A stretch of 64,000 nt of DNA from an uncultured Thermodesulfatator sp. Lineage in GTDB: Bacteria > Desulfobacterota > Dissulfuribacteria > Dissulfuribacterales > QOAL01. Position numbers and translations under genes: made by a program. This document shows, piece after piece, positions 1 to 64,000 of this stretch; the first letter of the stretch is position 1, and the number at the start of each line of letters is the position of its first letter. A model generated the notes under the pieces. The model did not search any database, was not told where the DNA came from, and saw only the letters and a list, made by a program, of their open reading frames with translations. The stretch spans positions 17,643 through 81,642 of the forward strand of contig CAYZJS010000087.1 in the NCBI GenBank assembly GCA_964478865.1. Reading direction: 5' to 3'.

Positions 1-1637
1 ATCTTTCCGCTGGCATCCGCTGGCTCATCCTTCTCCGGCGGGTCAAGGGCAAGGTCGGAAAGCAGCTCCAGAGCATCCGAATAACCGTCAGACATGGCCT
101 TTAGCTGTACCAGCTCCTGAAGGCGCCTGGGGTAATCATCACTGTAGCTGTCTTCCAGGTAGGGCCTGTACCATCCCATGAGCTCACCCAGCAGGGAGGG
201 GAGGTCCCCTGAAAAATCCGAGAGGGAAAGTAGAAGCTCTCCAAGCCTTCTCACCTCATCCACCCAGACTGCCTTTCCCTTGTAGTGAGCAAGGGCTTCG
301 TAGGGAGAATCAGCCTTTATCATCTCTGAAAAGATCTTTTCGGCGCTCTTTGGCCCAAGCCGGCTCATGAGGAGAAGCACGCGGTTAAGGCTAAGCCTGT
401 CCTTCGGGTTTATTACCAGCCTGAGCAGGCAGACCAGGTCTTTTACATGGGCTGCATCTACCAGGCGCATTCCCCCTCTTTTTACAAAGGAAATGCCCGC
501 ATTGTTGAGCCTTGTTTCCAGCTGGTACGAATGAAAGGCCGCCCTGAAAAGGACCGCGATCTCCCCGGGCTCCACTCCCCGGGACAGATGTTCTTCTATG
601 GCCTGAACAACAAAGGCCGCCTGTTCATTTTCGTCCATTGCGGTAAAAAGCACCGGAGGGTTGCCGCCCTGCCTGTGGGCAGTGAGCCGCTTAGTGAATT
701 TCTGCCTGGCATTTGCAATTATGGCGTTTGTGCAGTCCAGGTTGGGCTGGGTGGTGCGGTAATTTTTTTCGAGCTTTATGATCCTGGTGCCGGGAAACAT
801 CCTGGGAAATTCCAGGATGTTCTTGAAATTCGCCCCCCTGAAGGAATAGATGGACTGGGAATCATCTCCCACGGCCATGACATTGTCATGGACCGATGCC
901 ATGAGCCTTACAATCTCTGCCTGGGCCATGTTGGTGTCCTGGTATTCGTCCACCATGATGTAGCGAAACCTTTGCCCCGTGGTGTTTCTTACATGTTCAA
1001 AATTCCTGAGCACTGCAAGCCATTTCAGGAGGAGATCGTCGTAATCCATGAGGCCATGGGCCGCCTTGTATTTCAGATATGCCTCGTGAAGCTCTCCTAC
1101 GGATGAAACATGCTCTGAAAGGTGGGGATAGTTGGCTTCGATCACCTCGTCGATCATGGCCCCGGAATTTGCGGCCTTACTGAAAATGGCACAAAGTGCC
1201 GCCTTTGTGGGGAACTTCTTCCCCTTGCCCGTAAGCTTCATCTGCTTTGCCAGAAGATGGATGAGATCCCGGCTGTCAGACTGGTCCATAATGGTAAAAC
1301 CAGCCGGATAGTCTATCAGGTGGGCATACTTCCGGAGCATCCTGTGGCAGAAACCGTGAAACGTGCCACCGTTCACCCTCTGGCATGATGCCCCCCCGAG
1401 CCTGGCCGCCCTTTCCAGCATGGTGGCGGCTGCCTTCCTGGTAAAGGTGAGAAGGAGTATGTTTTCCGGGGATATACCCTGCAGCACCAGCCTGGCAACC
1501 CTGTAGACCAGGGTCCTGGTCTTGCCGCTGCCGGCACCGGCTATCACCAGCAGGGGGCCCTGGTCGTGCATCACCGCCTGGTGCTGGCTGGAATTCAGCT
1601 CCCTTTCAAAGGAAATCCGTGCAAGATCATTTTTCAT
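1..1637 (-). CDS. UvrD/PcrA/Rep-family SF1 DNA helicase (C-terminal end runs off the window)
   Basis: Reverse translation from ATG at 1637 reads MKNDLARISFERELNSSQHQAVMHDQGPLLVIAGAGSGKTRTLVYRVARLV (Walker A). VDEYQDTN and GDDSQSIYSFRGA follow, and the frame is open to position 1. The + strand ORFs 447..1106 and 1122..1388 are its shadows. Confidence 0.85.
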   Translation of the reverse strand, partial: MKNDLARISFERELNSSQHQAVMHDQGPLLVIAGAGSGKTRTLVYRVARLVLQGISPENILLLTFTRKAAATMLERAARLGGASCQRVNGGTFHGFCHRMLRKYAHLIDYPAGFTIMDQSDSRDLIHLLAKQMKLTGKGKKFPTKAALCAIFSKAANSGAMIDEVIEANYPHLSEHVSSVGELHEAYLKYKAAHGLMDYDDLLLKWLAVLRNFEHVRNTTGQRFRYIMVDEYQDTNMAQAEIVRLMASVHDNVMAVGDDSQSIYSFRGANFKNILEFPRMFPGTRIIKLEKNYRTTQPNLDCTNAIIANARQKFTKRLTAHRQGGNPPVLFTAMDENEQAAFVVQAIEEHLSRGVEPGEIAVLFRAAFHSYQLETRLNNAGISFVKRGGMRLVDAAHVKDLVCLLRLVINPKDRLSLNRVLLLMSRLGPKSAEKIFSEMIKADSPYEALAHYKGKAVWVDEVRRLGELLLSLSDFSGDLPSLLGELMGWYRPYLEDSYSDDYPRRLQELVQLKAMSDGYSDALELLSDLALDPPEKDEPADASGK

Positions 1638-1762
1638 GTTCAAAAGTTTTCCGGGGTGTTATTTTTGTCTGGTTCTTCGTGAAAATAAATCAGCACCAGC
1701 CTATTTTCTGCCAGACGAAAAGTCAACGAAGGGGCCGGGGCGGTTATGAAAGGACCATAGTC

Positions 1763-2938
1763 ATGCAGAAGATCCCGCGGGGCTTTGGGAAGCTCCTGCT
1801 TCTTGCCTTTATATTTTATCTGAATTTTCTTTCAAGGATAATCATCTCCCCCCTGCTGCCCGAGATAAAGGAGGAGCTGGAAATAGGTGCGGCACAGGCC
1901 TCCGGGATGTTCCTGTTCCTGAGTCTTGGTTATTTCAGTGCTCTTCTTGGCTCCGGATTCATCTCTTCCAGGATCGGTCACAAAAAATCCATTCTCCTGT
2001 CTGTTAGCTGTGCATCACTGTGCCTCGTGACGATCAGCCTGTCCAACAGCCTCTATATTCTCTATGCAGGGTTCCTTGCCCTGGGGCTTGCCACAGGCAT
2101 CTATCTGCCATCGGGCATTGCCACCATCACGTCCCTGTTTGAACAAAGGTTCTGGGGACGGGCCTTTTCCGTGCACGAACTGGCCCCTAACCTTGCATTT
2201 ATCACAGCCCCGGTAATCGCCTCGGTTTTCCTGGACAGGTCTTCATGGCATCACCTAATGGCGCTTCTTGCAGGCATCTCCCTGTTCACCGGCATTGTAT
2301 TTCTCAAGATCGATGCAGGCAATTACCTGGGAACTGCCCCGAATCTTTCCTCGTGCTCCCTTTACCTGAAAAAGAAGGAATTCTGGCTCATGACCATCCT
2401 CTTTGGCCTTGGAATAACCAGCACCCTTGGAGTCTACAACATGCTTCCCCTGTACCTGGTTTCAATACACTCCATGTCAAAGGCAGATGCGAACATGCTG
2501 GTCAGCCTTTCAAGGGTGGCCACCCTTCTTACCGCCCTGGCAGGCGGATGGCTTTCCGACCGTTACGGCACCAGGATTGTCATGGGATGGATGCTTCTTT
2601 TCACCGGGGCAATAACAATTGCACTGGGGATGACCGAGGGCCTGATGCTGGAACTCTGCGTCTTCCTCCAGCCCCTCCTTGCGGTATGTTTTTTCCCAGC
2701 GGCCTTTGCTGCCATCTCGGAACTTTCCGGCCCCGAAGACAGAAACCTTCTCATCTCCATGGTGGTGCCCTTTGCCTTCCTGGCAGGCGGCGGGATCATG
2801 CCGCTAATAATCGGCATTTTTGCCGATCATGGACTCTTCCCTCAGGGGTTCGTGGTTACCGGGCTTTTTTTGGCCTCGGGCTTGTTTTTGAGCAGACTCA
2901 TGCCCGGCCATTCTTCCCTGGAATCAACAACAGTTTGA
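1763..2938 (+). CDS. MFS transporter
   Basis: ORF 1619..2938 trimmed to ATG 1763 (MQKIPRGFGKLLLLAFIFYLNF). It is hydrophobic throughout. MFS loop motifs GFISSRIGHKKS and WLSDRYGTRIVMG occur in the two halves. Confidence 0.8.
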   Translation: MQKIPRGFGKLLLLAFIFYLNFLSRIIISPLLPEIKEELEIGAAQASGMFLFLSLGYFSALLGSGFISSRIGHKKSILLSVSCASLCLVTISLSNSLYILYAGFLALGLATGIYLPSGIATITSLFEQRFWGRAFSVHELAPNLAFITAPVIASVFLDRSSWHHLMALLAGISLFTGIVFLKIDAGNYLGTAPNLSSCSLYLKKKEFWLMTILFGLGITSTLGVYNMLPLYLVSIHSMSKADANMLVSLSRVATLLTALAGGWLSDRYGTRIVMGWMLLFTGAITIALGMTEGLMLELCVFLQPLLAVCFFPAAFAAISELSGPEDRNLLISMVVPFAFLAGGGIMPLIIGIFADHGLFPQGFVVTGLFLASGLFLSRLMPGHSSLESTTV

Positions 2939-2961
2939 CATATCGGATAGGATCAAAGCAA

Positions 2962-2988
2962 GACAGCCAGCTAAAATCGCTGGCTGTC
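2962..2988 (+). terminator. hairpin after the MFS gene
   Basis: GACAGCCAGC-taaaatc-GCTGGCTGTC is a perfect 10-bp stem 24 nt after the stop. The trailing CTTTG is only a weak U-tract. Confidence 0.45.
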
Positions 2989-3115
2989 CTTTGATGCCCC
3001 AAGGGGCTGGCAATTTTACCCAATGCGTTGCGTTAAAAAAGGACTTGAAATACCAAGTATGCCGGTTAAGGCAAACTTGCCGCGTGCATAATCTCAATAA
3101 GTGTTGGTAGGTTTA

Positions 3116-3676
3116 TTACTTGTCGGGCTGAAACTGGGTGATCTTGTTGCCCTGGAGCCCGAGCCCTGCCATAAGCCCCTTCTGGTCGAAGAAAAAGGCA
3201 TAGATGTTGTCTTTGCCGGTAGTAGTGGTGAGACTTGTTGCCGCCCCCTTGTCCACTACCACAATGCTGGGGCCGACGCCTATTTCCCAGCCCTCGCTGT
3301 TGAGCAGGTATTTTAGCGCCTTGTCAGACATGAAAAACAGCGCATAGCCAAATGCCTGGGCACCTGCCTGAAGACCATAGGAACCGCCCATGGTCTTGTA
3401 ATAACCAACGATATTATTGTTAACGATGAGTGCTCCTTCCCCATACTGGCCGCCAATTATGAAGCCGGCCTTGTATACCTTGGGGAATACGAGGATGCCC
3501 TTTGCAGCCTTGCCGAGCTTTGCAGCCTCGGGAGAGGTGCTGTAGAGCTGGTGAAGGGCCTTTATTACTTCCCTGTTCAACTCCTGGGCAGAGGTTGCAA
3601 ATGCAGCCATGCTCCCTGCGGCAACAAATGCCATTGAAAGCATGTAAACAAGCAGGATTTTTGACAGTCTTTTCAT
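3116..3676 (-). CDS. periplasmic SYLF (Ysc84/DUF500) lipid-binding domain protein
   Basis: Start moved to MKRLSKILLVYMLSMAFVAAGSMAAFA (signal peptide). GILVFPKVYKAGFIIGGQYGEGAL and GLQAGAQAFGYALFF match the SYLF pattern as I remember it. Confidence 0.7.
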   Translation of the reverse strand: MKRLSKILLVYMLSMAFVAAGSMAAFATSAQELNREVIKALHQLYSTSPEAAKLGKAAKGILVFPKVYKAGFIIGGQYGEGALIVNNNIVGYYKTMGGSYGLQAGAQAFGYALFFMSDKALKYLLNSEGWEIGVGPSIVVVDKGAATSLTTTTGKDNIYAFFFDQKGLMAGLGLQGNKITQFQPDK

Positions 3677-3696
3677 GATCGTTCTCCTTTTAAAAA

Positions 3697-4527
3697 CTAC
3701 CAGCTGTAGGCCAGGCCTAGTCCGCCGATCCACTGGTCCGAAGAACCCCTCTTGTCAACCACGGGGCTGTCGTCGGCATCATCCAGCATGCGCCTGTACT
3801 GGATTCCCGCAGCCACATGCCAGTTCATGTTCAGATGCATTACCAGAACAGGATTAATCCTGATGTCCTTTACCCCGCTGTCTGCATCAAAAACCGGAAG
3901 CCCGGAGCGCAGGGAATCCTTCTTGTCCACGCCGAAATATGTCTCCATGTAATTGTCACTTGCATAGACCACGGTAAATCCCAGGCCGGCATCAAACATG
4001 GCCGAAAGGGGATACCAGCCCCTTACATTTGCAGAAACGGTATAGCCGTCGTGTTCGTCTCCGATATCGGCAAGGCAGTCGATGTCTGCCAGGAACCTTT
4101 TGCGGGGATTGTCGCTGTCGGTGAATTCAACTCCAATCCAGCCCCCTGCTTCCAGCGTGCCGTCTATTTCCTTCATCTTTTTCACGTAATGATCCTCAAC
4201 GTCGTCATCTCTTCCCCAGTGATAGTTGAGGGATGGCCCCAGGCGGAACCAGGGATGGTCCACGAGGTTGACCTGCATCTCATACGCCTTGATCAGGAGA
4301 TACTGTTCGTGACCCTCGAGCTTGAACTTTGCAAAGGGTGCAACCCCCCATGTGTAATCGTCCGAACCTTCGTAATCGGGCACAATGCCTGCCCCTACGC
4401 CAAGGACTCTCGGCATGTTATCGATGACGAGATTCATCTCCTGGGCCTTTACGGCTGTACTTCCAAATACGGTTACGACGGTCAATATGCAGACAATAAC
4501 CGCCGCAAGCATTTTAGGCTTTTTCAT
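3697..4527 (-). CDS. MipA/OmpV-family outer-membrane beta-barrel protein
   Basis: Signal peptide MKKPKMLAAVIVCILTVVTVFGSTAVKA. GAGIVPDYEGSDDY is the MipA hallmark. The C-terminal GGLGLAYSW is a barrel-closing strand. Confidence 0.8.
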   Translation of the reverse strand: MKKPKMLAAVIVCILTVVTVFGSTAVKAQEMNLVIDNMPRVLGVGAGIVPDYEGSDDYTWGVAPFAKFKLEGHEQYLLIKAYEMQVNLVDHPWFRLGPSLNYHWGRDDDVEDHYVKKMKEIDGTLEAGGWIGVEFTDSDNPRKRFLADIDCLADIGDEHDGYTVSANVRGWYPLSAMFDAGLGFTVVYASDNYMETYFGVDKKDSLRSGLPVFDADSGVKDIRINPVLVMHLNMNWHVAAGIQYRRMLDDADDSPVVDKRGSSDQWIGGLGLAYSW

Positions 4528-4722
4528 TCATTTCCTCCTTTATTTATGTGGAAAATAGCTATCGGTGAAAGATCTTTTAATGTTTTTGGTGCGAAAAGGT
4601 ATCAAAAAATGGTGCATCTCCATGGGACAGATCCAAAGTCATCTAAAACCAATGAATGTGTATTGTCAAGGCAGGACAGGCCCACGGACAGCCCAAGGGC
4701 AATGCCTCCCCCGGGGTTGCGC

Positions 4723-5421
4723 TCACCTGAAAAACTTACGTACAAACCTTTCTGCCGAGGCCACATCCTCCGGCCTGTCCACGTCCAGGACCTTGCCAAG
4801 GTCCACCCCGCAGGCAGTACCCTGCCCTGAAAATGCCAGTTCCTTCAACAATATCCTGAGCGCTGAGTAGCCCCTCGGGTCCCTGTTTCTGCCCATGGCG
4901 GTGTCAAGGAGATAGGCCCCTGTTGTAACAAACCTTCCGCTCGTTCCTCCCATGGAGGTAATGGAACAGTCGCTATCAATGTCTACGAAAAGGGGCTTTT
5001 CGTCCTCCACGTAGGATGTGATGCCAAGGTACAGGGCCTTGTTCGGCCTTTCCCGGACCATTTCCCTGAACCTTTTCAGCATTCCCGGCAGGTAGATGGA
5101 ATCCACCGTGGTAACAAGGACCTTCCTGTTTTCATGCCAGCTTCCAAGCAGGGTCAGGAAGCTTTCGGAAGAACTGCCGGTGTCCTGGCAGATGAATCTG
5201 AATTCCATTTCCGGAAAGGCCCCTTGCACAAAATCCACGCATTCCCCGCAGATGGAATTCCTGAATATGATATGTATCCTTTCGATGCCGGCATCTTTAA
5301 ACTGGGCAAGCGTCCAGGAGATAAGGGGCCTTCCGCCCACCTCGAGAAGCGGCTTGCAGGAGGTGATCCCTGCCTCCCAGAGCCTGCTGCCAAGGCCTGC
5401 TGCAATTATCCCGCCTTCCAT
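4723..5421 (-). CDS. sugar-phosphate nucleotidyltransferase-fold protein
   Basis: Start moved to MEGGIIAAGLGSRLWE (G-x-G-x-R NTP-transferase loop), 13 nt after the upstream stop. The longer ORF to 5511 would overlap the HAD gene by 77 nt. Confidence 0.7.
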   Translation of the reverse strand: MEGGIIAAGLGSRLWEAGITSCKPLLEVGGRPLISWTLAQFKDAGIERIHIIFRNSICGECVDFVQGAFPEMEFRFICQDTGSSSESFLTLLGSWHENRKVLVTTVDSIYLPGMLKRFREMVRERPNKALYLGITSYVEDEKPLFVDIDSDCSITSMGGTSGRFVTTGAYLLDTAMGRNRDPRGYSALRILLKELAFSGQGTACGVDLGKVLDVDRPEDVASAERFVRKFFR

Positions 5422-5434
5422 TCCTGCAATTACC

Positions 5435-6130
5435 TCAAAGGCCGAGGAGTGCCGGAATTTCCCCAAGGCCTGAAATAACCCGGCATCCCGCGATTGTTTG
5501 GCCCGCTTCATTCGTGTTGGGACCTTTCAGCCATACCGGATGCATGCCAATGGCTTCTGCGCCCCTTATATCCCTTGCAAGGGAGTCTCCCACCATCACG
5601 GAACGGGCTGGCTCCACCTCCAGGGCATCAAGTCCGGCATTGAAAATCCTGGGGTCCGGTTTTACATGTCCCACCAGGTTGGAATCCACCATGACGTCCA
5701 TCAGGGCATCAAGGCCTGTTTCCCTGCAAATATTTTCCAGGTTTCCATAATTATTTGAAATGATACCGAGCCTGAAGTGCCTTTTCAGGCTTTTTAGAAC
5801 CGGGATGTTTTTTTCTATGCTGGCAAAGGAATCCCGAAGAAACTGTGACGAGATCTTTCTGACAAGCCTGTCATCCTCGACCCCCAGATGGTCCAGTACC
5901 CTTCGGACCTGTTCATGCACAATCCCGGATAGATTCAGATGAACGGGGTTTTCATCAACCAGGCTGTCGTCAGACGCATAAAAGGCCCTTGCAAAGACCT
6001 CGGGTTCGATGTCGAGTCCGGCCTGGAGATACAAGGGATAAAACCTGTCCCTCCAGGCAATCCCTTGTGCATCCAGGGTCCCGCCGTAATCAAAAAACAG
6101 GGCCCTTATTCTGCCCGGTTCCTGGATCAT
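5435..6130 (-). CDS. HAD-superfamily hydrolase/phosphatase
   Basis: Motif I FFDYGGTLD and motif IV GDSLARDIRGA. ATG 6130 overlaps the upstream stop as ATGA. Confidence 0.8.
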   Translation of the reverse strand: MIQEPGRIRALFFDYGGTLDAQGIAWRDRFYPLYLQAGLDIEPEVFARAFYASDDSLVDENPVHLNLSGIVHEQVRRVLDHLGVEDDRLVRKISSQFLRDSFASIEKNIPVLKSLKRHFRLGIISNNYGNLENICRETGLDALMDVMVDSNLVGHVKPDPRIFNAGLDALEVEPARSVMVGDSLARDIRGAEAIGMHPVWLKGPNTNEAGQTIAGCRVISGLGEIPALLGL

Positions 6131-6765
6131 GCCGGGGCCACGCATTTTTTCGTATAGTCTTCCAGTCTTGAAATAAGCTGGTCTATGGAGTGTTCCTTAA
6201 GAAAACTTGCATAGGCCGCCCGTTTTACCGAAAGATCGTTCACTCCCCTTGCCGCCACTGCAACGATCTTCCACCTGCCTTCCTTTTGCCTGCAAGTGTA
6301 GTCGAGGGTGATCTTTTCTCCATCAGATTTCACCAGGACCGTCTCCACTTTCATATGGCCCCGCTCATCCGGCCCGGAATAGATGGTCTTGAAGGTCTCT
6401 CCAGACCAGGAGTCGAACCTGGACGCGTAGGTGGCAACTGTCATACGCGCAAAGGCCCGGACGAATTCCTGCCTCTTTTTTTCATCCATTTCCTTCCAGT
6501 GACGTCCCAGGACAATTCTGGAGATCAGCGGGAAGTCAAAGGAGTCCAGGATATAGGATTCCAGGAGGCGAAATCTTTCCTGGCACGAATCCTTTTTGCC
6601 TGCCTTCATGGACTGGATAAGGAGTGAATGCAGGCCTTCCACCACCTGTACGGCAGTGGCGTTCCCGGTTTCTTCTCCGGGATTCTTCTGTGAAAATGCA
6701 AAACCCGTCCACATGATTGAACACAGCAGTATGCAGAAAGTAAGTGTCAAAAAGGCTCTCTTCAT
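6127..6765 (-). CDS. MlaC/Ttg2D-family periplasmic lipid-binding protein (HpnM-like)
   Basis: Signal peptide MKRAFLTLTFCILLCSIMWTGFAFS. DFPLISRIVLGRHWKEMDEKKRQEFVRAF is typical of Ttg2D/MlaC. The start overlaps the upstream stop as ATGA. Confidence 0.7.
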   Translation of the reverse strand: MKRAFLTLTFCILLCSIMWTGFAFSQKNPGEETGNATAVQVVEGLHSLLIQSMKAGKKDSCQERFRLLESYILDSFDFPLISRIVLGRHWKEMDEKKRQEFVRAFARMTVATYASRFDSWSGETFKTIYSGPDERGHMKVETVLVKSDGEKITLDYTCRQKEGRWKIVAVAARGVNDLSVKRAAYASFLKEHSIDQLISRLEDYTKKCVAPA

Positions 6766-7745
6766 TCCTCCTCCTTTTGTCTTTTTTTTATCATAAGCCG
6801 CCCCTCGTCGATCTGCCACATGACCAGTCCGGGGATTCCCAGGGACAACTCTCTGAACCTCTTTGCAAGAGACATTCCCAGGGCCAGCTCGGGGCTGAGG
6901 CCGATCAGGCTGCCCAGGAGAACGAATCCTCCTTCCTGGACCCCGAAGGCACCCGGCACCAAAAAGGCCACGCCTCTTACCACCTGCCCCAGGCTCTCAA
7001 GAAGTATTGCTTCAAGTACAGATGTGCCAGCCCCCATGAAGTGAAGGGCTATCCATACCTCCAGCGTTCCGGAAAACCAGCCCAGGAGGCGCCAGAAGCA
7101 GGAATGGAGGATGATAGCCTTTCTGTGATATAGGGAAAAGATGGCCTCATCAAGGGCCCTGGCATCCAGGGCCAGTTCTTCAAGCTTGTCTCTGCTTATG
7201 ATTACAGACATGAAATTCAGGAGCTTTCCCCAGAACCCCCGTTTCTGAACCATTATGAAAAGTACCGCCAGGGTGCTCATGACCGCAACGGCAAAGGCAG
7301 ACTCCTTTATGAGGGCCTTTTCTCCAAGGTAAAGGAGTAGCCCTATCCCTACGATTGCAAAGATGAGCTGGGTAACGAGGGCCAGGGTGATTTCCACGAA
7401 TACACTGGCCCCTGCCTCGGAAACAGGATAACCCCTGACCGCAAGCATGCGGGCCCTTACCAGGTCTCCGCCCACCTGGGCTGCGGGCAGCAGGGAATTT
7501 ATTGATTCTCCCACCCATCTTGCCTTTACCAGGAGCCAGTAGGAGGGTTTTTCCCGGCCAAGGAAGAGTAGCCTCCAAGCGACAGAATCGATAATCAGGG
7601 GGGCGGCATGGGAGGCGGCAACCAGGAGCAGTCCCCACCCGGCAAGCTGCAGGGCACTGAAGACGTCATCGATCCCGAAGTAGAGAATTATTCCCACAAG
7701 GGCAGTCACGCCTGCCACAAAAAGGATGTAACCGGTTTTCTTCAT
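6762..7745 (-). CDS. UPF0104 / lysyl-PG-synthase-TM-region (flippase-like) membrane protein (HpnL-like)
   Basis: Polytopic 327-aa protein with WRLLFLG...ARWVGESINSLLPAAQVGGDLVRARML, the conserved UPF0104 core. Confidence 0.7.
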   Translation of the reverse strand: MKKTGYILFVAGVTALVGIILYFGIDDVFSALQLAGWGLLLVAASHAAPLIIDSVAWRLLFLGREKPSYWLLVKARWVGESINSLLPAAQVGGDLVRARMLAVRGYPVSEAGASVFVEITLALVTQLIFAIVGIGLLLYLGEKALIKESAFAVAVMSTLAVLFIMVQKRGFWGKLLNFMSVIISRDKLEELALDARALDEAIFSLYHRKAIILHSCFWRLLGWFSGTLEVWIALHFMGAGTSVLEAILLESLGQVVRGVAFLVPGAFGVQEGGFVLLGSLIGLSPELALGMSLAKRFRELSLGIPGLVMWQIDEGRLMIKKRQKEEE

Positions 7746-7778
7746 GGCTTCAGAGGATCGGGCCTGCCGGAAACGCCT

Positions 7779-8765
7779 TCATGCCAGCCCCCTGGAACGG
7801 AACCAGGCTACCGCGTCTTCAAGGGCCTGGTGGGCAGGTCTTGGCCGGTACCCGAGTTCCCTCCCGGCCTTTTCCGTAGAAAAGAACATCTTTTTCCTGG
7901 CAAGCCTTACCCCGTCAACCGTAACCATGGGTTCCCTTCCAGTAATGCGGGCCAGTGCCTCGGCAACATGGGCAACCGGCAAGATCAGGTTGTGGGGCAG
8001 GCTGATCCTTGGCGGGGTCCTGCCTGCAATTTCAGCGATTTTTTCCAGGATCTGCCTGAGGGTCATGTTCTCGGCGCCAAGGATGTACCTTTCCCCGGTC
8101 TTTCCCTTTTTGAATGCCAACAGATGCCCCATTGCCACGTCGTCCACATGGACAATGTTCAGCCCGGTATCAACATACGCCGGCATTTTCCCCTGGGCGG
8201 CCTCGAGTATCATCCTTCCAGTGGGTGTGGGCTTGATGTCCCTGGGGCCTGCCGGGGTTGAAGGATTCACTATGACCACGTCCAGCCCCTTTTCCCTTGC
8301 AAGCTTCCGCACCGCCTCTTCTGCCAGGAACTTTGATCTCTTGTAATGGCCGATCATGTCAGACAGGGTTACAGGTGTGTCTTCATCTGCCGGGGTGCCG
8401 TCAGGATGGAGGCCCAGGGTTGCCACACTGCTGGTATAGACGACCCTTTCCACTCCCTCCTCCATGGCTGCCTCCATGACATTCACGGTCCCTTCCACGT
8501 TGTTTCTGTAGATCTCTCCAGGCCTTGGGACCCAGAGCCTGTAGTCCGCCGCCACGTGAAACAGGTATCTGCAGCCTTTAAGGGCCTTTCGAAGGCTTTT
8601 CCGGTCGGTCAGGTCTCCCTGGACCACGTCCACTTCGATTCCCTCGAGGTTGGAAAGATTGCTGCTGCTCCTTACCAGGGCCCTGACCGAAAACCCCTCC
8701 TCCAGGAGAAGCCGGGCTACCGCAGAGCCTACAAATCCCGTTGCACCGGTGACTAATGTTTTCAT
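7779..8765 (-). CDS. NAD-dependent epimerase/dehydratase, extended SDR (HpnA-like)
   Basis: MKTLVTGATGFVGSAVARLLLEEG Rossmann motif and a Y-x3-K catalytic pair (YKRSK). Length and layout resemble hopanoid-associated sugar epimerase. Confidence 0.8.
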   Translation of the reverse strand: MKTLVTGATGFVGSAVARLLLEEGFSVRALVRSSSNLSNLEGIEVDVVQGDLTDRKSLRKALKGCRYLFHVAADYRLWVPRPGEIYRNNVEGTVNVMEAAMEEGVERVVYTSSVATLGLHPDGTPADEDTPVTLSDMIGHYKRSKFLAEEAVRKLAREKGLDVVIVNPSTPAGPRDIKPTPTGRMILEAAQGKMPAYVDTGLNIVHVDDVAMGHLLAFKKGKTGERYILGAENMTLRQILEKIAEIAGRTPPRISLPHNLILPVAHVAEALARITGREPMVTVDGVRLARKKMFFSTEKAGRELGYRPRPAHQALEDAVAWFRSRGLA

Positions 8766-9061
8766 GACTGATAAAAATACTCCTTTTCAGGGATCAACCG
8801 ACCCGGTTACCCATGAAACAAAAAGATGACAACTGGTTTTTACAAGTCCATCCCGCCCTGATTTTTTAAGGTTTCCCGGAGGAGATGAATGGAAAACAAA
8901 TATATTAAAAAATCAGCCAGGTGTAATCCTTTTCCAAAAACAGGCCGATAAAAGAGCAGGGTTCCGGGGAAAAACGCACTTGCCCATAACCCTGGTTCAT
9001 AATATCATTGACTGAACTGAACGAGAATTCAGTAAAGGTTATCCAGGTTGATTTTTTATAA

Positions 9062-9871
9062 ATGGGGAAAGATATGAAAAAATATGAGGTGTTACCAGCG
9101 TTTTTTTTGTTTGTTTTCTTTTTCGTGTATGCCGGCTCCTCAAACCTCTTTGCAGGTGAACAGAAAACCGACCACCAGGCCAGCCATGGCGCTGATCAGG
9201 CCCAGGCATTGAACATGGAAGAAGACGATTCCTACCTCGAGGAATGGACAGGCGAAACCGGCACCTCTGACCTCTCGGATCCTCTGGAGCCTGTAAACCG
9301 TGTCTTTTACCACTTTAATGACAAGCTCTACTTCTGGGGAATAAAACCCATCTGCCAGGCCTACAACAAGGTACTTCCAGAGCCAGCCAGGATAGGGCTC
9401 AAAAATTTCTTCTCAAATGTTTATACCCCTGTAAGGGCCGGCAACTGCCTGCTCCAGGGCAAGTTTGCCGGCTTCTGGAAGGAGATAGCACGTTTTATCA
9501 TCAACACCACCAGCGGGTATCTCGGCTTCAGGGATGCTGCATTCCACAATTACAAGGTGGAAAAGAGCCAGGAAGATTTTGGCCAGACCTTGGCGGTCTA
9601 CGGCCTTGGCAACGGGCCTTACCTGGTAATTCCATTTATCGGCCCGACCACGGTAAGGGATGGAGTCGGCCTGGCCGCAGACGGTTACATGAATCCGCCA
9701 AATTATTTTCTGGGTTTCTGGGAAATCCTTGGGAAAAACGCCGGGGAAAAAATCAATGACGTGTCCCTGAGGCTCGGCGAATATGAAAGCTTCAAGGAAA
9801 CCGCCATTGACCCCTATGTTTCCATAAGACAGGCCTATTACCAGTACAGGCAAAAACAGATCAAGAAATAG
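9062..9871 (+). CDS. mlaA: MlaA/VacJ-family outer-membrane lipoprotein
   Basis: DPLEPVNRVFYHFNDKLYFWGIKP...NFFSNVYTPVRAGNCLLQGK is the MlaA core. There is an N-terminal signal sequence. An alternative start lies at 9074. Confidence 0.8.
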   Translation: MGKDMKKYEVLPAFFLFVFFFVYAGSSNLFAGEQKTDHQASHGADQAQALNMEEDDSYLEEWTGETGTSDLSDPLEPVNRVFYHFNDKLYFWGIKPICQAYNKVLPEPARIGLKNFFSNVYTPVRAGNCLLQGKFAGFWKEIARFIINTTSGYLGFRDAAFHNYKVEKSQEDFGQTLAVYGLGNGPYLVIPFIGPTTVRDGVGLAADGYMNPPNYFLGFWEILGKNAGEKINDVSLRLGEYESFKETAIDPYVSIRQAYYQYRQKQIKK

Positions 9872-9932
9872 CCTGGCCCCTAACTGCCAGCTTTCCCCAT
9901 AAGCATCCGGCGGCTACTCAGGGCCTCACCCA

Positions 9933-10682
9933 GTGAAAGAGCACTTGATAGGCATACTGGTCGCCCTTCCCCAGGAGGCCCATGCCCTTTTCGGAAAACT
10001 TGGCTGGAGCCGTTCAGGCATGTTTCCAGTCAAGGTGGAAAGGTTCCGCGATTTCCTGGTCATGATCGCTGTCAGTGGCCAGGGCAAGGCCCGTGCGGCC
10101 GCTGCCACTAAATTCCTTCTCAGAAGCAACCCCCTTTTTTTAATAAACATGGGGGTTGCCGGGGCCCTGGCACCGGACCTAGCATCAGGAGACCTGGTGA
10201 TCCCCGGCGAAGTTACCGACCAGGCTGAAAAGATCGGGCTGGCAAGCCCTGTAAAACAGGTCCTGGATAACCTTCTTGGCTCACTGGGCGTGGACTTTAA
10301 AAAAGGTCTCCTGGTCACGAGCAGTGAGACTGTTGACAGCCCGGAGGCCAAGATTGCCCTTTTCAGGGCTTCAGGGGCAATTGCAGTAGACATGGAGGCC
10401 TTTGCCATGGCCGAGGTTTGCAAGAGATCCCGCCTGCCTTGTTTTGTAGTAAAGGCAATCACCGACAGCCAGTCCCAAACGATTCCGAAGGCCATAACCT
10501 CATGCCTGAGTGAGACGGGCCATATCAGCTTTGCGCGGTTTACAATCACCCTTCTCTCCAGGCCCTGGCTCATCCCGAGGCTTGTTGAAATGCAAAAGTC
10601 TTTCAAATCGGCAATTTTCTCCCTGGAGCAGGTAAAAGTCCTGCTTAGCTCTAACCTTTCCAGGGACTCCCTGATTTCATAA
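9933..10682 (+). CDS. PNP/UDP-1 family nucleosidase/phosphorylase (HpnG-like)
   Basis: GTG start. GILVALPQEA, NMGVAGAL and AVDMEAFAMAEV are MTA/SAH-nucleosidase-type motifs. A C-terminal extension is present, as in hopanoid-associated phosphorylases. Confidence 0.7.
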   Translation: MKEHLIGILVALPQEAHALFGKLGWSRSGMFPVKVERFRDFLVMIAVSGQGKARAAAATKFLLRSNPLFLINMGVAGALAPDLASGDLVIPGEVTDQAEKIGLASPVKQVLDNLLGSLGVDFKKGLLVTSSETVDSPEAKIALFRASGAIAVDMEAFAMAEVCKRSRLPCFVVKAITDSQSQTIPKAITSCLSETGHISFARFTITLLSRPWLIPRLVEMQKSFKSAIFSLEQVKVLLSSNLSRDSLIS

Positions 10683-10817
10683 TAAGCGGAATTTCTTTAA
10701 TTTTTCCCTCCGGGTATGGACATGTGCCAGCGAGTGCTTATTTCTGTAACAGGCCGGGTGTTCCGTTTTCCGGGATGCCCGCTCAAGCCGAAATCCAAAA
10801 AAGAGGAGGAGATCTCC

Positions 10818-12572
10818 ATGATCATAACCAGACGACATGCCGTACTTATATCAAAGCTGAAGCACAAGTGGGCAGAGGGCCTTGAACTGGACAGGGCTGC
10901 AGATGACCTTACTGAAAAAGACCTTGAATATCTCGTGCACCTGGAACTGTCGGGGCTTACAGAGGAAACCGATGACGGCTACGTGCTCACCCAGCCGGGG
11001 CATATCGTGAGCGAAGCCCTGGATGAATGCATGGAAAAGACGGGAATTTTCCAGGACTGGCCAGACAATTTCAAGTTTATAGGCTCTGAAATCATCTCCG
11101 GGATTGAAATTGCCAGGCAGGCCCAGGGAGAACTCGGGAAACAGCCAGAGATAGCAGCAGAGCTCGAGGAAAGAGGCATGGCCAGGGACGGCAGGCTTCT
11201 TCCGGTGGCGGAATCCATCCTGGAAGCCTATGACAGCGCTATGCCCAAGATCTCTCTAACGCCTGCCGTTATGGAAAAGCTCAGGCATTGCCCTCCGGGG
11301 CCGGGCAAGAAATCCCTGCTTCCCTTTTCCAGGGAAGAGATTTACGAGCTTGAAGCCATGAGGCTTATCACGTTTTCCCTGCCAAGGGGGCACAGTTATT
11401 CCCTGACAGGGGCTGGCCAGCAGATAAGGGCTGCCCTTGTCAAGGGGTTGTCACCCAGCCCTGTTCTGGATGACGAGCTCCTGATTTCTTCACTGAAGGA
11501 CAACCCTGGCCAGGAAACAAGAGAGAAACTCCAGGCAGCAGGAGCCATGGACAGCAGCGGAAACCTGTTGCCTGCCGGGAGGCACCTGAGGCATGCAGCG
11601 CGCCTATTATACCTGGAGCCCGTGGAGTTCATCCCTTCGGTTTCTCTTGACGGGACTGATTTCTCGGTACTAGAGGCCATCAGTGAACTGTGGGAGAAAA
11701 ACAGGGATAATCCGGAAATAATGCCCCACATAAAGAAGATCAAGGAATTCATGGAGCACAGGGGGGTCAAGAGGCCCGACACCCATAGGGCCCTTATGGT
11801 CCTGGAAAGCTATGGTCTGGTAAAACCCGAGTACTCCGGAAAGGGCAGGCAGGTCTACAGACTGACTTCCCTGGGAAGGCGCATACTGGATGATCGAAGG
11901 CAGCACCGTCTAACGGCTGTTCCGGCCATGGCCGTTCTGGCAATTACCACCACCAGGGCGGAAAACCTGTCCCCGGATGATCAATGGATAGAGATTGCCG
12001 AAAAGAACGGACTGGTAGGAAAGGGATTTCCCACCAAGTCCGGACGGCTGTTTGCCCAGATGGCCTGTAACATAAATCGCCTTCCCCTGGTTGACTCCAC
12101 CCAGAGAAAGGTCATGAATGTGCTGCCGTTTTGGAGGGGCATGTTCGTCACCCAGATATCGGACCTGCTTCCTGACCTGGACAGGGAAGATGTCATGGCG
12201 GCAGTTGACAGGCTTGCAGGTTACGGCCTGGTGGATATCCTTCCAGGGGGGCTTTGCAGGATATCAGATGCCGGGGAGTCGTTCAAAAGGGCCATGTCCG
12301 TTGTGCCAGAGGGCATGGAGTTCCATGTCACCCCTCCAATGCTCAGGATTCTTGCAGCTGCAGCAGATAACCTCGAGGGTAACAAAATAAACTGGAAGGA
12401 GGCAGAAAGGGCGTGCGGGCTTGATACGGAAACCGTCAGCGAAACCATTCTCGGCATGAGAAAGCTGATGTATATCAAGTCGGACAGGCTTACAAGCGCC
12501 GGGAAAACCCTCCTGGAAGGCCTGGACCTTTTGAAAAAAATCCAGGCACACTGGGAAGAGATAGAAATATAG
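10818..12572 (+). CDS. uncharacterised 584-aa protein made of repeated winged-helix-like units
   Basis: Start moved to MIITRRHAVL, preceded by AAGAGGAGGAG. At least five units end in Y/R-x-LT/IS-x2-G-x3-L (YVLTQPGHIVSEAL, YSLTGAGQQIRAAL, YRLTSLGRRILD, CRISDAGESFKRAM, DRLTSAGKTLLEGL). Confidence 0.6.
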   Translation: MIITRRHAVLISKLKHKWAEGLELDRAADDLTEKDLEYLVHLELSGLTEETDDGYVLTQPGHIVSEALDECMEKTGIFQDWPDNFKFIGSEIISGIEIARQAQGELGKQPEIAAELEERGMARDGRLLPVAESILEAYDSAMPKISLTPAVMEKLRHCPPGPGKKSLLPFSREEIYELEAMRLITFSLPRGHSYSLTGAGQQIRAALVKGLSPSPVLDDELLISSLKDNPGQETREKLQAAGAMDSSGNLLPAGRHLRHAARLLYLEPVEFIPSVSLDGTDFSVLEAISELWEKNRDNPEIMPHIKKIKEFMEHRGVKRPDTHRALMVLESYGLVKPEYSGKGRQVYRLTSLGRRILDDRRQHRLTAVPAMAVLAITTTRAENLSPDDQWIEIAEKNGLVGKGFPTKSGRLFAQMACNINRLPLVDSTQRKVMNVLPFWRGMFVTQISDLLPDLDREDVMAAVDRLAGYGLVDILPGGLCRISDAGESFKRAMSVVPEGMEFHVTPPMLRILAAAADNLEGNKINWKEAERACGLDTETVSETILGMRKLMYIKSDRLTSAGKTLLEGLDLLKKIQAHWEEIEI

Positions 12573-12590
12573 GCCACGTCAACAAATTCG

Positions 12591-12636
12591 GGAAGCGGCG
12601 GGGCGGTGCAGGTCTTGCACCTGTGCCGCTGCTTCC
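12591..12636. terminator. long hairpin between convergent genes
   Basis: An imperfect outer stem GGAAGCGGC.../...GCCGCTGCTTCC encloses an inner 6-bp stem GGTGCA/TGCACC. It lies between the stops at 12572 (+) and 12662 (-). Confidence 0.5.
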
Positions 12637-12661
12637 ACAAGGTTCTTAACTGGCAGAAAGT

Positions 12662-12949
12662 TTACTTTCCTAGATAGTCCAGTATCTGTTCCTTCTCGTC
12701 TGTGGAAAGTTGCGCCCCGTGCCTTACCATGCGATGGACTATTTGCTGCCAGTCTTCCCCGGACCGGTGTACCTCGTAAATCCTTTTGGTACTGTGGCAG
12801 GCTGAACACTTGCTTTTTATGAGCCTCTTTGCCGGATTGGAACTGAACCCGGTAAGATCACATCCTGCAAGCCACAACATGCATGTTGCCAGGAGGACTA
12901 TCGAGACCAGCTCCATTTTTATTCCATGTGTTTTTCCTGTTTTAATCAT
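12662..12949 (-). CDS. small monoheme c-type cytochrome lipoprotein
   Basis: Lipobox LWLAGC and a single CSACH heme-binding motif. A possible later start is MELVSIV (12916). Confidence 0.6.
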   Translation of the reverse strand: MIKTGKTHGIKMELVSIVLLATCMLWLAGCDLTGFSSNPAKRLIKSKCSACHSTKRIYEVHRSGEDWQQIVHRMVRHGAQLSTDEKEQILDYLGK

Positions 12950-13200
12950 TTTCTATTCTCCTGTTGGAGGTTCCCTTTTGAGGTATCTATGAAATCATGA
13001 ATTTTGTTCCAGGGCGAGGCGCAGGAAAAAATAACCACCGAGATATCGCTTATACTTCCAGGCTTATTTTCGGGGTGCAATAAAACCACTGGATAAAGGG
13101 ACAATTTTTTGGCACACGTGTACCAGTGTTTAAAAAAGGCACGGTTGGTTATACACTGGAGGAAATTTCGAAATTAAAAAATCGGGAGGGGGAGGGGAAC

Positions 13201-14253
13201 ATGAAAAACAACCACATTTGCCCCAGGACGTCTCGCCTGTGTCGGCTGGCACTTATGGCCCTGGTCTTGAGCCTGTTTTTTATGGCAAATGCTTGTGCAA
13301 GGGACGTCTCATCATTCAAATTCATTTCTGATGCTGAAATCCAGAAGGTGGTGGTTGAGGCATACGAAACCTACAGAAATGATAACCGCGGGGAAAATGC
13401 CGACTATATCAAGGCCCTTGCCAAGGTGGATCCAAAGATCTTTGGTATCACGGTGGCAACGGCAGACGGAAAGGTTTTTGAGGCCGGGGATACAAAGGCA
13501 GCCGTATCCATACAGTCGATTTCCAAGGTCTTCACTGCCTCGCTGGTCATGAAGGAAAAGGGGGGCGATTTTGTCCGAAAAAAGATTGGAGTGAACGCCA
13601 CGGGCCTTCCGTTCAATTCCATCCTGGCCATCGAGCTGCATGGCGGCAGTGCCAGCAACCCCTTTGTAAACGCGGGTGCCATCCAGGCAACCAGCTGGGT
13701 TTCAGCCACAAGTCCGGAAAACCGTTGGGAAAAAATCAAGGCCAACATGGATGCCTATGCGGGGCATCGTCTCACGTTCAACCACGAGGTTTACCGGTCA
13801 GAACTGTATGACAACAAGCGCAACCAGGCCATTGCCAAGCTGCTTGACGCTTACGGGCGCATGGGTTCCGATCCGATCGAGGCGACAACAGTATACACCC
13901 GGCAGTGTTCGGTAAATGTTACATCCCACGATCTGGCAATCATGGGTGCGACCCTTGCCAACCACGGGGTAAATCCCGTTACGGGGAAACGGCTGCTGGA
14001 CAAGAAATCCGTACCGGGTCTTCTGGCAATCATGGCCACTGCAGGGCTTTATGACAATGCCGGGGATTGGCTTTATTCAACAGGGGCTCCTGCCAAGAGC
14101 GGGGTAGGCGGAGGAATGCTGGCTGTCATCCCCGGCAGGCTTGCCATAGGAGTGGTTTCCCCGCCTCTGGACAAGTTCGGAAACAGTGTCCGGGGACAAG
14201 AGGCCATTATCTATATTATCAACAAACTGGGACTTAACCCATACGCCCGGTAG
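13201..14253 (+). CDS. glsA: glutaminase A with N-terminal Sec signal peptide
   Basis: ATG 13201 follows GGGAGGGGGAGGGG. SIQSISKVFT (serine nucleophile), NAGAI and GVGGGMLAV are glutaminase motifs. The N-terminus LCRLALMALVLSLFFMANA-CARD looks like a cleavable signal. Confidence 0.85.
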   Translation: MKNNHICPRTSRLCRLALMALVLSLFFMANACARDVSSFKFISDAEIQKVVVEAYETYRNDNRGENADYIKALAKVDPKIFGITVATADGKVFEAGDTKAAVSIQSISKVFTASLVMKEKGGDFVRKKIGVNATGLPFNSILAIELHGGSASNPFVNAGAIQATSWVSATSPENRWEKIKANMDAYAGHRLTFNHEVYRSELYDNKRNQAIAKLLDAYGRMGSDPIEATTVYTRQCSVNVTSHDLAIMGATLANHGVNPVTGKRLLDKKSVPGLLAIMATAGLYDNAGDWLYSTGAPAKSGVGGGMLAVIPGRLAIGVVSPPLDKFGNSVRGQEAIIYIINKLGLNPYAR

Positions 14254-14267
14254 GAGGAGACAACAGC

Positions 14268-15644
14268 ATGAAGCATCTCTTCCTATTGGCCGTTGTCGCT
14301 ATCTTCGGATGTTCTGGCGCCCTTGTCCATGCAGCCGAAAAGATAGACGCCACCCAAAACGACACCATTGACAGCGATCACGGCTTTGAGACGGTACAGC
14401 ACAAAGAACCCGGGGGTTTGAGGCTGCCAAAGGGATGGAAGTTTTCCGGAGACATGCGGACAGGCTGGGTCAGTTACGACTATGGCAACTCTCCCAGCCA
14501 TCCGGACCCCACCGTCAACAAGGGCCACCTGGATTCCCACGGTTACTATTTCATCCCCAAGATATCCCTGCAGACCCCTGAATTTCACGGGCTCTATGCA
14601 AAGGTTACAGGTGCGGGGGTTACTGATTTCGGTATAAACAAGAAAAAATGGGAGGCCAGAAACTTCGCCTACGGCGACAACATGGACCCCTATGCCATCT
14701 TGCAGGAGGCGTATCTTTCATATACCTACAAGGGCAACCAGGTGGTGGCAGGGGCCAAGGAGATATCCACCCCCATGGTGGATGCAGATGACTGGTATCT
14801 CCTGGCCAACTCTTTCCAGGCCGCCTATTACGTAAACAGGATGTTCAAAAATGTGCTCTTCGCCTTCGGTTATTTTTACAAGATGGCAGGCCCGTGGGAC
14901 AGTGCCTCGGACGGGGCAAATTTCCGTTCCATGTCCGATGCAAGCTATGTATCGGACGAAGACAAGAAAAATGCCGATGACAGCGGCATCTTTACCGGCG
15001 CCTTCCAGTACAGCGATGAACATCATAACCTGCAGGTCTGGGAATACTATGCCACGGACCTCTACAATACCTTTTTCGTGCAATACGATTTCACCAGCAG
15101 GTTCAGCAAGCTCAAATATGATGCCGGTGCCCAGTTCATAAATTTCAAGGAGGTGGGAGACCTTTCCCATAATGATTTTTCGGAAATAGATTACAGCATC
15201 GTATCTTTCAGGCTGGACGGATCGTTTGACTGCGGCCTGGACTTTGCCACCGGCATGAGTTTCTATACAGATGGTCCGGGTACTGGCGAAACCCTGGGGG
15301 CATGGGGAGGCTATCCCTATTTTGCAAATGGAATGATATTCCACTTCTTCGAGGCAGGTTCCCTGAGACATACCAACAGCTACAAGGTCCAGGTAGGCTA
15401 TGACTTTTCTGACATGGGCATGAAAGGCCTCTGGTTCGGCACCAGGTTCACCTATTTTGACCTTGACTCAGACTATTCGGAAACTGCATCCGGGGATCCC
15501 CAGGACTACATGTCCATGATAGGGCTCAGGATCTCCTACAAGCATGACTGCGGCCTTTATTTTACCGGGACATATGAAACCGTGGACCTTGACCATGAAC
15601 CAAATGTCTCGGCCCTGAGGCTGATAGGGGGAATAACCTTCTAG
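14268..15644 (+). CDS. outer-membrane porin (OprD-like beta-barrel, family uncertain)
   Basis: Signal peptide MKHLFLLAVVAIFGCSGALVHA. It has alternating aromatic/Gly-rich strands and a terminal ...LRLIGGITF. The RBS AGGAGGAG lies 8 nt upstream. The start is 14 nt after the glsA stop. Confidence 0.65.
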   Translation: MKHLFLLAVVAIFGCSGALVHAAEKIDATQNDTIDSDHGFETVQHKEPGGLRLPKGWKFSGDMRTGWVSYDYGNSPSHPDPTVNKGHLDSHGYYFIPKISLQTPEFHGLYAKVTGAGVTDFGINKKKWEARNFAYGDNMDPYAILQEAYLSYTYKGNQVVAGAKEISTPMVDADDWYLLANSFQAAYYVNRMFKNVLFAFGYFYKMAGPWDSASDGANFRSMSDASYVSDEDKKNADDSGIFTGAFQYSDEHHNLQVWEYYATDLYNTFFVQYDFTSRFSKLKYDAGAQFINFKEVGDLSHNDFSEIDYSIVSFRLDGSFDCGLDFATGMSFYTDGPGTGETLGAWGGYPYFANGMIFHFFEAGSLRHTNSYKVQVGYDFSDMGMKGLWFGTRFTYFDLDSDYSETASGDPQDYMSMIGLRISYKHDCGLYFTGTYETVDLDHEPNVSALRLIGGITF

Positions 15645-15695
15645 GTACTGGACGCACCCGCCAGGCGAAGCCTTCGGCACCATGTCCAAAAAAAA

Positions 15696-15720
15696 CCCCG
15701 GCCCATTTTGCAGGCCGGGG
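15696..15720. terminator. bidirectional intrinsic terminator
   Basis: CCCCGGCC-cattttgca-GGCCGGGG. It is preceded by an A8 run (a U-tract for the minus strand) and sits between convergent genes. Confidence 0.65.
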
Positions 15721-15772
15721 AGGGTTTGGGACTTGATGGGTTTTTTTCTGTAAGAAATTACCTCAATATGGC

Positions 15773-16249
15773 CTAGAGACCCGCCCGGTTCTTGGCCATA
15801 TTGCCCTGGCCTGCGCCGTTTCCTTTCATGCCCCTCCACAGGGGAGCCCCGGTGGTCGCATCGCGCAGTGTAATGGTCTCGCCGCCCACGGTTATGGCTG
15901 CAGCAATGATCCTGGTGGTGCCATCTGAAAGTGTGACCTCGTATCCGCTCACTGTCACTTCCTCTCCCACCTCTGGGCGTGCAACGCCTGCAGCATCCCA
16001 GTATTTCTGGGGTCCGATACCGAATACGGTGACGATTTCAGAACCTGTATCAACTGACATGCCGGCCCCTTGTATTCCGATTTCACTAACAACTCCGGAA
16101 ACCTCAACTGGTACTCCGTCTGTGATATTCATCAAGGGGCCGCTACCATCCATGGCACCCTGTCCGTTTCCGGCAAAGACCGTTGGTGCTGCAACAAGGA
16201 CAAGCATGGCTGCAAGGTAAAACATCATCATAGATTTTGCGTATTTCAT
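15773..16249 (-). CDS. secreted protein with two beta-rich repeats and Gly-rich ends
   Basis: Signal peptide MKYAKSMMMFYLAAMLVLVAAPTVFA. The mature N-terminus is GNGQGAMDGSG. Repeats are VPVEVSGVVSEIG... and EEVTVSGYEVTLSDG..., followed by TITLRDATTGAPLW and the tail GMKGNGAGQGNMAKN. The RBS AGGAGG is upstream. Confidence 0.6.
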   Translation of the reverse strand: MKYAKSMMMFYLAAMLVLVAAPTVFAGNGQGAMDGSGPLMNITDGVPVEVSGVVSEIGIQGAGMSVDTGSEIVTVFGIGPQKYWDAAGVARPEVGEEVTVSGYEVTLSDGTTRIIAAAITVGGETITLRDATTGAPLWRGMKGNGAGQGNMAKNRAGL

Positions 16250-16303
16250 TAATCAATTCCTCCTGATACTCGTTTTTTTACCGGCCGGTTGACTATAACC
16301 ATT

Positions 16304-16318
16304 ACAAGTAGCATGCCA
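16304..16318 (-). promoter_or_regulatory. sigma54 -24/-12 promoter
   Basis: The minus strand reads TGGCAT-gctac-TTGT (GG-N10-GT). It lies 54 nt upstream of ATG 16249. Confidence 0.55.
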
Positions 16319-16391
16319 CCTTCTATCAAGAAGAAAAATTCAATAATAACAGCAAGTAATATGAATGGGGTAATCGGTTAAATCCGGGGAT

Positions 16392-16431
16392 GTTCGACAA
16401 ATGCCTGTGCGGGCTCGACATTGTTGTCGAA
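16392..16431 (-). promoter_or_regulatory. enhancer (UAS): 16-bp palindrome plus half-site
   Basis: TCGACATTGTTGTCGA (16415..16430) and TCGACA (16394..16399) are 15 nt apart. The same parts with the same spacing occur at 25710..25748. Confidence 0.6.
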
Positions 16432-16511
16432 AACGGTGCCTTAGGCGGGCCGTTTTGAAAGATGTCAGGAAAAAGTTCCAACCTTTCTTCAGATAGCAGC
16501 CACAAATGAAA

Positions 16512-16639
16512 TTGGCCTGTTACAGATTCTTTGGCGAGGCAAGGCGGCAGGGGAGGCTTTTCGGAGACAGGAAAGCAGGCCCATAGAAGCTGTAAGGGCG
16601 GATTCCTGTTTCCAAGGCCCTTTCAGGCCCCCTCTTGCC
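16512..16639. repeat. copy C of a long-palindrome intergenic repeat family (truncated/composite)
   Basis: 16542..16583 is a 42/42 reverse-complement match to 63653..63694. The reverse complement of 16582..16639 matches 63067..63124 at about 53/58 positions. Confidence 0.8.
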
Positions 16640-16651
16640 CGTCGATCTTTA

Positions 16652-17230
16652 CTATACGATGGGTACCCCGTTTCCAAGGGCAATGTGCCCCGGGATAGGG
16701 ATCTTCCGGCTTTCCTTTTTCAGGAGTATCGCCTCTCCATACTTGAATGTACCGGAACCCTTGCATCTTCCAGCCAGGATCTCGATTATCTTTGCGTCCC
16801 TTATCTTGAGGATAAACCCCTCAAGGTCGAATTGGAGTATCAGGTCGAAAACCATTCTTCCTATGGGGTTGTCGTTTACGTAGATCTCAAGATAAGGGTG
16901 ATGGACAGATTTGATTCTGTGATGGCCCAGTGGGCACAGGATTGTTTCCTCTGGCGGATATTTTTCCCTGTCACTGTACTTTTTGATCTCCTGGTGTTTC
17001 TTCCAGGCATTCACCAGGATGTCCTCCAGCTTGATGTCAAGAAGACGGCCAGCGGCCTCCGACGCCTCGGAAAAGATATCCGTCCACTTTATGTCCTTCA
17101 CCCTTTCAAGAAAGGTGTCTTTCAAAAGCAAGACGCTATCAAGTGCCTCAAGGCCCGCAAACTTCCTGCCAAGGGAACCGATTTCGTCTCCAAAAAGGAC
17201 CGTTAGAGAGATATGACTGGTGTTTTCCAT
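16652..17230 (-). CDS. hypothetical cytoplasmic protein (192 aa)
   Basis: Intact ORF 55 nt downstream of the PKD gene on the same strand. I recognise no motif and it has no signal peptide. Confidence 0.55.
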   Translation of the reverse strand: MENTSHISLTVLFGDEIGSLGRKFAGLEALDSVLLLKDTFLERVKDIKWTDIFSEASEAAGRLLDIKLEDILVNAWKKHQEIKKYSDREKYPPEETILCPLGHHRIKSVHHPYLEIYVNDNPIGRMVFDLILQFDLEGFILKIRDAKIIEILAGRCKGSGTFKYGEAILLKKESRKIPIPGHIALGNGVPIV

Positions 17231-17284
17231 GGTATGCTAACCTTTTTTATGCAATTTTGCCCAGCAGGTTCCAGGGGCCAGGAT

Positions 17285-19789
17285 TTATATGTCTTCTATT
17301 TCCTGAACGCCGGAGTCTGTCACCGGCAGTATTTTTGTCTCAGGGCCTTTCACCAGTGTGTTGTCACAGTATATCTCCTGGGTTCCAGGATCTTTATTTA
17401 TCCTTACCCTCGCACCGGATAGAGTCCCGGTTGGTTTCCCTCTTTCAGATCCGGCCTTTTTTTTCATTATCTTGAAGATGCCATAGAATACCCCCAGCAA
17501 AAGGGCTGCAGCAGCCCAGAACGGCCAATCATTTGCGGTAGGCTGCCTGGTAGGCGGTTTGGCAGGCGGCGCTGGAGGCTCTTTTACGATTATGTCCAGC
17601 TCCTGGGATTCGAAAATTTTTCCTTCCGGGCCTCTGGCAAGGGCCTTCACCCTGTATACACCAGGCCTCCTGTATGAATGGCTTGCAGATGAATCCGGCG
17701 ACCAGCTTTTCTCTTCTTTGAATTCTTCGTCTCCGAAGACAAAAGAAAAGAGCACGTTTGCCCTTCTCGGTGCTGTTTCAGCAGTAAAAACTACCTCCTG
17801 GCCAACCAGGGTTGAATCCTTGTCTGACTTTATCAGGACGTTCAGGTGTGGCCCCGGCCCTGGGTTTACGGTCACAAGGACCTGTTGGCTCTTTGCCAGA
17901 ATCCGACGGTTTTCCCTGACCTCTGCATGTGCAAGATATCTTCCCGGTTGGTCGTAGGAATAGTCCGTGCCGGGAGCGAGGAGGCTACATTTTGAGTTCC
18001 CGTCTCCAAAAAAGAAACAGTACTCGGCTTTCACGTCTTCGGGCTGTAAGGATGCATCGAACCTGACAGGTTCCCCCACTGCAACCGAAGACGGTTCAAC
18101 CTTTAAACCCACCCTGATGACAGGAGGTGGCTTCTTTTTCACTTCAATCCTTACAGGTTTACTTTCTGCAACCTCTTCTCCTCCCGAAAGCACCTTGACC
18201 ACCGCCTGGTAAACACCCTGCTTTTCGTATGCGTGGACCACGCCCGGACTGTTTCCGTTGTTCTTCTGGACTCCGTCTCCAAATGAAAAGATGTATTCGA
18301 GGGAAGGGCCTTGCGGCAGGGCCTTTGCCGTGAAATGAACTTTTCTGCCTGCTTCAGTCCGGTAAGGGTTTGCAGAAAGCATGACCCTAAACGTTTCACG
18401 TACCCGGATCTCGGCGGTGTTGCTTCTTACCGTTCTGTTGCCCAGTAGAGCTTCTAGTTGAACCAAGTGAACTCCAGGCCTGGTAAAGGGGTGGCGGAAC
18501 AAGCATTCTGGCCGTAAGGCTGAAACAGCCGCCCCGTCAATCAGCAACCGGTAGTTCGCTCCCGGATTTTTTGGCTGGAGCCTCCCCATGATGGTGACGG
18601 TTTCGCCCGCCTGCACCGCGTGTTTATCCGTTTTCAGTAAAAGCCGGTAATTTGCCGGCCTGACAATGACAGGAACCATGTTGCTTTCAACCATCTTGTC
18701 ATTCCCAGGCCGTGCAGAGGCCTTTGCCGTATAATGGCCAGGCACGCGGTACCTGTGGCTCGTGCTGTTTTTCTTTATCCAGCCCGATGAGCCACCGTCT
18801 CCAAAATAAAAAAAGAACCGGGCATCCCGGCTGTAAGGGGTAAGGTTTGCCCGGAGATTTACCAGGCTGTTTTCCCCTGCTTGCCGGGGATCAACCTGCA
18901 AACTGAGACGAAAGGTAACTGGCGGAGGAAGGACCTCCAGGACGGCCTTGGCCTTGAGAACCTCTTGCGCCGCGGTAATGGCAGGGGAGCGTGCCATAAG
19001 GCCCACTCCGTACCTGCCGGGAGAAAGGCTTGACGTGTCTATCCTGAAGACCGGCCCCTGTGCGTGGCTTCCTCCGGGGCCTCGCCAAGAGAAGCGGTAC
19101 TTCGTGTTGCTGACGGTCAGTCTGGCCCTGAAAACGGCCTCTTCCCCCCTTCGAACCGTCAGTGAAGGTGGTGAAATAGAGACTGCCGGGTGCGGGATGG
19201 AGGGGTGGATCTTCTGGATGAACCTGAAATCATCCGCGTTGATGTGCCCCCAACCTCCTGAAGAGTTATCTATTATGCGGATCATTCCACGTTTTCCCGA
19301 ATATGGGTCGAGGTCCCATTCCACCCTGCGCATTGTCTCGGTATTCATGCCCGATACCTGGTAGGCAGTGCTGTAGCCCACGTCATCTCTGTCGTTCAAA
19401 ATATCGAGTTCCACCCTGGTATCCGGTGAACTTCCACCCCCTACCAGAAAGCTGAGGGAGCCGGATGGTATCACAAATACGGGGGATGAAAGTTCACCCC
19501 TTGGAGCGTCGCCCTGGATGTCTCCGGGCCTCTGGCCAGGCCTGCCCTGGTATTTTTCGTAAGTCCCTATCCAGTAGCTGCCCTGGTGGTTGGAGGGCTG
19601 CCCCCTGTGCCTCCTGGCAGGGTTATCTCCAAGGGTGGGCTGAAAATGAAAGGCGCGCCCACTGGCCTGCCATCCGTCAAGAGTACCGGTTTCAAAATCC
19701 AGGGTGCAGGCTGGTGGCTGGCCCTGGACCCAAGGAGGCGCGCTCAAGATGCAGAAGGCGCATATCAACAAGAGGAGCAGCCTTTTCAA
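17285..19789 (-). CDS. single-pass membrane protein: signal peptide, lectin/glucanase-like beta-sandwich, multiple PKD repeats, TM helix, about 60-aa cytoplasmic tail
   Basis: Start moved to TTG 19789, (M)KRLLLLLICAFCILSAPPWVQG, 5 nt after GGGGGA and 10 nt after the peptidase stop. The N-terminal domain runs from CTLDFETGTLDGWQASGRAF to GGWGHINADDF. PKD units include FFYFGDGGSSGW...SHRYRVPGHY, FSFGDGVQKN...HAYEKQGVY, FFFGDGNSKC...YDQPGRY and FVFGDEEFKE...HSYRRPGVY. The TM helix is WPFWAAAALLLGVFYGIFKIM. Confidence 0.8.
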   Translation of the reverse strand: MKRLLLLLICAFCILSAPPWVQGQPPACTLDFETGTLDGWQASGRAFHFQPTLGDNPARRHRGQPSNHQGSYWIGTYEKYQGRPGQRPGDIQGDAPRGELSSPVFVIPSGSLSFLVGGGSSPDTRVELDILNDRDDVGYSTAYQVSGMNTETMRRVEWDLDPYSGKRGMIRIIDNSSGGWGHINADDFRFIQKIHPSIPHPAVSISPPSLTVRRGEEAVFRARLTVSNTKYRFSWRGPGGSHAQGPVFRIDTSSLSPGRYGVGLMARSPAITAAQEVLKAKAVLEVLPPPVTFRLSLQVDPRQAGENSLVNLRANLTPYSRDARFFFYFGDGGSSGWIKKNSTSHRYRVPGHYTAKASARPGNDKMVESNMVPVIVRPANYRLLLKTDKHAVQAGETVTIMGRLQPKNPGANYRLLIDGAAVSALRPECLFRHPFTRPGVHLVQLEALLGNRTVRSNTAEIRVRETFRVMLSANPYRTEAGRKVHFTAKALPQGPSLEYIFSFGDGVQKNNGNSPGVVHAYEKQGVYQAVVKVLSGGEEVAESKPVRIEVKKKPPPVIRVGLKVEPSSVAVGEPVRFDASLQPEDVKAEYCFFFGDGNSKCSLLAPGTDYSYDQPGRYLAHAEVRENRRILAKSQQVLVTVNPGPGPHLNVLIKSDKDSTLVGQEVVFTAETAPRRANVLFSFVFGDEEFKEEKSWSPDSSASHSYRRPGVYRVKALARGPEGKIFESQELDIIVKEPPAPPAKPPTRQPTANDWPFWAAAALLLGVFYGIFKIMKKKAGSERGKPTGTLSGARVRINKDPGTQEIYCDNTLVKGPETKILPVTDSGVQEIEDI

Positions 19790-19799
19790 TGAAATCCCC

Positions 19800-20681
19800 C
19801 TACTGTTTGAACCTCCCGGTATCCACCCATTCGTTTTTGAAAAGGGTCCACCAATCAACGGCAAGCCCCTGAAGGACGTATTCATAAGGCAGCCAGCCGT
19901 AACCCTGGTCTCCCCAGGAAGGGCCCCAGGAATTTCTAATGAGCAGCGCCCCCTTGGTTTCCTTGCCGCTTAGGGTATTCTTGATCTTTTTGGCATTGTC
20001 ATATCCCACGGCCACTACTGCATGGCCACCATCTATCTTTTCTCCCGGTGCGGGATACGGGATCATGCCGTCATCGGATGCCTGGCGTATGGAACTGAAG
20101 ACTGTAAAGCCGAACATAGATGGCAATCCATATCTCATGAGGGTCTTTATCCTGCCAAGCACTGTTTTCTTGGATGTGCCCGGGGGGTCCAGGCGGAAGT
20201 AGCGTATGGCCTGGAAATTCTGGGCGAATGCATAACAGAAGGGTGTTGGTTCCCTGTCAAAATCGGAAATATCATAGGGCCAGTATTCCTCTGGAGGGCA
20301 GCCAAAAAGCACCATTGCCCCCATGGTGCTTCTCAGGAATGCACCTGTATCCCCTGTCCAGTGCAGCAGATTTCTGGTGGCCTTGTAGAGAAACAGCCTG
20401 GAAGCATTTATATGTTTTCCAAAAGCCCTTCTTTCGTAATATTCAAGTAATCCAACCGCCGCGTTTGCCGTACATGAACCAAGGCTTCCCTGGTCCTCTA
20501 CAGGCGGGCACCACTTTCTGAGATCAGTGGAGGCCGGCACACCCTTCCTGGAAGAAGGGCCTGAAAGGCCGAGCTTTTTGGCCAGGGGTTTTATTTCTTC
20601 ATGGTCAAGGGTGTAATCCCTGAAATCCGGGTAATCTCTCAACCAGCCCAGTCCATACCTGCCGTCTATTGCAAGTGCCAT
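19800..20681 (-). CDS. papain-like (C1 family) cysteine peptidase, no signal peptide
   Basis: Start moved to MALAIDGRYGLGWLRDYPDFRD, behind GAGGAGGAAAAGG. The catalytic residues are Cys in DQGSLGSCTANA, His in DGGHAVVAVGYD and Asn in IRNSWGPSWG. Confidence 0.85.
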   Translation of the reverse strand: MALAIDGRYGLGWLRDYPDFRDYTLDHEEIKPLAKKLGLSGPSSRKGVPASTDLRKWCPPVEDQGSLGSCTANAAVGLLEYYERRAFGKHINASRLFLYKATRNLLHWTGDTGAFLRSTMGAMVLFGCPPEEYWPYDISDFDREPTPFCYAFAQNFQAIRYFRLDPPGTSKKTVLGRIKTLMRYGLPSMFGFTVFSSIRQASDDGMIPYPAPGEKIDGGHAVVAVGYDNAKKIKNTLSGKETKGALLIRNSWGPSWGDQGYGWLPYEYVLQGLAVDWWTLFKNEWVDTGRFKQ

Positions 20682-20798
20682 ATCCTTTTCCTCCTCTTGC
20701 TGGTCAGCCACTGATAACCTTGAAGTACAAGGATTATCTGGGGGCTTTCTTGTCTCCGTCACCAAAAAAATAACTAAACAAAAAATTAACTTTTTATT

Positions 20799-20828
20799 AT
20801 TATATCATGAAAAATATTAAAATCACAA
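20799..20828 (-). promoter_or_regulatory. sigma70-type promoter for the peptidase operon
   Basis: The minus strand reads TTGTGA-18 nt-TATAAT inside the only strongly AT-rich stretch of this region. Confidence 0.4.
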
Positions 20829-20944
20829 GACATGGACCTGCAACCCCGATAAGGAGGCTAAGTACGTGCCTCAACAAAGATGATTTTGGTTCTTTTGAAA
20901 AAAACGGAGAGTGGGTAAGGAGGAGATTGAAAAAATGCTTTCTT

Positions 20945-21412
20945 TTACCTTCGTCTCTTGAAAAAATCCCTCAGGATCCTGGAGCACTCCTCTTCAAGGA
21001 TTCCTTTCCCGACCTTAATCCGGTGGTTGAGACCAGCCACTTCATTAATGTGCAGCACCGAGCCCAGGGCACCGGACCTTGGATCCCTGGCGCCACAGAC
21101 CACGCCTTCCACCCTGGCCCACACCAGGGCCCCGGCGCACATGATACAGGGCTCAAGGGTTGTGAACATCCATGTGTCAGGGAGGCGGTAATTTCCCAGC
21201 CTTGCAGCAGCCTGCCTAAGGGCCAGGATCTCTGCATGGGCCGTGGGATCATCCATGGATATGGGGCAGTTATGGGCCTCGGAGATGATATCTCCTTTTT
21301 TCGACACCAGCACGGCACCTACAGGCACCTCGCCCTTCTTCCAGGCCCTGAGGGCCTGCAAGATGGCCTGCCTCATGAAAATTTCTGCCCTATTTTCAGA
21401 AAAATCAGTCAT
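20945..21412 (-). CDS. tadA: tRNA-specific adenosine deaminase
   Basis: The HAEILALRQAA and TLEPCIMCAGAL zinc-binding motifs are present. The length of 155 aa fits. Confidence 0.9.
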   Translation of the reverse strand: MTDFSENRAEIFMRQAILQALRAWKKGEVPVGAVLVSKKGDIISEAHNCPISMDDPTAHAEILALRQAAARLGNYRLPDTWMFTTLEPCIMCAGALVWARVEGVVCGARDPRSGALGSVLHINEVAGLNHRIKVGKGILEEECSRILRDFFKRRR

Positions 21413-22100
21413 TCTTGCCTGGCCTTCCCGGGTTCATGAGCCCGTTTTCCGAAAAGCTGAAATATTCCGACGGCCCCCCGATGATTATGTGATCCAGCAT
21501 CCTGATTCCCAGGAGTTCCGAGGCCTGGATGAGCTGCCGGGTTATGAGCCTGTCGGCCTCGGAAGGCTCCAGGGAGCCGGAGGGGTGATTGTGTGCGCAT
21601 ATCAGGGCAGTGGCATTTTTCAAAAGCGCCTTTCTCATGACCTCCCTGGGATAAACTGCCGTGACGTTTGCAGTGCCTGCAAAGAGTTCCTCAAGGTCTA
21701 TCACCCCGTTCTTTGAATCCAGAAATACGGCAACGAATATCTCCCTTTCCCTGAAGGAAAGGGCATGGGACAGATAATCCGTCATGTCCCTGGCGGAATG
21801 GATCCGCGGCCGGGACTTCAGCCGCTGCCGCAGAAACCTCCTGGCCGATTCGTGTATGAACTTTACGGCAAATGCGTTGTTAGGCCCTACTCCCTTGACC
21901 TCCTGGAGTTCCTTGGGGTCGGCCTCAAGAACCATGGCCAGGGAGCCAAAACGCCTGCAGAGCTCCCTTGCCTGGGCCTTGCAGTCTTTTCTGGGCGTAC
22001 CCATGGCAAGGAGCACTTCTATTATCTCTTCGTCAGTGAAGGAATCAAGGCCGTATTTCAGGAACCTGTCCCTGAGCCGCTGCCTGTGCCCCTCTGCCAT
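21405..22100 (-). CDS. radC: RadC-family JAB/MPN domain protein
   Basis: The N-terminus HRQRLRDRFLKYGLDSFTDEEIIEVLL is typical. The C-terminal ICAHNHPSGSLEPSEAD is the JAMM motif. Confidence 0.85.
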   Translation of the reverse strand: MAEGHRQRLRDRFLKYGLDSFTDEEIIEVLLAMGTPRKDCKAQARELCRRFGSLAMVLEADPKELQEVKGVGPNNAFAVKFIHESARRFLRQRLKSRPRIHSARDMTDYLSHALSFREREIFVAVFLDSKNGVIDLEELFAGTANVTAVYPREVMRKALLKNATALICAHNHPSGSLEPSEADRLITRQLIQASELLGIRMLDHIIIGGPSEYFSFSENGLMNPGRPGKND

Positions 22101-22101
22101 C

Positions 22102-23436
22102 TCACCCCTGTCTTTCGTTTTTAATGCCGTATTTTTTCATCTTGTATCTCAAAACCCTCTCGCTTATGCCAAGGAGCTCGGCAGCCCTGGTCTGCACCCA
22201 GTCCCTGGCCTTTAATGCCTTGAGGATTTCCTCTTTTTCCACCTGCCTGAGCTTTGCCTCGAGGTTCATGTTGGCCTGGTCTTCCGCAAAGGGATCAAAG
22301 GGAATGTCCGAGGCCTTTATTACATTTCCTCGGCAGAGGGTGACCAGCCGTTGAATCATGTGCTCCAGTTCCCTCACGTTTCCGGGCCAGCTGTTTTTCA
22401 CCAGCCTGTCCATAGCCTCATGGGCAATACGAACCGGCCTTGACTGGTACTTTTCCAGGAAGAGATGAACCAGGTCCGGGATATCATCTTTCCGCTCGCG
22501 AAGCGGCGGCAGGTGGATCTCAAAGACATTCAGCCGGAAATATAGGTCCTGCCTGAACTCCCCGTTTTCCGCCATCTTCTTCAGGTTCCTGTTGGTGGCT
22601 GCAATAATCCGAACGTCCACCTCAACGGGCCTTAGCGCACCGACAGGCGTCATCTTCTTTTCCTGCAGGACCCTCAGAAGCTTGGCCTGGAGATGTTCCG
22701 GCAGCTCTCCTATCTCGTCCAGGAACAGGGTGCCTCCCTGGGCAAATTCGAAAAGCCCCCTTTTATCCCTGGAGGCCCCTGTAAAGGCCCCCTTCTTATG
22801 GCCAAAGAGTTCACTTTCAAAAAGGTTCTCGGGAATGGCGGCACAGTTGACTTCAACAAATTCCGCGTCTTTCCTGGGGCTGAGCTCGTGAACGAGCCGG
22901 GCCATGAGTTCCTTGCCGGTTCCGGTCTCCCCGTAAATCAATACTGGCCACGGAGTGGCTGCAACACGCCTTGCAGTGGAGACTGCCTCCTTCATGGCGG
23001 CGCTTTTCCCTATGAATGTCAGGGGGATCTGGCCTTCTTCAATCTCACTGCTCACCTCCTGGAGGTCTGCCTCTGTCTCTATCCTGTTCATGGCAGCCTC
23101 CACCTTTTCAAGAAGCTGCTCCAGGTCCACTGGCTTTTCCAGGAAGTCTGAAGCCCCGAGCTTCATTACCTTGACGGCGGTATCCACTGCCCCGTATGCA
23201 GTGATCATGATGACCTGGACCAGGGGATTGATCTTCTTGAGTTCCTGAAGGACCAGGTCGCCATTCATGTCAGGCATCCTGTGATCGAGCAGAACCAGAG
23301 GGATGAACTCCTTTCTGAAAAGTTCCAGTGCCTGCCTGCCACCTTCTGCCTCCAGGGCACTGAAGCCCTTTTCCTCCAGGAACTGCGCTATAATACTCCT
23401 CTGGATCGGCTCATCGTCCACGATTAGAATCTTCAT
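22102..23436 (-). CDS. NtrC/ZraR-type sigma54-dependent response regulator (REC-AAA+-Fis HTH)
   Basis: REC domain KILIVDDEP...LLDHRMPDMNG. Walker A is GETGTGKE and the GAFTGA loop reads GHKKGAFTGA. The C-terminal HTH is AAELLGISERVLRYKMKKYGI. Confidence 0.9.
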   Translation of the reverse strand: MKILIVDDEPIQRSIIAQFLEEKGFSALEAEGGRQALELFRKEFIPLVLLDHRMPDMNGDLVLQELKKINPLVQVIMITAYGAVDTAVKVMKLGASDFLEKPVDLEQLLEKVEAAMNRIETEADLQEVSSEIEEGQIPLTFIGKSAAMKEAVSTARRVAATPWPVLIYGETGTGKELMARLVHELSPRKDAEFVEVNCAAIPENLFESELFGHKKGAFTGASRDKRGLFEFAQGGTLFLDEIGELPEHLQAKLLRVLQEKKMTPVGALRPVEVDVRIIAATNRNLKKMAENGEFRQDLYFRLNVFEIHLPPLRERKDDIPDLVHLFLEKYQSRPVRIAHEAMDRLVKNSWPGNVRELEHMIQRLVTLCRGNVIKASDIPFDPFAEDQANMNLEAKLRQVEKEEILKALKARDWVQTRAAELLGISERVLRYKMKKYGIKNERQG

Positions 23437-25052
23437 TTGGTCCCGTCCCGCCTCCTTCCTGCCTTTGCTGGAAAGCCTGTTTCCACCACAAAACTGCCAG
23501 ATTCAACCCTGGCCCTGATAAATCCGTTGTGAGCCGCCATTATCCGCTGGCATATTGAAAGACCAAGGCCCGTGCCCCTGGTCTTAAGGGTGAAGTACGG
23601 CTCGAAGATCTGATCAAGCTCCTCTCTGGAGGGAAGATTGCCACCATTGGCTATCCTTGCGACCTGGAAACCGTTTTCCACTGCCAGTTCAATGATTATG
23701 GCCTCACCTTCCGGCTGTGCGTCCAGGGCATTTGAGAGGAGGTTTTCAAAGAGCTGGAGCGCAAGGTCGGGATCTGCCTCAACCAGGACCTCCCTTATGA
23801 TCCTGAAGTCGATTCCTATACCCTGGAATTTTTCCCTGCCCTCGATATTCGCAAGGGCCTCCCTCAGGATATGCGAGATAAAAACCGGCCGGATTTCGGG
23901 CTTGAGTGGCCGTGCGTAGGAAAGCAATCCTGAAATTATCCTTTCCGTCCTTGCAAGTTCGCCTTGTATGAGCCCCAGAAGCTTCCTGTGCATTTCGGGC
24001 AAGCCCTTCTTGTCCATGAGCAATCTCTGTATACCCATGGACACGCTGTTTAGGGGATTTCTTATCTCGTGGGCAATGGTTGCAGCCGAGCGGCCAAGGC
24101 TTGCCTCGTGCCTTTCCCGGAAAAGCTGTTCCTCGTATTCCCTCATCTTCGAGACATAAGCGGCCTGGTGCCTGTAAAGCAGCCAGGTGACTATTCCTCC
24201 AGTGGCCACCAATATCAGGCTGAAAAAGAAGAGGAGCATCCAGATATTACGTTGTTTCGCCCTGAGGGAGCCTGCATCCATTCCCAGGATCAGGACTTGT
24301 TCTCCCAGGTCAAACTGCACCCGGACTACAGGTCCGGAGTCGCTATCGTAGTAGGCGACATCCTGTTTTTTATCGCATTTTTCCGGGCATCCCCAGCCAT
24401 TTGCCTCTACGCAAGCCGATTCCCTGTCTGTCAGCCTTACGAATTTTACCCCGGCAAGATGGGATATCTCCCGAAGGGTATTTTCAAGGCCTATCCTCTC
24501 CTGGATGGCCATGACCTGGGAGGCATCGATTCCGGCAATAACGCATACCTGATCCCCGGGGCCGAAGGGACTTACGAAAATAAACATCCTCTTTTCCCGG
24601 TCCTCCCTCAAGGCTGGCCCGGCATTGCAAAGAGATACGGCAGGCCGGGGCAGCCAGCCGAATTTGCTCTCCACCAGGTTTCCGGAGCCTTTCTCCATTA
24701 TGCTTATTCCGCTCAGTCCGGCCTCCTGGGCAAATGCAGAAAGCTCCTCCCTGGTAAAGGGCTCTACGTGCTGCAGGTACCTGATGAATCTTATCTGGCT
24801 TTTTAAGAAGGAAGAGATGATCTGCCTGCTGGTCTTTCGGGCCTGGATGGCATTTTGTGCATTAAGCCTGATTATTTCTGCTGCAAGCCTGGCATGGTCC
24901 CTGGCCTCGTCCAGGAAGATGCGGTCTAGATACCTTGTCTGCCATACCGCAACGGTCACTGCCACGGCAAATATCACGAGAAAGGCTACAAAATTGGCCT
25001 TCCACAGACTCGGAAAGCCAGACTTGGGAGAACCGCCACGCTCCTCGCTCAT
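23433..25052 (-). CDS. sensor histidine kinase with about 230-aa periplasmic domain
   Basis: Two TM helices (FVAFLVIFAVAVTVAV and IWMLLFFFSLILVATGGIVTWLL). The H-box is AATIAHEIRNPLNSV and the G-box is TRGTGLGLSICQRIM. The stop overlaps the regulator start as ATGA. Confidence 0.85.
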   Translation of the reverse strand: MSEERGGSPKSGFPSLWKANFVAFLVIFAVAVTVAVWQTRYLDRIFLDEARDHARLAAEIIRLNAQNAIQARKTSRQIISSFLKSQIRFIRYLQHVEPFTREELSAFAQEAGLSGISIMEKGSGNLVESKFGWLPRPAVSLCNAGPALREDREKRMFIFVSPFGPGDQVCVIAGIDASQVMAIQERIGLENTLREISHLAGVKFVRLTDRESACVEANGWGCPEKCDKKQDVAYYDSDSGPVVRVQFDLGEQVLILGMDAGSLRAKQRNIWMLLFFFSLILVATGGIVTWLLYRHQAAYVSKMREYEEQLFRERHEASLGRSAATIAHEIRNPLNSVSMGIQRLLMDKKGLPEMHRKLLGLIQGELARTERIISGLLSYARPLKPEIRPVFISHILREALANIEGREKFQGIGIDFRIIREVLVEADPDLALQLFENLLSNALDAQPEGEAIIIELAVENGFQVARIANGGNLPSREELDQIFEPYFTLKTRGTGLGLSICQRIMAAHNGFIRARVESGSFVVETGFPAKAGRRRDGTK

Positions 25053-25060
25053 CTCAGCCG

Positions 25061-25471
25061 CTACCTTCCATGTCCCCGTCCATGGCCGTGTCTTCCTGCT
25101 CTCCCCCGGAAGCCGGCGGCCTTCCTAAGCCGTTTCTTTATGCCGGTCATGTCGTGGCCGTGACCCGGACACACACGCTCCAACTCAAGAGAACCGGCCT
25201 TGCCGTGTTTTATCCACATTCTGATATTGGAACCCTTTTGCACCCCCGCCGCCTCAAAACCGGAATCATAGGCGACTGTCATGTCCTTGCCGCTTTCCAT
25301 GTCGCGGATGACCATGGTCTTGTCTGCAGGATCTATACGGACTACCTGGCCGGCAAGAAGTTCAGATGCGTATGCGCCTGAAAAGAGGGCCAGCCAGATG
25401 AGCAAGGCTCCAGCAAGGAAAGCGCCCGCGTGCCACGGGTGTTTTCCAGTTGCAAAGCCCGGAAGGCGCAT
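25061..25471 (-). CDS. small secreted protein with His/Gly/Arg-rich C-terminal tail
   Basis: MRLPGFATGKHPWHAGAFLAGALLIWLALFSGAYA looks like a signal peptide. The tail is PGHGHD...GRAGRHGHGRGHGR. It is the first gene of the kinase/regulator operon. The start is uncertain (25513 is also possible) and neither candidate has a strong RBS. Confidence 0.5.
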   Translation of the reverse strand: MRLPGFATGKHPWHAGAFLAGALLIWLALFSGAYASELLAGQVVRIDPADKTMVIRDMESGKDMTVAYDSGFEAAGVQKGSNIRMWIKHGKAGSLELERVCPGHGHDMTGIKKRLRKAAGFRGRAGRHGHGRGHGR

Positions 25472-25621
25472 CTGAAATCTAATCTCATTCCTGTAAAGAG
25501 ATGTTTTACACATTGCTTTTAATATAGGTAACGTCCTTCCCGGTTCATTTTTAAACCTATGGATGCAGACTGGACAGGGTCAGCCGTGGCAGACACCTTG
25601 AGTTGTCCTGAATTTCCATCC

Positions 25622-25636
25622 GCAAAAACGATACCA
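25622..25636 (-). promoter_or_regulatory. sigma54 -24/-12 promoter
   Basis: The minus strand reads TGGTAT-cgttt-TTGC (GG-N10-GC). Confidence 0.5.
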
Positions 25637-25708
25637 TGTTGAAACCGCCGCATAAACCACGAATATTTTAGCATTATTCGGGTTTTCTGCCGCCAGGGCC
25701 TGTTGAAT

Positions 25709-25748
25709 TTCGACAATATTGTCGAGAAGCGGAAATCATTTGTCGAAC
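25709..25748. promoter_or_regulatory. enhancer (UAS): 16-bp perfect palindrome plus half-site
   Basis: TCGACAATATTGTCGA (25710..25725) and TGTCGA (25741..25746) lie within TTTGTCGAAC. They sit between divergent sigma54 promoters. Confidence 0.6.
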
Positions 25749-25821
25749 TGCCTGAAGATGTCCGCCGTTGCTTCCGACGTTAACTTGATGATTTTAAATA
25801 AAATTTTCCAAGAAAAAAACG

Positions 25822-25836
25822 TGGCACGATCCTTGA
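25822..25836 (+). promoter_or_regulatory. sigma54 -24/-12 promoter
   Basis: TGGCAC-gatcc-TTGA lies 46 nt before ATG 25883. The RBS AGGAGG is at 25868..25873. Confidence 0.55.
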
Positions 25837-25882
25837 GTAGTTAAAGTCCTGAAATACAAAAAACCCCAGGAGGTGATACAAA

Positions 25883-26215
25883 ATGAAATCGATAACACTT
25901 AGAACCGTGCTGGCAGCCGGGGCGCTATTTATAGCCATTCCAGCCCTTGCCGCAGATTACAGCAGTTATTCTCTCCAGGAGCTTTCCCAAATGAGAGGCA
26001 CAATGATGGACAAATCCCAGGAAGAAAGAGAGGCCTTCAGAAACGCCTGGATGGAAAAGATGAGAAATGCCACGCCGGAAGAAAGATCCCTTTATTCCGG
26101 AGCACAGGGAAAGGGCCACAAGTATGGCCAGATGCACTCAAATGGCCAGTCAGGCTTCGGCGGCGCGGGAAACTGTGACGGGTCGGGACACGGCCACAGA
26201 CACGGCCGGAAATAA
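25883..26215 (+). CDS. small periplasmic helical protein with Gly/His-rich tail (ZraP/Spy-like in composition)
   Basis: Signal peptide MKSITLRTVLAAGALFIAIPALA. The core is helical and charged (QEEREAFRNAWMEKMRNATPEER). The tail is GFGGAGNCDGSGHGHRHGRK. Confidence 0.6.
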   Translation: MKSITLRTVLAAGALFIAIPALAADYSSYSLQELSQMRGTMMDKSQEEREAFRNAWMEKMRNATPEERSLYSGAQGKGHKYGQMHSNGQSGFGGAGNCDGSGHGHRHGRK

Positions 26216-26268
26216 AAGGCCATTTTTTACGGACGGAGAAAAAAGACTTACCAAAAGGAGAAACAGAC

Positions 26269-27066
26269 ATGAAAACCATCAAGACCATTCTTACAGTAGC
26301 CTGCATAATTGCCGTGACAGCAGGTGTTGCCATGGCCCAGGGCAAGGGCCGTGGCAGTAACGGCGCAGGTCAGTTCATGGCCGGACCAGGAACTATTGTA
26401 TCCCAGCTTCCATACGAGGAGTTGAGCCAGCAGGAAAAGGACGGCCTCCTCAAGATGAGGGAAGAGGAAAAGCTCGCCAGGGATGTATACATGTACCTGT
26501 ACGATTTGTGGCAGAACCCGGTGTTCTCAAACATTTCCAAGTCTGAACAGCGCCACATGGATGCAGTGGGCGCTATCCTGAACAAATACGGCCTGGAAGA
26601 CCCGGTGGACGGTATGGGGCCTGGTCAGTTCAATTCACCCGAGATGCAGGAGCTCTATAGCAGCCTGACTGCAAAAGGCACCTCTAGCATACAGGATGCG
26701 TTTCTTGTGGGAGCAACCATAGAGGATCTCGACATCAAGGACCTGGAAGAGCTTATGGAAACAGCGGACAACGAAGACGTGCTTACCGTCTATCAGAACC
26801 TTGTAAAAGGATCAAGAAACCATCTCAGGGCTTTCGGTTCCCGGCTTGCCAGTCTGGGCATTACCTACAAAGCCCAGTTTCTTACCCAGGAGGAAGTTGA
26901 CGCCATAATCAGCAGCCCTTGGGAAAGAGGCCGGGTTGACAAGGATGGAAATCCCGTCTCCGGCATGGGCAAGGGCCGCAATAAGGGGCACAGGTACGGT
27001 TCCGGAGCCGGTCCCAACTTCGTGGATGCTGATGGAGACGGAATCTGCGACAACTGGAACAAATAA
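26269..27066 (+). CDS. secreted DUF2202 (ferritin-like) protein with Gly-rich ends and a C-terminal D-x-D-G-D-G-x-C-D motif
   Basis: It has a signal peptide. MREEEKLARDVYMYLYDLWQNPVFSNISKSEQRHMDAV matches my memory of DUF2202. The C-terminus is GKGRNKGHRYGSGAGPNFVDADGDGICDNWNK. Confidence 0.7.
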   Translation: MKTIKTILTVACIIAVTAGVAMAQGKGRGSNGAGQFMAGPGTIVSQLPYEELSQQEKDGLLKMREEEKLARDVYMYLYDLWQNPVFSNISKSEQRHMDAVGAILNKYGLEDPVDGMGPGQFNSPEMQELYSSLTAKGTSSIQDAFLVGATIEDLDIKDLEELMETADNEDVLTVYQNLVKGSRNHLRAFGSRLASLGITYKAQFLTQEEVDAIISSPWERGRVDKDGNPVSGMGKGRNKGHRYGSGAGPNFVDADGDGICDNWNK

Positions 27067-27078
27067 AAGATAAATACG

Positions 27079-27103
27079 AAAGGCCCCTTTTTATGGGGCC
27101 TTT
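27079..27103 (+). terminator. hairpin after the DUF2202 gene
   Basis: AAAGGCCCC-tttttat-GGGGCCTTT lies 13 nt after the stop. Confidence 0.5.
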
Positions 27104-27142
27104 CAGTTTAATAACAACTGAAAATTGAAAAAGGAGGATTCC

Positions 27143-27700
27143 ATGAACAAAGACTGTGCAATATTCGTAATGGCACTGGCCATAATCGTCATGCTGGGAT
27201 ATCTTGCACGTTCCGAATGGATTCCGCCGGTTGAAAACAGCCCCCGGGAAACGGTACATTCCATGCCAAGGCATAGCACGGCCAAAAGGGTAACTCACCA
27301 CACACCCAGGGTGAAGAGGCATCAGACATCACGACAAACATATCAAGTCCATCACGTTAGGCCCGCAACCCGCCCAGATATCAGACACGCGGTTTACAAT
27401 ACCTATCAGCCCCGCCGCTCCTATGCCCAGGATCTGGCCGAGTGCAAAATGCTGGCGCAGCGGGCGGCTGGATATGTCCCGGAAGAAACCATTAAAGGTG
27501 GCCTCCTAGGTGGTGCCATCGGTGCAGCAGCAGGAGCAGCCATCGGTGCCGTTTTGGGGCATCCTGGCAAGGGGGCGGCAATTGGAGCAGCAGCAGGAGG
27601 CATAGGCGGAGGTGCCTACAGGGGCCTTTCCTCTGACCAGAAGTACAGGCGAGCCTATTCAGCCTGCATGAGAAACCGGGGATGGAACGTACTGAACTAA
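27143..27700 (+). CDS. glycine-zipper membrane/outer-membrane protein
   Basis: ATG 27143 follows AAGGAGG. A basic His/Arg/Pro-rich linker precedes GGLLGGAIGAAAGAAIGAVLGHPGKGAAIGAAAGGIGGGA, which is a glycine zipper. Confidence 0.65.
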   Translation: MNKDCAIFVMALAIIVMLGYLARSEWIPPVENSPRETVHSMPRHSTAKRVTHHTPRVKRHQTSRQTYQVHHVRPATRPDIRHAVYNTYQPRRSYAQDLAECKMLAQRAAGYVPEETIKGGLLGGAIGAAAGAAIGAVLGHPGKGAAIGAAAGGIGGGAYRGLSSDQKYRRAYSACMRNRGWNVLN

Positions 27701-30468
27701 ACAGTCATGCTGTAATCCGACAGAGGGGCCTTGAGGCAATTTCTAACGGCCCTTAGCAGCTTGTCCGGGCTGAATGGTTTTTTTATCAACAGGACTGGCT
27801 TGAGGCCCTGGCGAATTTCCGAGAGGTCTGCCCTGGAACTGTAGCCGCTGCTGAAAAGTATTCTGGCAGCCGGGTCTGTCTCCAGTATCTTTTTTGAGGC
27901 CTCTATTCCATCCATCTCGGGCATTACCACATCCATCAGGACCAGGCTTACTTCGGGAAACAGGGACTTATATATTGAAACCGCCTCCCTTCCGTTCTTG
28001 GCCATTATGGTCCTGTATCCATGTTGACGCAGAATTTCACTAGCGAGATCCCTTATAAGTTCCTCGTCATCAACTATCAAAATGGTCCCGGTTCCTGACA
28101 AGTTATCATCAGATTTAATATCTCTCATCGAGCCCTTACCCGGTTCGCCAATCGGGAAATAGAGCTCAAAAGAACTCCCGCTGCCAGGAATGGTCTTGAC
28201 GTCAATGGTTCCGCCCAGGCTCTCCAGGATACCGTAAACCATGGCAAGGCCAAGGCCAGAACCCTTGCCCACCTCCTTGGTGGTGAAAAACGGGTCGAAA
28301 ATCCTGTCTATGATTTCCAGGGAAATTCCTGTTCCCGTATCGTTAACCTCCAGTTTAACAAATTTTTCTTCCCTGGAACGATTCCTCAAAGATGCGGGTA
28401 GCGTTTCTTTGGGGCACAGGGAAGTAGAAATCCGGATCTTTCCGCCATGAGGCATGGCATCCCTGGCATTAATACACAGATTGAGGATGATTTGCTGAAG
28501 CTGGGACGGATCACATTTGATTTCCGAAACATTCCCGGCCAGATCGAATTCCAGCCCGATGTTCTTTGGGAACGAACTCTTCAAAAGGGTCAAGGATTCC
28601 TCGATAACATCGTTGATATTGCAAACCGCGTCTTCCTGAGGAGTGGTTTCCCTGCTGAAAACCAGCATCTTCTTAACCAATGCTGCAGCGCGAAGGCTGG
28701 AGTTTTCAATAATCTCTACAAAACGCGCCAGGTCTGGCCTGTCTGCCACCTTTTCCTTTAAAAGAGAGGTAAACCCAAGAATGCCTGTAAGTATGTTGTT
28801 GAAATCGTGAGCAATGCCTCCTGCCATGGTGCCTATGGATTCCATCTTTTGGGCCTGTAGGAGTTTGCGCTCCAATTCCTTCTGGCTTGAAAGATCAGTG
28901 ACCACGGCCAGGCAACCCAGCATGCTGCCATTATTGGGATCCTGTATGGGGACACTGCTCATTAGAACGGGGATGTCCTTGTCATCGGTGGCATGAAAAA
29001 GGATTTCCTCCTTTGCCTGAAGGCCGGAATAGTTGGCCATGAGGAGGGAAAGAAGCCTCCTTTTTTCATCCCTGTCAGGTACGAAATCGTAGATCCTCGA
29101 ACCTGTCAGGTCGTCTTTGCCAACGAGCCTGTTCATCTTCATGTTGGAGAAGATAACAGTCCCTTCCTCGTTCATTATCATGATGCCTTCATTTATGTTT
29201 TCAACAATCTGCCTGTGCTTCTTTTCAGAGGTTTCGATTTTTTTGTACAGGTTGGCATTTTCTATTGCCATGGCAATGTGATTGGCAAAACTGGTGAGAA
29301 AATCCCTGTCGATCTCCTTTATGAAGTTCTTGTCAGATGCATTGTCTCCCACCATGATTCCCACCACCTGCCCTCTTACGGCCATGGGTACAATAACAAA
29401 GGCCTTTGGCTGAAATGCCACCAGCAGGGGATTTTTCCTGTTGAGGGACAGTGAACCCGCATCTTCCACCAGGATGGGTTTCTGTGCCTGGGCAGCCCTT
29501 GCTATGATATTGTTTTTCTTGTCAATGGAGATGCGATAGCACTTGAGCCTCTTAAGCGTATCCTCGTCTACACCGGCTGCATGAATAAGGCTTAGCTTTC
29601 GGCTTTCCTGATCCACCAGGAAGACACCGGCCCTTTCGAGCCTTGCAATATCCATCATCCGCTTGAGCACCCTGTCGAGCAACTCGGTAAGATCAAGGGT
29701 GGACAGTATGGCCGTGCTTGTTTCATGCAGTGCTGAAAGCTGTTCAATCTTGCCCTGCAGATCCTTGTTCAGGGCATAGATCTTTTCATATTTTTCCTGG
29801 AGGAGTTTCTTGTCCTTTTCCAGCTCACGGACAGATTCCCTGGCTATCTTCCAGGGTGCAACGATCTGAAAGACCTTGCTCCTGAATCTGGACTGGGGTT
29901 TCCATGAGATATGGTACTCGCAATAGGGTGCGCCCTTGAAAAAACACTTGGGCTCTTCAATACTGCAGGCGCCCCCACCCCATATTGAAGGCATGGCGGA
30001 ATAGATCCCCTTGTTGAAAAGGCAGAAGTCACGGTTCAGTTCGATGTCCTCGTTCCAGTGCAGCCTGACCACGGCATCCTTCTTCTCAAGGCTTACCAGG
30101 GAGATAGTTTTGGTCCTGTTGAACTTGTCATTGATTCTTTGGGCATAGCCCAAAATATTCTTGGGACTCCCCAAGGCATAAACCAGTATCTTCTGGACAT
30201 AGCCGAACCTCTTTTTCATTACGGAATGGTATCCTATGTTGTAGGCAATATTTTCATCCCCTAGGATCTTTTTTGCGTTTCGATAAAGTATCATCATAAC
30301 AGTGGATGATACCCAGTTATTGGGATCCGAGAGAAATGACTCCTTGTCGTCGATACCATACAATTCTTTATCCAGGCCGCTAAACAGCATACCCGTCTTG
30401 TCAGGCGCCAGTTCCTTGACATACTGGATAATCGCAAGACTATTTAAACAGCTGTTATGCTTTTCCAT
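27697..30468 (-). CDS. hybrid sensor kinase: N-terminal ligand-binding domain (V4R-like?), coiled coil, GAF, PAS, HisKA, HATPase, REC
   Basis: The H-box is [14 protein letters not shown] and the G-box is [13 protein letters not shown]. The REC domain is [12 protein letters not shown]...[11 protein letters not shown]. The N-terminal domain ends in [22 protein letters not shown]. Confidence 0.85.
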
Positions 30469-30643
30469 TTCTGATTTTATGTACCGACAACGTCAACGTG
30501 CCTTGGCACGCTGAGCCCACTAGAAAATTTTTTGAATAAATCCGGCTCCAGCCCTTCAAAAAATATGTTTTTTCATATATTACATAAACTATATATATCG
30601 GGAATATGCTGCCACAACTTTAATTTTGGTTAATTGTAATCTT

Positions 30644-30658
30644 TGGCACTTTTCCTGC
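30644..30658 (+). promoter_or_regulatory. candidate sigma54 -24/-12 promoter
   Basis: TGGCAC-ttttc-CTGC (GG-N10-GC) lies 96 nt upstream of ATG 30755. I saw no matching enhancer nearby. Confidence 0.4.
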
Positions 30659-30754
30659 TGTCTTTCTTATTTGGGATTGACAAAAAGGGGGAATCCAAAC
30701 CATCGGAAAAAACGGGTCGTCTATACCAAGGGTTCCAAACCAAAGGAGGAAGCC

Positions 30755-31741
30755 ATGAACCATCTAAAACAATTCACCAATATGGGTATTAGCCAATTTT
30801 TCCAGCTCCAGTTTAACGTTTACCTTGCAAGAAACCTACCTCTTTCAGCCCTTAGGGCCTATATGTACCTCTGGGGGCTAATATACATGGTAATCAAAAT
30901 CCAGATGTGTGCCAACATAGCTGTTTGCCTTTCCATCATGAAAAGCGGCAGAAACATTCCCATGCCCCTGCTCCTAAACCTCGCCAGGGCTATCGGTGGA
31001 ATATTTGAACATTATCTTGAAAAACTGGTTATGGCGCACCGTCCCCTGGAGGAAACGACCAGGTATCTCCAGGAAAAACTCACCATCACCAACAGGCATA
31101 TGCTGGATGTCCTGGCACGCCAAGGCAAGGGTGCCATACTTGTTACCGGACACTTTGGAGCAGTGGAATATCTTCCCCTGGCCATGGCAATGAATGGCTA
31201 CAAGATATCCATGATATGCCGTTTCAAGACAAAACGCCTCAAGAGGGCCCTGACCGAAAAGGCAGAAAAATTTGGGGTACAGCTCATTGATGCTGACGAA
31301 CCAAGGGTAGCTTTCAGGGCATTGAAGGCCATCAAGGACGGCAGGTTTCTGATTACAGAATGTGACGAGTTCTCGGAATGGCGCTTTCATAAAAACCAGA
31401 AGGTAGATGTCTTCGGAAGAATCATGCCCAGGGACCGGACCTTGGATTTCTTTTTCAAGAAGGCCAGGGTGCCCGCGTTCATGACCCTGGTGCAGAGGGA
31501 CGGAGACCGTTTCAGGCTATCGGTTGATTTCCTGGCCGATGGCAGTGAGTGCACTTCTGTTTCAGCATGTGCCTGGGCAAAACTTGAAGAGTATATTTCC
31601 AAATACCCTTTTCAGTGGTATCAGATAAAGGGAGCATCTAAATTCATCCTGGAGCACAGTATTGAAGCAGACAGAGTTGACACTAAAGCGAACAAGGATA
31701 TACAGGGTACAGATTCCATTTTCAGTCCGAGTTACTCATAG
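30755..31741 (+). CDS. LpxL/HtrB-family lysophospholipid/lipid A acyltransferase
   Basis: Start moved to MNHLKQFTNMG, behind AAGGAGGAAG. GKGAILVTGHFGAVEYLP contains the H-x4-E/D acyltransferase motif. Confidence 0.65.
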   Translation: MNHLKQFTNMGISQFFQLQFNVYLARNLPLSALRAYMYLWGLIYMVIKIQMCANIAVCLSIMKSGRNIPMPLLLNLARAIGGIFEHYLEKLVMAHRPLEETTRYLQEKLTITNRHMLDVLARQGKGAILVTGHFGAVEYLPLAMAMNGYKISMICRFKTKRLKRALTEKAEKFGVQLIDADEPRVAFRALKAIKDGRFLITECDEFSEWRFHKNQKVDVFGRIMPRDRTLDFFFKKARVPAFMTLVQRDGDRFRLSVDFLADGSECTSVSACAWAKLEEYISKYPFQWYQIKGASKFILEHSIEADRVDTKANKDIQGTDSIFSPSYS

Positions 31742-32816
31742 CCTTGCAGAGAGGAAAAAGAGTCTAGGCTTCATTGTTGAAATTGAAGACAGAGAGGGTC
31801 AGAAGGGCTTTGGGGAAGGAACCCCCAGGGATTATGTTACCGGAGAGAAAGCAGCGGCCTCGGAAGATGCCGCTGCCGAGCTTTCCAGGTACCTGACAGG
31901 ACAGCACGTCAAGGGGCGGGGGCAGCTTTTCACCCTCCTGGAACAGGTGGGCTCAATGCCCCTGGCTCGAGAGTACCCGTCGGCTCTTTGTGCACTGGAA
32001 ATAGCCCTCCTGGATCTTTTCGCCAGAAAGGCCGACGTTCCCATCTGGAAGCTTTTTAACCAGCACCCTTCAGTCAGCAGCATTACGTATTCTTCAGTCC
32101 TTCCCCTTTTGTCCCTGGATCAGCTGGAAAAATTCCTGGGACTTACGAAAAGATACGGAATCAGGCAGGTAAAGGCCAAGGTTTCCGACAAAAGGCAGGC
32201 TCAAAGGCTTGCAAGGGATATTTTTAGCATTATGGGCCAGGAAACAGACCTGAGGCTGGATGCCAATGGTGCATTCCAGTGGCAGGAGGCCGTGGAAATA
32301 GTAGGAATCTTCCAAAGGGAGCAGCTGAAGATCTCGGCATTCGAGCAGCCGGTTCCAAAGGAGGACCTTGAAGGACTGAGAAGCGTAGAAAAAAACTCTG
32401 GCATACCTGTTATTGCAGACGAATCGGCATGCAGCCTTGAAGACATGGCCGCCATCATAACCAGGGGCCTTTGTTCAGGGCTAAGCATCAGGCTTTCAAA
32501 GTGTGGAGGCATCCTGAAATCTTTACAAGCAGTGAACATGGCCAGGAGGGCTAAGCTGTTTTGCCAGCTGGGATGCCACGTTGGAGAGACCTCCATACTT
32601 GCCGCTGCAGGTAGGCACCTTGCTGCCATCTGCGGCCCATTCAGGTTCACCGAGGGGAGTTATTCCACATTTCTGCTGGAAACAGATGTCAGCGAGGAGC
32701 CCTGCAGTTTCTCTGCTGGGGGCCGTGCCACCATTCCGGAGGGCCCCGGCCTGGGTATTGACATCTCTCCTTCCCTGCTGAAATCTTGCGCTGAAGAAAT
32801 CTCCGAGGCAGCTTGA
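31662..32816 (+). CDS. enolase-superfamily enzyme (mandelate racemase/muconate lactonizing or dipeptide-epimerase-like)
   Basis: TTG start. The metal ligands follow the DLRLDANGAF, FEQPVPKEDLEGL and PVIADES pattern. The start overlaps the upstream gene by 80 nt. Confidence 0.8.
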   Translation: MKQTELTLKRTRIYRVQIPFSVRVTHSLAERKKSLGFIVEIEDREGQKGFGEGTPRDYVTGEKAAASEDAAAELSRYLTGQHVKGRGQLFTLLEQVGSMPLAREYPSALCALEIALLDLFARKADVPIWKLFNQHPSVSSITYSSVLPLLSLDQLEKFLGLTKRYGIRQVKAKVSDKRQAQRLARDIFSIMGQETDLRLDANGAFQWQEAVEIVGIFQREQLKISAFEQPVPKEDLEGLRSVEKNSGIPVIADESACSLEDMAAIITRGLCSGLSIRLSKCGGILKSLQAVNMARRAKLFCQLGCHVGETSILAAAGRHLAAICGPFRFTEGSYSTFLLETDVSEEPCSFSAGGRATIPEGPGLGIDISPSLLKSCAEEISEAA

Positions 32817-32876
32817 CACCTGCTGGCCTGCCGACATGAAAAACAAGCCCATGACCTTTAAATCCAAAATGGCGAA

Positions 32877-33833
32877 ATGAACACTCTCGCCGCGCCTGTC
32901 CTTCAGCTGCTCTGCGGCCTCGTGCTGCTGGTTCTTTGCGCCGAATGGCTGACAGGCACGTCCGTCAAGCTTGCCAGGGCCCTGGGCATAAAGCCCGTGG
33001 TTATAGGCCTTACCATCATCGCCTTTGGAACATCGGCACCTGAACTGTTTGTTTCCCTCATAGCGGCCTTTGAAGGGCAGCCTGATATTGCCGTGGGAAA
33101 CGTGGTGGGCAGCAATATCGCCAACATCGGCCTCATACTGGGAATAGGGGCACTTGTTAGCCCTTTCTCCATTCCGAAAAGAATAGTCAGGATTGAGCTA
33201 CCATTCCTGGGGATTTCCATCCTGGGGCTTGCTGCTGCAGCACTTCTGGGTGAGATCTGCCGCATAACCGCCGCCTTTTTTTTCGCCTTTTTCCTGTGCT
33301 ATTTATACGTCCTCTGGCATTATAAGACAGGACTTCTTGCCACCAATGAACCGGGAGCTCCTGCCGTGGCATCAGGCGAAAATCCCAGGTTTCTCCTGAG
33401 GGCCGTGATAATAGTTTCAAGCATGGGGGGGCTGATTGCAGGATCAAAACTGTTGATACACGGTTCAGTTGACATCGCCCGTTTCTTTAACTGCCCTGAA
33501 CTGATCATCGGCCTTACCCTGACGGCCATAGGCACATCCCTGCCGGAACTTGCCAGCACCCTGTCTGCAGCAAGGAGGAAACAAGGCGGGCTCATAATCG
33601 GCAACGTGCTAGGCAGCAACTTTGCCAATACCTGCGCGGTCCTTGGGACCACAGGACTCATACAGCCCATCCAGATAAATCACCAGATACTGGTGAGGGA
33701 TCTGCCGGTTATGGCCGCGCTCAGCCTGGCCCTCGTGCCCATCAGCAAGAGAAAATTCATCGAGAGGAAAGAAGGATTCTTGCTGGTTCTTGCCTATTTC
33801 ACTTATATCCTGTTACTTTATTTGAAAATTTGA
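32877..33833 (+). CDS. CaCA-family Na+/Ca2+ exchanger (YrbG-like)
   Basis: The two alpha-repeats are GTSAPELFVSL...GNVVGSNIANIGL and GTSLPELASTL...GNVLGSNFANT. Confidence 0.85.
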   Translation: MNTLAAPVLQLLCGLVLLVLCAEWLTGTSVKLARALGIKPVVIGLTIIAFGTSAPELFVSLIAAFEGQPDIAVGNVVGSNIANIGLILGIGALVSPFSIPKRIVRIELPFLGISILGLAAAALLGEICRITAAFFFAFFLCYLYVLWHYKTGLLATNEPGAPAVASGENPRFLLRAVIIVSSMGGLIAGSKLLIHGSVDIARFFNCPELIIGLTLTAIGTSLPELASTLSAARRKQGGLIIGNVLGSNFANTCAVLGTTGLIQPIQINHQILVRDLPVMAALSLALVPISKRKFIERKEGFLLVLAYFTYILLLYLKI

Positions 33834-34053
33834 CAGTTATCCCTTATAACGTAACAGACTGCCCGAACAGGTAAGCAGATACCGCCCGCACATTCTTTAA
33901 CAACTCCCGGGCAGAACCGGTTTTTTGGGTCTTTTGTCCCTGCATGACTACTGGGAGGAGTCGGAGAGAGATCACAAGAGACCCAAGGGAGTGTTCAATA
34001 AGCAGGGAGATACCGATAAGGCTTTAAGAAACAACACTTAAAGGGAGGGAAAA

Positions 34054-35274
34054 ATGTTTGACAAATCCACCAGATGTTTGGCCTTGATCATGTTCCTCGG
34101 TACACTTTTTTTCGCATCGCAGGCATATTCAGCAGGTTTCCAGCTCTTCAGCGAGCTGTCTGCCCGGGGAACAGCCATGGGAGGGGCCCTTACGGCAAGG
34201 GATGACATTGCAGAAGCCGCCTGGTTCAATCCCGCTGCCGTCAGTATGCTGGACGGGTTCAAGTTCAGCACCGGTACGGCCATGGTGATACCCCAGATGA
34301 AGTTACAGCAGGATGACCACGAATACGGCATGAAAGACAAGGTGTACCCTGTTCCTCACGTGTACGCGGCCATGCCCTTTGCCGACAAGTTCGGCGTTTC
34401 CATGTCGGTGAACGTCCCCTACGGGCTTACCACCGAATGGGCCAATGACTGGCCGGGGAAATATTATGCAGTCTACACGGAGCTCAGGTGCCTTTTCCTG
34501 TCGCCTGCCCTGTCCTTCAAGCCCTACGACTGGATCGCCTTTGGTGTTGGGCCTAACCTGGTATATGCCACTGCGGACATGAGAAAGGCCGTTACGCCCA
34601 AGGTCCCCGGTCTCAAGACCAACATGAAGGGCACTGACTGGGCCTATGGCTACACCCTTTCCATGCTGCTAAAACCATACGAGAACTGGACCCTCGGAGT
34701 GACCTACCATTCCCAGGTGGATATCGACTTTGACGGAACCGCAAAGTACAACATGAAGCTTCCGCCGTTTCCAAATTCTAGAATGTGGTTGGACGTGACC
34801 CTGCCCCGAACGGTCACTGTCGGCATCTCTACTACTGCCCTCAAGAATTGGAACTTCACTGCAGACTTCGTTTGGACCGACTGGTCAAGCTATGATTCGC
34901 TTGATTTCGAATACGAAAAGACCCCGGGGCTCGGCAAACCGGGAGTAGTCAGTGTTCCCAGGAACTGGGAGGATGCGTGGGCATTCAGGTTTGGCGCCGA
35001 GTACACCCTTAACGACCAGTGGCAACTCAGGGGAGGGTTCTTATACGACCAGTCTCCCATAAAAAATGAATGGAGAGAGCCTACCCTGCCCACCAATGAC
35101 CGCTGGGCCTTCTCAGTGGGCACCGGATGGAACTACAAGCAGTTTGGAGTAGATGCAGCCTACTGTTACGTGCTTGTGGAAAACGGAGGCACATCCAAGC
35201 TGACACCCGGCCTGGACGGAACATACAAGGGCCAGGCCCACGTGATCAATCTGTCCCTTAGATGGAGCTACTAA
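34054..35274 (+). CDS. fadL: FadL/TodX-family outer-membrane long-chain fatty acid/hydrophobic compound channel
   Basis: After the signal peptide comes SAGFQLFSELSARGTAMGGALTARDD, the typical FadL N-terminal hatch. The terminal sequence is LSLRWSY. Confidence 0.8.
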   Translation: MFDKSTRCLALIMFLGTLFFASQAYSAGFQLFSELSARGTAMGGALTARDDIAEAAWFNPAAVSMLDGFKFSTGTAMVIPQMKLQQDDHEYGMKDKVYPVPHVYAAMPFADKFGVSMSVNVPYGLTTEWANDWPGKYYAVYTELRCLFLSPALSFKPYDWIAFGVGPNLVYATADMRKAVTPKVPGLKTNMKGTDWAYGYTLSMLLKPYENWTLGVTYHSQVDIDFDGTAKYNMKLPPFPNSRMWLDVTLPRTVTVGISTTALKNWNFTADFVWTDWSSYDSLDFEYEKTPGLGKPGVVSVPRNWEDAWAFRFGAEYTLNDQWQLRGGFLYDQSPIKNEWREPTLPTNDRWAFSVGTGWNYKQFGVDAAYCYVLVENGGTSKLTPGLDGTYKGQAHVINLSLRWSY

Positions 35275-36989
35275 CCTACGTAATAGAAAAGGACCTTCCA
35301 AGGACCCTCCCCCAGGTCATTGAAAGGTCCTCATCCCTCTATCCTGAAAGACCCGCGCTGACCGCAAGGGAAAAGGCAGGGGACCGTGTCCTGGATTACA
35401 AGGGTCTGAAGCGGGAAGTTGACCAGCTGGCCTCTAGCCTGGTCAGCTTTGGCATTCAAAAGGGAGACAGGATCGCCATACTTGGACCCAATTCCCCGGA
35501 GTGGGCCAAGTCCTACCTGGCGAATGCCCGATGTGGGGCCATAAATGTCCCCCTGGATTCACTCCTGAGCAAAAACGAGCTCAGCCAGCTACTGGCAAAG
35601 GCAAGGGTCAAGATGGCCTTTGTTGCCCCGAGATTCCTGGACATAATCATAGATGCCCCGGAATCCTATCCTGACCTCAAAAAGGTGGTATGTCTTTCGC
35701 TGGAACACGAGGATCTGCCGGCAGGAGTGCTTTCCTTCAAGCAGGTATTAGAGGCGGGGTCATCTGCTCCTGCCAGGTTTCCCGGGGTGGAACCCGATGA
35801 CCTGGCATCCATCATCTTTACATCAGGCACCACGGGTACTCCAAAGGGCGTCATGCTGAGCCACTGGAACATCGTCTCGGACTGCATAGGCTGCTGGCTT
35901 GCCATTGACATAGGAAAGGAGAGTTTTCTTTCCGTGCTGCCAATGCATCATACCTTTGAATGCACTGCTGGTTTTATACTGCCCCTTTTCTCAGGCTGCT
36001 CCATAACCTTTGCCAGGAGCCTAAAGTCAAAATCCATCATCGAGGACCTAAGAGCGTGCAGGGCCACGGTAATGCTGGGTGTCCCCCTGCTTTACCAGAA
36101 GATGATGGAGGGGATCATGAGGGCGGTTGACAGGGCACCAGCACCGAAAAAATTCATGTTCAAGGGCCTCTGGAACCTGGTGCTTGCAGCCGAAAGGCTG
36201 GGTAACTATGACCTTGGTAAAACCGTCTTCAAGGGTTTCAGAAAAAAGGCGGGCCTGGATACAATAAAATATTTTGTAGCAGGCGGTGCGCCGCTTCCTC
36301 CTTACATTCCCAAGTTCTTCAGGAGGCTTGGCCTCGATGTCCTCCAGGGTTACGGCCTTACCGAGGCAAGCCCGGTGCTAACCATAAACCCGCCCGAGGC
36401 CCCCATAGATGAAAGTGCCGGCAAACCCCTGCCAGGGGTTGAGGTCAGGGTGGTTGAACCTGACAGGGATGGTGCCGGAGAACTGGCCTTTCGTGGCCCC
36501 ATGATCATGAAGGGTTACCTGGACAACAAGGAGGCTACAGACGAGGCTATAGATCGGGACGGATGGCTTCTGACCGGGGATCTCGGGTTTGTCAACGACC
36601 AAGGCTATGTGTTTGTCTGTGGCAGGGGAAAGAACCTGATTGTCACTGCAGCGGGCAAGAACGTGTACCCCGAGGAGATAGAAAACGAGCTCAACAGGAG
36701 CAGCTACATCCTGGAGTCCATGGTATACGGGCGGGTATCCGATTCTGCCAAGGGAGAAGAGGTCTGCGCCATCATCGTTCCTGACCACGAATTTATCGCC
36801 GCGAGTTTTTCAGGAGAGCAAATCGGAGACGAAAGGCTCCACGGCCTGATTTCAGGGGAAGTCAAGAAGACCAACAGGGCACTTGCATCGTATAAGCGCA
36901 TAAAATCCTTCGAGATTATAAACGAGGAACTGCCAAAGACATCCACCAAGAAGATCAAGAGGCATCTTTTCAAGTTCTCTTCCAGGTAA
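35262..36989 (+). CDS. long-chain acyl-CoA synthetase (AMP-forming)
   Basis: The AMP-binding motif is IIFTSGTTGTPKGV. Also present are GYGLTE and GWLLTGDLG. Confidence 0.85.
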   Translation: MELLTYVIEKDLPRTLPQVIERSSSLYPERPALTAREKAGDRVLDYKGLKREVDQLASSLVSFGIQKGDRIAILGPNSPEWAKSYLANARCGAINVPLDSLLSKNELSQLLAKARVKMAFVAPRFLDIIIDAPESYPDLKKVVCLSLEHEDLPAGVLSFKQVLEAGSSAPARFPGVEPDDLASIIFTSGTTGTPKGVMLSHWNIVSDCIGCWLAIDIGKESFLSVLPMHHTFECTAGFILPLFSGCSITFARSLKSKSIIEDLRACRATVMLGVPLLYQKMMEGIMRAVDRAPAPKKFMFKGLWNLVLAAERLGNYDLGKTVFKGFRKKAGLDTIKYFVAGGAPLPPYIPKFFRRLGLDVLQGYGLTEASPVLTINPPEAPIDESAGKPLPGVEVRVVEPDRDGAGELAFRGPMIMKGYLDNKEATDEAIDRDGWLLTGDLGFVNDQGYVFVCGRGKNLIVTAAGKNVYPEEIENELNRSSYILESMVYGRVSDSAKGEEVCAIIVPDHEFIAASFSGEQIGDERLHGLISGEVKKTNRALASYKRIKSFEIINEELPKTSTKKIKRHLFKFSSR

Positions 36990-36991
36990 CA

Positions 36992-38752
36992 TTGAAACAA
37001 AATCCGCTTCTACAGTACCTAAACCGGCAACAGGGACAGGCTGTCCAGGACCTGGACGCCAACGTCCTGGTGGACGCCGGCCCCGGCACCGGAAAGACCA
37101 GGGTACTGACTGCAAGGATCGCCTGGCTTTTGCAAAACGGATGCGAACCTGGACGAATTCTTGCCATTACCTTTACCAACAAGGCGGCAACCGAGATGCA
37201 GGAGCGGATCAGGAACGCCGGCCTCTCTCCTGACGTATGTATCACAACATTCCATTCCTGGGCATTCAGGTTTTTATCAGAAAGCCTCTCTAAGGAGAAA
37301 AGGTCCGTGGTAATAGGAGAACAGGACCAGAAAAAGATATTTGGAAAAGTGCTAAAATCCCTGGACATCCAGGGAAAAACGTCCCGGCTGCTGGAAAAGA
37401 TCCAGTTTCTGAAGCAGTTTTATCCGCCAAGGCTCAGGGACGAACCCGAGGAAGTAAGGACCGTGTTTGAGGCCTATCAGGATTATTTGAAGGCCCATGG
37501 CCTCTTTGACTACGATGATCTCATTATCTCCGCGGCCTCTTTCCTGGAAAAGCTTCGCGATGCCGATCCCCTGCTTCAGCCCTTTGATCATCTCCTGGTA
37601 GATGAATTCCAGGATGTTAGCCAGGCCCAGTACAGGCTTTGCCAGCTGCTGGCAGGCAGAAGCTGCAGGGTGATGGCAATAGGAGATCCGAACCAGTCCA
37701 TCTATGGCTTCAGGGGTTCGGATCCCGTCTTCATGGAAAGGTTCGTTACAGATTTCCATCCATGTACGAGAATCAGGCTTCTGACCGCGTACCGGTGCCC
37801 CCAGAAGTTCCTGGATGCTGCCGGCAGCGTACTTGGTAACAAAGGCCTGGCAGAAGTCCGCTCTGAAAGGAAGAAGGAGGCTGAAATAATCTTCAGGCAA
37901 TTCAAGCACCAAAGGAGCGAGGCCGCCTGGATAGCCAGGAAGATTGACAATATTACGGGTGGAATAAGCTTTGAAAGCCTGAACCAGGGGACCGCGTCGG
38001 GCCACGACCTGAAAAGCCTTTCCCAGGTGGCAGTGCTGTTCAGGATAAACAGGATGGGGGAAAACATAGCAGAAGAACTGGAAAAGGCAGGCATTCCGTT
38101 CCAGCTTGCCCGGGATACAGACGCCGGTCGGGAAGAAAAGCTGAACATGCTCTGGCACCTGCTCGAGTTCCTGGCGGGACGCAACATTGACCATCATCTG
38201 TCCATGTTTCAGCCGGACATTCGGAAGCGGCTTGAAACCATGGGCAACGAAATGCTCAGGAAACTCCAGGGCATGCCCCCGGATGCATTCCTGGAGATGG
38301 CATCAGGCATTTTGGGACAGGGTTTTGACTCTTCGGAAAAAATCCTGCTTTCAAATGCCCTTGAATCCCACAGGCAGGGACGATTCCTCCCCCTGGCAAT
38401 GAAGACAGAACAGGACCGCCTGGATTTTCAGATAGAGGCCGTCTCCCTCATGTCCATTCATGCGGCAAAGGGCCTGGAATTTCCCGTGGTCTTTATCGCC
38501 GGATGTGAAGATGGCATCCTGCCATGGGAAAAGGGGGAGGTCCCAGAGGAGCGACGCCTGTTTTACGTGGGGCTGACCAGGGCCTCGCGGCAGATATTTC
38601 TGACTGCGGCCCGAACAAGGATATTTTGGGGCAAGACCAGGAAGATGCAGCCTTCTCCTTTCCTGGAAGATATGGGAAGGCTTCTTGTAAGGGAAGAGGC
38701 CCGGCCTCCCAGAAAGCGGAAAAAGAGGCCGGCCCAGAAAAAACTTTTCTGA
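36992..38752 (+). CDS. UvrD/Rep-family SF1 helicase (short form, 586 aa)
   Basis: TTG start. The Walker A is VDAGPGTGKTRVLTARI. Also present are VDEFQDVS, GDPNQSIYGFRGS and SIHAAKGLEFPVVFI. Confidence 0.8.
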   Translation: MKQNPLLQYLNRQQGQAVQDLDANVLVDAGPGTGKTRVLTARIAWLLQNGCEPGRILAITFTNKAATEMQERIRNAGLSPDVCITTFHSWAFRFLSESLSKEKRSVVIGEQDQKKIFGKVLKSLDIQGKTSRLLEKIQFLKQFYPPRLRDEPEEVRTVFEAYQDYLKAHGLFDYDDLIISAASFLEKLRDADPLLQPFDHLLVDEFQDVSQAQYRLCQLLAGRSCRVMAIGDPNQSIYGFRGSDPVFMERFVTDFHPCTRIRLLTAYRCPQKFLDAAGSVLGNKGLAEVRSERKKEAEIIFRQFKHQRSEAAWIARKIDNITGGISFESLNQGTASGHDLKSLSQVAVLFRINRMGENIAEELEKAGIPFQLARDTDAGREEKLNMLWHLLEFLAGRNIDHHLSMFQPDIRKRLETMGNEMLRKLQGMPPDAFLEMASGILGQGFDSSEKILLSNALESHRQGRFLPLAMKTEQDRLDFQIEAVSLMSIHAAKGLEFPVVFIAGCEDGILPWEKGEVPEERRLFYVGLTRASRQIFLTAARTRIFWGKTRKMQPSPFLEDMGRLLVREEARPPRKRKKRPAQKKLF

Positions 38753-38862
38753 ACATTTCCGAATTCCCCCCTTTTGGTAATTGAAAAGTTTTTTTATAAA
38801 GGAAAGCGTAAACCCGGAATTGATACTTTCAAAAGGACCGATTCACACCTGGAGATAGAATA

Positions 38863-39150
38863 ATGGCAAAGATAACAGTCACGGAAGTGGAACACGTGGC
38901 CCACCTGGCACGTCTTACCTTCAGCACCGAGGAAGTAGAGGCCTTCACCAGGCAGCTGAACGACATACTGGAGTTTATTGACAAGCTGGATGCCCTGGAT
39001 ACAGCCGGCATCGAGCCGACCACGCGGGCCATAGAACTTTTGAATGTATTCAGGGAAGACGAGGTCAAAGAGTCCCTTCCCGTTGAGGAGGCAACAGGGA
39101 ACGCACCACTGGCTGAAGAAGGGGCCTTTGTGGTTCCGCGAATCATATAA
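38863..39150 (+). CDS. gatC: Asp/Glu-tRNA amidotransferase subunit C
   Basis: VEHVAHLARLTFSTEEVEAFTRQLNDILEFIDKL is classic GatC. It lies directly upstream of gatA. Confidence 0.9.
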   Translation: MAKITVTEVEHVAHLARLTFSTEEVEAFTRQLNDILEFIDKLDALDTAGIEPTTRAIELLNVFREDEVKESLPVEEATGNAPLAEEGAFVVPRII

Positions 39151-39186
39151 AAATTCCCCTTGCCGCCAGGGGATCAGGGAAAAGAC

Positions 39187-40647
39187 ATGAGTAATCTTAC
39201 AGACTTGACGATTTCAGAACTGAGACAGCTTCTCGACAGGAGGGAGGTCACCTCCACGGAGGTAACGAAGGCCTATCTCCAGCGCATACAGGGGGTCGAC
39301 CCCAGGATACACTCCTTTATTACCGTTACGGAGGAAGAGGCCCTTGAACAGGCAAAGAGGGCAGACGAACGCATCTTTTCAGGGGCTTCATCCAGCCTTA
39401 CAGGCATTCCCCTTGGCATAAAGGACGTGATCTGCACCCGGGGGATAAACACCACGTGTGGCTCCAAGATGCTTGAAAATTTCAGGCCTCCCTACAATGC
39501 CCATGTCATGGAAAGGCTTGAGGAGCACGGTGCTGTCATGCTCGGGAAGCTGAACATGGACGAATTTGCCATGGGGTCTTCAACTGAAAATTCCGCATTT
39601 TTCGAGACCAGAAACCCCTGGGACCTTGAACGGATCCCCGGGGGTTCCAGCGGAGGAAGCGCTGCATCCGTTGGCGCAAGGCTCTGCTGCGCATCCCTTG
39701 GATCTGATACCGGAGGCTCCATCCGCCAGCCCGCTTCCCACTGCGGGGTCGTGGGCATGAAGCCGACCTATGGCCGTGTTTCCAGGTACGGGCTTGTGGC
39801 CTTTGCATCCTCCCTTGACCAGATAGGTCCCCTGGCTAGGTCTGTGAAGGACTGCGCCATCCTTTTAGAGGCCATTTCCGGGCATGACCCCAGGGATTCC
39901 ACCTGCCTGCCAGCCCCTGTTCCGGCATATTCAAAGGCATGTTCAGAGGGTCTGGATGGTTTTACCATAGGCGTTCCTGAGGAATATTTCGTGGAAGGCC
40001 TGGACCCGGAAGTGGAAAGGGCAGTTAAGGCCGGAATAGACACACTGGAGTCGGCGGGTGCGCAGATAGAGAGAATAAGCCTTCCCCACACCGAATATGC
40101 CGTTGCCGTTTACTATATCATCGCCACGGCAGAGGCATCATCCAACCTGTCGCGCTACGACGGGGTGAAATATGGATTCAGGGCGGAAGGATATTCAAAT
40201 CTTATGGAGATGTATAAAAAGACCCGTGCCCAGGGCTTCGGCCCCGAGGTGAAACGAAGGATCATGCTGGGCACATACTGTCTTTCAGCGGGATATTACG
40301 ATGCCTTCTACAAAAAGGCATCCCAGGTCCGGACTCTCATAATCCAGGACTTTAAAGAGGCCTTCAAAAAGTGTGACTGCCTGGCAGCACCTGTTGCTCC
40401 GACCACTGCCTTCAGGCTGGGAGAAAAGGTGGCTGATCCCATCCAGATGTATCTTTCGGACATCTTCACCATACCGGTAAACCTGGCGGGCATACCCGGC
40501 ATCTCTGTCCCATGCGGTTTTGACTCCAAGGGCCTTCCTGTAGGCCTCCAGCTCATGGCAGGGCACCTGCAGGAAGAAAAACTCTTAAGGGCAGCCTTTA
40601 ACCTGGAAACGGCCCTGAATTTGCAAGTCAAATGGCCGGAAACCTGA
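39187..40647 (+). CDS. gatA: Asp/Glu-tRNA amidotransferase subunit A
   Basis: Start at [16 protein letters not shown]. The amidase signature is [11 protein letters not shown]...[12 protein letters not shown]. Confidence 0.9.
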
Positions 40648-40667
40648 AATAAGGAGGCAGGTAAAGC

Positions 40668-41015
40668 TTGCAGAGGATACCTTTAAAACTGGCACAACCC
40701 GGCATGGTCCTGGCCAAGGAAGCGGTAACCCCTGAAGGCCAGGTGCTTTGCGGTGCTGGCACTGCCCTGACCCAGGAAATCCTGGCGAGGCTGGCAAAGC
40801 AGGAAGTCCTCACCCTGACAGTGGAAGGCCATCCGGTGACGCTTCCGGGAGAAAAATCACTTCCCGAAAAGCTGAAGGAGCTGGATCAAAGGTTTTCAAA
40901 GACAAGGAACGACCCCGTGCTCCGGGCACTTAAAACCGTGATCGCAGAATTCTGGATCATCCAGGAAAAGGGGGAAGACTTCCTGCAGAACCTGAAAAGG
41001 GACAGGGCTGACTGA
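40668..41015 (+). CDS. small protein resembling the N-terminal domain of HD-GYP proteins (DUF3391-like)
   Basis: The TTG start is 10 nt after AAGGAGG. The sequence begins IPLKLAQPGMVLAKEAVTPEGQVL. The assignment is from memory only. Confidence 0.5.
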   Translation: MQRIPLKLAQPGMVLAKEAVTPEGQVLCGAGTALTQEILARLAKQEVLTLTVEGHPVTLPGEKSLPEKLKELDQRFSKTRNDPVLRALKTVIAEFWIIQEKGEDFLQNLKRDRAD

Positions 41016-41027
41016 GGAGCGTATTCC

Positions 41028-41885
41028 ATGAAAAGGGAAGAAATACGCCAGAGACTGAAGGATGTGCAATCCCTGCCCACCCTTCCGCCCATAGTCTCCA
41101 AGTTGAACCAGATGGTTTCGGATGAGGACGTCACTGCAGTAAAACTGGGCAGGATCATTGAAAAAGACCAGGTCCTTACCAGCAAGCTCCTGAAGATGGT
41201 CAATTCGTCCTTTTTCGGGTTTCCCCAGCGCATCAGTACGGTTTCAAATGCAATTGTGCTCCTGGGATTCAACGTGATAAAGACCCTGATAGTCACGTCT
41301 TCCATATTCGAGGTTATGCAGGCCTCGGACATAGGCCTTTTCGAGCATTCCCTGGGGTGCGCCACTGCCGCGGGGCTCGTGGCCAAGAAACTCGGGATAA
41401 AAAATCCGGAAGAGGTCTCAACGGCCGGGCTTATCCATGATCTGGGAAAGATTGTCCTAAGGGCGGAAATGCCTGAAGAATACGATCAGGTCGCAGAAAC
41501 TGCCAGGCAGGCCAAGCAGTACATGAGAGAGGTGGAAAAGGAAATCCTCGGCATAGGCCACGGTGAAATAGGAGGGATCCTTGCACGGCAGTGGAACCTG
41601 CCGGAACGCCTTGTATTCCCCATAGAATACCATCACAGGCCCGAGGCCTCTCCCGACTTTGCGGAGGTTTCGGCCATTATTCACTTTTCTGACATATTGA
41701 TCCGGGCACTGGGTTTCGGTTTCGGAGGGGACCCGTGGGTACCGCCACTGGACCACCAGGCTTGGGCCAGGATCAAGCTTGGCAAGAGCCAGATGAGGCA
41801 GCTCCTGGAGGAACTGGATGAAAAACTCATGGAACTCCAGGACTTTACCCTGGACATCCAGAAAGACGGAAAGGACTCATCCTGA
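41028..41885 (+). CDS. HDOD-domain signalling protein
   Basis: LPTLPPIVSKLNQMVSDEDVTAVKLGRIIEKDQVLTSKLLKMVNSSFFGF is the HDOD core. An HD-like HDLGK follows. Confidence 0.8.
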   Translation: MKREEIRQRLKDVQSLPTLPPIVSKLNQMVSDEDVTAVKLGRIIEKDQVLTSKLLKMVNSSFFGFPQRISTVSNAIVLLGFNVIKTLIVTSSIFEVMQASDIGLFEHSLGCATAAGLVAKKLGIKNPEEVSTAGLIHDLGKIVLRAEMPEEYDQVAETARQAKQYMREVEKEILGIGHGEIGGILARQWNLPERLVFPIEYHHRPEASPDFAEVSAIIHFSDILIRALGFGFGGDPWVPPLDHQAWARIKLGKSQMRQLLEELDEKLMELQDFTLDIQKDGKDSS

Positions 41886-41890
41886 TATCC

Positions 41891-42826
41891 ATGGCACGTA
41901 TTGCATTGGTTACCCCGGACCACTTCAAAAGGGCTGACGAAAAGCTCTGCCTGGAAGCAAGAGGGCATACTGTTGTAACGAATGCAGATGTTGCCCGTTC
42001 TCTTGAGGGGATACTTGCCGATCCTCCCGATCTTCTCATCATACAAAAGGGCCTCCACAGGCACATGGACCAGGAGGTGATCCTTGCGCTCAAGAACAAC
42101 CTCCAGCTGGCCCTGCTGCCCATCCTCCTCATGGTCTCGGAGCGGGACCTCGCTGTAGGCCTTGACTGGAGCTGTTATCCTGTTGACGATCTCATATCGG
42201 AACACGCCACCATAGAAGAAATCATTACCAGGATAGATCTCGCCCTTGCCAGGACCAGGAGGGTTGCAGACAATAACCCGCTTACCAAGCTTCCCGGCAA
42301 CTCGTCCATCCTGAAGACCATCCAGAACATGCTGGAACAGGCAGAACCCAGGGCTGTGGCATACGTTGATATCGACAACTTCAAGCCCTACAACGACAGG
42401 TACGGTTTTTCCCGGGGGGACGAAGTGATCCGCATGGTATCCCGCATACTGGTCAATGTCATCCAGGAACACGCCGGCGCAGGCGGTTTTATAGGTCATA
42501 TCGGAGGGGATGACTTTGTCTTCATGGTTCCGCTGGAAAAGGCAGAAACGGTTTGCCAGGAGGTACTGACGAATTTTAACGCCCTGATCCCGCTATTTCT
42601 GGACGAAAAGGACCTGGAAGCCGGATGTTTTGTCTCGACAGACCGCCAGGGCAATGTCCGATCATTCCCCCTGACCAGCCTGTCCATAGCAGTTGTTCCA
42701 TGTCATCCGGGCCATTACAGCCATTACGGTGAGGTTGCATCAACTGCCGCATCCTTAAAGAAAAAGGTAAAGGCCCTGGAAGGCAGCAACTTTCTTGTGG
42801 ACCGGAGAAAACCCGACATTGACTGA
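41891..42826 (+). CDS. pseudo-receiver plus GGDEF-family domain with variant GGDDF site
   Basis: The receiver-like N-terminus has PDLLIIQKGL, with Q where the phospho-acceptor Asp is expected. The cyclase domain reads VDIDNFKPYNDRYGFSRGDEV...GHIGGDDFVFMVP. Confidence 0.7.
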   Translation: MARIALVTPDHFKRADEKLCLEARGHTVVTNADVARSLEGILADPPDLLIIQKGLHRHMDQEVILALKNNLQLALLPILLMVSERDLAVGLDWSCYPVDDLISEHATIEEIITRIDLALARTRRVADNNPLTKLPGNSSILKTIQNMLEQAEPRAVAYVDIDNFKPYNDRYGFSRGDEVIRMVSRILVNVIQEHAGAGGFIGHIGGDDFVFMVPLEKAETVCQEVLTNFNALIPLFLDEKDLEAGCFVSTDRQGNVRSFPLTSLSIAVVPCHPGHYSHYGEVASTAASLKKKVKALEGSNFLVDRRKPDID

Positions 42827-42846
42827 CGCACACCTGTTGAGCAGCC

Positions 42847-44124
42847 GTGAAGTGCCTGCTGGTTAACCCCTGGATTGCCGATTTTGCCGCCTTTAATTTC
42901 TGGGTCAGGCCCCTTGGCCTTTACAGGCTGGCCCAGTGGCTTGCTGCAAGGAAGGTGGATTTCAGCCTCATAGACTGCCTTTCTCCCTTCAGGGCACCTG
43001 GAAAATTCAGGAGGAAGCCCGTGGACTTTCCCATGGGCTCAAGGGTGGAAGTCTGCAGAAAATTTGCAAGGTACGGTATCTCGAGGGAGGAATTCCGAAC
43101 CAGGCTCAGGTCTGCCGGCGGGTTTGATTGCGTGTTCGTCACATCGGTCATGTCTTACTGGTATCCGGGGGTCCAGTGGGTCATTGAGGAAGTCAGAAGG
43201 ATGTCGCCGGGAGCACCGGTAATACTGGGAGGCATTTACGCAAGCCTGTGGCCCGAACATGCAAAATCGGCATGCGCCCCGGATCTTCTGTGCGCTGGAA
43301 CACTTGATGCCTGCTCTGGAAAACTGGCCGATTTTCTGGGGCTTTCCCGGCGGCCTCCAAGGCCTGAAAAACCCTGGTATTTCCTCGAAGGGATACTTGA
43401 CCGTGCAAATTACGGGGCTGTGCGCACTGCTGAAGGCTGCCCGTTTTCTTGCACCTACTGTGCCTCCAGTATTGTTTCAGGCCCATTTTCCCCCAGGCCG
43501 GTTGGTGACATTATACAGGAAATAGCCTTTCTCTACGGGAAGGGATTAAGGCAGATCGCCTTTTACGACGACGCATTACTTGTGGACTTTGAAAACCGCC
43601 TTGGTCCTGTACTCGAAGGCCTGCTGAAAAGGGGTATCCACATGGCCTTTCACACCCCCAACGGCCTCCATGCAAGGCTTGTTACCGCGGATGTGGCAAG
43701 GTTACTTGTCCGGTCCGGCTTTAAAGGCATCCGCCTTAGCCTTGAAACCACCAATCCGGACAGGCAGTCTGCCACGGGAGGCAAGGTGAGCAGCAAGGAT
43801 CTGGAACAGGCCGTGAAAAATCTCCTTGAAGCCGGCATGCCGGCGTCCTTCATTGGCGTGTACCTTCTGGTCGGCCTTCCCGGACAGGACCTTGACGAGA
43901 TCGAAGAAGGGATCAGATACGTCAGGTCCCTGGGAGTACGGCCATATCTTGCTGAGTTTTCGCCCATTCCTGGAACGGTGGAATGGGAAAGGCTGGAAAG
44001 GAAGGGGGTTGTTTCCGCGCACATGGACCCCCTGCTTACAAACAACACACTGTTCTTCAGGCTCTTTTCAGGATACGACATGGACCGGTTCGGAAAACTC
44101 AAAAAGATGGCGGAAGCGGCCTGA
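42847..44124 (+). CDS. B12-binding-domain radical SAM protein
   Basis: GTG start. The SAM cluster motif is CPFSCTYC. The N-terminal Rossmann-like region resembles cobalamin-binding rSAMs. Confidence 0.75.
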   Translation: MKCLLVNPWIADFAAFNFWVRPLGLYRLAQWLAARKVDFSLIDCLSPFRAPGKFRRKPVDFPMGSRVEVCRKFARYGISREEFRTRLRSAGGFDCVFVTSVMSYWYPGVQWVIEEVRRMSPGAPVILGGIYASLWPEHAKSACAPDLLCAGTLDACSGKLADFLGLSRRPPRPEKPWYFLEGILDRANYGAVRTAEGCPFSCTYCASSIVSGPFSPRPVGDIIQEIAFLYGKGLRQIAFYDDALLVDFENRLGPVLEGLLKRGIHMAFHTPNGLHARLVTADVARLLVRSGFKGIRLSLETTNPDRQSATGGKVSSKDLEQAVKNLLEAGMPASFIGVYLLVGLPGQDLDEIEEGIRYVRSLGVRPYLAEFSPIPGTVEWERLERKGVVSAHMDPLLTNNTLFFRLFSGYDMDRFGKLKKMAEAA

Positions 44125-44167
44125 AAAACCGGGAGAAAAACACCCGTATCCGCCCTGCCGCCCTGTC

Positions 44168-45487
44168 CTATCCCACGATCTCTCCCACAAGATCGTATCG
44201 GTGGCTTTGGGTTATCCTGACCCTTGCCATCTGTCCAGAAATGGCCTCTCCCCTGTTTATATAGGTAAGTCCGTCGACCTCCGGGGCCTGGAAGCCCGAG
44301 CGGGCACACAGAAGAAGCTCGGTCTCCTGGCAGGGGCCGTCCACCAGAACATCAAGGACCCTTCCCCTGAAGCTTGCATTTATTTCCTCTGAGATACCTG
44401 CCTGCAGGGCCATGAGCTCGGCCTTTCTTTCCTTTGCAATTTCAGCAGGCACCTTTCCCCTGAGCAGGAAGGAGGGGGCCTCTTCCTCGTCCGAATAGGC
44501 AAAGCAGCCCAGGTGGTGAAACCTCCATCTTTCTATAAACTCCCTGAGAATGAGAAAATCCTTTTCCGTCTCTCCCGGAAACCCTACCATGACCGTTGTC
44601 CTGAGGGATACGTCGGGCAGAAACCTCCTTATAGCCTCCATGGTCTTTTCAAGCCCTGAAAGGCCGTATCCCCGCCCCATGGCCCTCAGCACTCCGGTGC
44701 TTGCATGCTGGATGGGTATATCCAGGTACGGACAGATTCTTTCATTTTCCCGGATAACCTTCAGGAGCCTCTGGGTTATACCTGGCGGATACAGGTACAT
44801 GAGGCGGAACCAGGGAATCTTCGTTTTTTTCAAAAAGAGCTCCAGAAGGGATGCAAGGTCAGTATGGTTCCATTGGTAAGCGGTAAGATCCTGGGCCACC
44901 AGGGTGATCTCCCTGGCGCCTGATTCGCCGAGCCTGTTTATTTCAGCCACCAGGGATTCCGGGTCCCGGCACCTGAGCCTTCCCCTGATCTTCGGTATCA
45001 AGCAGTAGGTGCACCTGTTTGAGCAGCCCTCGGAAATCTTGACATACTGCTGCCAGGGCCTCCCAGTGGAAAGCCTGGAAGTGCCCAACCGGGTTCCGGC
45101 CCCAAGGGGAGCCTCTTTGTCCATAAAAACATTGGCAATTTGCCTTCCCGCCTCGGAGGCATCCTGCTCAAAGAGAAAAACATCCACCTCCGGCAGGAGC
45201 CTTTCAATCTGATGGCCGTATCTCAGGGGAAGACAGCCCATTACTCCAAGTATCTGGCCCTCCCTTTTGCCCTCTGCCGCCTCCAGTATGGTTTCAATGG
45301 ATTCTGAAACCGCATCTTCTATGAAGGAGCAGGTGTTTACCAGGATGATATCCGCCTCTGCCTGGACCTGGCAGAATGCCAGGCCGCCAAGGGCGGATTT
45401 TATTCCGCCAAGGGCATATTCTGTATCTATCAGGTTTTTGGGACAGCCAAGGCTTATGACAAAAACCTTGGCCGGGGAAGGAGACAT
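44168..45487 (-). CDS. rimO: ribosomal protein S12 methylthiotransferase
   Basis: Start at MSPSPAKVFVISLGCPKN (UPF0004 domain). The rSAM motif is CSNRCTYC. The C-terminal TRAM domain contains ARVRITQSHRYDLVGEIV. Confidence 0.85.
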   Translation of the reverse strand: MSPSPAKVFVISLGCPKNLIDTEYALGGIKSALGGLAFCQVQAEADIILVNTCSFIEDAVSESIETILEAAEGKREGQILGVMGCLPLRYGHQIERLLPEVDVFLFEQDASEAGRQIANVFMDKEAPLGAGTRLGTSRLSTGRPWQQYVKISEGCSNRCTYCLIPKIRGRLRCRDPESLVAEINRLGESGAREITLVAQDLTAYQWNHTDLASLLELFLKKTKIPWFRLMYLYPPGITQRLLKVIRENERICPYLDIPIQHASTGVLRAMGRGYGLSGLEKTMEAIRRFLPDVSLRTTVMVGFPGETEKDFLILREFIERWRFHHLGCFAYSDEEEAPSFLLRGKVPAEIAKERKAELMALQAGISEEINASFRGRVLDVLVDGPCQETELLLCARSGFQAPEVDGLTYINRGEAISGQMARVRITQSHRYDLVGEIVG

Positions 45488-45494
45488 GGCTGAT

Positions 45495-45869
45495 TCAGGT
45501 CTTGACGGGGATCTTTTTGAGGCTTGAAATGCGATTCTTTTCATCAAGGAGTACGATATTCGTGACAAGCCTTTCTATTTCGGCCTCGTCGTACATTCCA
45601 TAGGATGCTATGATTATGAGGTCTCCCACGCATGCCTTTCTGGCAGCAGCGCCGTTTATGCACACGATGCCCGTGCCTGGCTCGCCCTCTATGATATAGG
45701 TATCAAACCTTTCCCCGTTGTTGATGTTGTAGACCATCACCCTTTCGTGGGGCAGGAGGTCTGCTGCCTCCATGAGGGTACTGTCCAGGGTAAGGCTTCC
45801 TTCATACTGGAGTTCCGTCTGGGTAACGACTGCCCTGTGTATCTTCGATTTCAGAATGGTCCTGAGCAT
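45495..45869 (-). CDS. panD: aspartate 1-decarboxylase
   Basis: [29 protein letters not shown] includes the G-S self-cleavage site. Confidence 0.9.
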
Positions 45870-45880
45870 AATGAGATGAA

Positions 45881-46723
45881 CTATATCACCGTGTTGTCTA
45901 TCAGCCTGGTTGATCCCACGAATACCGCCAGGGCCACCAGAAGGGGCCTTTTCACCGCGTCCAGGGGTACCAGGCTTTCCGGATCTCCCGTAAAGATATA
46001 ATCAATCCTGGTAAAAGGAAAGGATTCTATCTCTTCTTTCATGGCCTTCCGGATTTCACTGCATTCCTTCACGCCTTCGCGGGTGACAAGCCGGGAGGCA
46101 AGCTGAAGGGCCCTGAAAAGGCAAAGGGCAGAACGCCTTTCCTCTTCAGACAGATAGGCATTTCTCGAGCTCATGGCAAGCCCGTCCTTTTCCCTGACGA
46201 TGGGGCATCCGATAATCTTCACCGGCATGTCCAGGTCGGAAACCATCTTCCGTATCACCTGGAGCTGCTGGAAGTCCTTTTGCCCGAATACCGCCACATC
46301 AGGCTGAATCAGGTTGAAAAGTTTTGCCACCACCGTGGCAACCCCGCGGAAATGACCGGGCCTGGAACGCCCGCAAAGCCACCTGGTCAGTTCATCCACC
46401 ACGACCCAGGTACTGTGGCGGGAGCTGTACATCTCTTTTTCACCAGGGATGAAAACAGCATCCACCCCGTGTTCCCTGGCAAGATGGAGGTCCCTTTCCA
46501 GGTCCCTGGGATAGGATTCCAGGTCTTCACTGGGGGAGAACTGAGTAGGATTGACAAAGACAGAAACCATCACCCTGTCGGCATGTTTACGGCATTCGTC
46601 CATGAGGCTCAGGTGTCCCTGGTGAAAATAACCCATGGTGGGAACAAGGCCCACCCCCAGGGAAGCCTGCTTCCACTCTGCCACCTGCTGCCTTACGGCC
46701 TTTTTGGACTCAAGTACCCTCAT
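45881..46723 (-). CDS. panC: pantoate--beta-alanine ligase
   Basis: [15 protein letters not shown] is the HIGH-type motif. I chose the start MRVLESKK because it overlaps the upstream stop as ATGA and matches E. coli PanC spacing to VPTMG. The ORF track starts at 46747. Confidence 0.9.
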
Positions 46724-47625
46724 CTGCATTCCTGTTCCATGGAGCACACGCCTTCATCTCCGGGAGCAAGGATATCTTGGGCGGCGGTGGGGGCAGGCAG
46801 GAGCGTCTTGCCCCGTCCGCAGAAGCATTTCTCGTTTATGTATTTCAGTATGGCCCTGTCCCCCTTGATAATGCCGAAGCCCGTTTCAGTACGCTCTATG
46901 ATAACAGGGACTGAATTGATTCCAAAGAGCTTGAGCGCCATGATATTTACATCAGGCCTGAAGTCTTCGATGGGCAGGAGCCCTGGAAGCAGATCCCGGT
47001 CCACCTTCGAGACAGGGTTAAAATGTATCTCGCAGCTGATGCAGCCGTGAAGCGAATTCAGCACCTTCTGGCAGTGGGGGCAGTTCTCCGAAAATATGAG
47101 ATAGGCGGTGGAAACGGGATCGGAACATGTCTTTACGGCATAGGTTCCTGAATTAAGGCTGATATTGCCAGCAAAGGGAAATTTTATGACTGAAAAAAAG
47201 GCAATCACCACGCAGGCCAGGACCAGACCCGAGGCAAAGAGCCTTGGTTTATAAAAGAGGCCTGTCAAGAGTATAATCGCACATATCAGGAGGCAGTACG
47301 AGCAGAACGCATGGGCAATGAATACCTGGATGCTTATGAGCAGGCCCTCGGCAACGAAGCCGCAGGTGATAACCAGATCCAGCAGAACCTCCCAGAACCT
47401 TCCTTGGCCCCTGGCCAGAAGGCTCAAAAGAAAGACGGAAAGGAAGAAGAGGGCCCCTGCGGTATTTACCGCCAGGGGGGCAAGATCAAGATAGCTTTCA
47501 ACCAGGCTGCAGCTGTCATTGAAACACAGTTCCTTACCCCGAAGATGGAAAAATATCTGCAGGATAGTCAGGGCCAGGCCTGACAGGCTGAGAAACCTGA
47601 TGAAAACTAGCTGCAATCTGCTCAT
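46720..47625 (-). CDS. VKOR-like membrane oxidoreductase fused to a thioredoxin-like domain
   Basis: A loop Cys pair (CFNDSC) and an intramembrane CSYC sit in a 4-5 TM N-terminal half. The C-terminal soluble domain carries CPHC. Confidence 0.7.
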   Translation of the reverse strand: MSRLQLVFIRFLSLSGLALTILQIFFHLRGKELCFNDSCSLVESYLDLAPLAVNTAGALFFLSVFLLSLLARGQGRFWEVLLDLVITCGFVAEGLLISIQVFIAHAFCSYCLLICAIILLTGLFYKPRLFASGLVLACVVIAFFSVIKFPFAGNISLNSGTYAVKTCSDPVSTAYLIFSENCPHCQKVLNSLHGCISCEIHFNPVSKVDRDLLPGLLPIEDFRPDVNIMALKLFGINSVPVIIERTETGFGIIKGDRAILKYINEKCFCGRGKTLLPAPTAAQDILAPGDEGVCSMEQECR

Positions 47626-47694
47626 TTTTGTATTATCGCTGGTGAATACGCTTTAGAATTTATTCGACGCTTAACATACATTTTTTAAATAGTT

Positions 47695-48990
47695 ATGACA
47701 AATAAATCACCAAAGGCCCTGCCTGCCCTGGTTTATGCCAACTCCAGGGGAGACATCTTCGACTATCCGGGGCTGAACATGGCTGGCAGGCGAGGCCTTC
47801 AGTTTGAGCGGGTTGACACGCAAGATCTCATCCCCCTGCCTGAAGGAAGCGAACTGTTTGTCCTGCCCGGCACCGTTCCCGTGGCATGGGACCCGTACCA
47901 GGACGACTTCGTGCATTTTCAGCCCGATCCCGGCACCTCCAGGGGGGAGGTAAACGCGGTGGCCGCATTCATGGCGCCGGCCTACACCCAGACATTGCTT
48001 CCGGCCTTTAAAAAGAAAGACCCTGATGCCCCGCCCCTGCCCCTTTTTGCGTATACTGCCGTTGGATGGTGGAAGGGCAGGTTCTGGGTGGCAGGCTTCA
48101 GGAGCGACAGGGACAGGAGGCAGGATGTAAGCGGCTTTGACCCTGAAAAGGTGAGAAGAAACACCCTGAAAATCCTGTCTGAAAAGAAAAAGAACAGGCT
48201 GATACAGCACCTTGGAAGATGCAGCCTTACCTATGGATGCCCTGCAGCCAAGAATCTCTTCCTGGGGCGCTTTGAAGGCCCCCTGCCGTCCTCGCCTGTC
48301 TGCAATGCAAGGTGTCTCGGGTGCCTGTCTCTCCAGGAAGAGGGGGGGCCGCCTGCCACCCAGGACAGGATCGGTTTTACCCCGACTGCCAGGGAGCTTT
48401 CGGAAACAGCCCTGATGCATCTTGAAAGGGTGAGAAGGGGGGTTGTAAGCTTCGGCCAGGGGTGCGAAGGGGAACCCCTGATGAACCCCGGGCTCCTGGC
48501 AGAATCAGTAAGAAAGATAAGAAAGGCCTGCCAGAGGGGCACCATAAACCTAAACACCAATGCCAGCCTGCCGGGCGGGCTGATCAAGGTTATAGAGGCG
48601 GGGCTCGACAGCATCCGTATCAGCATGAATTCCGTAAGGGAACCCTATTACAATGCCTACTACCGGCCCAGGGGCTATTCGTTTAAAGATGTGTTGAGAT
48701 CCTGGCGGGTTGCAAAAAAGGCAGGTCTCCACGTATCCCTGAACCTTTTTGTCATGCCCGGCCTTACCGATTCCAGGGCAGAGGCAGAGATGCTTGCCGA
48801 ACTCATCGGGCGTTTCGGGCTTGATCTCATACAGCTAAGGAACCACAATATCGACCCGGACTGGTACTTTAAGCGTATAGGTTTCAGGGATGAGCCGGGA
48901 TCCTTAGGGATAAAGGGCCTGGTAAGATATCTCAAGAAGAGGTTTCCGGGCTTGGGGTTCGGCTACTTCAATCCGCCCATAAGGGATTGA
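47695..48990 (+). CDS. radical SAM protein with uncharacterised about 190-aa N-terminal domain
   Basis: CNARCLGC is a Cx3Cx2C motif. GQGCEGEPL is a SAM-binding GGE-like motif. Confidence 0.75.
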   Translation: MTNKSPKALPALVYANSRGDIFDYPGLNMAGRRGLQFERVDTQDLIPLPEGSELFVLPGTVPVAWDPYQDDFVHFQPDPGTSRGEVNAVAAFMAPAYTQTLLPAFKKKDPDAPPLPLFAYTAVGWWKGRFWVAGFRSDRDRRQDVSGFDPEKVRRNTLKILSEKKKNRLIQHLGRCSLTYGCPAAKNLFLGRFEGPLPSSPVCNARCLGCLSLQEEGGPPATQDRIGFTPTARELSETALMHLERVRRGVVSFGQGCEGEPLMNPGLLAESVRKIRKACQRGTINLNTNASLPGGLIKVIEAGLDSIRISMNSVREPYYNAYYRPRGYSFKDVLRSWRVAKKAGLHVSLNLFVMPGLTDSRAEAEMLAELIGRFGLDLIQLRNHNIDPDWYFKRIGFRDEPGSLGIKGLVRYLKKRFPGLGFGYFNPPIRD

Positions 48991-49017
48991 CAAAACCGGG
49001 GAGGTAAAAGGCAGGGT

Positions 49018-49869
49018 ATGGATTCATTCGATTTGGAAAAGATCCTTAGAATGGTGGGAGAGATTTCCGGGGAAGAATTGCGGGAGGTTGCTGTAAAGGG
49101 AACGAGGGCTGCGGCAAAGGCGGGCCTTTTTATCCTGGACAGGTATGAAAAACCCCATGAAATCTCTTACAAGGGCGAGATAGACCTTGTGACAGAAACA
49201 GACCTTGAGGCAGAAAGGATCATAAAGGAGGCACTGGCGGACTCACAGGGCGCAGAAATAATTGCCGAAGAAAGCAGCCTGGCTTCAAGCCCCGGGGACG
49301 GCACCTTCTGGATCGTAGACCCACTGGACGGAACCACCAATTTTGCCCACGGCTTCCCGTTTTTTGCACCTTCAATCGCATACTGCCAAATAAAAGCAGG
49401 GAGGTTCCGGCCGCTGTTCGGTTGCGTATTCGTTCCGTGCCTGGGAGAATTTTTCTGGGCAGTCCGTGGAGGGGGCAGCTTTTTGAATACGAGAAGCATA
49501 AGGGTTTCCGAAGAACAGGAGATTTCAAGGGCACTTCTTGCTACAGGCTTTCCCTACGACGTGCACCAGGAGCCCGAAGATGTAATATCCGCCCTGAAAG
49601 AGATGCTTACGACCGCCCAGGGTATCAGGCGGGCAGGGGCCGCTGCCATTGATCTTGCCTACGTTGCATGTGGAAGATTCGAGGGCTTCTGGGAAAAGAA
49701 ACTGAAGCCCTGGGATACTGCAGCGGGCCAGCTCCTGGTGGAAGAGGCAGGTGGCATGATCACCGATTTCCAGGGCAAAAGCTATGATCCGTTTGTGTTG
49801 GAAGTCATAGCCTCCAACGGCCTGGTTCATGACAACATGGTAACCATACTGGAGAGGTTTTCGGGATGA
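49018..49869 (+). CDS. suhB: inositol monophosphatase-family phosphatase
   Basis: The WIVDPLDGTTNF and WDTAAG motifs are present. Confidence 0.85.
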   Translation: MDSFDLEKILRMVGEISGEELREVAVKGTRAAAKAGLFILDRYEKPHEISYKGEIDLVTETDLEAERIIKEALADSQGAEIIAEESSLASSPGDGTFWIVDPLDGTTNFAHGFPFFAPSIAYCQIKAGRFRPLFGCVFVPCLGEFFWAVRGGGSFLNTRSIRVSEEQEISRALLATGFPYDVHQEPEDVISALKEMLTTAQGIRRAGAAAIDLAYVACGRFEGFWEKKLKPWDTAAGQLLVEEAGGMITDFQGKSYDPFVLEVIASNGLVHDNMVTILERFSG

Positions 49870-50333
49870 CCACCTACAGATTCATCAGCTGCCCCAAATG
49901 CGGTACAAGGATAAAAATCTATGCAAATCCTGTCCCCACGGTTGACATTATCATAGAGATCAGGGACAAAATTGTACTGATTGAAAGGAAAAATCCGCCC
50001 CTGGGCCTGGCCATTCCCGGAGGGTTCGTGGATTACGGCGAAAGGATAGAAGATGCGGCAACAAGAGAGGCCAGGGAGGAGACAGGCCTTGAAGTACGCC
50101 TTGAATACCTGGTAGGTGTCTATTCAGATCCAAAAAGGGACAAGAGGATGCATACCATCAGCACCGTTTTTGCTGCCACTGCCCAGGACACCCCGAAGGC
50201 AGGCGACGATGCCGCCGCGGTGAAACTGGTTGACCCGGCGAACATAGAAAAGCCCCTCTGCTTTGACCACGACCTGATCATTAGGGATTATCTGAAATTG
50301 CGTCAGCAGGGCACAATGCCTGTATGGCGCTGA
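49866..50333 (+). CDS. NUDIX hydrolase
   Basis: The Nudix box is GGFVDYGERIEDAATREAREETGL. The N-terminal CPKCG is a zinc-ribbon-like element. The start overlaps the upstream stop as ATGA. Confidence 0.85.
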   Translation: MTTYRFISCPKCGTRIKIYANPVPTVDIIIEIRDKIVLIERKNPPLGLAIPGGFVDYGERIEDAATREAREETGLEVRLEYLVGVYSDPKRDKRMHTISTVFAATAQDTPKAGDDAAAVKLVDPANIEKPLCFDHDLIIRDYLKLRQQGTMPVWR

Positions 50334-50348
50334 TGGCCTGCCGGGACG

Positions 50349-51281
50349 TCATGATCCCGCCTTGACCACAAGGGTGTTTCCACCTTCCTTCTTCGCGGTG
50401 TACAGGGCGTCATCCGCGTCTGCCACGAGCTTTCTGGTAAGGGCCTCCAGGTCGTCGCCCTCACCCAGCCTGGCGAGCCCCAGGCTCAGGGTTGCCGAAT
50501 TGACATCTTCCTTCAAGAAATTGGTCCTGATGCGTTCTGCAATGGCTTCTGCATGTTCCTGGGAAGCATAGGGTATGAGTACGGCGAATTCGTCTCCACC
50601 AAACCTGAAGGCCAGATCCACGTTTTTCCTGGTGGATCTTTCAAGTGTCCTGGCCAAAATATTCAAAATCCTGTCACCTTCCTGGTGTCCGGCCTCATCA
50701 TTAACCGCCTTGAATTTGTCCAGGTCCACCATGAGCAGGAAGAGGGGATATTTTTGCCTCAGTGCCCTGGCGGCCTCCTCCATGATCTTCTGGTCGAAGA
50801 ATCTCCGGTTGTAGAGGTCGGTGAGTCCATCCCGGACGGAAAGCCTCTTGAGTGCATGCCTGAGCTGCCGTTCACGGATCACCCTGTTTAACTTTGCCTC
50901 TATCTCGTCAAGGGAAAATGGCTTCTGGATAAAATCGCTGGCGCCTGAACTAATGACATCGGTATATGTAAAATTCTTGGTATATCCCGTCATTACCAGC
51001 ACATCGATGTCTGGCCAGGACTGCTTGACAATCTTGAGAAGTTCCAGGCCGTCTATCTGCGGCATGATGAGATCGGTTATGATTATGGTAAAATTCTGGT
51101 CTTCCAGAAGTTCCAGCGCATTCCTGCCATTTTCAGCAGTGGAATAGCTGAAGCCCTTTCTTTCCAGGAACTGGCCCAGGAGGCTTCTTATGGAGACATC
51201 GTCATCCACGACCAGTATTTTCTGGTTTTCTTCTTCCATTTTGATAAAAGGGAGCCCGTTAATGTAATCTTCCAGATCCAT
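50349..51281 (-). CDS. response regulator-diguanylate cyclase (REC-GGDEF)
   Basis: The REC domain is KILVVDDDVSIR...IITDLIMPQIDG. The cyclase domain is VDLDKFKAVNDEAGHQEGD...RFGGDEFAVL. Confidence 0.85.
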   Translation of the reverse strand: MDLEDYINGLPFIKMEEENQKILVVDDDVSIRSLLGQFLERKGFSYSTAENGRNALELLEDQNFTIIITDLIMPQIDGLELLKIVKQSWPDIDVLVMTGYTKNFTYTDVISSGASDFIQKPFSLDEIEAKLNRVIRERQLRHALKRLSVRDGLTDLYNRRFFDQKIMEEAARALRQKYPLFLLMVDLDKFKAVNDEAGHQEGDRILNILARTLERSTRKNVDLAFRFGGDEFAVLIPYASQEHAEAIAERIRTNFLKEDVNSATLSLGLARLGEGDDLEALTRKLVADADDALYTAKKEGGNTLVVKAGS

Positions 51282-51478
51282 AGAAGTAATTTTTATTCCC
51301 TAAGCGTATAAGTATTCCCTAACCATATAAAATAATAGCATGTCGCAGGTTAACAATCAAAATGCCAGAGTTTGCTTTTTCCAAAAAAATAGCAGGCGGC
51401 TCCCGTGTGACCTTTGAAAAGCGTGCCATATTGATTTTGTCGGCAACACCTGACATTCACTTTATCAAGATTTACTGT

Positions 51479-52075
51479 TCAAATCCTGACCACCTTGGTG
51501 GCTATTTGCATGGAAGTCACTATGTCCAGCATGTTAGTGGTCTGGCCCACCTCTTTTTTTTCAAGGAGATCAAAATATTCCAGGCACGTACCGCAGACCA
51601 GGATGTCAACTCCTGAACGGGAATAATCCTTGAGCACCTGCAGCACGGGTGAATCCTTGACCGCAAGACGCACACCACCGTTAACCAGGATTATTCTCCA
51701 CAGGTCTTTTCCCATTTCTCCCAGGGTTAGAATGAAGTTTTTCATAAGTGCCCGCCCGAGTTCATGGTCTCCGGTACCGAATACGTCGGTGGGTATGAAG
51801 ACCAGAATCTTTTGAGCAGAAGCATCCCTTGAGGCAGGCTCATCATGCGACAACTCGCAGGTGCCAGGCGCACCGGTTATGAAAAAGCTGCCGTCCGCAC
51901 CGGTACTGGTGCTTACCGACCAGCCCTGGCTCTGGAAAAAACGGCTGACGTTCTCCCTGGCTGCCTTATTGTCCACCCGAATTTCGATAAGCTCGTCCGG
52001 AAATTTTTCTACAAGTTCCTTTGCCACAAGAACCGGTTGGGGACATGCGATCCCCCTGCAGTCTCTTTTATGCAT
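51479..52075 (-). CDS. YedF-like TusA-domain plus DsrE-like-domain sulfur/selenium carrier protein
   Basis: Start moved to MHKRDCRGIACPQPVLVAKE (TusA CPxP motif). The C-terminal half is DsrE/DsrF-like and ends in VCGTCL. Confidence 0.65.
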   Translation of the reverse strand: MHKRDCRGIACPQPVLVAKELVEKFPDELIEIRVDNKAARENVSRFFQSQGWSVSTSTGADGSFFITGAPGTCELSHDEPASRDASAQKILVFIPTDVFGTGDHELGRALMKNFILTLGEMGKDLWRIILVNGGVRLAVKDSPVLQVLKDYSRSGVDILVCGTCLEYFDLLEKKEVGQTTNMLDIVTSMQIATKVVRI

Positions 52076-52425
52076 GACCCAGGCTCCCCTATGAATGTTT
52101 TCTGGAAAATTAACCGATAGTAAAGGCAGGAAAAGTTTTGTCAACTGCTATGTCCAACACGGAGATCCATGCCGGGGCATGTTTGGTTTAGGGGCGATAT
52201 CGGGACTTTTAAAGTCAGTACCTGTTGATTAATGCAGCGAATATTGTTTAATTGTCTTCAAATGGGGAGTGTCCCAAAAATACTCATGAGGATCTTACGC
52301 CTGTCACTTCCAGGAATGAAAAGTTCGTTTTTTAAAGATACCCCGGTGGGCCAAAATCATCCATCCTTCTTGGGAACCGCTCACGTATCGTACCGGGTCA
52401 CGAGTCCATAAAACTATTAAGGCAT

Positions 52426-53088
52426 ATGCGCGAAATTTTAGAAAGACCCTGGTTCCCGTACGTATTTCCCTTTGCTCTCTTCATGCTTTTTACAGCCGTC
52501 GGTCAGTACGTGCCCGACCTGGCCCACTTGATCTACGTAACAAAAACAATAGCCGTGGGCCTGGTTCTCTTTCACTACAGGAACGAATACAGGCGGGACC
52601 TGGAAGGAAGCATTACGTTTAAGCATTGCCTCGAATCAATCTTTGCAGGCATTGTAGTATTGGCGGTCTGGATCGGGGCAGACGGATTTCTGCCGACAAT
52701 CGGAGTCCCGAGGGGATTTGATCCTGCCGAATTTTCCCTTTCTCCTTCAATGGAAACAACAGTGGTGGCAATCCGGCTCCTTGGCGCAGCCGTGGTTGTA
52801 CCCGTAATGGAGGAGCTTTTCTGGCGTTCCTTTCTTATGAGGTATCTGATAAACACCAATTTCAGGGCGGTACGACTGGGAACGTTTACCTGGTTCTCTT
52901 TTATGAGCGTTACGGTCCTTTTCGGCCTGGAACATTTCCGTGTTATCCAGGGCCTTGTGGCCGGTGCCATATTCAGCCTTCTGGTTATCAGGCAAAACAC
53001 CCTGAAGGGGGCTGTAATCTCCCATGCAGTTGCAAACCTTGGGCTGGGGCTTTATGTCCTGAACACGGAAAGCTGGCATTTCTGGTAA
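52426..53088 (+). CDS. CPBP-family (CAAX-type) intramembrane glutamic protease
   Basis: VPVMEELFWRSFL contains the EExxxR motif. FGLEH and ISHAVANL are also present. The protein is polytopic. Confidence 0.75.
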   Translation: MREILERPWFPYVFPFALFMLFTAVGQYVPDLAHLIYVTKTIAVGLVLFHYRNEYRRDLEGSITFKHCLESIFAGIVVLAVWIGADGFLPTIGVPRGFDPAEFSLSPSMETTVVAIRLLGAAVVVPVMEELFWRSFLMRYLINTNFRAVRLGTFTWFSFMSVTVLFGLEHFRVIQGLVAGAIFSLLVIRQNTLKGAVISHAVANLGLGLYVLNTESWHFW

Positions 53089-53116
53089 ATTTTTCTGTTT
53101 ATTTTTCTTGTTTGAA

Positions 53117-54415
53117 TCAACGCCTGCCAGCGTCAAAAACCGGCTTGCCGGCAAGCACCGTCAGCACGGCACGGCCCCTGAATGTGCGGCCCAGAAAGGG
53201 CGAGTTGTGGCTCTTGGAAAAAAGCGTCTCCTCTTCCACGCGTAATTCTGCCTCAGGGTCGATAACCGTGATGTCTGCCCTGCTGCCGGCCTTCAGGGTC
53301 CCTGCATCAATTCCCAGGATAGTTGCAGGGTTCACCGACATGAGCCGCACCACGTCTGAAAGGCTGAAACCCTCCTCCCCGACCAGGATTTCCAGGGCCA
53401 GGGGAAGGGCGGTTTCAAGGCCGATAATCCCGTTTGCCGCCAGCTGGAATTCGCATTCCTTCTCCAGGGTGCTGTGAGGGGCGTGGTCTGTTGCAATTGC
53501 ATCCAGGGTGCCGTCGGAAAGGCCCTGGATAATGGCCTTTCTGTCACGTTCCGTTCGAAGGGGAGGATTCATCTTGGCAAGGGTGTTGTAACCCTCTACC
53601 GCCTCTTCCGTAAGGCTGAAGTAATGGGGTGCAGTCTCTGCCGTAACCCTCACCCCTCTTTTTTTGGCCGAGCTTATGATCTCGACCGAACCGGCGGTGC
53701 TCACATGGGCGATGTGAAGGCGTGCCCCGGTGAGTTCAGCAATAGTTATGTCCCTGAATATGGCGATCTCTTCTGCAGCGGCAGGAATCCCCTTAAGCCC
53801 AAGCCTGGTGGACACGGCCCCCTCGTTCATGGAGCCTCCGGCAGACAATTCCAGCTCCTCTGCATGGGAAATGATAAGGGTATTGAAATTCAGGGAATAT
53901 TCCAGGGCAAGGCGCATGACGGCAGGATTTTTCACAGGCAGCCCGTCATCTGAAAAGGCAACGGCCCCTGCAGCCAGGAGGTCTGCGAATTCGGTGAGAT
54001 TTTCTCCCTGCTGACCCCTGGTGATGGCCGCCACAGGGAAGACCCTGCATTTTCCGGCTCTCGTGGCCTGGTCTGTAATGAACCTGGTAATGCCGGAACT
54101 GTCGTTCGGGGGCCTGGTGTTTGGCATGCATGCAACAGCAGTGAAGCCCCCGGCAGCAGCTGCCATGGAGCCGGTTTCTATGGTTTCCTTGTATTCCTCG
54201 CCAGGTTCCCTGAGATGGACGTGCATGTCCACAAGACCCGGCACAACCTGTTTCCCCGAGGCGTCAATCACCTCTGTGCCCTCCGGGGGAACTATTTCAG
54301 GGGCGATATCCTCTATCAGCCCATCCCGAACCAGGAGGTCGGAAACAGTATCCAGACCCTGGGCCGGATCGATTATTCGCCCTCCCTGGAGGAGAACCGG
54401 TCTTTGCTTACTCAT
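53117..54415 (-). CDS. pyrC: dihydroorotase
   Basis: The metal site is VDMHVHLREPG. The length of 432 aa fits. It lies directly downstream of pyrB. Confidence 0.9.
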   Translation of the reverse strand: MSKQRPVLLQGGRIIDPAQGLDTVSDLLVRDGLIEDIAPEIVPPEGTEVIDASGKQVVPGLVDMHVHLREPGEEYKETIETGSMAAAAGGFTAVACMPNTRPPNDSSGITRFITDQATRAGKCRVFPVAAITRGQQGENLTEFADLLAAGAVAFSDDGLPVKNPAVMRLALEYSLNFNTLIISHAEELELSAGGSMNEGAVSTRLGLKGIPAAAEEIAIFRDITIAELTGARLHIAHVSTAGSVEIISSAKKRGVRVTAETAPHYFSLTEEAVEGYNTLAKMNPPLRTERDRKAIIQGLSDGTLDAIATDHAPHSTLEKECEFQLAANGIIGLETALPLALEILVGEEGFSLSDVVRLMSVNPATILGIDAGTLKAGSRADITVIDPEAELRVEEETLFSKSHNSPFLGRTFRGRAVLTVLAGKPVFDAGRR

Positions 54416-54426
54416 ATCTCAAAATC

Positions 54427-55365
54427 CTACCCAAGTTTCTGAACATCCGCCAGGATCAGGGTGAAAAGTGCCATCCTGATGGCCACGCCGTTTGTGACTT
54501 GTTCAAGTATTACCGAATTAACCGCATCTGCTATTTCCGGAGTCATCTCCACGCCCCTGTTGATGGGGCCGGGATGCATTATTATGGCATCCTTTTTGAG
54601 ATGCGGCACCACTGCCCGGGAAAGTCCGAACTGCCGGGCATATTCCCTTTCCGACGGAAACGGGGAAAGCTGTCCGAGTCGCTCCTTCTGGATCCGAAGG
54701 GCCATTACAACATCCGCATCCCTTACGGCATCCCTGAGATCCAGGCAGACCCTGGCACCCAGGATGTCCGGTGCCGGAGGCATCATGGTAGCCGGCCCGC
54801 AGACCGTGACCCTGGCACCCATCTTGGTAAAGGCCAGGATGTCCGAATGGGCCACCCTGCTATGGGCGATATCCCCTATTATCGTGATATTTAGGCCCTC
54901 AAGCCTGCCGAAACGTTCCCGGACTGTGAGAAGGTCCAGAAGGGCCTGGGAAGGATGCTCGTTTGTCCCGTCTCCGGCATTGATGACCGAGGAACGGACG
55001 TATCTTGAAATAAGATGCGGGGCACCGGACATGGAGTGACGCATCACTATGATGTCCGGTTTCATGGCCTCGATGTTTCTGGCAGTATCTATGAGGGTTT
55101 CACCCTTTACCACGCTGCTGGTGCTGGCGGAAATGCCCACGGTGTCGGCACTGAGCCTCTTTGCCGCAAGCTCGAAGGAAAGCTTTGTCCTGGTGCTCGG
55201 CTCAAAAAATAGATTTACAATGGTCTTGCCCCTGAGAGGGGGCACCTTTTTGATGGGCCGCTCCAGGATTTCCTTCATGGAAACCGCCGTGTCCAGTATG
55301 AAGGAAATCTCATCCCGGTCCAGGTATGAAATTCCCAGTATGTGACGTGCCCTTAGCTCTCCCAT
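54427..55365 (-). CDS. pyrB: aspartate carbamoyltransferase catalytic subunit
   Basis: The FFEPSTRTKLSFE and HPGPINRG motifs are present. Confidence 0.9.
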   Translation of the reverse strand: MGELRARHILGISYLDRDEISFILDTAVSMKEILERPIKKVPPLRGKTIVNLFFEPSTRTKLSFELAAKRLSADTVGISASTSSVVKGETLIDTARNIEAMKPDIIVMRHSMSGAPHLISRYVRSSVINAGDGTNEHPSQALLDLLTVRERFGRLEGLNITIIGDIAHSRVAHSDILAFTKMGARVTVCGPATMMPPAPDILGARVCLDLRDAVRDADVVMALRIQKERLGQLSPFPSEREYARQFGLSRAVVPHLKKDAIIMHPGPINRGVEMTPEIADAVNSVILEQVTNGVAIRMALFTLILADVQKLG

Positions 55366-55432
55366 TTCAGACCTTTTTGTATATCCCAGCAGGAAACGCC
55401 CCGAATCCCTCCGGCTCGGGAGGATTCAGTGC

Positions 55433-55462
55433 AAAAAAAACCTCCTTTCTTCCGAAAGGAGG
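55433..55462 (-). terminator. intrinsic terminator after the oxidoreductase operon
   Basis: On the minus strand, CCTCCTTTC-ggaa-GAAAGGAGG is followed by T8. It lies 22 nt after the stop at 55484. Confidence 0.8.
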
Positions 55463-55483
55463 CTTTTGATTTCCCCTGACTGT

Positions 55484-56422
55484 TTATGTCATTTCCGACA
55501 GCCGGAGCAGCTTTTCGTATTCTGCATCGACCCGCTTCTGTATGTAGTCGATGTGTGCCTCGTCCAGGTGGCGGAAGCGCCTTTGACCCTTGAAATACTC
55601 GGTCACGGGCTTGGCCTTCTTTATCTTCCTGCTCATTATGTAGCGGCCCTCTATCACCTCGTAGAGGGGAAAGACCTTGGTTTCAACCGCTAGCCTGGCA
55701 AACTCGATGGAACGCTCTCCTGCAGAGCCCCACCCCGTTGGACAAGGAGAAAATATATGCACGTAAGCAGGACCCTTGACCAGGGCGGCCTTTTTTATCT
55801 TGTTCATGAGATCCAGGAAATATGCAGGTGACGCAGTGGCAACATAGGGAATGTTGTGGGCCACCATTATGGCCGGAACATTCTTCTTCCAGGTCACCTG
55901 TCCGAAACTCTTCTTGCCCGGAGGGCTGGTGGTGGTCATGGCGCCGTAGGGGGTACAGCCGGAACGCTGCACGCCGGTATTCATGTATGCCTCGTTGTCC
56001 AGGCAGACGTAAAGGAAGTCATGTCCCCTTTCCATGGCACCCGAGATCCACTGGAGGCCGATATCACCCGTGGCTCCGTCACCGCCAACTGCCAGGATAT
56101 CAATGTGCTTCTTGGGAATCTTCTTCTTCCTCTTTAGCACCTTCCTTGCAGATTCAACGCCCGAGGCCACTGCTGCCGCATTCTCGAATGCTATATGAAT
56201 CCATGGCACGTTCCAGGCAGTGTGAGGGTATGGGCTTGTGATGATTTCCATGCAGCCGGTGGCATTGCATACGATCACGTCCTTGCCCAGGGCCTTCATC
56301 ACCATTCTCAGGGCCAGTACTTCGCCACAGCCCTGGCATCCCCTGTGCCCGGGGGCCAGCGGTTCTTCCTTGGGCATACTTTTAGCTTTAAAGCCTTTAA
56401 ACTTTTCGAATTCTGGTATCAT
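55484..56422 (-). CDS. 2-oxoacid:ferredoxin oxidoreductase beta (TPP-binding) subunit, POR/VOR type
   Basis: GHRGCQGCGE is the Fe-S cysteine motif. AVGGDGATGDIG is the TPP motif. Confidence 0.9.
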   Translation of the reverse strand: MIPEFEKFKGFKAKSMPKEEPLAPGHRGCQGCGEVLALRMVMKALGKDVIVCNATGCMEIITSPYPHTAWNVPWIHIAFENAAAVASGVESARKVLKRKKKIPKKHIDILAVGGDGATGDIGLQWISGAMERGHDFLYVCLDNEAYMNTGVQRSGCTPYGAMTTTSPPGKKSFGQVTWKKNVPAIMVAHNIPYVATASPAYFLDLMNKIKKAALVKGPAYVHIFSPCPTGWGSAGERSIEFARLAVETKVFPLYEVIEGRYIMSRKIKKAKPVTEYFKGQRRFRHLDEAHIDYIQKRVDAEYEKLLRLSEMT

Positions 56423-57597
56423 TTTTCACGCACTCCAATTACTTCGTAGAGTTCACGTGGACGCTTTTTGGCAAAAGCCCTTGCCTTGTCCACTATTTCC
56501 TCAAAACGGCTCACTGTGACATCCCTTCCGCCAAGACCAGCTACAAAGCTGAATATCTTTGGAGCGCCAGGGATCTTGTAGAACATGGACCTGAGCTCGG
56601 CCCCTACAGGGCCGCAAACAGCGCCTGGAGGCAGGCAGCGGTCGATAACTGCCAGGATCTTGGTCTTTCCAACTGCCTTGCGGAATTCCTGGGCAGGAAA
56701 CGGCCTCCACAGGCGAATCCTGATAAGCCCGACCTTCTGGCCCTGGTCTCTCATTTCGTCCACGGCGGTCATGGCCGTTTCACAGATGCTTCCCATGCCC
56801 ACCAAGAGCACCTCGGCATCCTCGGTACGATATGTTTCAACTGGCTCGTATTTCCTGCCAAATACCTCTTCGAATTCCTTCCAGGCCTTCAGGACATAAC
56901 GCTTTGAGTTTTTGATCGCCTTGTCATGGGCCACCTTTGCCTCTGTGTAAACCTCAGGGATGCCGACCGGCCCCATTGTGATGGGCCTTCTGGGATCCAG
57001 TTTGTACCTTGGCTTGAAGGGCGGCAGATACCTGTCAACATCTTCCTGGTCAGGCAGTTCAATGGGTTCGATCACGTGACTCAGGGTGAAACCGTCGATA
57101 TTTACGATCATGGGCAGGGATACGTTCCTGTTCTCTGCAACCTTGAAGGCATGCAGGGTCAGATCAACCGCCTCCTGGCCGTTTTCGGCAAAGGTCTGTA
57201 TCCAGCCGATGTCTCTCTGGACCATTATGTCCTGGTGATCGTTCCAGATGCTGATGGGTGCCGACATGGCCCTGTTGGCCACCACCATGACCATGGGCAG
57301 CCTCATGGTGGCAGGGATGTAGAGGATTTCGCTCATGAGGGCCAGTCCCTGTGAGCTGGTGGAGGTAAAAACCCTGGCACCTGCTGCAGCAGCGCCGCAA
57401 CAGCAGCTCATTGCTGCATGTTCACTTTCGACAGGAACGAATTCCGCGTCCAGTTCCCCGTTTGCTACCATCTCGGAAAGGTGTTCCACTATGTGAGTCT
57501 GAGGCGTGATAGGATAGGCAGGGATGACCTCTGCCCTTGCCAGGCCTGCAGCCTCTGATATCGCTATTGAAACTTCTATTCCCACGCGTTTTGACAT
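56419..57597 (-). CDS. 2-oxoacid:ferredoxin oxidoreductase alpha subunit
   Basis: Start at MSKRVGIEVSIAISEAAGLARAEVIPAYPITPQT, behind GGAGGAGGGG. The stop overlaps the beta-subunit start. Confidence 0.9.
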   Translation of the reverse strand: MSKRVGIEVSIAISEAAGLARAEVIPAYPITPQTHIVEHLSEMVANGELDAEFVPVESEHAAMSCCCGAAAAGARVFTSTSSQGLALMSEILYIPATMRLPMVMVVANRAMSAPISIWNDHQDIMVQRDIGWIQTFAENGQEAVDLTLHAFKVAENRNVSLPMIVNIDGFTLSHVIEPIELPDQEDVDRYLPPFKPRYKLDPRRPITMGPVGIPEVYTEAKVAHDKAIKNSKRYVLKAWKEFEEVFGRKYEPVETYRTEDAEVLLVGMGSICETAMTAVDEMRDQGQKVGLIRIRLWRPFPAQEFRKAVGKTKILAVIDRCLPPGAVCGPVGAELRSMFYKIPGAPKIFSFVAGLGGRDVTVSRFEEIVDKARAFAKKRPRELYEVIGVREK

Positions 57598-57599
57598 GA

Positions 57600-57893
57600 T
57601 TACCCCTCCTCCGGAACCATTGTTATGGCGTCTTTGGGGCATTCGTGGGCACATATGCCACAACCCTTACAATATTCCATATTCGCTTCAAAATAACCTT
57701 CATCGTCCTGGTTGTATGCCATATCCGGACAAAAGATCCAGCACATTCCGCACTTGATGCACTTTTCCTTGTCCACCACCGGGCGCTGTGAACGCCAGTC
57801 TCCGGTCCTGAAGTTAACCGAGTTTCCCGGTTCCAGGATATGACAGCCAAAGGTTATTGTCTTCCAACCTACTATGGCGTCAGAATTGGCCAT
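57600..57893 (-). CDS. 2-oxoacid:ferredoxin oxidoreductase delta subunit (2x[4Fe-4S] ferredoxin)
   Basis: The CIKCGMCWIFCP and CKGCGICAHECP cluster motifs are present. Confidence 0.9.
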   Translation of the reverse strand: MANSDAIVGWKTITFGCHILEPGNSVNFRTGDWRSQRPVVDKEKCIKCGMCWIFCPDMAYNQDDEGYFEANMEYCKGCGICAHECPKDAITMVPEEG

Positions 57894-57921
57894 TTTAGTA
57901 ACTCCTTAAGTCAAGTATTTT

Positions 57922-58470
57922 TTAGTCTGTGATTACGGTCTCGTCAAAGGCCCTGGCAAGGGCAGCCTTATTCTTCTCGGCAATCCTTCCAAAACGCTTG
58001 TCCATGGCCTCTTCCAGTGCCTCCTTGCCGACAATGCCCGTTGCCTTGAGAAGGGCGCCGAGCATGGTGGTGTTCGTAATAGGAAGCCCCAGCACCTCCA
58101 TGGCTACCTTGGTGGCATCAACCATGGCAAGCTTGCTCTTGAGGCCGAACTTGTCCCTGATCTCCTGCTCGGAAAGATCCGTATTCAGGATGACGATACC
58201 GCCTTCCTTGAGGCCTTCAGCCACGTTCACAAGGGCAGGCAGTGACGGGTCCAGAACTACCACTATATCCGGGTGGTAAACCTTTTCTCTAGTCCTGATG
58301 CGGTGGTCGCTTACCCTGATGAAGGCCGCAACCGGAGCACCCCTTCTCTCAGGGCCAAAGCTTGGGAAGGCCTGTGCGAACTTGCCTTCAGCAATTGCGG
58401 CGGTAGCAACCAGCTCTGCAGAGGTTACGCCCCCCTGTCCGCCACGGCCGTGAAGTCTAACTTCTTTCAT
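57922..58470 (-). CDS. 2-oxoacid:ferredoxin oxidoreductase gamma subunit
   Basis: VRLHGRGGQGGVTSAELVATAAIAEGKFAQAFPSFGPERRGAPV is the canonical gamma N-terminus. Confidence 0.9.
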   Translation of the reverse strand: MKEVRLHGRGGQGGVTSAELVATAAIAEGKFAQAFPSFGPERRGAPVAAFIRVSDHRIRTREKVYHPDIVVVLDPSLPALVNVAEGLKEGGIVILNTDLSEQEIRDKFGLKSKLAMVDATKVAMEVLGLPITNTTMLGALLKATGIVGKEALEEAMDKRFGRIAEKNKAALARAFDETVITD

Positions 58471-58614
58471 TTGGTGGTCTCCTGTGTAAAGATTTTTGGA
58501 TTTCCGATAAAACTATCTGCTGAGGGCGCTAAATCTCCTGAAATAATACTATGAATTAAAATTCACATTCTTGCGATTTTACTGCTGTTTATTTGTCCCT
58601 CAAATCGTCATTCC

Positions 58615-58643
58615 TGTTTACAAGGCAGCCAATTCTTTGTCAA
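58615..58643 (-). promoter_or_regulatory. sigma70-type promoter candidate for the oxidoreductase operon
   Basis: The minus strand reads TTGACA-17 nt-TAAACA, about 145 nt upstream of ATG 58470. Confidence 0.35.
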
Positions 58644-58814
58644 GTGACTAAACAAGACTAATCCGATGTTTTTCCATGCAGATCCGGGCACCAGTCCGGC
58701 CCGCGGAAGCGACTGTGACTCATGGCCGCTCCGGCTGATGCTTCATCTGAACCCGCCTTCAGCCATGGCGCAAAACATGAAATCCTTCAAGGCCACAGGG
58801 GGTAAGGTCCAACG

Positions 58815-59123
58815 TCAGAGTTTCTTCCGCTCCAGCCCTAGCTGGCCCTGGTCCTCGAGATGGTAGATCCTCACCTTCCTGCTCCTTGGAAATTCTCTTT
58901 TGATCACGGTCTTGAGTATCTTGGAAAGCTGTTTCTCCGGTATCAAAAGGTCCGTCTGCTGATATCCCCTCTCCACGACCCTGTATTCCCCTTCTGAAAC
59001 CTTGAAGACTGAAACTCCCCTGTTCCTCTTGTAGGACAGGATTTCCAGGCCCTGCCCCACGGGGCTTTTCCTCAGCGCCGTTACGGCCTTTCCCAGGGCG
59101 CTTTGAATGTTGACCAGGGCCAC
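58815..59123 (-). CDS. hypothetical basic 102-aa protein
   Basis: The GTG start overlaps the DUF166 stop (TAGTG). I recognise no motif. Confidence 0.4.
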   Translation of the reverse strand: MALVNIQSALGKAVTALRKSPVGQGLEILSYKRNRGVSVFKVSEGEYRVVERGYQQTDLLIPEKQLSKILKTVIKREFPRSRKVRIYHLEDQGQLGLERKKL

Positions 59124-59767
59124 TATGAGGCTCCGGCCATTTTCAGGGCCTTTTCCAGTGCGGCCTTGTGAACCTCGCCGGCAAAATGCACGGCACTCTT
59201 GCCGCTAACCGGGTCGAAATCTGAAGGGTCGGAAAGGCACAGGTACTGGATCTCCCTCGAGATGACAGTTGGAGCATCCCCTGCCGGGACTCCCTCCATT
59301 TTCCTGCACACCTGCCAGGTGGCACCGCAGGAGGCCCCCCTTTTTACCGAAAGTGCCTTGATCCTGCCGTTCAGGAGCTCCACCCTGTATTCCGGTACGC
59401 CAAACTGCCTGCCGTATTCCCCGAGTCCCTCCTTCCTGCCAAGGCCGCAACATGTGAAGGGACAGATTGCACCAGGTATGTGCTGGCCGGATGCAATAAC
59501 CGGGATCCCCTTCTCCCTGCAAAGCTCAACCACGTACTGGCTGAGATCGGGATGTTTCAGGAAGTCAAGAACCAGGTCCCCGGAAAAGTCCCGGCTTATG
59601 TATCCTTCAGGCTCGTCTATAAGGACAGGAAGCGGCCCCCGGATATCGAAGACCCTCGAGACAGAGATGTTTCTGCCATAGACCTGGATACCGGCGATCT
59701 TGTAATCACCGGAACCGTCTTGTTCAAATATGACAATCTGTTGCCTGGCGGTGCGTGATTCAGTCAT
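59123..59767 (-). CDS. DUF166 (COG1810) Cys-rich protein
   Basis: DLVLDFLKHPDL, PFTCCGLG, FGVPEYRVELLNGRI..VKRGASCGATWQVC and QYLCLSDP match the DUF166 pattern as I remember it. The start is 3 nt after the vWA gene stop. Confidence 0.65.
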   Translation of the reverse strand: MTESRTARQQIVIFEQDGSGDYKIAGIQVYGRNISVSRVFDIRGPLPVLIDEPEGYISRDFSGDLVLDFLKHPDLSQYVVELCREKGIPVIASGQHIPGAICPFTCCGLGRKEGLGEYGRQFGVPEYRVELLNGRIKALSVKRGASCGATWQVCRKMEGVPAGDAPTVISREIQYLCLSDPSDFDPVSGKSAVHFAGEVHKAALEKALKMAGAS

Positions 59768-59770
59768 GAT

Positions 59771-62128
59771 TCAGGTGGTCAGTACCCTGTATATCTCGGG
59801 CACCCTCTTGTGAAGCAGGCGGACGTCCGGCACAAGGATGTAGTTTGCAGCTCCGTACATCCTCGGAAGATAATCCCTGGCCTCCCTGTCAACGGTAATG
59901 CAGAAGGGCCTTATACCCTTCTGGCGGGCCTCGAAAAGTGACATCCTGGTGTCTTCTATGGCATAGGGCCCCTTGTATTCATCGTAATCCTCCGGCTTTC
60001 CGTCACTCAGGGCAATGAGGATCTTGAGCCTTGCATCCACCTCGTCGAGCCTGGTGATGGCATGGCGCACCGCAGGCCCCATCCTGGTGTAGTCCCTGGC
60101 ATTTATCCCCGTGATCCGCTCTTCCACGGCGGAGTCATACTCCTGGTCAAATTCCTTTATGACAAAGGACTGGCAGCCTGTACGCTGCATGCCGGAAAAG
60201 CCGTAGATGGCATACCTGTCTCCAAGAAGTTCCATGGCCGAGGACAGGAGGACCAGGGACTCCTTGATTGCAACGTTTATCCAGCCCTCTGTTGAAGCAC
60301 TCATGTCTATGAGGAAAAGGACGGCTATGTCCCGCTGGTCCTTTACCAGCCTCGTGTAGAGGTTCTCCGAAGGGCTCAGGGATGCATGTATGTCCGTGTA
60401 GGCCTCCACGAAGGCATCTATGTCTACCTCCTCCCCGTCGCGCTGACGCCTGACATAGCGGTAATCCTGCCGCATCAGCTCAAACTGCCTCCTAAGAGAG
60501 GCCACCTGCCCCCTGTAGCGCTCAAGTACCTGGGCTACAAAATTTCCCTTTGCGGCCGGGCACATCAGTTCCTTGACCGTGCACCAGTTCTTCCTGTATG
60601 CACCCCGCCTGAAATCCCATTCAGGGTAAGTGTAAAACGTAAAGACCGGCCTTTTGTCCCGGCTGCCTTCCACCTCTATCTTGCTGTCGTATGCACCCGT
60701 TGCAAGATCAAGGGCGGTCGAGACATAGGAAGAAGGCACCCGGCCAAGATCCTGGCATATTTCCCTTACCATCCGGGACAGCTTCTCCCGTGTTTCAGAA
60801 TCGGCCTCAAGCATGAGATTTCTGAGCAGGCGGCCTGCATCATCCTGCCCCTCTTTGCCCGGATTTACGGCCACGGCAAGCGCCCCGCTGGTCTCATCAT
60901 CCGCAGGACACGAGCGATTTTTCAGGTGCCCATCCTCTTCCTTCTCCCCCTCGCACCTTTCCCTGCTTTCTTCATGCTCGGCAAGAAGTGCCCCCACTAT
61001 TTCAACGAAGGCCTGCTCCACGAGGCTTCGTCTTTCCTGCAGCCTAAGTACCAAGCTGTCCGGAAATACAGTGCCGACATACGGGAGTGCCCGTCCCGGG
61101 AATTCCATCTCCAGCCGGCCTTCCTTTTCATGTCCCAGGAGGGCACAGAGGGCTTCAGCCGAATCCAAGGCGGATGGTTCCCCGGATACAAGGCGCCTCA
61201 GGAGCTCCGGCCCTGGAAAATCCTCCGGGAAGAATGATTCCCGGTAGTCATTCAGTATCCAGAGCGCCACCCCGGACAGAAGGCCTCCTGCCTGAAAATC
61301 ATGTCCCTCCTTTTCAGCTTTTTCCCGAAGCCTTGCCTTCAGCAGGGAAAAATTCCTGGAAAGGCCCCTGTAGTCGGAAAGGAGCAGGTGCTCTATCCTG
61401 ATGGTATCAAGGAGGCAGTAGATGGAGGCCGCATCTTTTTGGGGATAGAGTTTCCGGAGGCTTTTCATGAGCACTATGAACCCGAAGGATTCAGAGGCCT
61501 TTTCCCCCGGCACCAGGTACGGCTCCAGCAGGGATGCAACGGCATCCCGGGGCATGAGAAAGGAACCGTATCGTATCTGGGCGCATTTGTGCGCAATGGC
61601 CACCCGGTAAAACAGGTGGTTTTCCTCCATTTCAGGGAACATGCTGCATGAATGAGGTGCAAAGATGGTCTCCGTGTCCGTGTGGGGCACCGGAGCCGAA
61701 TCAAACCTCGGATCCCTCTGGCTCAGGCCGGCAGAAAGAAGCCTCATGTCAGATGCCGAGTCCCTGAACATGGCAACGCGCCGTGACGTATAACGAAGGG
61801 TCGTTTCTCCAGGTGCGGAGAAGAAGTCCTTTGCAGGCTGGAGCCCCTTGGCCTCGTAAATTCCAAGGGCCTCGGTCACCCAGTCTTCAAGCTGGCTGCA
61901 CGAAAGATGTTTTAGGGCCTCTTCCACGTTTTCCATGAAACTGAATGCCAGGAGGTCGGACACCGAGCCTGAAATCAGGCGCACCAGTTTCAGGACCGGC
62001 CCTATGTGTTCACGGGGCAGCCTTTCCAGGAATTCCACTGCTGTTTCCACGTGGCAGGAGCCGATGGTATCCGTGAAAAAGATTTCCAGCAGCGCATTAT
62101 AAAGGGCCTGTGATTTCCTGTCGTCCAT
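59771..62128 (-). CDS. CbbO/NorD-like protein with C-terminal von Willebrand factor A domain
   Basis: The 785-aa protein has a C-terminal MIDAS motif in VLFLIDMSASTEG (D-x-S-x-S). It follows a CbbQ/NorQ ATPase, which is the canonical pairing. Confidence 0.75.
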   Translation of the reverse strand: MDDRKSQALYNALLEIFFTDTIGSCHVETAVEFLERLPREHIGPVLKLVRLISGSVSDLLAFSFMENVEEALKHLSCSQLEDWVTEALGIYEAKGLQPAKDFFSAPGETTLRYTSRRVAMFRDSASDMRLLSAGLSQRDPRFDSAPVPHTDTETIFAPHSCSMFPEMEENHLFYRVAIAHKCAQIRYGSFLMPRDAVASLLEPYLVPGEKASESFGFIVLMKSLRKLYPQKDAASIYCLLDTIRIEHLLLSDYRGLSRNFSLLKARLREKAEKEGHDFQAGGLLSGVALWILNDYRESFFPEDFPGPELLRRLVSGEPSALDSAEALCALLGHEKEGRLEMEFPGRALPYVGTVFPDSLVLRLQERRSLVEQAFVEIVGALLAEHEESRERCEGEKEEDGHLKNRSCPADDETSGALAVAVNPGKEGQDDAGRLLRNLMLEADSETREKLSRMVREICQDLGRVPSSYVSTALDLATGAYDSKIEVEGSRDKRPVFTFYTYPEWDFRRGAYRKNWCTVKELMCPAAKGNFVAQVLERYRGQVASLRRQFELMRQDYRYVRRQRDGEEVDIDAFVEAYTDIHASLSPSENLYTRLVKDQRDIAVLFLIDMSASTEGWINVAIKESLVLLSSAMELLGDRYAIYGFSGMQRTGCQSFVIKEFDQEYDSAVEERITGINARDYTRMGPAVRHAITRLDEVDARLKILIALSDGKPEDYDEYKGPYAIEDTRMSLFEARQKGIRPFCITVDREARDYLPRMYGAANYILVPDVRLLHKRVPEIYRVLTT

Positions 62129-62156
62129 TCCAAATCTTGAAGCAGGTCCTCCAGGG

Positions 62157-63002
62157 CTAGAATACAGCCCTTATCATCTCCTTCAGGCCGGAAAGAAGCT
62201 CCTGGTCATCGGTCAGGGGTTGGCAGATGGCGGCCTCGCATGCCCTGACCGTATCGACCCCTGCGCCCATGAGTTTTCCGGCATGAATCAGCAGCCTGGT
62301 GCTGGCCCCCTCCTGGAGCCCCTGGTCCTTCAGGTTCCTGGTAAGGTGCCCCAGACGAACCAGGCTTCGTGCAAGCTCCGGGCTGACAGCCGCCTCGTGG
62401 GCCACTATTTCCGCCTCCAGTTCCTTTTCCGGGTATGCAAATTCTATGGCGACAAAACGCTGCCGGGTACTCGGCTTGAGGTCTTTCAGAACACTCTGGT
62501 AGCCCGGGTTATAGGAAATGGCCAGCATGAACTCCCGGGGGGCCTTCAGCAGCTCTCCCTTCTTTTCCACTGGAAGGCACCTCCTGTCATCCGCCAGGGG
62601 ATGGATGACCACTGTGGTGTCCTTCCTGGCCTCCACTATTTCATCCAGATAGCAGATGGCACCCTGCCGCACTGCAACGGTCAGCGGGCCGTCCATCCAA
62701 ATGGTTTCGCCCCCTTTTATGAGGAATCTGCCCACCAGGTCGCTTGTGGAAAGATCGTCATGGCAGGAAACCGTCACCAGGGGCCTTCTGAGCCTCCATG
62801 CCATGTATTCCATGAACCTGGTCTTGCCGCATCCGGTAGGGCCCTTGAGCAGAAGGGGCAGCCTGTGCATGTATGCGGTTTCCGCAAGCTCTACTTCCCC
62901 GCCGCATGCCCTGTAATAGGGTTCTTCCTTTATAAAATAAAGAGATTCTCTCGCTTCTTTCATAACAGCTGGTTCCATGAAAGGTTGCTGAAAAGGGTCC
63001 AT
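62157..63002 (-). CDS. CbbQ/NirQ/NorQ/GpvN-family MoxR-type AAA+ ATPase
   Basis: [69 protein letters not shown] is nearly diagnostic for this family. Walker B is [10 protein letters not shown]. Confidence 0.9.
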
Positions 63003-63066
63003 CCCCTTTCAGGACACCGGATATTACCACAGATAGCGGTTTCAGGCACCTGGCCCTAAGGAGAAG

Positions 63067-63261
63067 GGCAAGAAGAGGCCTGAAAGGGCCCTGGAAACAG
63101 GAATCCGCCCTAACAGCTTCTAAGGCTTGGCTTCGCTGAAACGCTCCAAAGCCGCTCGCTTACGCTCGCTAAATGGAGGTTTCAGCCGCTTCGCTTCGCC
63201 TAAGAATCTGTAACGGGCTACTTCCAATGGTTTCCAAAACCCTTCCAGGCCTCCTCTTGCC
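63067..63261 (-). repeat. copy A of a long-palindrome intergenic repeat (195 nt); a possible structured RNA on the minus strand
   Basis: The 32-nt outer arms 63067..63098 and 63230..63261 pair at 27 positions. The 5 mismatches are all A-C on the + strand, which become G-U on the - strand. The inner arms are partly paired. The centre has a CTGAAAC/GTTTCAG stem. GCTTCGCTTCGC at 63188..63199 is GCGAAGCGAAGC on the - strand. Confidence 0.75.
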
Positions 63262-63407
63262 AATAGATGGTTGGAAGCTGGTTTGTTGTCCAGAAAGGAT
63301 TTACTGAACCGTTGTTACGCCGAGGCCTTTACTGGAAGGCCCCAAGGGTACCTCTAAAAATTTTGTTCAAGGCTGAGGTGCCAGATTTCGAAGATTATTT
63401 CAACAAA

Positions 63408-63428
63408 GCCCCTACATAAAAAAGGGGC
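63408..63428. other. short GC hairpin between repeat copies A and B
   Basis: GCCCCT-acataaaaa-AGGGGC. On the minus strand it is followed by TTTGTTG, so it could be a weak terminator shielding the cbbQ-like operon. Confidence 0.3.
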
Positions 63429-63513
63429 GGTTTGCTGAAAAAATACACACCAAAATTGTACTTTCATTCCAGGAGGTGGCAGATACAAGGCGCAGGGGTC
63501 ATGGGCGGACCGA

Positions 63514-63690
63514 GGCAGGGGATGGCTTTGAGTGAGACGTTGGAAATAGGCCCTAGAGATTCTTGGGCGAAGCGAAGCCAATAGAAATCCAGTCCAGCCG
63601 AGCGAGGCGAGGGAATTTATGGATTTCGGCGAAGCAAGCCCTTAGAAGCTTTTGGGCCTGCTTTCCTGTCTCCGAAAAGCCTCCCCTGCC
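63514..63690 (+). repeat. copy B of the repeat family (177 nt), inverted relative to copy A
   Basis: The outer arms are GGCAGGGGA(T)GGCTTT... and ...AAAAGCCTCCCCTGCC. GCGAAGCGAAGC lies at 63567..63578 on the + strand. The central stem is GAAATCC/GGATTTC. The inner arms align with the reverse complement of copy A. Confidence 0.75.
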
Positions 63691-64000
63691 GCCTAACCTT
63701 AGGTGCCCATGTGCCGGAAGAACCTTTTTTACTGCCCTTGATTCCAGGGGACCTGTTCTGGTAGGTTAAACCTGCTTGGTAAAGATGGACCCAAATTCTA
63801 CACTTCAAATGCCTGACAACTGGGACTGAACAAGATTTCTGCCCTTGGATTCCGGCGACCAGTCTTGTGAAACACGCAAATTCAAAGAAATCCGATGCCG
63901 CAGGGGAAGGCCTTACCACCAGGCCGTTTGAAAAGCTGGCCGAACAGCTTTCAGCCCTTTCTCCACAGCGGAAAGCGGGGAAAAAACCGGGCAGGCGGGT

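What the first reader, a model, noticed from the sequence alone, without database searches (positions are those of the whole stretch)
16304..16431. Second copy of the same enhancer-promoter cassette with base-for-base identical spacing, 9 kb away
Read on the minus strand, the locus contains TTCGACAacaaTGTCGAG (palindrome 16430..16415), then 15 nt, then TGTCGA inside TTTGTCGAAC (16401..16392). After a further 75 nt of AT-rich sequence comes TGGCAT-N5-TTGT (16318..16304), and 54 nt later ATG 16249. At the 25.7-kb locus the corresponding gaps are also exactly 15 nt and 75 nt, so the palindrome-to-TGGCA gap is 96 nt in both. The flanking bases of the sites are shared (TTCGACA, TGTCGAG, TTTGTCGAAC), while the intervening sequences are unrelated. 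That pattern argues for selection on binding sites and helical phasing rather than a recent duplication. It links the orphan secreted-protein gene 15773..16249 to the regulator at 22102..23436.
Basis: seen in the sequence. Interest (0 to 1): 0.7.

Follow-up and report, generated by a model that had tools for sequence, protein, structure and literature searches.

The report
Second sigma-54 promoter of one regulon
The site is a real, ordinary-in-kind sigma-54 promoter with its activator-binding site. It places a small secreted protein gene under a nearby two-component regulator, and the same conserved layout is found across many sulfate-reducer relatives.

Summary
On the minus strand: TCGACAacaaTGTCGA (16430..16415), 15 nt, TGTCGA (16399..16394), 75 nt, TGGCAT-N5-TTGT (16318..16304), ATG at 16249. 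The 25.7-kb copy has the same 15/75 spacing.

These are the only two exact palindromes in the window. The same palindrome lies upstream of the sensor-regulator operon in 50 of 57 related genomes. That compares 70 copies seen with about 2.6 expected by chance.

Every ortholog lineage of the 158-aa gene examined carries the cassette, with spacing 15 and 75-77 nt. Some sit next to the regulator and some are orphans.

A pattern-only metagenome scan gave at least 118 more cassettes. Palindrome-to-promoter distances fall only at about 70-75, 82-84 and 90-97 nt, which is helical quantisation.

So the spacers are not wholly unrelated.

Best reading: a canonical three-part promoter (activator site, IHF bend, sigma-54 promoter) of an uncharacterised envelope or metal-stress regulon laid out like ZraPSR. 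It is a new member of a known kind. Nothing was tested experimentally and the signal is unknown.

The parts
16415..16430 (-). Upstream activator site: perfect inverted repeat TCGACAacaaTGTCGA
   Evidence: One of only two exact copies in the window. The same motif lies upstream of regulator operons in 50/57 related loci.
16394..16399 (-). Extra half-site TGTCGA, 15 nt after the palindrome. It lies 21 nt from the right-hand half of the palindrome, so on the same helical face.
   Evidence: A half-site at 13-15 nt is present in most cassettes of the 71-75 and 91-98 classes.
16347..16359 (-). Weak IHF-like site TTACTTGCTGTTA (6/9 to YAANNNNTTGATW). It starts 41 nt upstream of TGG and is followed by an A/T-rich run.
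   Evidence: The position is fixed at 41-42 nt in the 82-98 nt classes. Orthologs L084 and L085 have TTACATGyTGTTT at the same place.
16303..16318 (-). Sigma-54-type promoter TGGCATGCTACTTGTA (GG at -24; TTG at -12, with T in place of the consensus C)
   Evidence: A score of 17.0 is reached in about 1% of random 130-nt windows.
16280..16289 (-). GC-rich palindrome ACCGGCCGGT in the predicted 5' leader. Function unknown.
   Evidence: A palindrome occupies the same position in 9/10 orthologs, with different sequence in each. RNAalifold predicts no structure.
15773..16249 (-). 158-aa secreted OB-fold protein (MamS/MamX-like family). RBS AGGAGG at 16264..16259.
15696..15720 (-). Intrinsic terminator (10-bp stem followed by T8). 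It closes a single-gene transcription unit.
25710..25725 (+). First copy of the palindrome, TCGACAatatTGTCGA. It lies between the divergent operons.
25741..25746 (+). Half-site TGTCGA, 15 nt after the palindrome
25781..25793 (+). IHF-like site TAACTTGATGATT (8/9), 41 nt upstream of TGG
25822..25837 (+). Sigma-54-type promoter TGGCACGATCCTTGAG
25621..25636 (-). Divergent sigma-54-like promoter TGGTATCGTTTTTGCG, 73 nt from the palindrome. It reads toward the 150-aa gene, the sensor kinase and the regulator.
   Evidence: Similar sites occur in L001-L006.
25883..26215 (+). 110-aa secreted helical protein with a His/Gly-rich tail
26269..27066 (+). DUF2202 (ferritin-like) secreted protein
27125..27700 (+). 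Glycine-zipper protein, probably the last gene of the operon
25061..25513 (-). 150-aa protein with a His/Gly/Arg-rich tail. First gene of the sensor operon.
23433..25052 (-). Sensor histidine kinase
22102..23436 (-). NtrC-type response regulator and enhancer-binding protein (receiver, AAA+ with GAFTGA, HTH_8)

Best explanation
The 16.3-kb locus is a complete enhancer-dependent promoter that belongs to the regulon of the two-component system at 22.1-25.5 kb.

Proposed mechanism, all steps inferred:

1. The sensor kinase (23433..25052) phosphorylates the NtrC-type regulator (22102..23436).
2. Regulator dimers bind the TCGACA-N4-TGTCGA palindrome and the extra TGTCGA half-site two helical turns away. 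They then assemble into the active AAA+ ring.
3. An IHF-type bend at the YAAC...TTGATW-like site, 41 nt upstream of -24, brings the ring to sigma-54 RNA polymerase waiting at TGGCAT-N5-TTGT.
4. ATP hydrolysis opens the promoter.
5. A single-gene mRNA is made for a secreted OB-fold (MamS/MamX-like) protein, ending at the terminator at 15720..15696.

The same geometry drives the 110-aa/DUF2202/glycine-zipper operon at 25.8 kb. The same palindrome probably also drives the divergent sensor-regulator operon, giving autoregulation.

The identical 15/75 spacing reflects a requirement for correct helical phase between activator site, bend and promoter.

Shown here: the sequence elements, their conservation, their association with the regulator, and the quantised spacing.

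Inferred: protein binding, IHF involvement, sigma-54 dependence and the physiological signal. The signal is probably an envelope or metal stress.
For: - **Elements and coordinates** were verified.
- **The regulator has the defining domains**: receiver, AAA+ with GAFTGA, Walker A and B motifs, and HTH_8.
- **The palindrome tracks the regulator operon.** It is found 1.5-5.2 kb upstream of the regulator in 50/57 genome loci, with 70 copies against 2.6 expected.
- **Homologs of the 158-aa gene sit directly behind the cassette** beside the regulator in L015, L067, L207 and L029. Orphan copies with their own cassette occur in L084, L205, L209 and L211. Spacing is 15 and 75-77 nt in all of them.
- **The metagenome scan by DNA pattern alone gave at least 118 loci.** Distances from the palindrome to TGG fall at 69-75, 82-84 and 90-97 nt, with none at 76-81 or 85-89 after a -12 filter. 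The Rayleigh R of 0.65 at a period of about 11 exceeded all 5000 null draws.
- **A regulator of the same family** is present in 12 of 34 pattern-found contigs of at least 9 kb.
- **The IHF-like site has a fixed offset**: 41-42 nt or 31 nt from TGG. It matches at 8/9 or better in 26/61 cassettes, against 6% of shuffled spacers. It is also visible in the metagenome logos.
- **The same target families occur with different distance classes** and no intermediates.
- **An experimentally studied analogue exists** in a related organism: the D. vulgaris orp operons, with sigma-54, IHF and palindromic EBP sites (PMC3897727).
Against: - There is no experimental evidence for binding, transcription start, sigma-54 dependence or co-regulation.
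- The -12 element reads TTGT or TTGA, not the consensus TTGC.
- The IHF-like match at 16.3 kb is weak (6/9).
- rpoN and ihf genes are not in the window, so their presence in this genome is assumed.
- The close relatives L001, L002, L072 and L003 have no copy of the 158-aa gene within 10 kb of the regulator. The local arrangement is therefore lineage-specific.
- The distance classes are partly inherited, so the statistics overstate independence.
- A sigma-70-like match (GTGGCA-16-TATAGT, 9/12) overlaps the site, although it is at chance level.
Confidence: 0.8

Rival explanations
1. The two cassettes are copies from a recent duplication, and the identical spacing is simply inherited rather than selected.
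For: The spacing is identical at 15/75. The flanks TTTCGACAA, TGTCGAG and CATTTGTCGAAC are shared. In-register spacer identity is 30/75 (P about 0.008), the highest off-diagonal value in the cassette matrix at 0.59.
Against: Outside the functional elements, identity is at noise level. Orthologs of the 158-aa gene that are 52-76% identical already carry their own cassette in unrelated contexts. Orthologous cassettes of close relatives are just as diverged (0.45-0.59) yet keep their length. An ancient duplication followed by selection against indels remains possible and is compatible with the main explanation.
Confidence: 0.04
2. The palindrome is bound by some factor other than the adjacent response regulator, such as a repressor or a different enhancer-binding protein. 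Its co-occurrence with the regulator operon would then be incidental.
For: No binding data exist. Of the pattern-found contigs of at least 9 kb, 22 of 34 show no regulator within the stored flank. Seven of 57 regulator loci lack a palindrome with at most one mismatch.
Against: The motif is tied to this regulator family in 50/57 loci and in 12/34 pattern-only contigs. It always sits at a helically phased distance from a sigma-54-type promoter, as expected for an enhancer-binding protein. Two of the seven exceptions have two-mismatch palindromes at the expected place.
Confidence: 0.07
3. The gene is transcribed from an ordinary sigma-70 promoter, and the sigma-54-like match is fortuitous.
For: A 9/12 sigma-70-like match (GTGGCA-16-TATAGT) overlaps 16319..16292. 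The -12 element lacks the consensus C.
Against: Sigma-70-like matches in the region are at the shuffle expectation: 2 found against 1.5 expected. The TGGCAY-N5-TTG element is kept at a fixed distance in all orthologs while the surrounding sequence turns over.
Confidence: 0.04
4. The resemblance is a chance coincidence of short motifs.
For: None beyond the shortness of the hexamers.
Against: There are two exact 12-base-specified palindromes in 64 kb, and both carry the same 12-mer half-site context and a sigma-54 site at the same distance. The motif is massively enriched in related loci and metagenomes.
Confidence: 0.01

Closest known systems
Escherichia coli ZraPSR (zinc-associated envelope stress system; sigma-54-dependent two-component system)
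   Same: The regulator is an NtrC-type response regulator paired with a sensor kinase. A shared activator site lies between divergent promoters for a small periplasmic protein and for the sensor-regulator operon, implying autoregulation. The targets are small secreted proteins with Gly/His-rich tails. One cassette-driven gene elsewhere (L095) is an LTXXQ/Metal_resist protein of the ZraP/CpxP/Spy family. The ZraPSR layout itself is taken from established knowledge, not tested here.
   Different: The regulator and kinase fall far below the ZraR and ZraS equivalog cut-offs (361 vs 760 bits; 139 vs 479 bits), and only the cytoplasmic part of the kinase matches. The 110-aa protein has no LTXXQ hit. 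This regulon includes an unlinked second promoter, and its targets belong to the MamS/MamX-like, DUF2202 and DUF4405 families.
Desulfovibrio vulgaris OrpR (DVU2106)/IHF/sigma-54 control of the divergent orp operons
   Same: It belongs to the same broad group of sulfate reducers. It has palindromic EBP sites, sigma-54 promoters, functional IHF sites centred between them, and two promoters synchronised by one activator (PMC3897727).
   Different: OrpR is a one-component sensor, not a phospho-activated response regulator. Its operator sequence and targets differ. The two orp promoters are adjacent, not 9 kb apart.
NtrC-glnAp2 and NifA-nifH paradigm (upstream activator sequences, IHF bend, face-of-the-helix dependence)
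   Same: It shares the three-part architecture and the need for correct helical phase between activator site and promoter. The quantised 74/83/95-nt classes found here are the natural-variation counterpart. The paradigm is taken from established knowledge.
   Different: The regulator specificity and the physiological role differ. Here the evidence is comparative only.
NorR-norVW (three enhancer sites needed to build the active oligomer)
   Same: More than one activator site is needed or used. Here that means a full palindrome plus an extra half-site two turns away (PMC2831303, listed; abstract only).
   Different: NorR uses three full inverted repeats and is a one-component NO sensor. Whether the half-site is required here is untested.

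Membership tests
Sigma-54-dependent promoter | GG at -24 and GC at -12, spaced exactly (TGGCAC-N5-TTGC) | tested here: inconclusive
   The GG and the spacing are present. The -12 element is TTGT (16.3 kb) or TTGA (25.8 kb), so the G is kept and the C is not. Many family members show the same TTGA/TTGT variant.
Sigma-54-dependent promoter | Activator binding site about 70-150 bp upstream | tested here: met
   The palindrome ends 96 nt upstream of TGG at both loci.
Sigma-54-dependent promoter | A cognate enhancer-binding protein with the GAFTGA loop is encoded in the genome | tested here: met
   The regulator at 22102..23436 has Sigma54_activat (E 5e-74), GAFTGA at residue 216, and HTH_8.
Sigma-54-dependent promoter | rpoN is present, and transcription is lost without it | not testable with these tools
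   No RpoN-box ORF is in the 64-kb window. The rest of the genome is not available.
NtrC-type response-regulator enhancer-binding protein | Receiver, AAA+ sigma-54 interaction domain and Fis-type HTH | tested here: met
   Response_reg, Sigma54_activat, AAA_lid_14 and HTH_8 are all above the Pfam cut-offs.
ZraSR/ZraP system | Regulator and kinase reach the ZraR and ZraS equivalog scores, and the target is an LTXXQ protein | tested here: not met
   ZraR 360.7 vs 760 bits; ZraS 138.5 vs 479 bits. The 110-aa protein has no Pfam hit.
IHF binding site | Match to WATCARNNNNTTR with a flanking A/T tract, placed between activator site and promoter | tested here: inconclusive
   The match is 8/9 at 25781..25793 and 6/9 at 16359..16347, in the same register. 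The position is conserved across the family. Binding was not tested.
MamS/MamX domain family (PF26390) | Significant match to the Pfam model | tested here: inconclusive
   Homologs and the near-identical P0001 carry a precomputed 'weak' PF26390 hit. The local Pfam scan gave no hit. The predicted fold is a generic OB-fold.

The most novel reading that the evidence does not exclude
The cassette marks an uncharacterised envelope or metal (possibly iron) stress regulon that is widespread in Desulfobacterota. Its members come from families otherwise linked to magnetosomes and ferrosomes: MamS/MamX-like OB-fold proteins, DUF2202 ferritin-like proteins and DUF4405 membrane proteins. Its hundreds of natural promoter variants would form a ready-made data set. 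The data show that enhancer-IHF-promoter geometry changes only in whole helical turns.
Probability: 0.2. Interest if true: 0.55.

Novelty: new member of a known kind. Interest (0 to 1): 0.35.

Why it matters
- It assigns an orphan secreted-protein gene to a specific sensor-regulator pair.
- It defines the operator (TCGACA-N4-TGTCGA plus a half-site) of an unstudied regulator family that is common in sulfate-reducing and syntrophic Desulfobacterota.
- It gives a search pattern that finds further regulon members in any genome.
- The quantised spacing is a clean comparative illustration of helical phasing at enhancer-dependent promoters.
- The principle itself is textbook, so the value lies in annotation and regulon discovery rather than in new mechanism.

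Tried and rejected
- **Rfam scan of 15500..16700:** nothing near threshold.
- **PDB sequence searches** with the 158-, 110- and 150-aa proteins: no significant relatives.
- **Pfam and NCBIfam** on the same proteins: no hits.
- **Fold search** with the 158-aa model: only a generic OB-fold.
- **Literature searches** for the motif, DUF2202 and DUF4405 with sigma-54 found no description of this regulon. The D. vulgaris sigma-54 regulome paper does not mention the motif.
- **A second degenerate palindrome** at the half-site: by eye, the position where a left half would lie matches TCGACA at only 1 of 6 bases at 16.3 kb and no better at 25.7 kb, so I treat the half-site as a lone half-site. This was not scored with a tool.
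- **Cassette genealogy** to separate duplication from convergence: the spacers are saturated, so it was uninformative.
- **RNAalifold on the 5' leader palindrome:** no predicted structure.
- **Other TGGCAY-N5-TTG matches at 54.6-54.8 kb:** these are intragenic and on the strand opposite the ORF, so I treat them as chance.

Full report
**1. Observation**

At 16.3 kb the order is:

- TCGACAACAATGTCGA at 16430..16415
- 15 nt
- TGTCGA at 16399..16394
- 75 nt
- TGGCATGCTACTTGT at 16318..16304
- 54 nt
- ATG at 16249

At 25.7 kb the order is TCGACAATATTGTCGA at 25710..25725, 15 nt, TGTCGA at 25741..25746, 75 nt, TGGCACGATCCTTGA from 25822, and ATG at 25883.

These are the only two exact TCGACA-N4-TGTCGA matches in the window. 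They are also the only two exact CATTTGTCGAAC sites. Both sigma-54-type sites score at a level reached in about 1% of random 130-nt windows.

**2. Anatomy of the 16.3-kb unit**

The cassette is followed by a leader with a GC-rich palindrome (16289..16280) and an AGGAGG ribosome-binding site. Next comes a 158-aa ORF with a signal peptide, then a strong intrinsic terminator at 15720..15696. It is therefore a self-contained single-gene unit.

The protein has no direct Pfam or NCBIfam hit. Its homologs carry a weak precomputed PF26390 (MamS_MamX) label. A model built from 27 homologs (pLDDT above 90 over residues 46-127) is an OB-fold.

**3. The 25.7-kb locus and the regulator**

The regulator at 22102..23436 has a receiver domain, a sigma-54 AAA+ domain with GAFTGA, and HTH_8. 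Upstream on the same strand lie a histidine kinase (23433..25052) and a 150-aa protein with a His/Gly/Arg-rich tail.

The cassette at 25.7 kb drives three genes:

- a 110-aa secreted helical protein with a His/Gly-rich tail
- a DUF2202 protein
- a glycine-zipper protein

On the other side of the palindrome, 73 nt away, is TGGTATCGTTTTTGCG (25636..25621). It points at the sensor operon, and similar sites occur in close relatives. The layout is therefore ZraPSR-like: one activator site between divergent promoters, with probable autoregulation.

**4. Related genomes**

A search with the regulator returned 80 loci from Desulfobacterota, at 47-86% identity.

- The palindrome (at most one mismatch) occurs 70 times in 1.17 Mb, against 2.6 expected.
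- It lies 1.5-5.2 kb upstream of the regulator in 50 of 57 loci with enough sequence.
- Two of the seven exceptions have two-mismatch versions at the expected place.

tblastn shows that homologs of the 158-aa gene sit directly behind this cassette next to the regulator in L015 and L067, where a 110-aa homolog follows. In L029 the homolog lies just after the regulator.

The closest relatives (L001, L002, L072, L003) share the window's gene order around the regulator but have no 158-aa gene within 10 kb.

**5. Orthologs of the 158-aa gene**

I read contigs for five further homologs. All carry the cassette:

- P0001 (96% identical) has the same cassette as the window.
- P0002 and P0004 (76% and 71%) are orphans beside an ABC transporter and a molybdopterin oxidoreductase. 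Their spacing is 15/77 and 15/76.
- P0003 (65%) lies next to an IS66 fragment, with spacing 15/77.
- P0005 (61%) is divergent from a sensor-regulator operon, with spacing 15/76.
- P0009 (57%) lies upstream of a DUF4405 gene, with spacing 15/76.

The sites are present in every ortholog lineage examined. The first gap is always 15 nt, and the second is 75-77 nt.

**6. Metagenome scan and spacing**

I scanned for palindrome-N13-15-TGTCGA-N48-78-TGGCA. My own rough estimate of chance matches is about three.

In 101 unique cassettes, the distance from the palindrome end to TGG was:

| Distance (nt) | Cassettes |
|---|---|
| 69-75 | 65 |
| 82-84 | 5 |
| 90-97 | 31 |
| 76-81 | 0 |
| 85-89 | 0 |

Class means are 73.4, 82.0 and 94.7. 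The Rayleigh statistic peaks at a period of about 11 and exceeded all 5000 uniform nulls. The genome loci give the same classes, plus single cases at 106, 110 and 117.

The same target families appear in different classes without intermediates. DUF2202 occurs at 71, 74 and 94-97, and 110-aa homologs at 73-75, 91 and 94. This argues that the classes are not only inherited.

Twelve of 34 pattern-found contigs of at least 9 kb encode a regulator of the same family. This supports the site-regulator link independently. It also shows that orphan cassettes like the one at 16.3 kb are common.

**7. The missed element**

Right-aligned cassettes show a YAAC-N3-yTGATW motif followed by an A/T run. This is the reverse complement of the IHF consensus WATCARNNNNTTR.

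- It starts 41-42 nt upstream of TGG in the 82-98 nt classes.
- It starts 31 nt upstream in the 71-75 nt class.
- 26 of 61 cassettes match at 8/9 or better, against 6% of shuffled spacers.
- It is visible in logos from the independent metagenome set.

The window's copies are TAACTTGATGATT (8/9, 25781..25793) and TTACTTGCTGTTA (6/9, 16359..16347). This explains the above-chance in-register spacer identity of 30/75, P about 0.008.

The three geometry classes can be written as activator-to-bend plus bend-to-promoter distances: about 43+31, 43+41 and 55+41 nt. Each step is about one helical turn.

**8. Duplication or selection**

Gapped identity between spacers of orthologous cassettes is 0.45-0.59, even for genomes whose regulators are 86% identical. 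That is no better than between the two window copies at 0.59.

Sequence has turned over completely while length stayed at 15 and 75-77 nt. That is the signature of selection against indels.

A recent duplication is excluded. An ancient duplication is plausible, for example from an ancestral cassette driving the 158-aa and 110-aa genes in that order, as in L015 and L067. It cannot be proven.

**9. What the regulon may do**

Cassette-driven first genes elsewhere include:

- Gly-rich small secreted proteins
- OB-fold homologs of the 158-aa protein
- DUF2202 proteins
- DUF4405 membrane proteins
- glycine-zipper lipoproteins
- one LTXXQ/Metal_resist protein

His/Gly-rich tails and CDGSG-type motifs recur among them. 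A preprint lists DUF2202 and DUF4405 among proteins conserved in ferrosome gene clusters (10.1101/2020.01.10.902569).

This points to an envelope or metal-homeostasis response. That is inference only, and the signal is unknown.

**10. Comparison and verdict**

The architecture matches the classical enhancer-dependent promoter. Two comparators are closest:

- The D. vulgaris orp system, for its palindromic EBP sites, functional IHF sites centred between them, and sigma-54 promoters (PMC3897727).
- E. coli ZraPSR, for its layout.

The regulator and kinase fail the ZraR and ZraS equivalog cut-offs, so this works like ZraPSR but is not a member of that system.

No paper in the searched library describes this operator or regulon. 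It is a new member of a known kind. It is solid and useful for annotation, and mechanistically unsurprising.

Noticed in passing
window 16280..16289 (-); L207, L067, L211, L029, L163 leaders: A GC-rich palindrome sits about 29 nt after the T of TGG in the leader of 9 of 10 orthologs of the 158-aa gene, but its sequence differs between them: ACCGGCCGGT, TCCGGTACCGGA, AAGCTGGCCAGCTT, TTCGGCCGAA. That suggests a structure rather than a protein site. RNAalifold predicts nothing, and the 25.8-kb leader lacks it.
   Followed up: partly
window 25621..25636 (-): A divergent sigma-54-like promoter, TGGTATCGTTTTTGCG, lies 73 nt from the shared palindrome and points at the 150-aa/kinase/regulator operon. 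This implies autoregulation. Similar TGGTAY-N5-TTGC sites occur in L001-L006.
   Followed up: partly
A glycine-zipper gene at 27125..27700 follows.
   Followed up: yes
window 25061..25513 (-), 25883..26215 (+); A2 alignment; L088, L104, L034: His/Gly/Arg-rich tails (RHGHGRGHGR; NCDGSGHGHRHGRK) and CDGSG/DGSC motifs recur in several cassette-driven proteins. The DUF2202 protein ends in DADGDGICD. These may be metal-binding, but this was not tested.
   Followed up: no
window 51352..51367 (-): A sigma-54-like site, TGGCATTTTGATTGTT, lies about 70 nt upstream of a receiver-GGDEF gene (50349..51281). It has no TCGACA palindrome and may belong to another regulon.
   Followed up: no
L209 6189..7081: An ortholog of the 158-aa gene with its cassette is followed by an IS66-family transposase fragment. 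This hints at how cassette-plus-gene units move to orphan positions.
   Followed up: no
L087-L204 and L001-L080 promoters: In the 71-75 and 91-98 nt classes the -12 element is mostly TTGA or TTGT rather than TTGC. The 82-87 nt class, found mainly in loci labelled Desulfobulbus or Desulfobulbaceae and often upstream of DUF4405 genes, uses CTGCT or TTGCT.
   Followed up: partly
window 27697..30468 (-): A 923-aa GAF-PAS hybrid histidine kinase with a receiver domain lies convergent to the glycine-zipper gene. It is kept in synteny in L001, L002 and L072. Its relation to the regulon is unknown.
   Followed up: no

What the first reader, a model, noticed from the sequence alone, without database searches (positions are those of the whole stretch)
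25622..25836. Divergent sigma54 promoters sharing one perfect 16-bp palindromic enhancer
The gap separates two operons. On the minus strand run a His/Gly-rich secreted protein, a sensor kinase and an NtrC-type regulator. On the plus strand run a ZraP-like protein and a DUF2202 protein. In this gap I read, in order: minus-strand TGGTAT-N5-TTGC (25636..25622); the perfect palindrome TCGACAATATTGTCGA (25710..25725); a further half-site inside TTTGTCGAAC (25739..25748); an AT-rich tract; and plus-strand TGGCAC-N5-TTGA (25822..25836), 46 nt before ATG 25883. The adjacent regulator carries the GAFTGA loop required for sigma54 activation. This is the architecture known for E. coli zraP/zraSR, where divergent sigma54 promoters flank regulator-binding inverted repeats. 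Here the cargo genes are different and uncharacterised.
Basis: partly seen in the sequence, partly recalled or inferred. Interest (0 to 1): 0.7.

Follow-up and report, generated by a model that had tools for sequence, protein, structure and literature searches.

The report
Shared enhancer between divergent sigma-54 promoters
A two-component regulator in an uncultured sulfate-reducer-like bacterium very probably switches on its own operon and two sets of secreted, uncharacterised proteins from one conserved DNA enhancer; the design is familiar but the binding site and target genes are new.

Summary
Comparative evidence supports the interpretation. Nine orthologous loci (regulator identity 63-86%, plus Desulfonema magnum) each keep exactly one TCGACA-N4-TGTCGA palindrome and a TTGTCGA half-site 13-14 nt further on. 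They also keep sigma-54-type -24/-12 boxes, while the flanking DNA is unalignable. The window holds a second, unnoticed copy of the whole module at 16304-16430 (minus strand), with identical spacing, upstream of a secreted OB-fold protein. A DNA-only metagenome scan for the composite operator returned 80 loci. Of 83 sites, 29 carry a sigma-54 box at 80-125 nt (about 0.2 expected), and the offsets are helically phased. The loci are enriched for the same kinase, regulator, OB-fold protein and DUF2202. Regulators next to the operator share an invariant recognition helix (GISERVLRYKM). The layout matches E. coli zraP/zraSR and the Desulfovibrio orp operons, but the system is not a ZraPSR ortholog. 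The 110-aa protein is not detectably ZraP-like. The cargo-side -12 elements lack the consensus C. No experiment exists; the signal and the cargo function are unknown. Verdict: real, well supported, a new member of a known kind, moderate interest.

The parts
22102..23436 (-). NtrC-type response regulator / enhancer-binding protein. It has REC, an AAA+ sigma-54 interaction domain with GAFTGA, and a Fis-type HTH with the recognition helix LGISERVLRYKM.
   Evidence: Pfam Response_reg 8e-31, Sigma54_activat 5e-74, HTH_8 6e-15. GAFTGA at 22791. HTH signature shared with all operator-linked regulators.
23433..25052 (-). Sensor histidine kinase with two hydrophobic segments (about residues 15-35 and 273-293) enclosing a periplasmic domain of about 235 aa that matches no known family.
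   Evidence: HisKA 4e-12, HATPase_c 3e-15. Only the transmitter half aligns to ZraS/AtoS models. Hydropathy.
25061..25513 (-). Small secreted protein, first gene of the kinase operon. The start is probably ATG 25471. It carries the conserved motif D-x-TG-[IM]-K-[KR]-RLR-[KR]-A and a basic His/Gly/Arg tail. The D. magnum homolog gives weak OB/TOBE-like hits.
   Evidence: ORF list. Ortholog comparison. No Pfam hit. Weak TOBE_3 hit for the D. magnum homolog.
25622..25636 (-). Sigma-54-type promoter of the small-protein/kinase/regulator operon: TGGTAT-N5-TTGC. Predicted start near 25610.
   Evidence: Sequence. A TGGTAY-N5-TTG[C/T/A] box is conserved in all 9 syntenic loci including the window, at 80-100 nt from the palindrome. 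It is the only box present in L062/L063.
25710..25725 (.). Primary enhancer site: the perfect 16-bp palindrome TCGACAATATTGTCGA, presumed to bind a regulator dimer.
   Evidence: 2 vs 0.01 expected. One copy per ortholog locus, always in this position. The A/T-rich centre is conserved although it was unconstrained in the scan.
25731..25746 (+). Degenerate second enhancer site. Only the right half, TTGTCGA (25740..25746), is conserved. Its centre lies 21 bp from the palindrome centre.
   Evidence: The half-site is conserved in all 11 aligned regions. In L126 the equivalent position holds a full second palindrome 21 bp start-to-start.
25781..25793 (-). IHF-like element (TAACTTGATGATT) inside the A/T-rich tract 25780..25819. 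It has one mismatch to the relaxed pattern YAANNNNYTGWTW.
   Evidence: The pattern matches at the same position in L058-L061 and about 30 nt before the box in L001. The window copy has 1 mismatch. This part is inferred only.
25822..25836 (+). Sigma-54-type promoter of the cargo operon: TGGCAC-N5-TTGA, with a non-consensus A at -12. Predicted start near 25848.
   Evidence: Sequence. TGGCAC-N5-TTGA lies at 112-113 nt from the palindrome start in the window and L058-L061. L065 has TGGCAT-N5-GTGA at 113 nt and L064 TGGCAC-N5-CTGT at 100 nt.
25883..26215 (+). 110-aa secreted protein with a short helical core and a Gly/His/Cys-rich tail. It belongs to a small family of unknown function and is not detectably ZraP-like.
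   Evidence: 10 relatives only. No Pfam or NCBIfam hit. AF2 pLDDT 60.6. No fold match. BLASTP vs E. coli ZraP finds nothing.
26269..27066 (+). Secreted DUF2202 (ferritin-like) protein, second gene of the cargo operon.
   Evidence: Pfam DUF2202 8.6e-58. Synteny in L058-L061, L064, L065 and L141.
27077..27105 (.). G+C-rich hairpin just after the DUF2202 stop codon; a possible operon end.
27125..27700 (+). Glycine-zipper (OmpA/YMGG-type) protein. Its position next to DUF2202 is conserved. Whether it belongs to the transcription unit is uncertain.
   Evidence: Pfam Gly-zipper_OmpA 8e-9. Synteny in L058-L060, L065 and L141.
16394..16430 (-). Second enhancer copy in the window: palindrome TCGACAACAATGTCGA (16430..16415), then 14 nt, then TTGTCGA (16400..16394).
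16304..16318 (-). Sigma-54-type promoter TGGCAT-N5-TTGT, 112 nt from the palindrome start, the same offset as at 25822. Predicted start near 16292.
15773..16249 (-). 158-aa secreted OB-fold protein (p158), the most widely conserved cargo of the regulon.
   Evidence: Homologs lie downstream of operator plus box in D. magnum and in 14 metagenome loci. 430 family representatives and no Pfam model. AF2 pLDDT 84; OB-fold matches.

Best explanation
The 25622-25836 gap is the control region of a sigma-54-dependent two-component regulon. The membrane kinase (23433-25052) senses an unknown periplasmic cue and phosphorylates the NtrC-type regulator (22102-23436). Regulator dimers bind the palindrome TCGACAATATTGTCGA and a degenerate second site 21 bp away, on the same DNA face, and assemble into the active AAA+ oligomer. 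The A/T-rich DNA on either side bends, possibly with IHF help. The oligomer then contacts sigma-54 RNA polymerase waiting at two helically phased promoters. One, TGGTAT-N5-TTGC, drives the small protein, kinase and regulator, giving positive autoregulation. The other, TGGCAC-N5-TTGA, drives the 110-aa protein and DUF2202. A second module with identical spacing at 16304-16430 puts a secreted OB-fold protein under the same control. Shown here: the sequence elements, their conservation, spacing and phasing, co-occurrence with the regulator family, and the domain content of the proteins. Inferred: binding, sigma-54 dependence, looping, autoregulation, and any role in envelope or metal stress.
For: Motifs at the stated coordinates. 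Exact palindrome 2 vs 0.01 expected. Two window copies have identical offsets (palindrome 21, half-site 52, TGG 133) but dissimilar spacers. Each of 9 related loci has one palindrome in the equivalent place, with the half-site and -24/-12 boxes conserved amid unalignable flanks. L062/L063 lack the divergent operon yet keep the operator and the kinase-side box. In D. magnum the operator and box head an operon that runs from a p158 homolog into the orthologous kinase. In the metagenome scan, 29 of 83 operator sites have a box at 80-125 nt, against about 0.2 expected by my calculation. The loci contain kinase (21), regulator (19), p158 (14) and DUF2202 (4) homologs. Offsets cluster at 69/79-81/89-92/100-101/110-113 nt; Rayleigh p is about 1e-15 at a period of 10.5-11 bp. 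The unconstrained palindrome centre is A/T-rich. Operator-linked regulators share W[VI]QT[RK]AA..LGISERVLRYKM, and regulators without the operator differ. The regulator has REC, Sigma54_activat with GAFTGA, and HTH_8. No competing sigma-70 signal (4 weak matches vs 2.0+-1.4) and no Rfam family.
Against: There is no experimental evidence of any kind. The plus-strand and 16.3-kb promoters have A or T instead of the highly conserved C at -12. The kinase-side -24 element is TGGTAT rather than TGGCAC, and in the window it leaves a long leader of 97-139 nt. rpoN and IHF genes are not in the window, so their presence in this genome is assumed. The strict IHF consensus is not matched in the window. 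About half of the metagenome operator hits have no recognisable box or homolog nearby; they may be chance matches or truncated contigs. The phasing statistic is inflated by relatedness among sequences.
Confidence: 0.82

Rival explanations
1. Only the cargo promoters (25822+, 16318-) are regulator- and sigma-54-dependent. The kinase operon would be transcribed from an unrecognised constitutive promoter, and the TGGTAT-N5-TTGC box would be non-functional or bind polymerase unproductively.
For: The -24 hexamer deviates from TGGCAC. The leader is long in the window (97-139 nt). The half-site is always on the cargo side. Many two-component operons are constitutively expressed (general knowledge). 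Intragenic or inactive sigma-54 sites are common in E. coli (title and abstract of PMC4591121).
Against: The box is conserved as TGGTAY-N5-TTG[C/T/A] in all 9 syntenic loci including the window, at helically phased distances. In L062/L063 the operator is retained although this is the only adjacent promoter. Similar left-side boxes precede kinase genes in metagenome loci L113, L125, L139 and L141. No good sigma-70 match in the gap.
Confidence: 0.1
2. The palindrome is the operator of a different DNA-binding protein, for example a repressor. Its association with the NtrC-type regulator would then be only positional.
For: Binding has not been tested. TCGACA resembles a -35 hexamer, and the sigma-70 scan picks it up weakly.
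Against: The operator co-occurs with this regulator family across loci found by DNA alone. It co-varies with an invariant recognition helix. It sits at phased, enhancer-typical distances from -24/-12 boxes. No other regulator gene is conserved in the neighbourhood.
Confidence: 0.05
3. The motifs are chance matches in an A/T-rich intergenic gap, and the gap holds ordinary sigma-70 promoters.
For: The sigma-54-like pattern alone occurs 3 times vs 1.21 expected in the window.
Against: Palindrome 2 vs 0.01 expected. Conservation in 9 loci. Identical spacing in a second copy. 29 of 83 vs about 0.2 boxes in the metagenome scan.
Confidence: 0.02

Closest known systems
E. coli / Salmonella ZraPSR (zraP and zraSR divergent sigma-54 promoters controlled by ZraR)
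   Same: A two-component kinase plus an NtrC-type regulator. Divergent sigma-54 promoters, one autoregulatory and one for a small periplasmic protein, flank two regulator sites (PMC4987338; E. coli gap read).
   Different: The operator is GAGT-N7-ACTC x2 with centres 31 bp apart, against TCGACA-N4-TGTCGA plus a half-site at 21 bp. The -24 boxes are 140 bp apart in E. coli and 186 bp here. The regulator and kinase fall far below the ZraR/ZraS model cut-offs (361 vs 760 bits and 139 vs 479 bits). There is no ZraP homolog. The cargo is DUF2202, a 110-aa orphan and an OB-fold protein. Zinc responsiveness is unknown.
Desulfovibrio vulgaris Hildenborough orp1/orp2 operons with OrpR (DVU2106) and IHF
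   Same: The closest named relatives of this window (Thermodesulfatator MAG, Desulfonema magnum) belong to the same phylum. Divergent sigma-54 operons are co-activated from palindromic EBP sites, with IHF sites lying between enhancer and promoters (PMC3897727).
   Different: OrpR is a one-component EBP expressed from a sigma-70 promoter with negative feedback. Here the EBP is a response regulator that appears positively autoregulated from a sigma-54 promoter. The operator and the cargo are different.
NorR-norVW and NtrC-glnA enhancers (multiple phased sites nucleating an AAA+ oligomer)
   Same: More than one regulator site on one DNA face upstream of a -24/-12 promoter (PMC2831303 abstract; general knowledge for NtrC).
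   Different: Here there is one perfect site plus one degenerate site rather than three (NorR) or two strong (NtrC) sites, and it serves two directions.
Aquifex aeolicus NtrC4/NtrC1 (closest solved structures)
   Same: Full-length REC-AAA+-HTH architecture. These are the best PDB matches: 4l4u at 1e-102 and 1ny5 at 7e-95.
   Different: This is a structural relationship only. The targets and the operator are unrelated.

Membership tests
Sigma-54 (-24/-12) promoter class | GG and GC doublets exactly 10 nt apart within TGGCAC-N5-TTGC(A/T) | tested here: met
   Kinase-side box TGGTATCGTTTTTGC (25636..25622) has GG-N10-GC.
Sigma-54 (-24/-12) promoter class | The same GG-N10-GC spacing for the cargo-side boxes | tested here: inconclusive
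   TGGCACGATCCTTGA (25822) and TGGCATGCTACTTGT (16318) have a perfect or near-perfect -24 and TTG at -15 to -13, but A or T at -12. The same deviation recurs across orthologs and metagenome sites (TTGC/TTGT/TTGA in roughly equal numbers).
Sigma-54 (-24/-12) promoter class | Transcription start about 12 nt downstream of the -12 element, dependent on rpoN and on an EBP | not testable with these tools
   Needs 5'-RACE or dRNA-seq and mutants. rpoN is not in the window.
Bacterial enhancer-binding protein, NtrC-type response regulator | REC domain, AAA+ Sigma54_activat domain with the GAFTGA loop, and a C-terminal Fis-type HTH | tested here: met
   Pfam hits. GAFTGA. PDB matches to NtrC4/NtrC1.
Upstream activating sequence (enhancer) of an EBP | Conserved dyad-symmetric sites about 70-150 bp upstream of the -24/-12 box, phased with the promoter, co-occurring with the cognate EBP | tested here: met
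Upstream activating sequence (enhancer) of an EBP | Direct binding by the regulator | not testable with these tools
   Needs EMSA, footprinting or DAP-seq.
ZraPSR system | Regulator and kinase reach the ZraR/ZraS equivalog models | tested here: not met
   ZraR 360.7 bits vs cut-off 760. ZraS 138.5 vs 479, with the transmitter half only aligned.
ZraPSR system | Divergent gene encodes a ZraP (Spy/CpxP-type) periplasmic protein | tested here: not met
   No Pfam or NCBIfam hit. No ZraP/Spy/CpxP hit in the profile-vs-PDB search. Foldseek best E = 2.3. BLASTP vs E. coli ZraP finds no alignment at E<=100.
ZraPSR system | Divergent sigma-54 promoters flanking the regulator sites | tested here: met
IHF-assisted sigma-54 promoter | IHF consensus WATCARNNNNTTR between enhancer and promoter | tested here: inconclusive
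   The strict consensus is matched only in L058. A relaxed form is conserved at one position in L058-L061 and L001. The window has 1 mismatch.

The most novel reading that the evidence does not exclude
The operator TCGACA-AWAT-TGTCGA and its regulator family (recognition helix GISERVLRYKM) may define a widespread, undescribed envelope regulon. Its conserved cargo would act together in handling a metal or mineral in the periplasm. That cargo is a secreted OB-fold protein, DUF2202 ferritin-like proteins, DUF4405 membrane proteins, Gly/His/Cys-rich secreted proteins and a putative outer-membrane barrel. DUF2202 and DUF4405 are the same two orphan families noted in ferrosome (fez) gene clusters. 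The consistently non-consensus -12 base of the cargo promoters may tune basal or induced output.
Probability: 0.2. Interest if true: 0.65.

Novelty: new member of a known kind. Interest (0 to 1): 0.4.

Why it matters
Desulfobacteria-type genomes encode dozens of sigma-54 activators whose targets are mostly unknown (PMC12316311). Here one such regulator family is tied to a precise operator, a strict helical phasing rule and a conserved set of target genes. This gives a ready-made handle (reporter fusions, DAP-seq) for finding the signal and the function of several orphan periplasmic protein families: the OB-fold p158 family, DUF2202, DUF4405 and the Gly-rich proteins. The natural series of promoters with C, T or A at -12 could also be used to study how the -12 element sets sigma-54 promoter stringency. 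The design itself (divergent sigma-54 promoters sharing an enhancer) is textbook, so the value lies in annotation and in opening a regulon, not in a new principle.

Tried and rejected
(1) 'ZraP-like' for the 110-aa protein was rejected. There is no Pfam or NCBIfam hit even at permissive thresholds. The profile-vs-PDB search gave only a faint HP0721/DUF1104 hit at E=0.5. The AF2 model has only about 47 confident residues and no fold match. BLASTP vs E. coli ZraP finds nothing.
(2) ZraSR orthology was rejected on NCBIfam cut-offs.
(3) Sigma-70 promoters as an alternative: only four 9/12 matches against 2.0+-1.4 expected, two of them being the operator itself.
(4) A known RNA element in the gap: no Rfam family anywhere in the 64 kb.
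(5) The genome-contig scan with the kinase found only one true ortholog (D. magnum); the other 56 loci were generic transmitter-domain hits.
(6) Naming the organism through cluster members failed; no names or accessions were returned.
(7) The strict IHF consensus is not matched in the window.
(8) The repeat finder with the chosen settings did not report the short palindromes, so they were read directly instead.
(9) The afdb50 fold library was unavailable.
(10) The third sigma-54-like match, at 54585, has no operator upstream and was treated as chance without checking its coding context.
(11) A literature search for the operator string with sigma-54 terms found only unrelated occurrences.

Full report
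1. Observation.

Reading 25500-25960 confirms every element at the stated coordinates:
- TGGTATCGTTTTTGC on the minus strand (25636..25622)
- the perfect palindrome TCGACAATATTGTCGA (25710..25725)
- TTTGTCGAAC (25739..25748)
- an A/T-rich tract
- TGGCACGATCCTTGA on the plus strand (25822..25836), 46 nt before ATG 25883

The flanking genes are as described. On the minus strand run a small secreted His/Gly-rich protein, a HisKA/HATPase kinase, and a REC + Sigma54_activat + HTH_8 regulator carrying GAFTGA. On the plus strand run a 110-aa secreted protein and a DUF2202 protein.

Taken alone, the sigma-54-like pattern is not unusual in the window: 3 matches vs 1.21 expected. The exact palindrome is unusual: 2 matches vs 0.01 expected, and no shuffle reached 2.

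2. A second copy in the window.

The other exact palindrome lies at 16415..16430. Read on the minus strand, that region repeats the whole module: TCGACAACAATGTCGA, then 14 nt, then TTGTCGA, then an A/T-rich tract, then TGGCATGCTACTTGT (16318..16304). This is followed by the gene for a 158-aa secreted protein (15773..16249).

Aligned on the palindrome, the half-site and the TGG of the -24 box fall at exactly the same offsets (31 and 112 nt) as at 25710, while the spacers are dissimilar. This is motif conservation, not a duplication.

Of 14 relaxed -24/-12 boxes in the 64 kb, only these three have operator half-sites within 160 nt upstream.

3. Orthologous loci.

The regulator has a graded series of relatives. 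Contexts were fetched for eight of them, at 86-63% identity (L058-L065). A kinase ortholog was also found in Desulfonema magnum (L001).

Each of the eight regulator-anchored loci (L058-L065) has exactly one TCGACA-N4-TGTCGA (at most 1 mismatch), always just upstream of the small-protein/kinase/regulator operon. In D. magnum the single copy heads a longer cargo operon that runs into the kinase.

In an alignment anchored on the palindrome, the flanks cannot be aligned, but several elements are retained:
- The half-site TTGTCGA, 13-14 nt beyond the palindrome, in all 11 regions.
- A TGGTAY-N5-TTG[C/T/A] box on the kinase side, at 80-100 nt.
- A -24/-12 box on the side where a divergent DUF2202 operon exists. 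It is TGGCAC-N5-TTGA at 112-113 nt in the window and L058-L061, TGGCAT-N5-GTGA at 113 nt in L065, and TGGCAC-N5-CTGT at 100 nt in L064.

L062 and L063 have no divergent operon, yet they keep the operator and the kinase-side box. This argues for conserved autoregulation.

In D. magnum the operator and a TGGCAC-N5-TTGA box head a single operon. It encodes a Gly-rich secreted protein, a p158 homolog, a putative outer-membrane protein, the small protein and the kinase. This ties the window's 16.4-kb module to the same two-component system.

4. DNA-only test.

A metagenome scan was run for TCGACA-N4-TGTCGA-N13/14-TTGTCGA.
- Of 83 sites, 29 have a TGG[CT]A[CT]-N5-NTGN box 80-125 nt downstream on the half-site side. 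By my calculation about 0.2 are expected. Nine have a box on the other side.
- tblastn with the window's proteins finds kinase homologs in 21 loci, regulator in 19, p158 in 14, the D. magnum 340-aa protein in 8 and DUF2202 in 4.
- The typical order is operator, box, Gly-rich protein, p158, a protein of about 370 aa, a small protein, kinase, regulator.
- Other cargo includes a DUF4405 membrane protein (Pfam 1.3e-16).

Across 55 non-identical sites, the operator-to-box offsets cluster at 69, 79-81, 89-92, 100-101 and 110-113 nt. The Rayleigh p-value is about 1e-15 at a period of 10.5-11 bp, though relatedness among sequences inflates this.

The four central bases of the palindrome were unconstrained in the scan, yet they are A/T-rich (A 41/46, W, A 35/46, T 37/46).

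L126 carries tandem full palindromes 21 bp apart. The window's half-site is therefore best read as the surviving half of a second site two helical turns from the first.

5. Regulator-operator link.

Regulators encoded next to an operator share the helix-turn-helix W[VI]QT[RK]AA..LGISERVLRYKM. This holds down to about 46% identity over the C-terminal 160 residues. NtrC-family regulators in loci without the operator have different helices.

Of the 120 best homologs, 98 carry exactly GISERVLRYKM. Of the other 22, 21 differ from it by one residue, and one (P0034) is a fragment that lacks the C-terminal region.

6. Rivals.

The gap holds only weak sigma-70 matches (4 vs 2.0+-1.4), two of which are the operator itself. 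No Rfam family occurs in the window.

The main residual uncertainty is whether the kinase-side box is active. Its conservation, its phasing, and its presence as the sole partner of the operator in L062/L063 argue that it is.

7. Comparison with known systems.

The literature states that ZraR controls divergent sigma-54 promoters for zraSR and zraP (PMC4987338). I read the E. coli K-12 gap directly. It has TGGCAC-N6-TGCA on the minus strand and TGGCAT-N6-TGCT on the plus strand, 140 bp apart, around two GAGT-N7-ACTC repeats whose centres are 31 bp apart.

The layout is the same here, but the operator, the spacing (186 bp between the -24 boxes) and the genes differ:
- The regulator scores 361 bits against the ZraR model (cut-off 760).
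- The kinase scores 139 bits against ZraS (cut-off 479), with only the transmitter aligned.
- The best solved relatives of the regulator are Aquifex NtrC4 and NtrC1.
- The 110-aa protein has only 10 relatives and no family assignment.
- It shows no ZraP/Spy/CpxP similarity by profile, by fold or by BLASTP.

The D. vulgaris orp operons (PMC3897727) are a characterised analogue from the phylum of this window's closest named relatives, with palindromic EBP sites and IHF sites between divergent sigma-54 promoters. A relaxed IHF-like element is conserved about 41 nt upstream of the cargo-side box in L058-L061. It has one mismatch in the window. I treat IHF involvement as inferred.

8. Cargo and function.
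- p158 is a confident OB-fold (pLDDT 84; matches to Stn1/Ten1, LysRS and RPA OB domains). Its family has 430 representatives and no Pfam model.
- The D. magnum homolog of the small kinase-linked protein has weak TOBE/OB-like hits. The family has a conserved D-x-TG-[IM]-K-[KR]-RLR-[KR]-A motif.
- DUF2202 is ferritin-like. Together with DUF4405, it is mentioned only in the ferrosome preprint.
- All cargo proteins are secreted, and many end in Gly/His/Cys-rich tails.

This suggests an envelope or metal-related response, but that is a low-confidence inference.

9. Verdict.

The finding extends to a second promoter in the window and to a widespread regulon. It is a new member of a known kind of regulatory architecture. 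No transcription or binding data exist.

Noticed in passing
window 25822-25836, 16304-16318; loci L058-L145: Cargo-side sigma-54 boxes of this regulon end in TTGC, TTGT or TTGA in roughly equal numbers. The normally well-conserved C at -12 is not conserved here, whereas TGGCA[CT] at -24 is nearly invariant.
   Followed up: partly
L126 200-300: A metagenome contig carries three or four full operator palindromes in a cluster, two of them 21 bp start-to-start. This shows the ancestral or full form of the two-site enhancer.
   Followed up: partly
L089 3919 and 5016: One contig has two operator and promoter modules in tandem. The first precedes a double-domain p158 protein. The second precedes a Gly-rich protein, DUF2202, an outer-membrane-like protein, the small protein and the kinase.
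   Followed up: partly
L001 5971-6450 (Desulfonema magnum): A long array of roughly 60-nt tandem repeats sits inside the operon, between the p158 homolog and the 340-aa gene. No regulator gene follows the kinase in this genome.
   Followed up: no
L067, L077, L094, L100, L089 (first ORF after the promoter); L001 4835-5211: These loci encode secreted Gly-rich proteins of about 105-160 aa with repeated motifs such as RPxDGTGxG, and several end in GDCDGTG..KGKGRG. They have no Pfam family. The window's 110-aa protein ends in a similar GNCDGSGHGH tail.
   Followed up: partly
window 25061-25513 and orthologs in L059-L065: The small kinase-linked protein family has a strongly conserved D-x-TG-[IM]-K-[KR]-RLR-[KR]-A motif followed by an Arg/His/Gly tail. 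The annotated ORF in the window probably starts at the internal ATG 25471.
   Followed up: partly
window 27697-30468 (-): A 923-aa hybrid kinase (GAF, PAS, HisKA, HATPase, REC) converges on the glycine-zipper gene. The same neighbour is conserved in L058-L060.
   Followed up: no
window 17285-19885 (-) and 19800-20765 (-): An 866-aa secreted protein with multiple PKD domains lies next to a papain-family (Peptidase_C1) protein, between the two regulon modules.
   Followed up: partly
window 54585-54599 (+): A third sigma-54-like match (TGGCATCCTTTTTGA) has no operator half-site upstream. It was treated as chance; whether it lies inside a coding region was not checked.
   Followed up: partly
window 1-64000: No Rfam family at gathering threshold anywhere in the 64 kb (a tRNA-specific scan was not run). 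The genome-contig scan, made with six exact peptide words from the kinase, recovered only Desulfonema magnum (35% identity). The closest named relatives of individual proteins are MAGs labelled Thermodesulfatator sp.
   Followed up: partly
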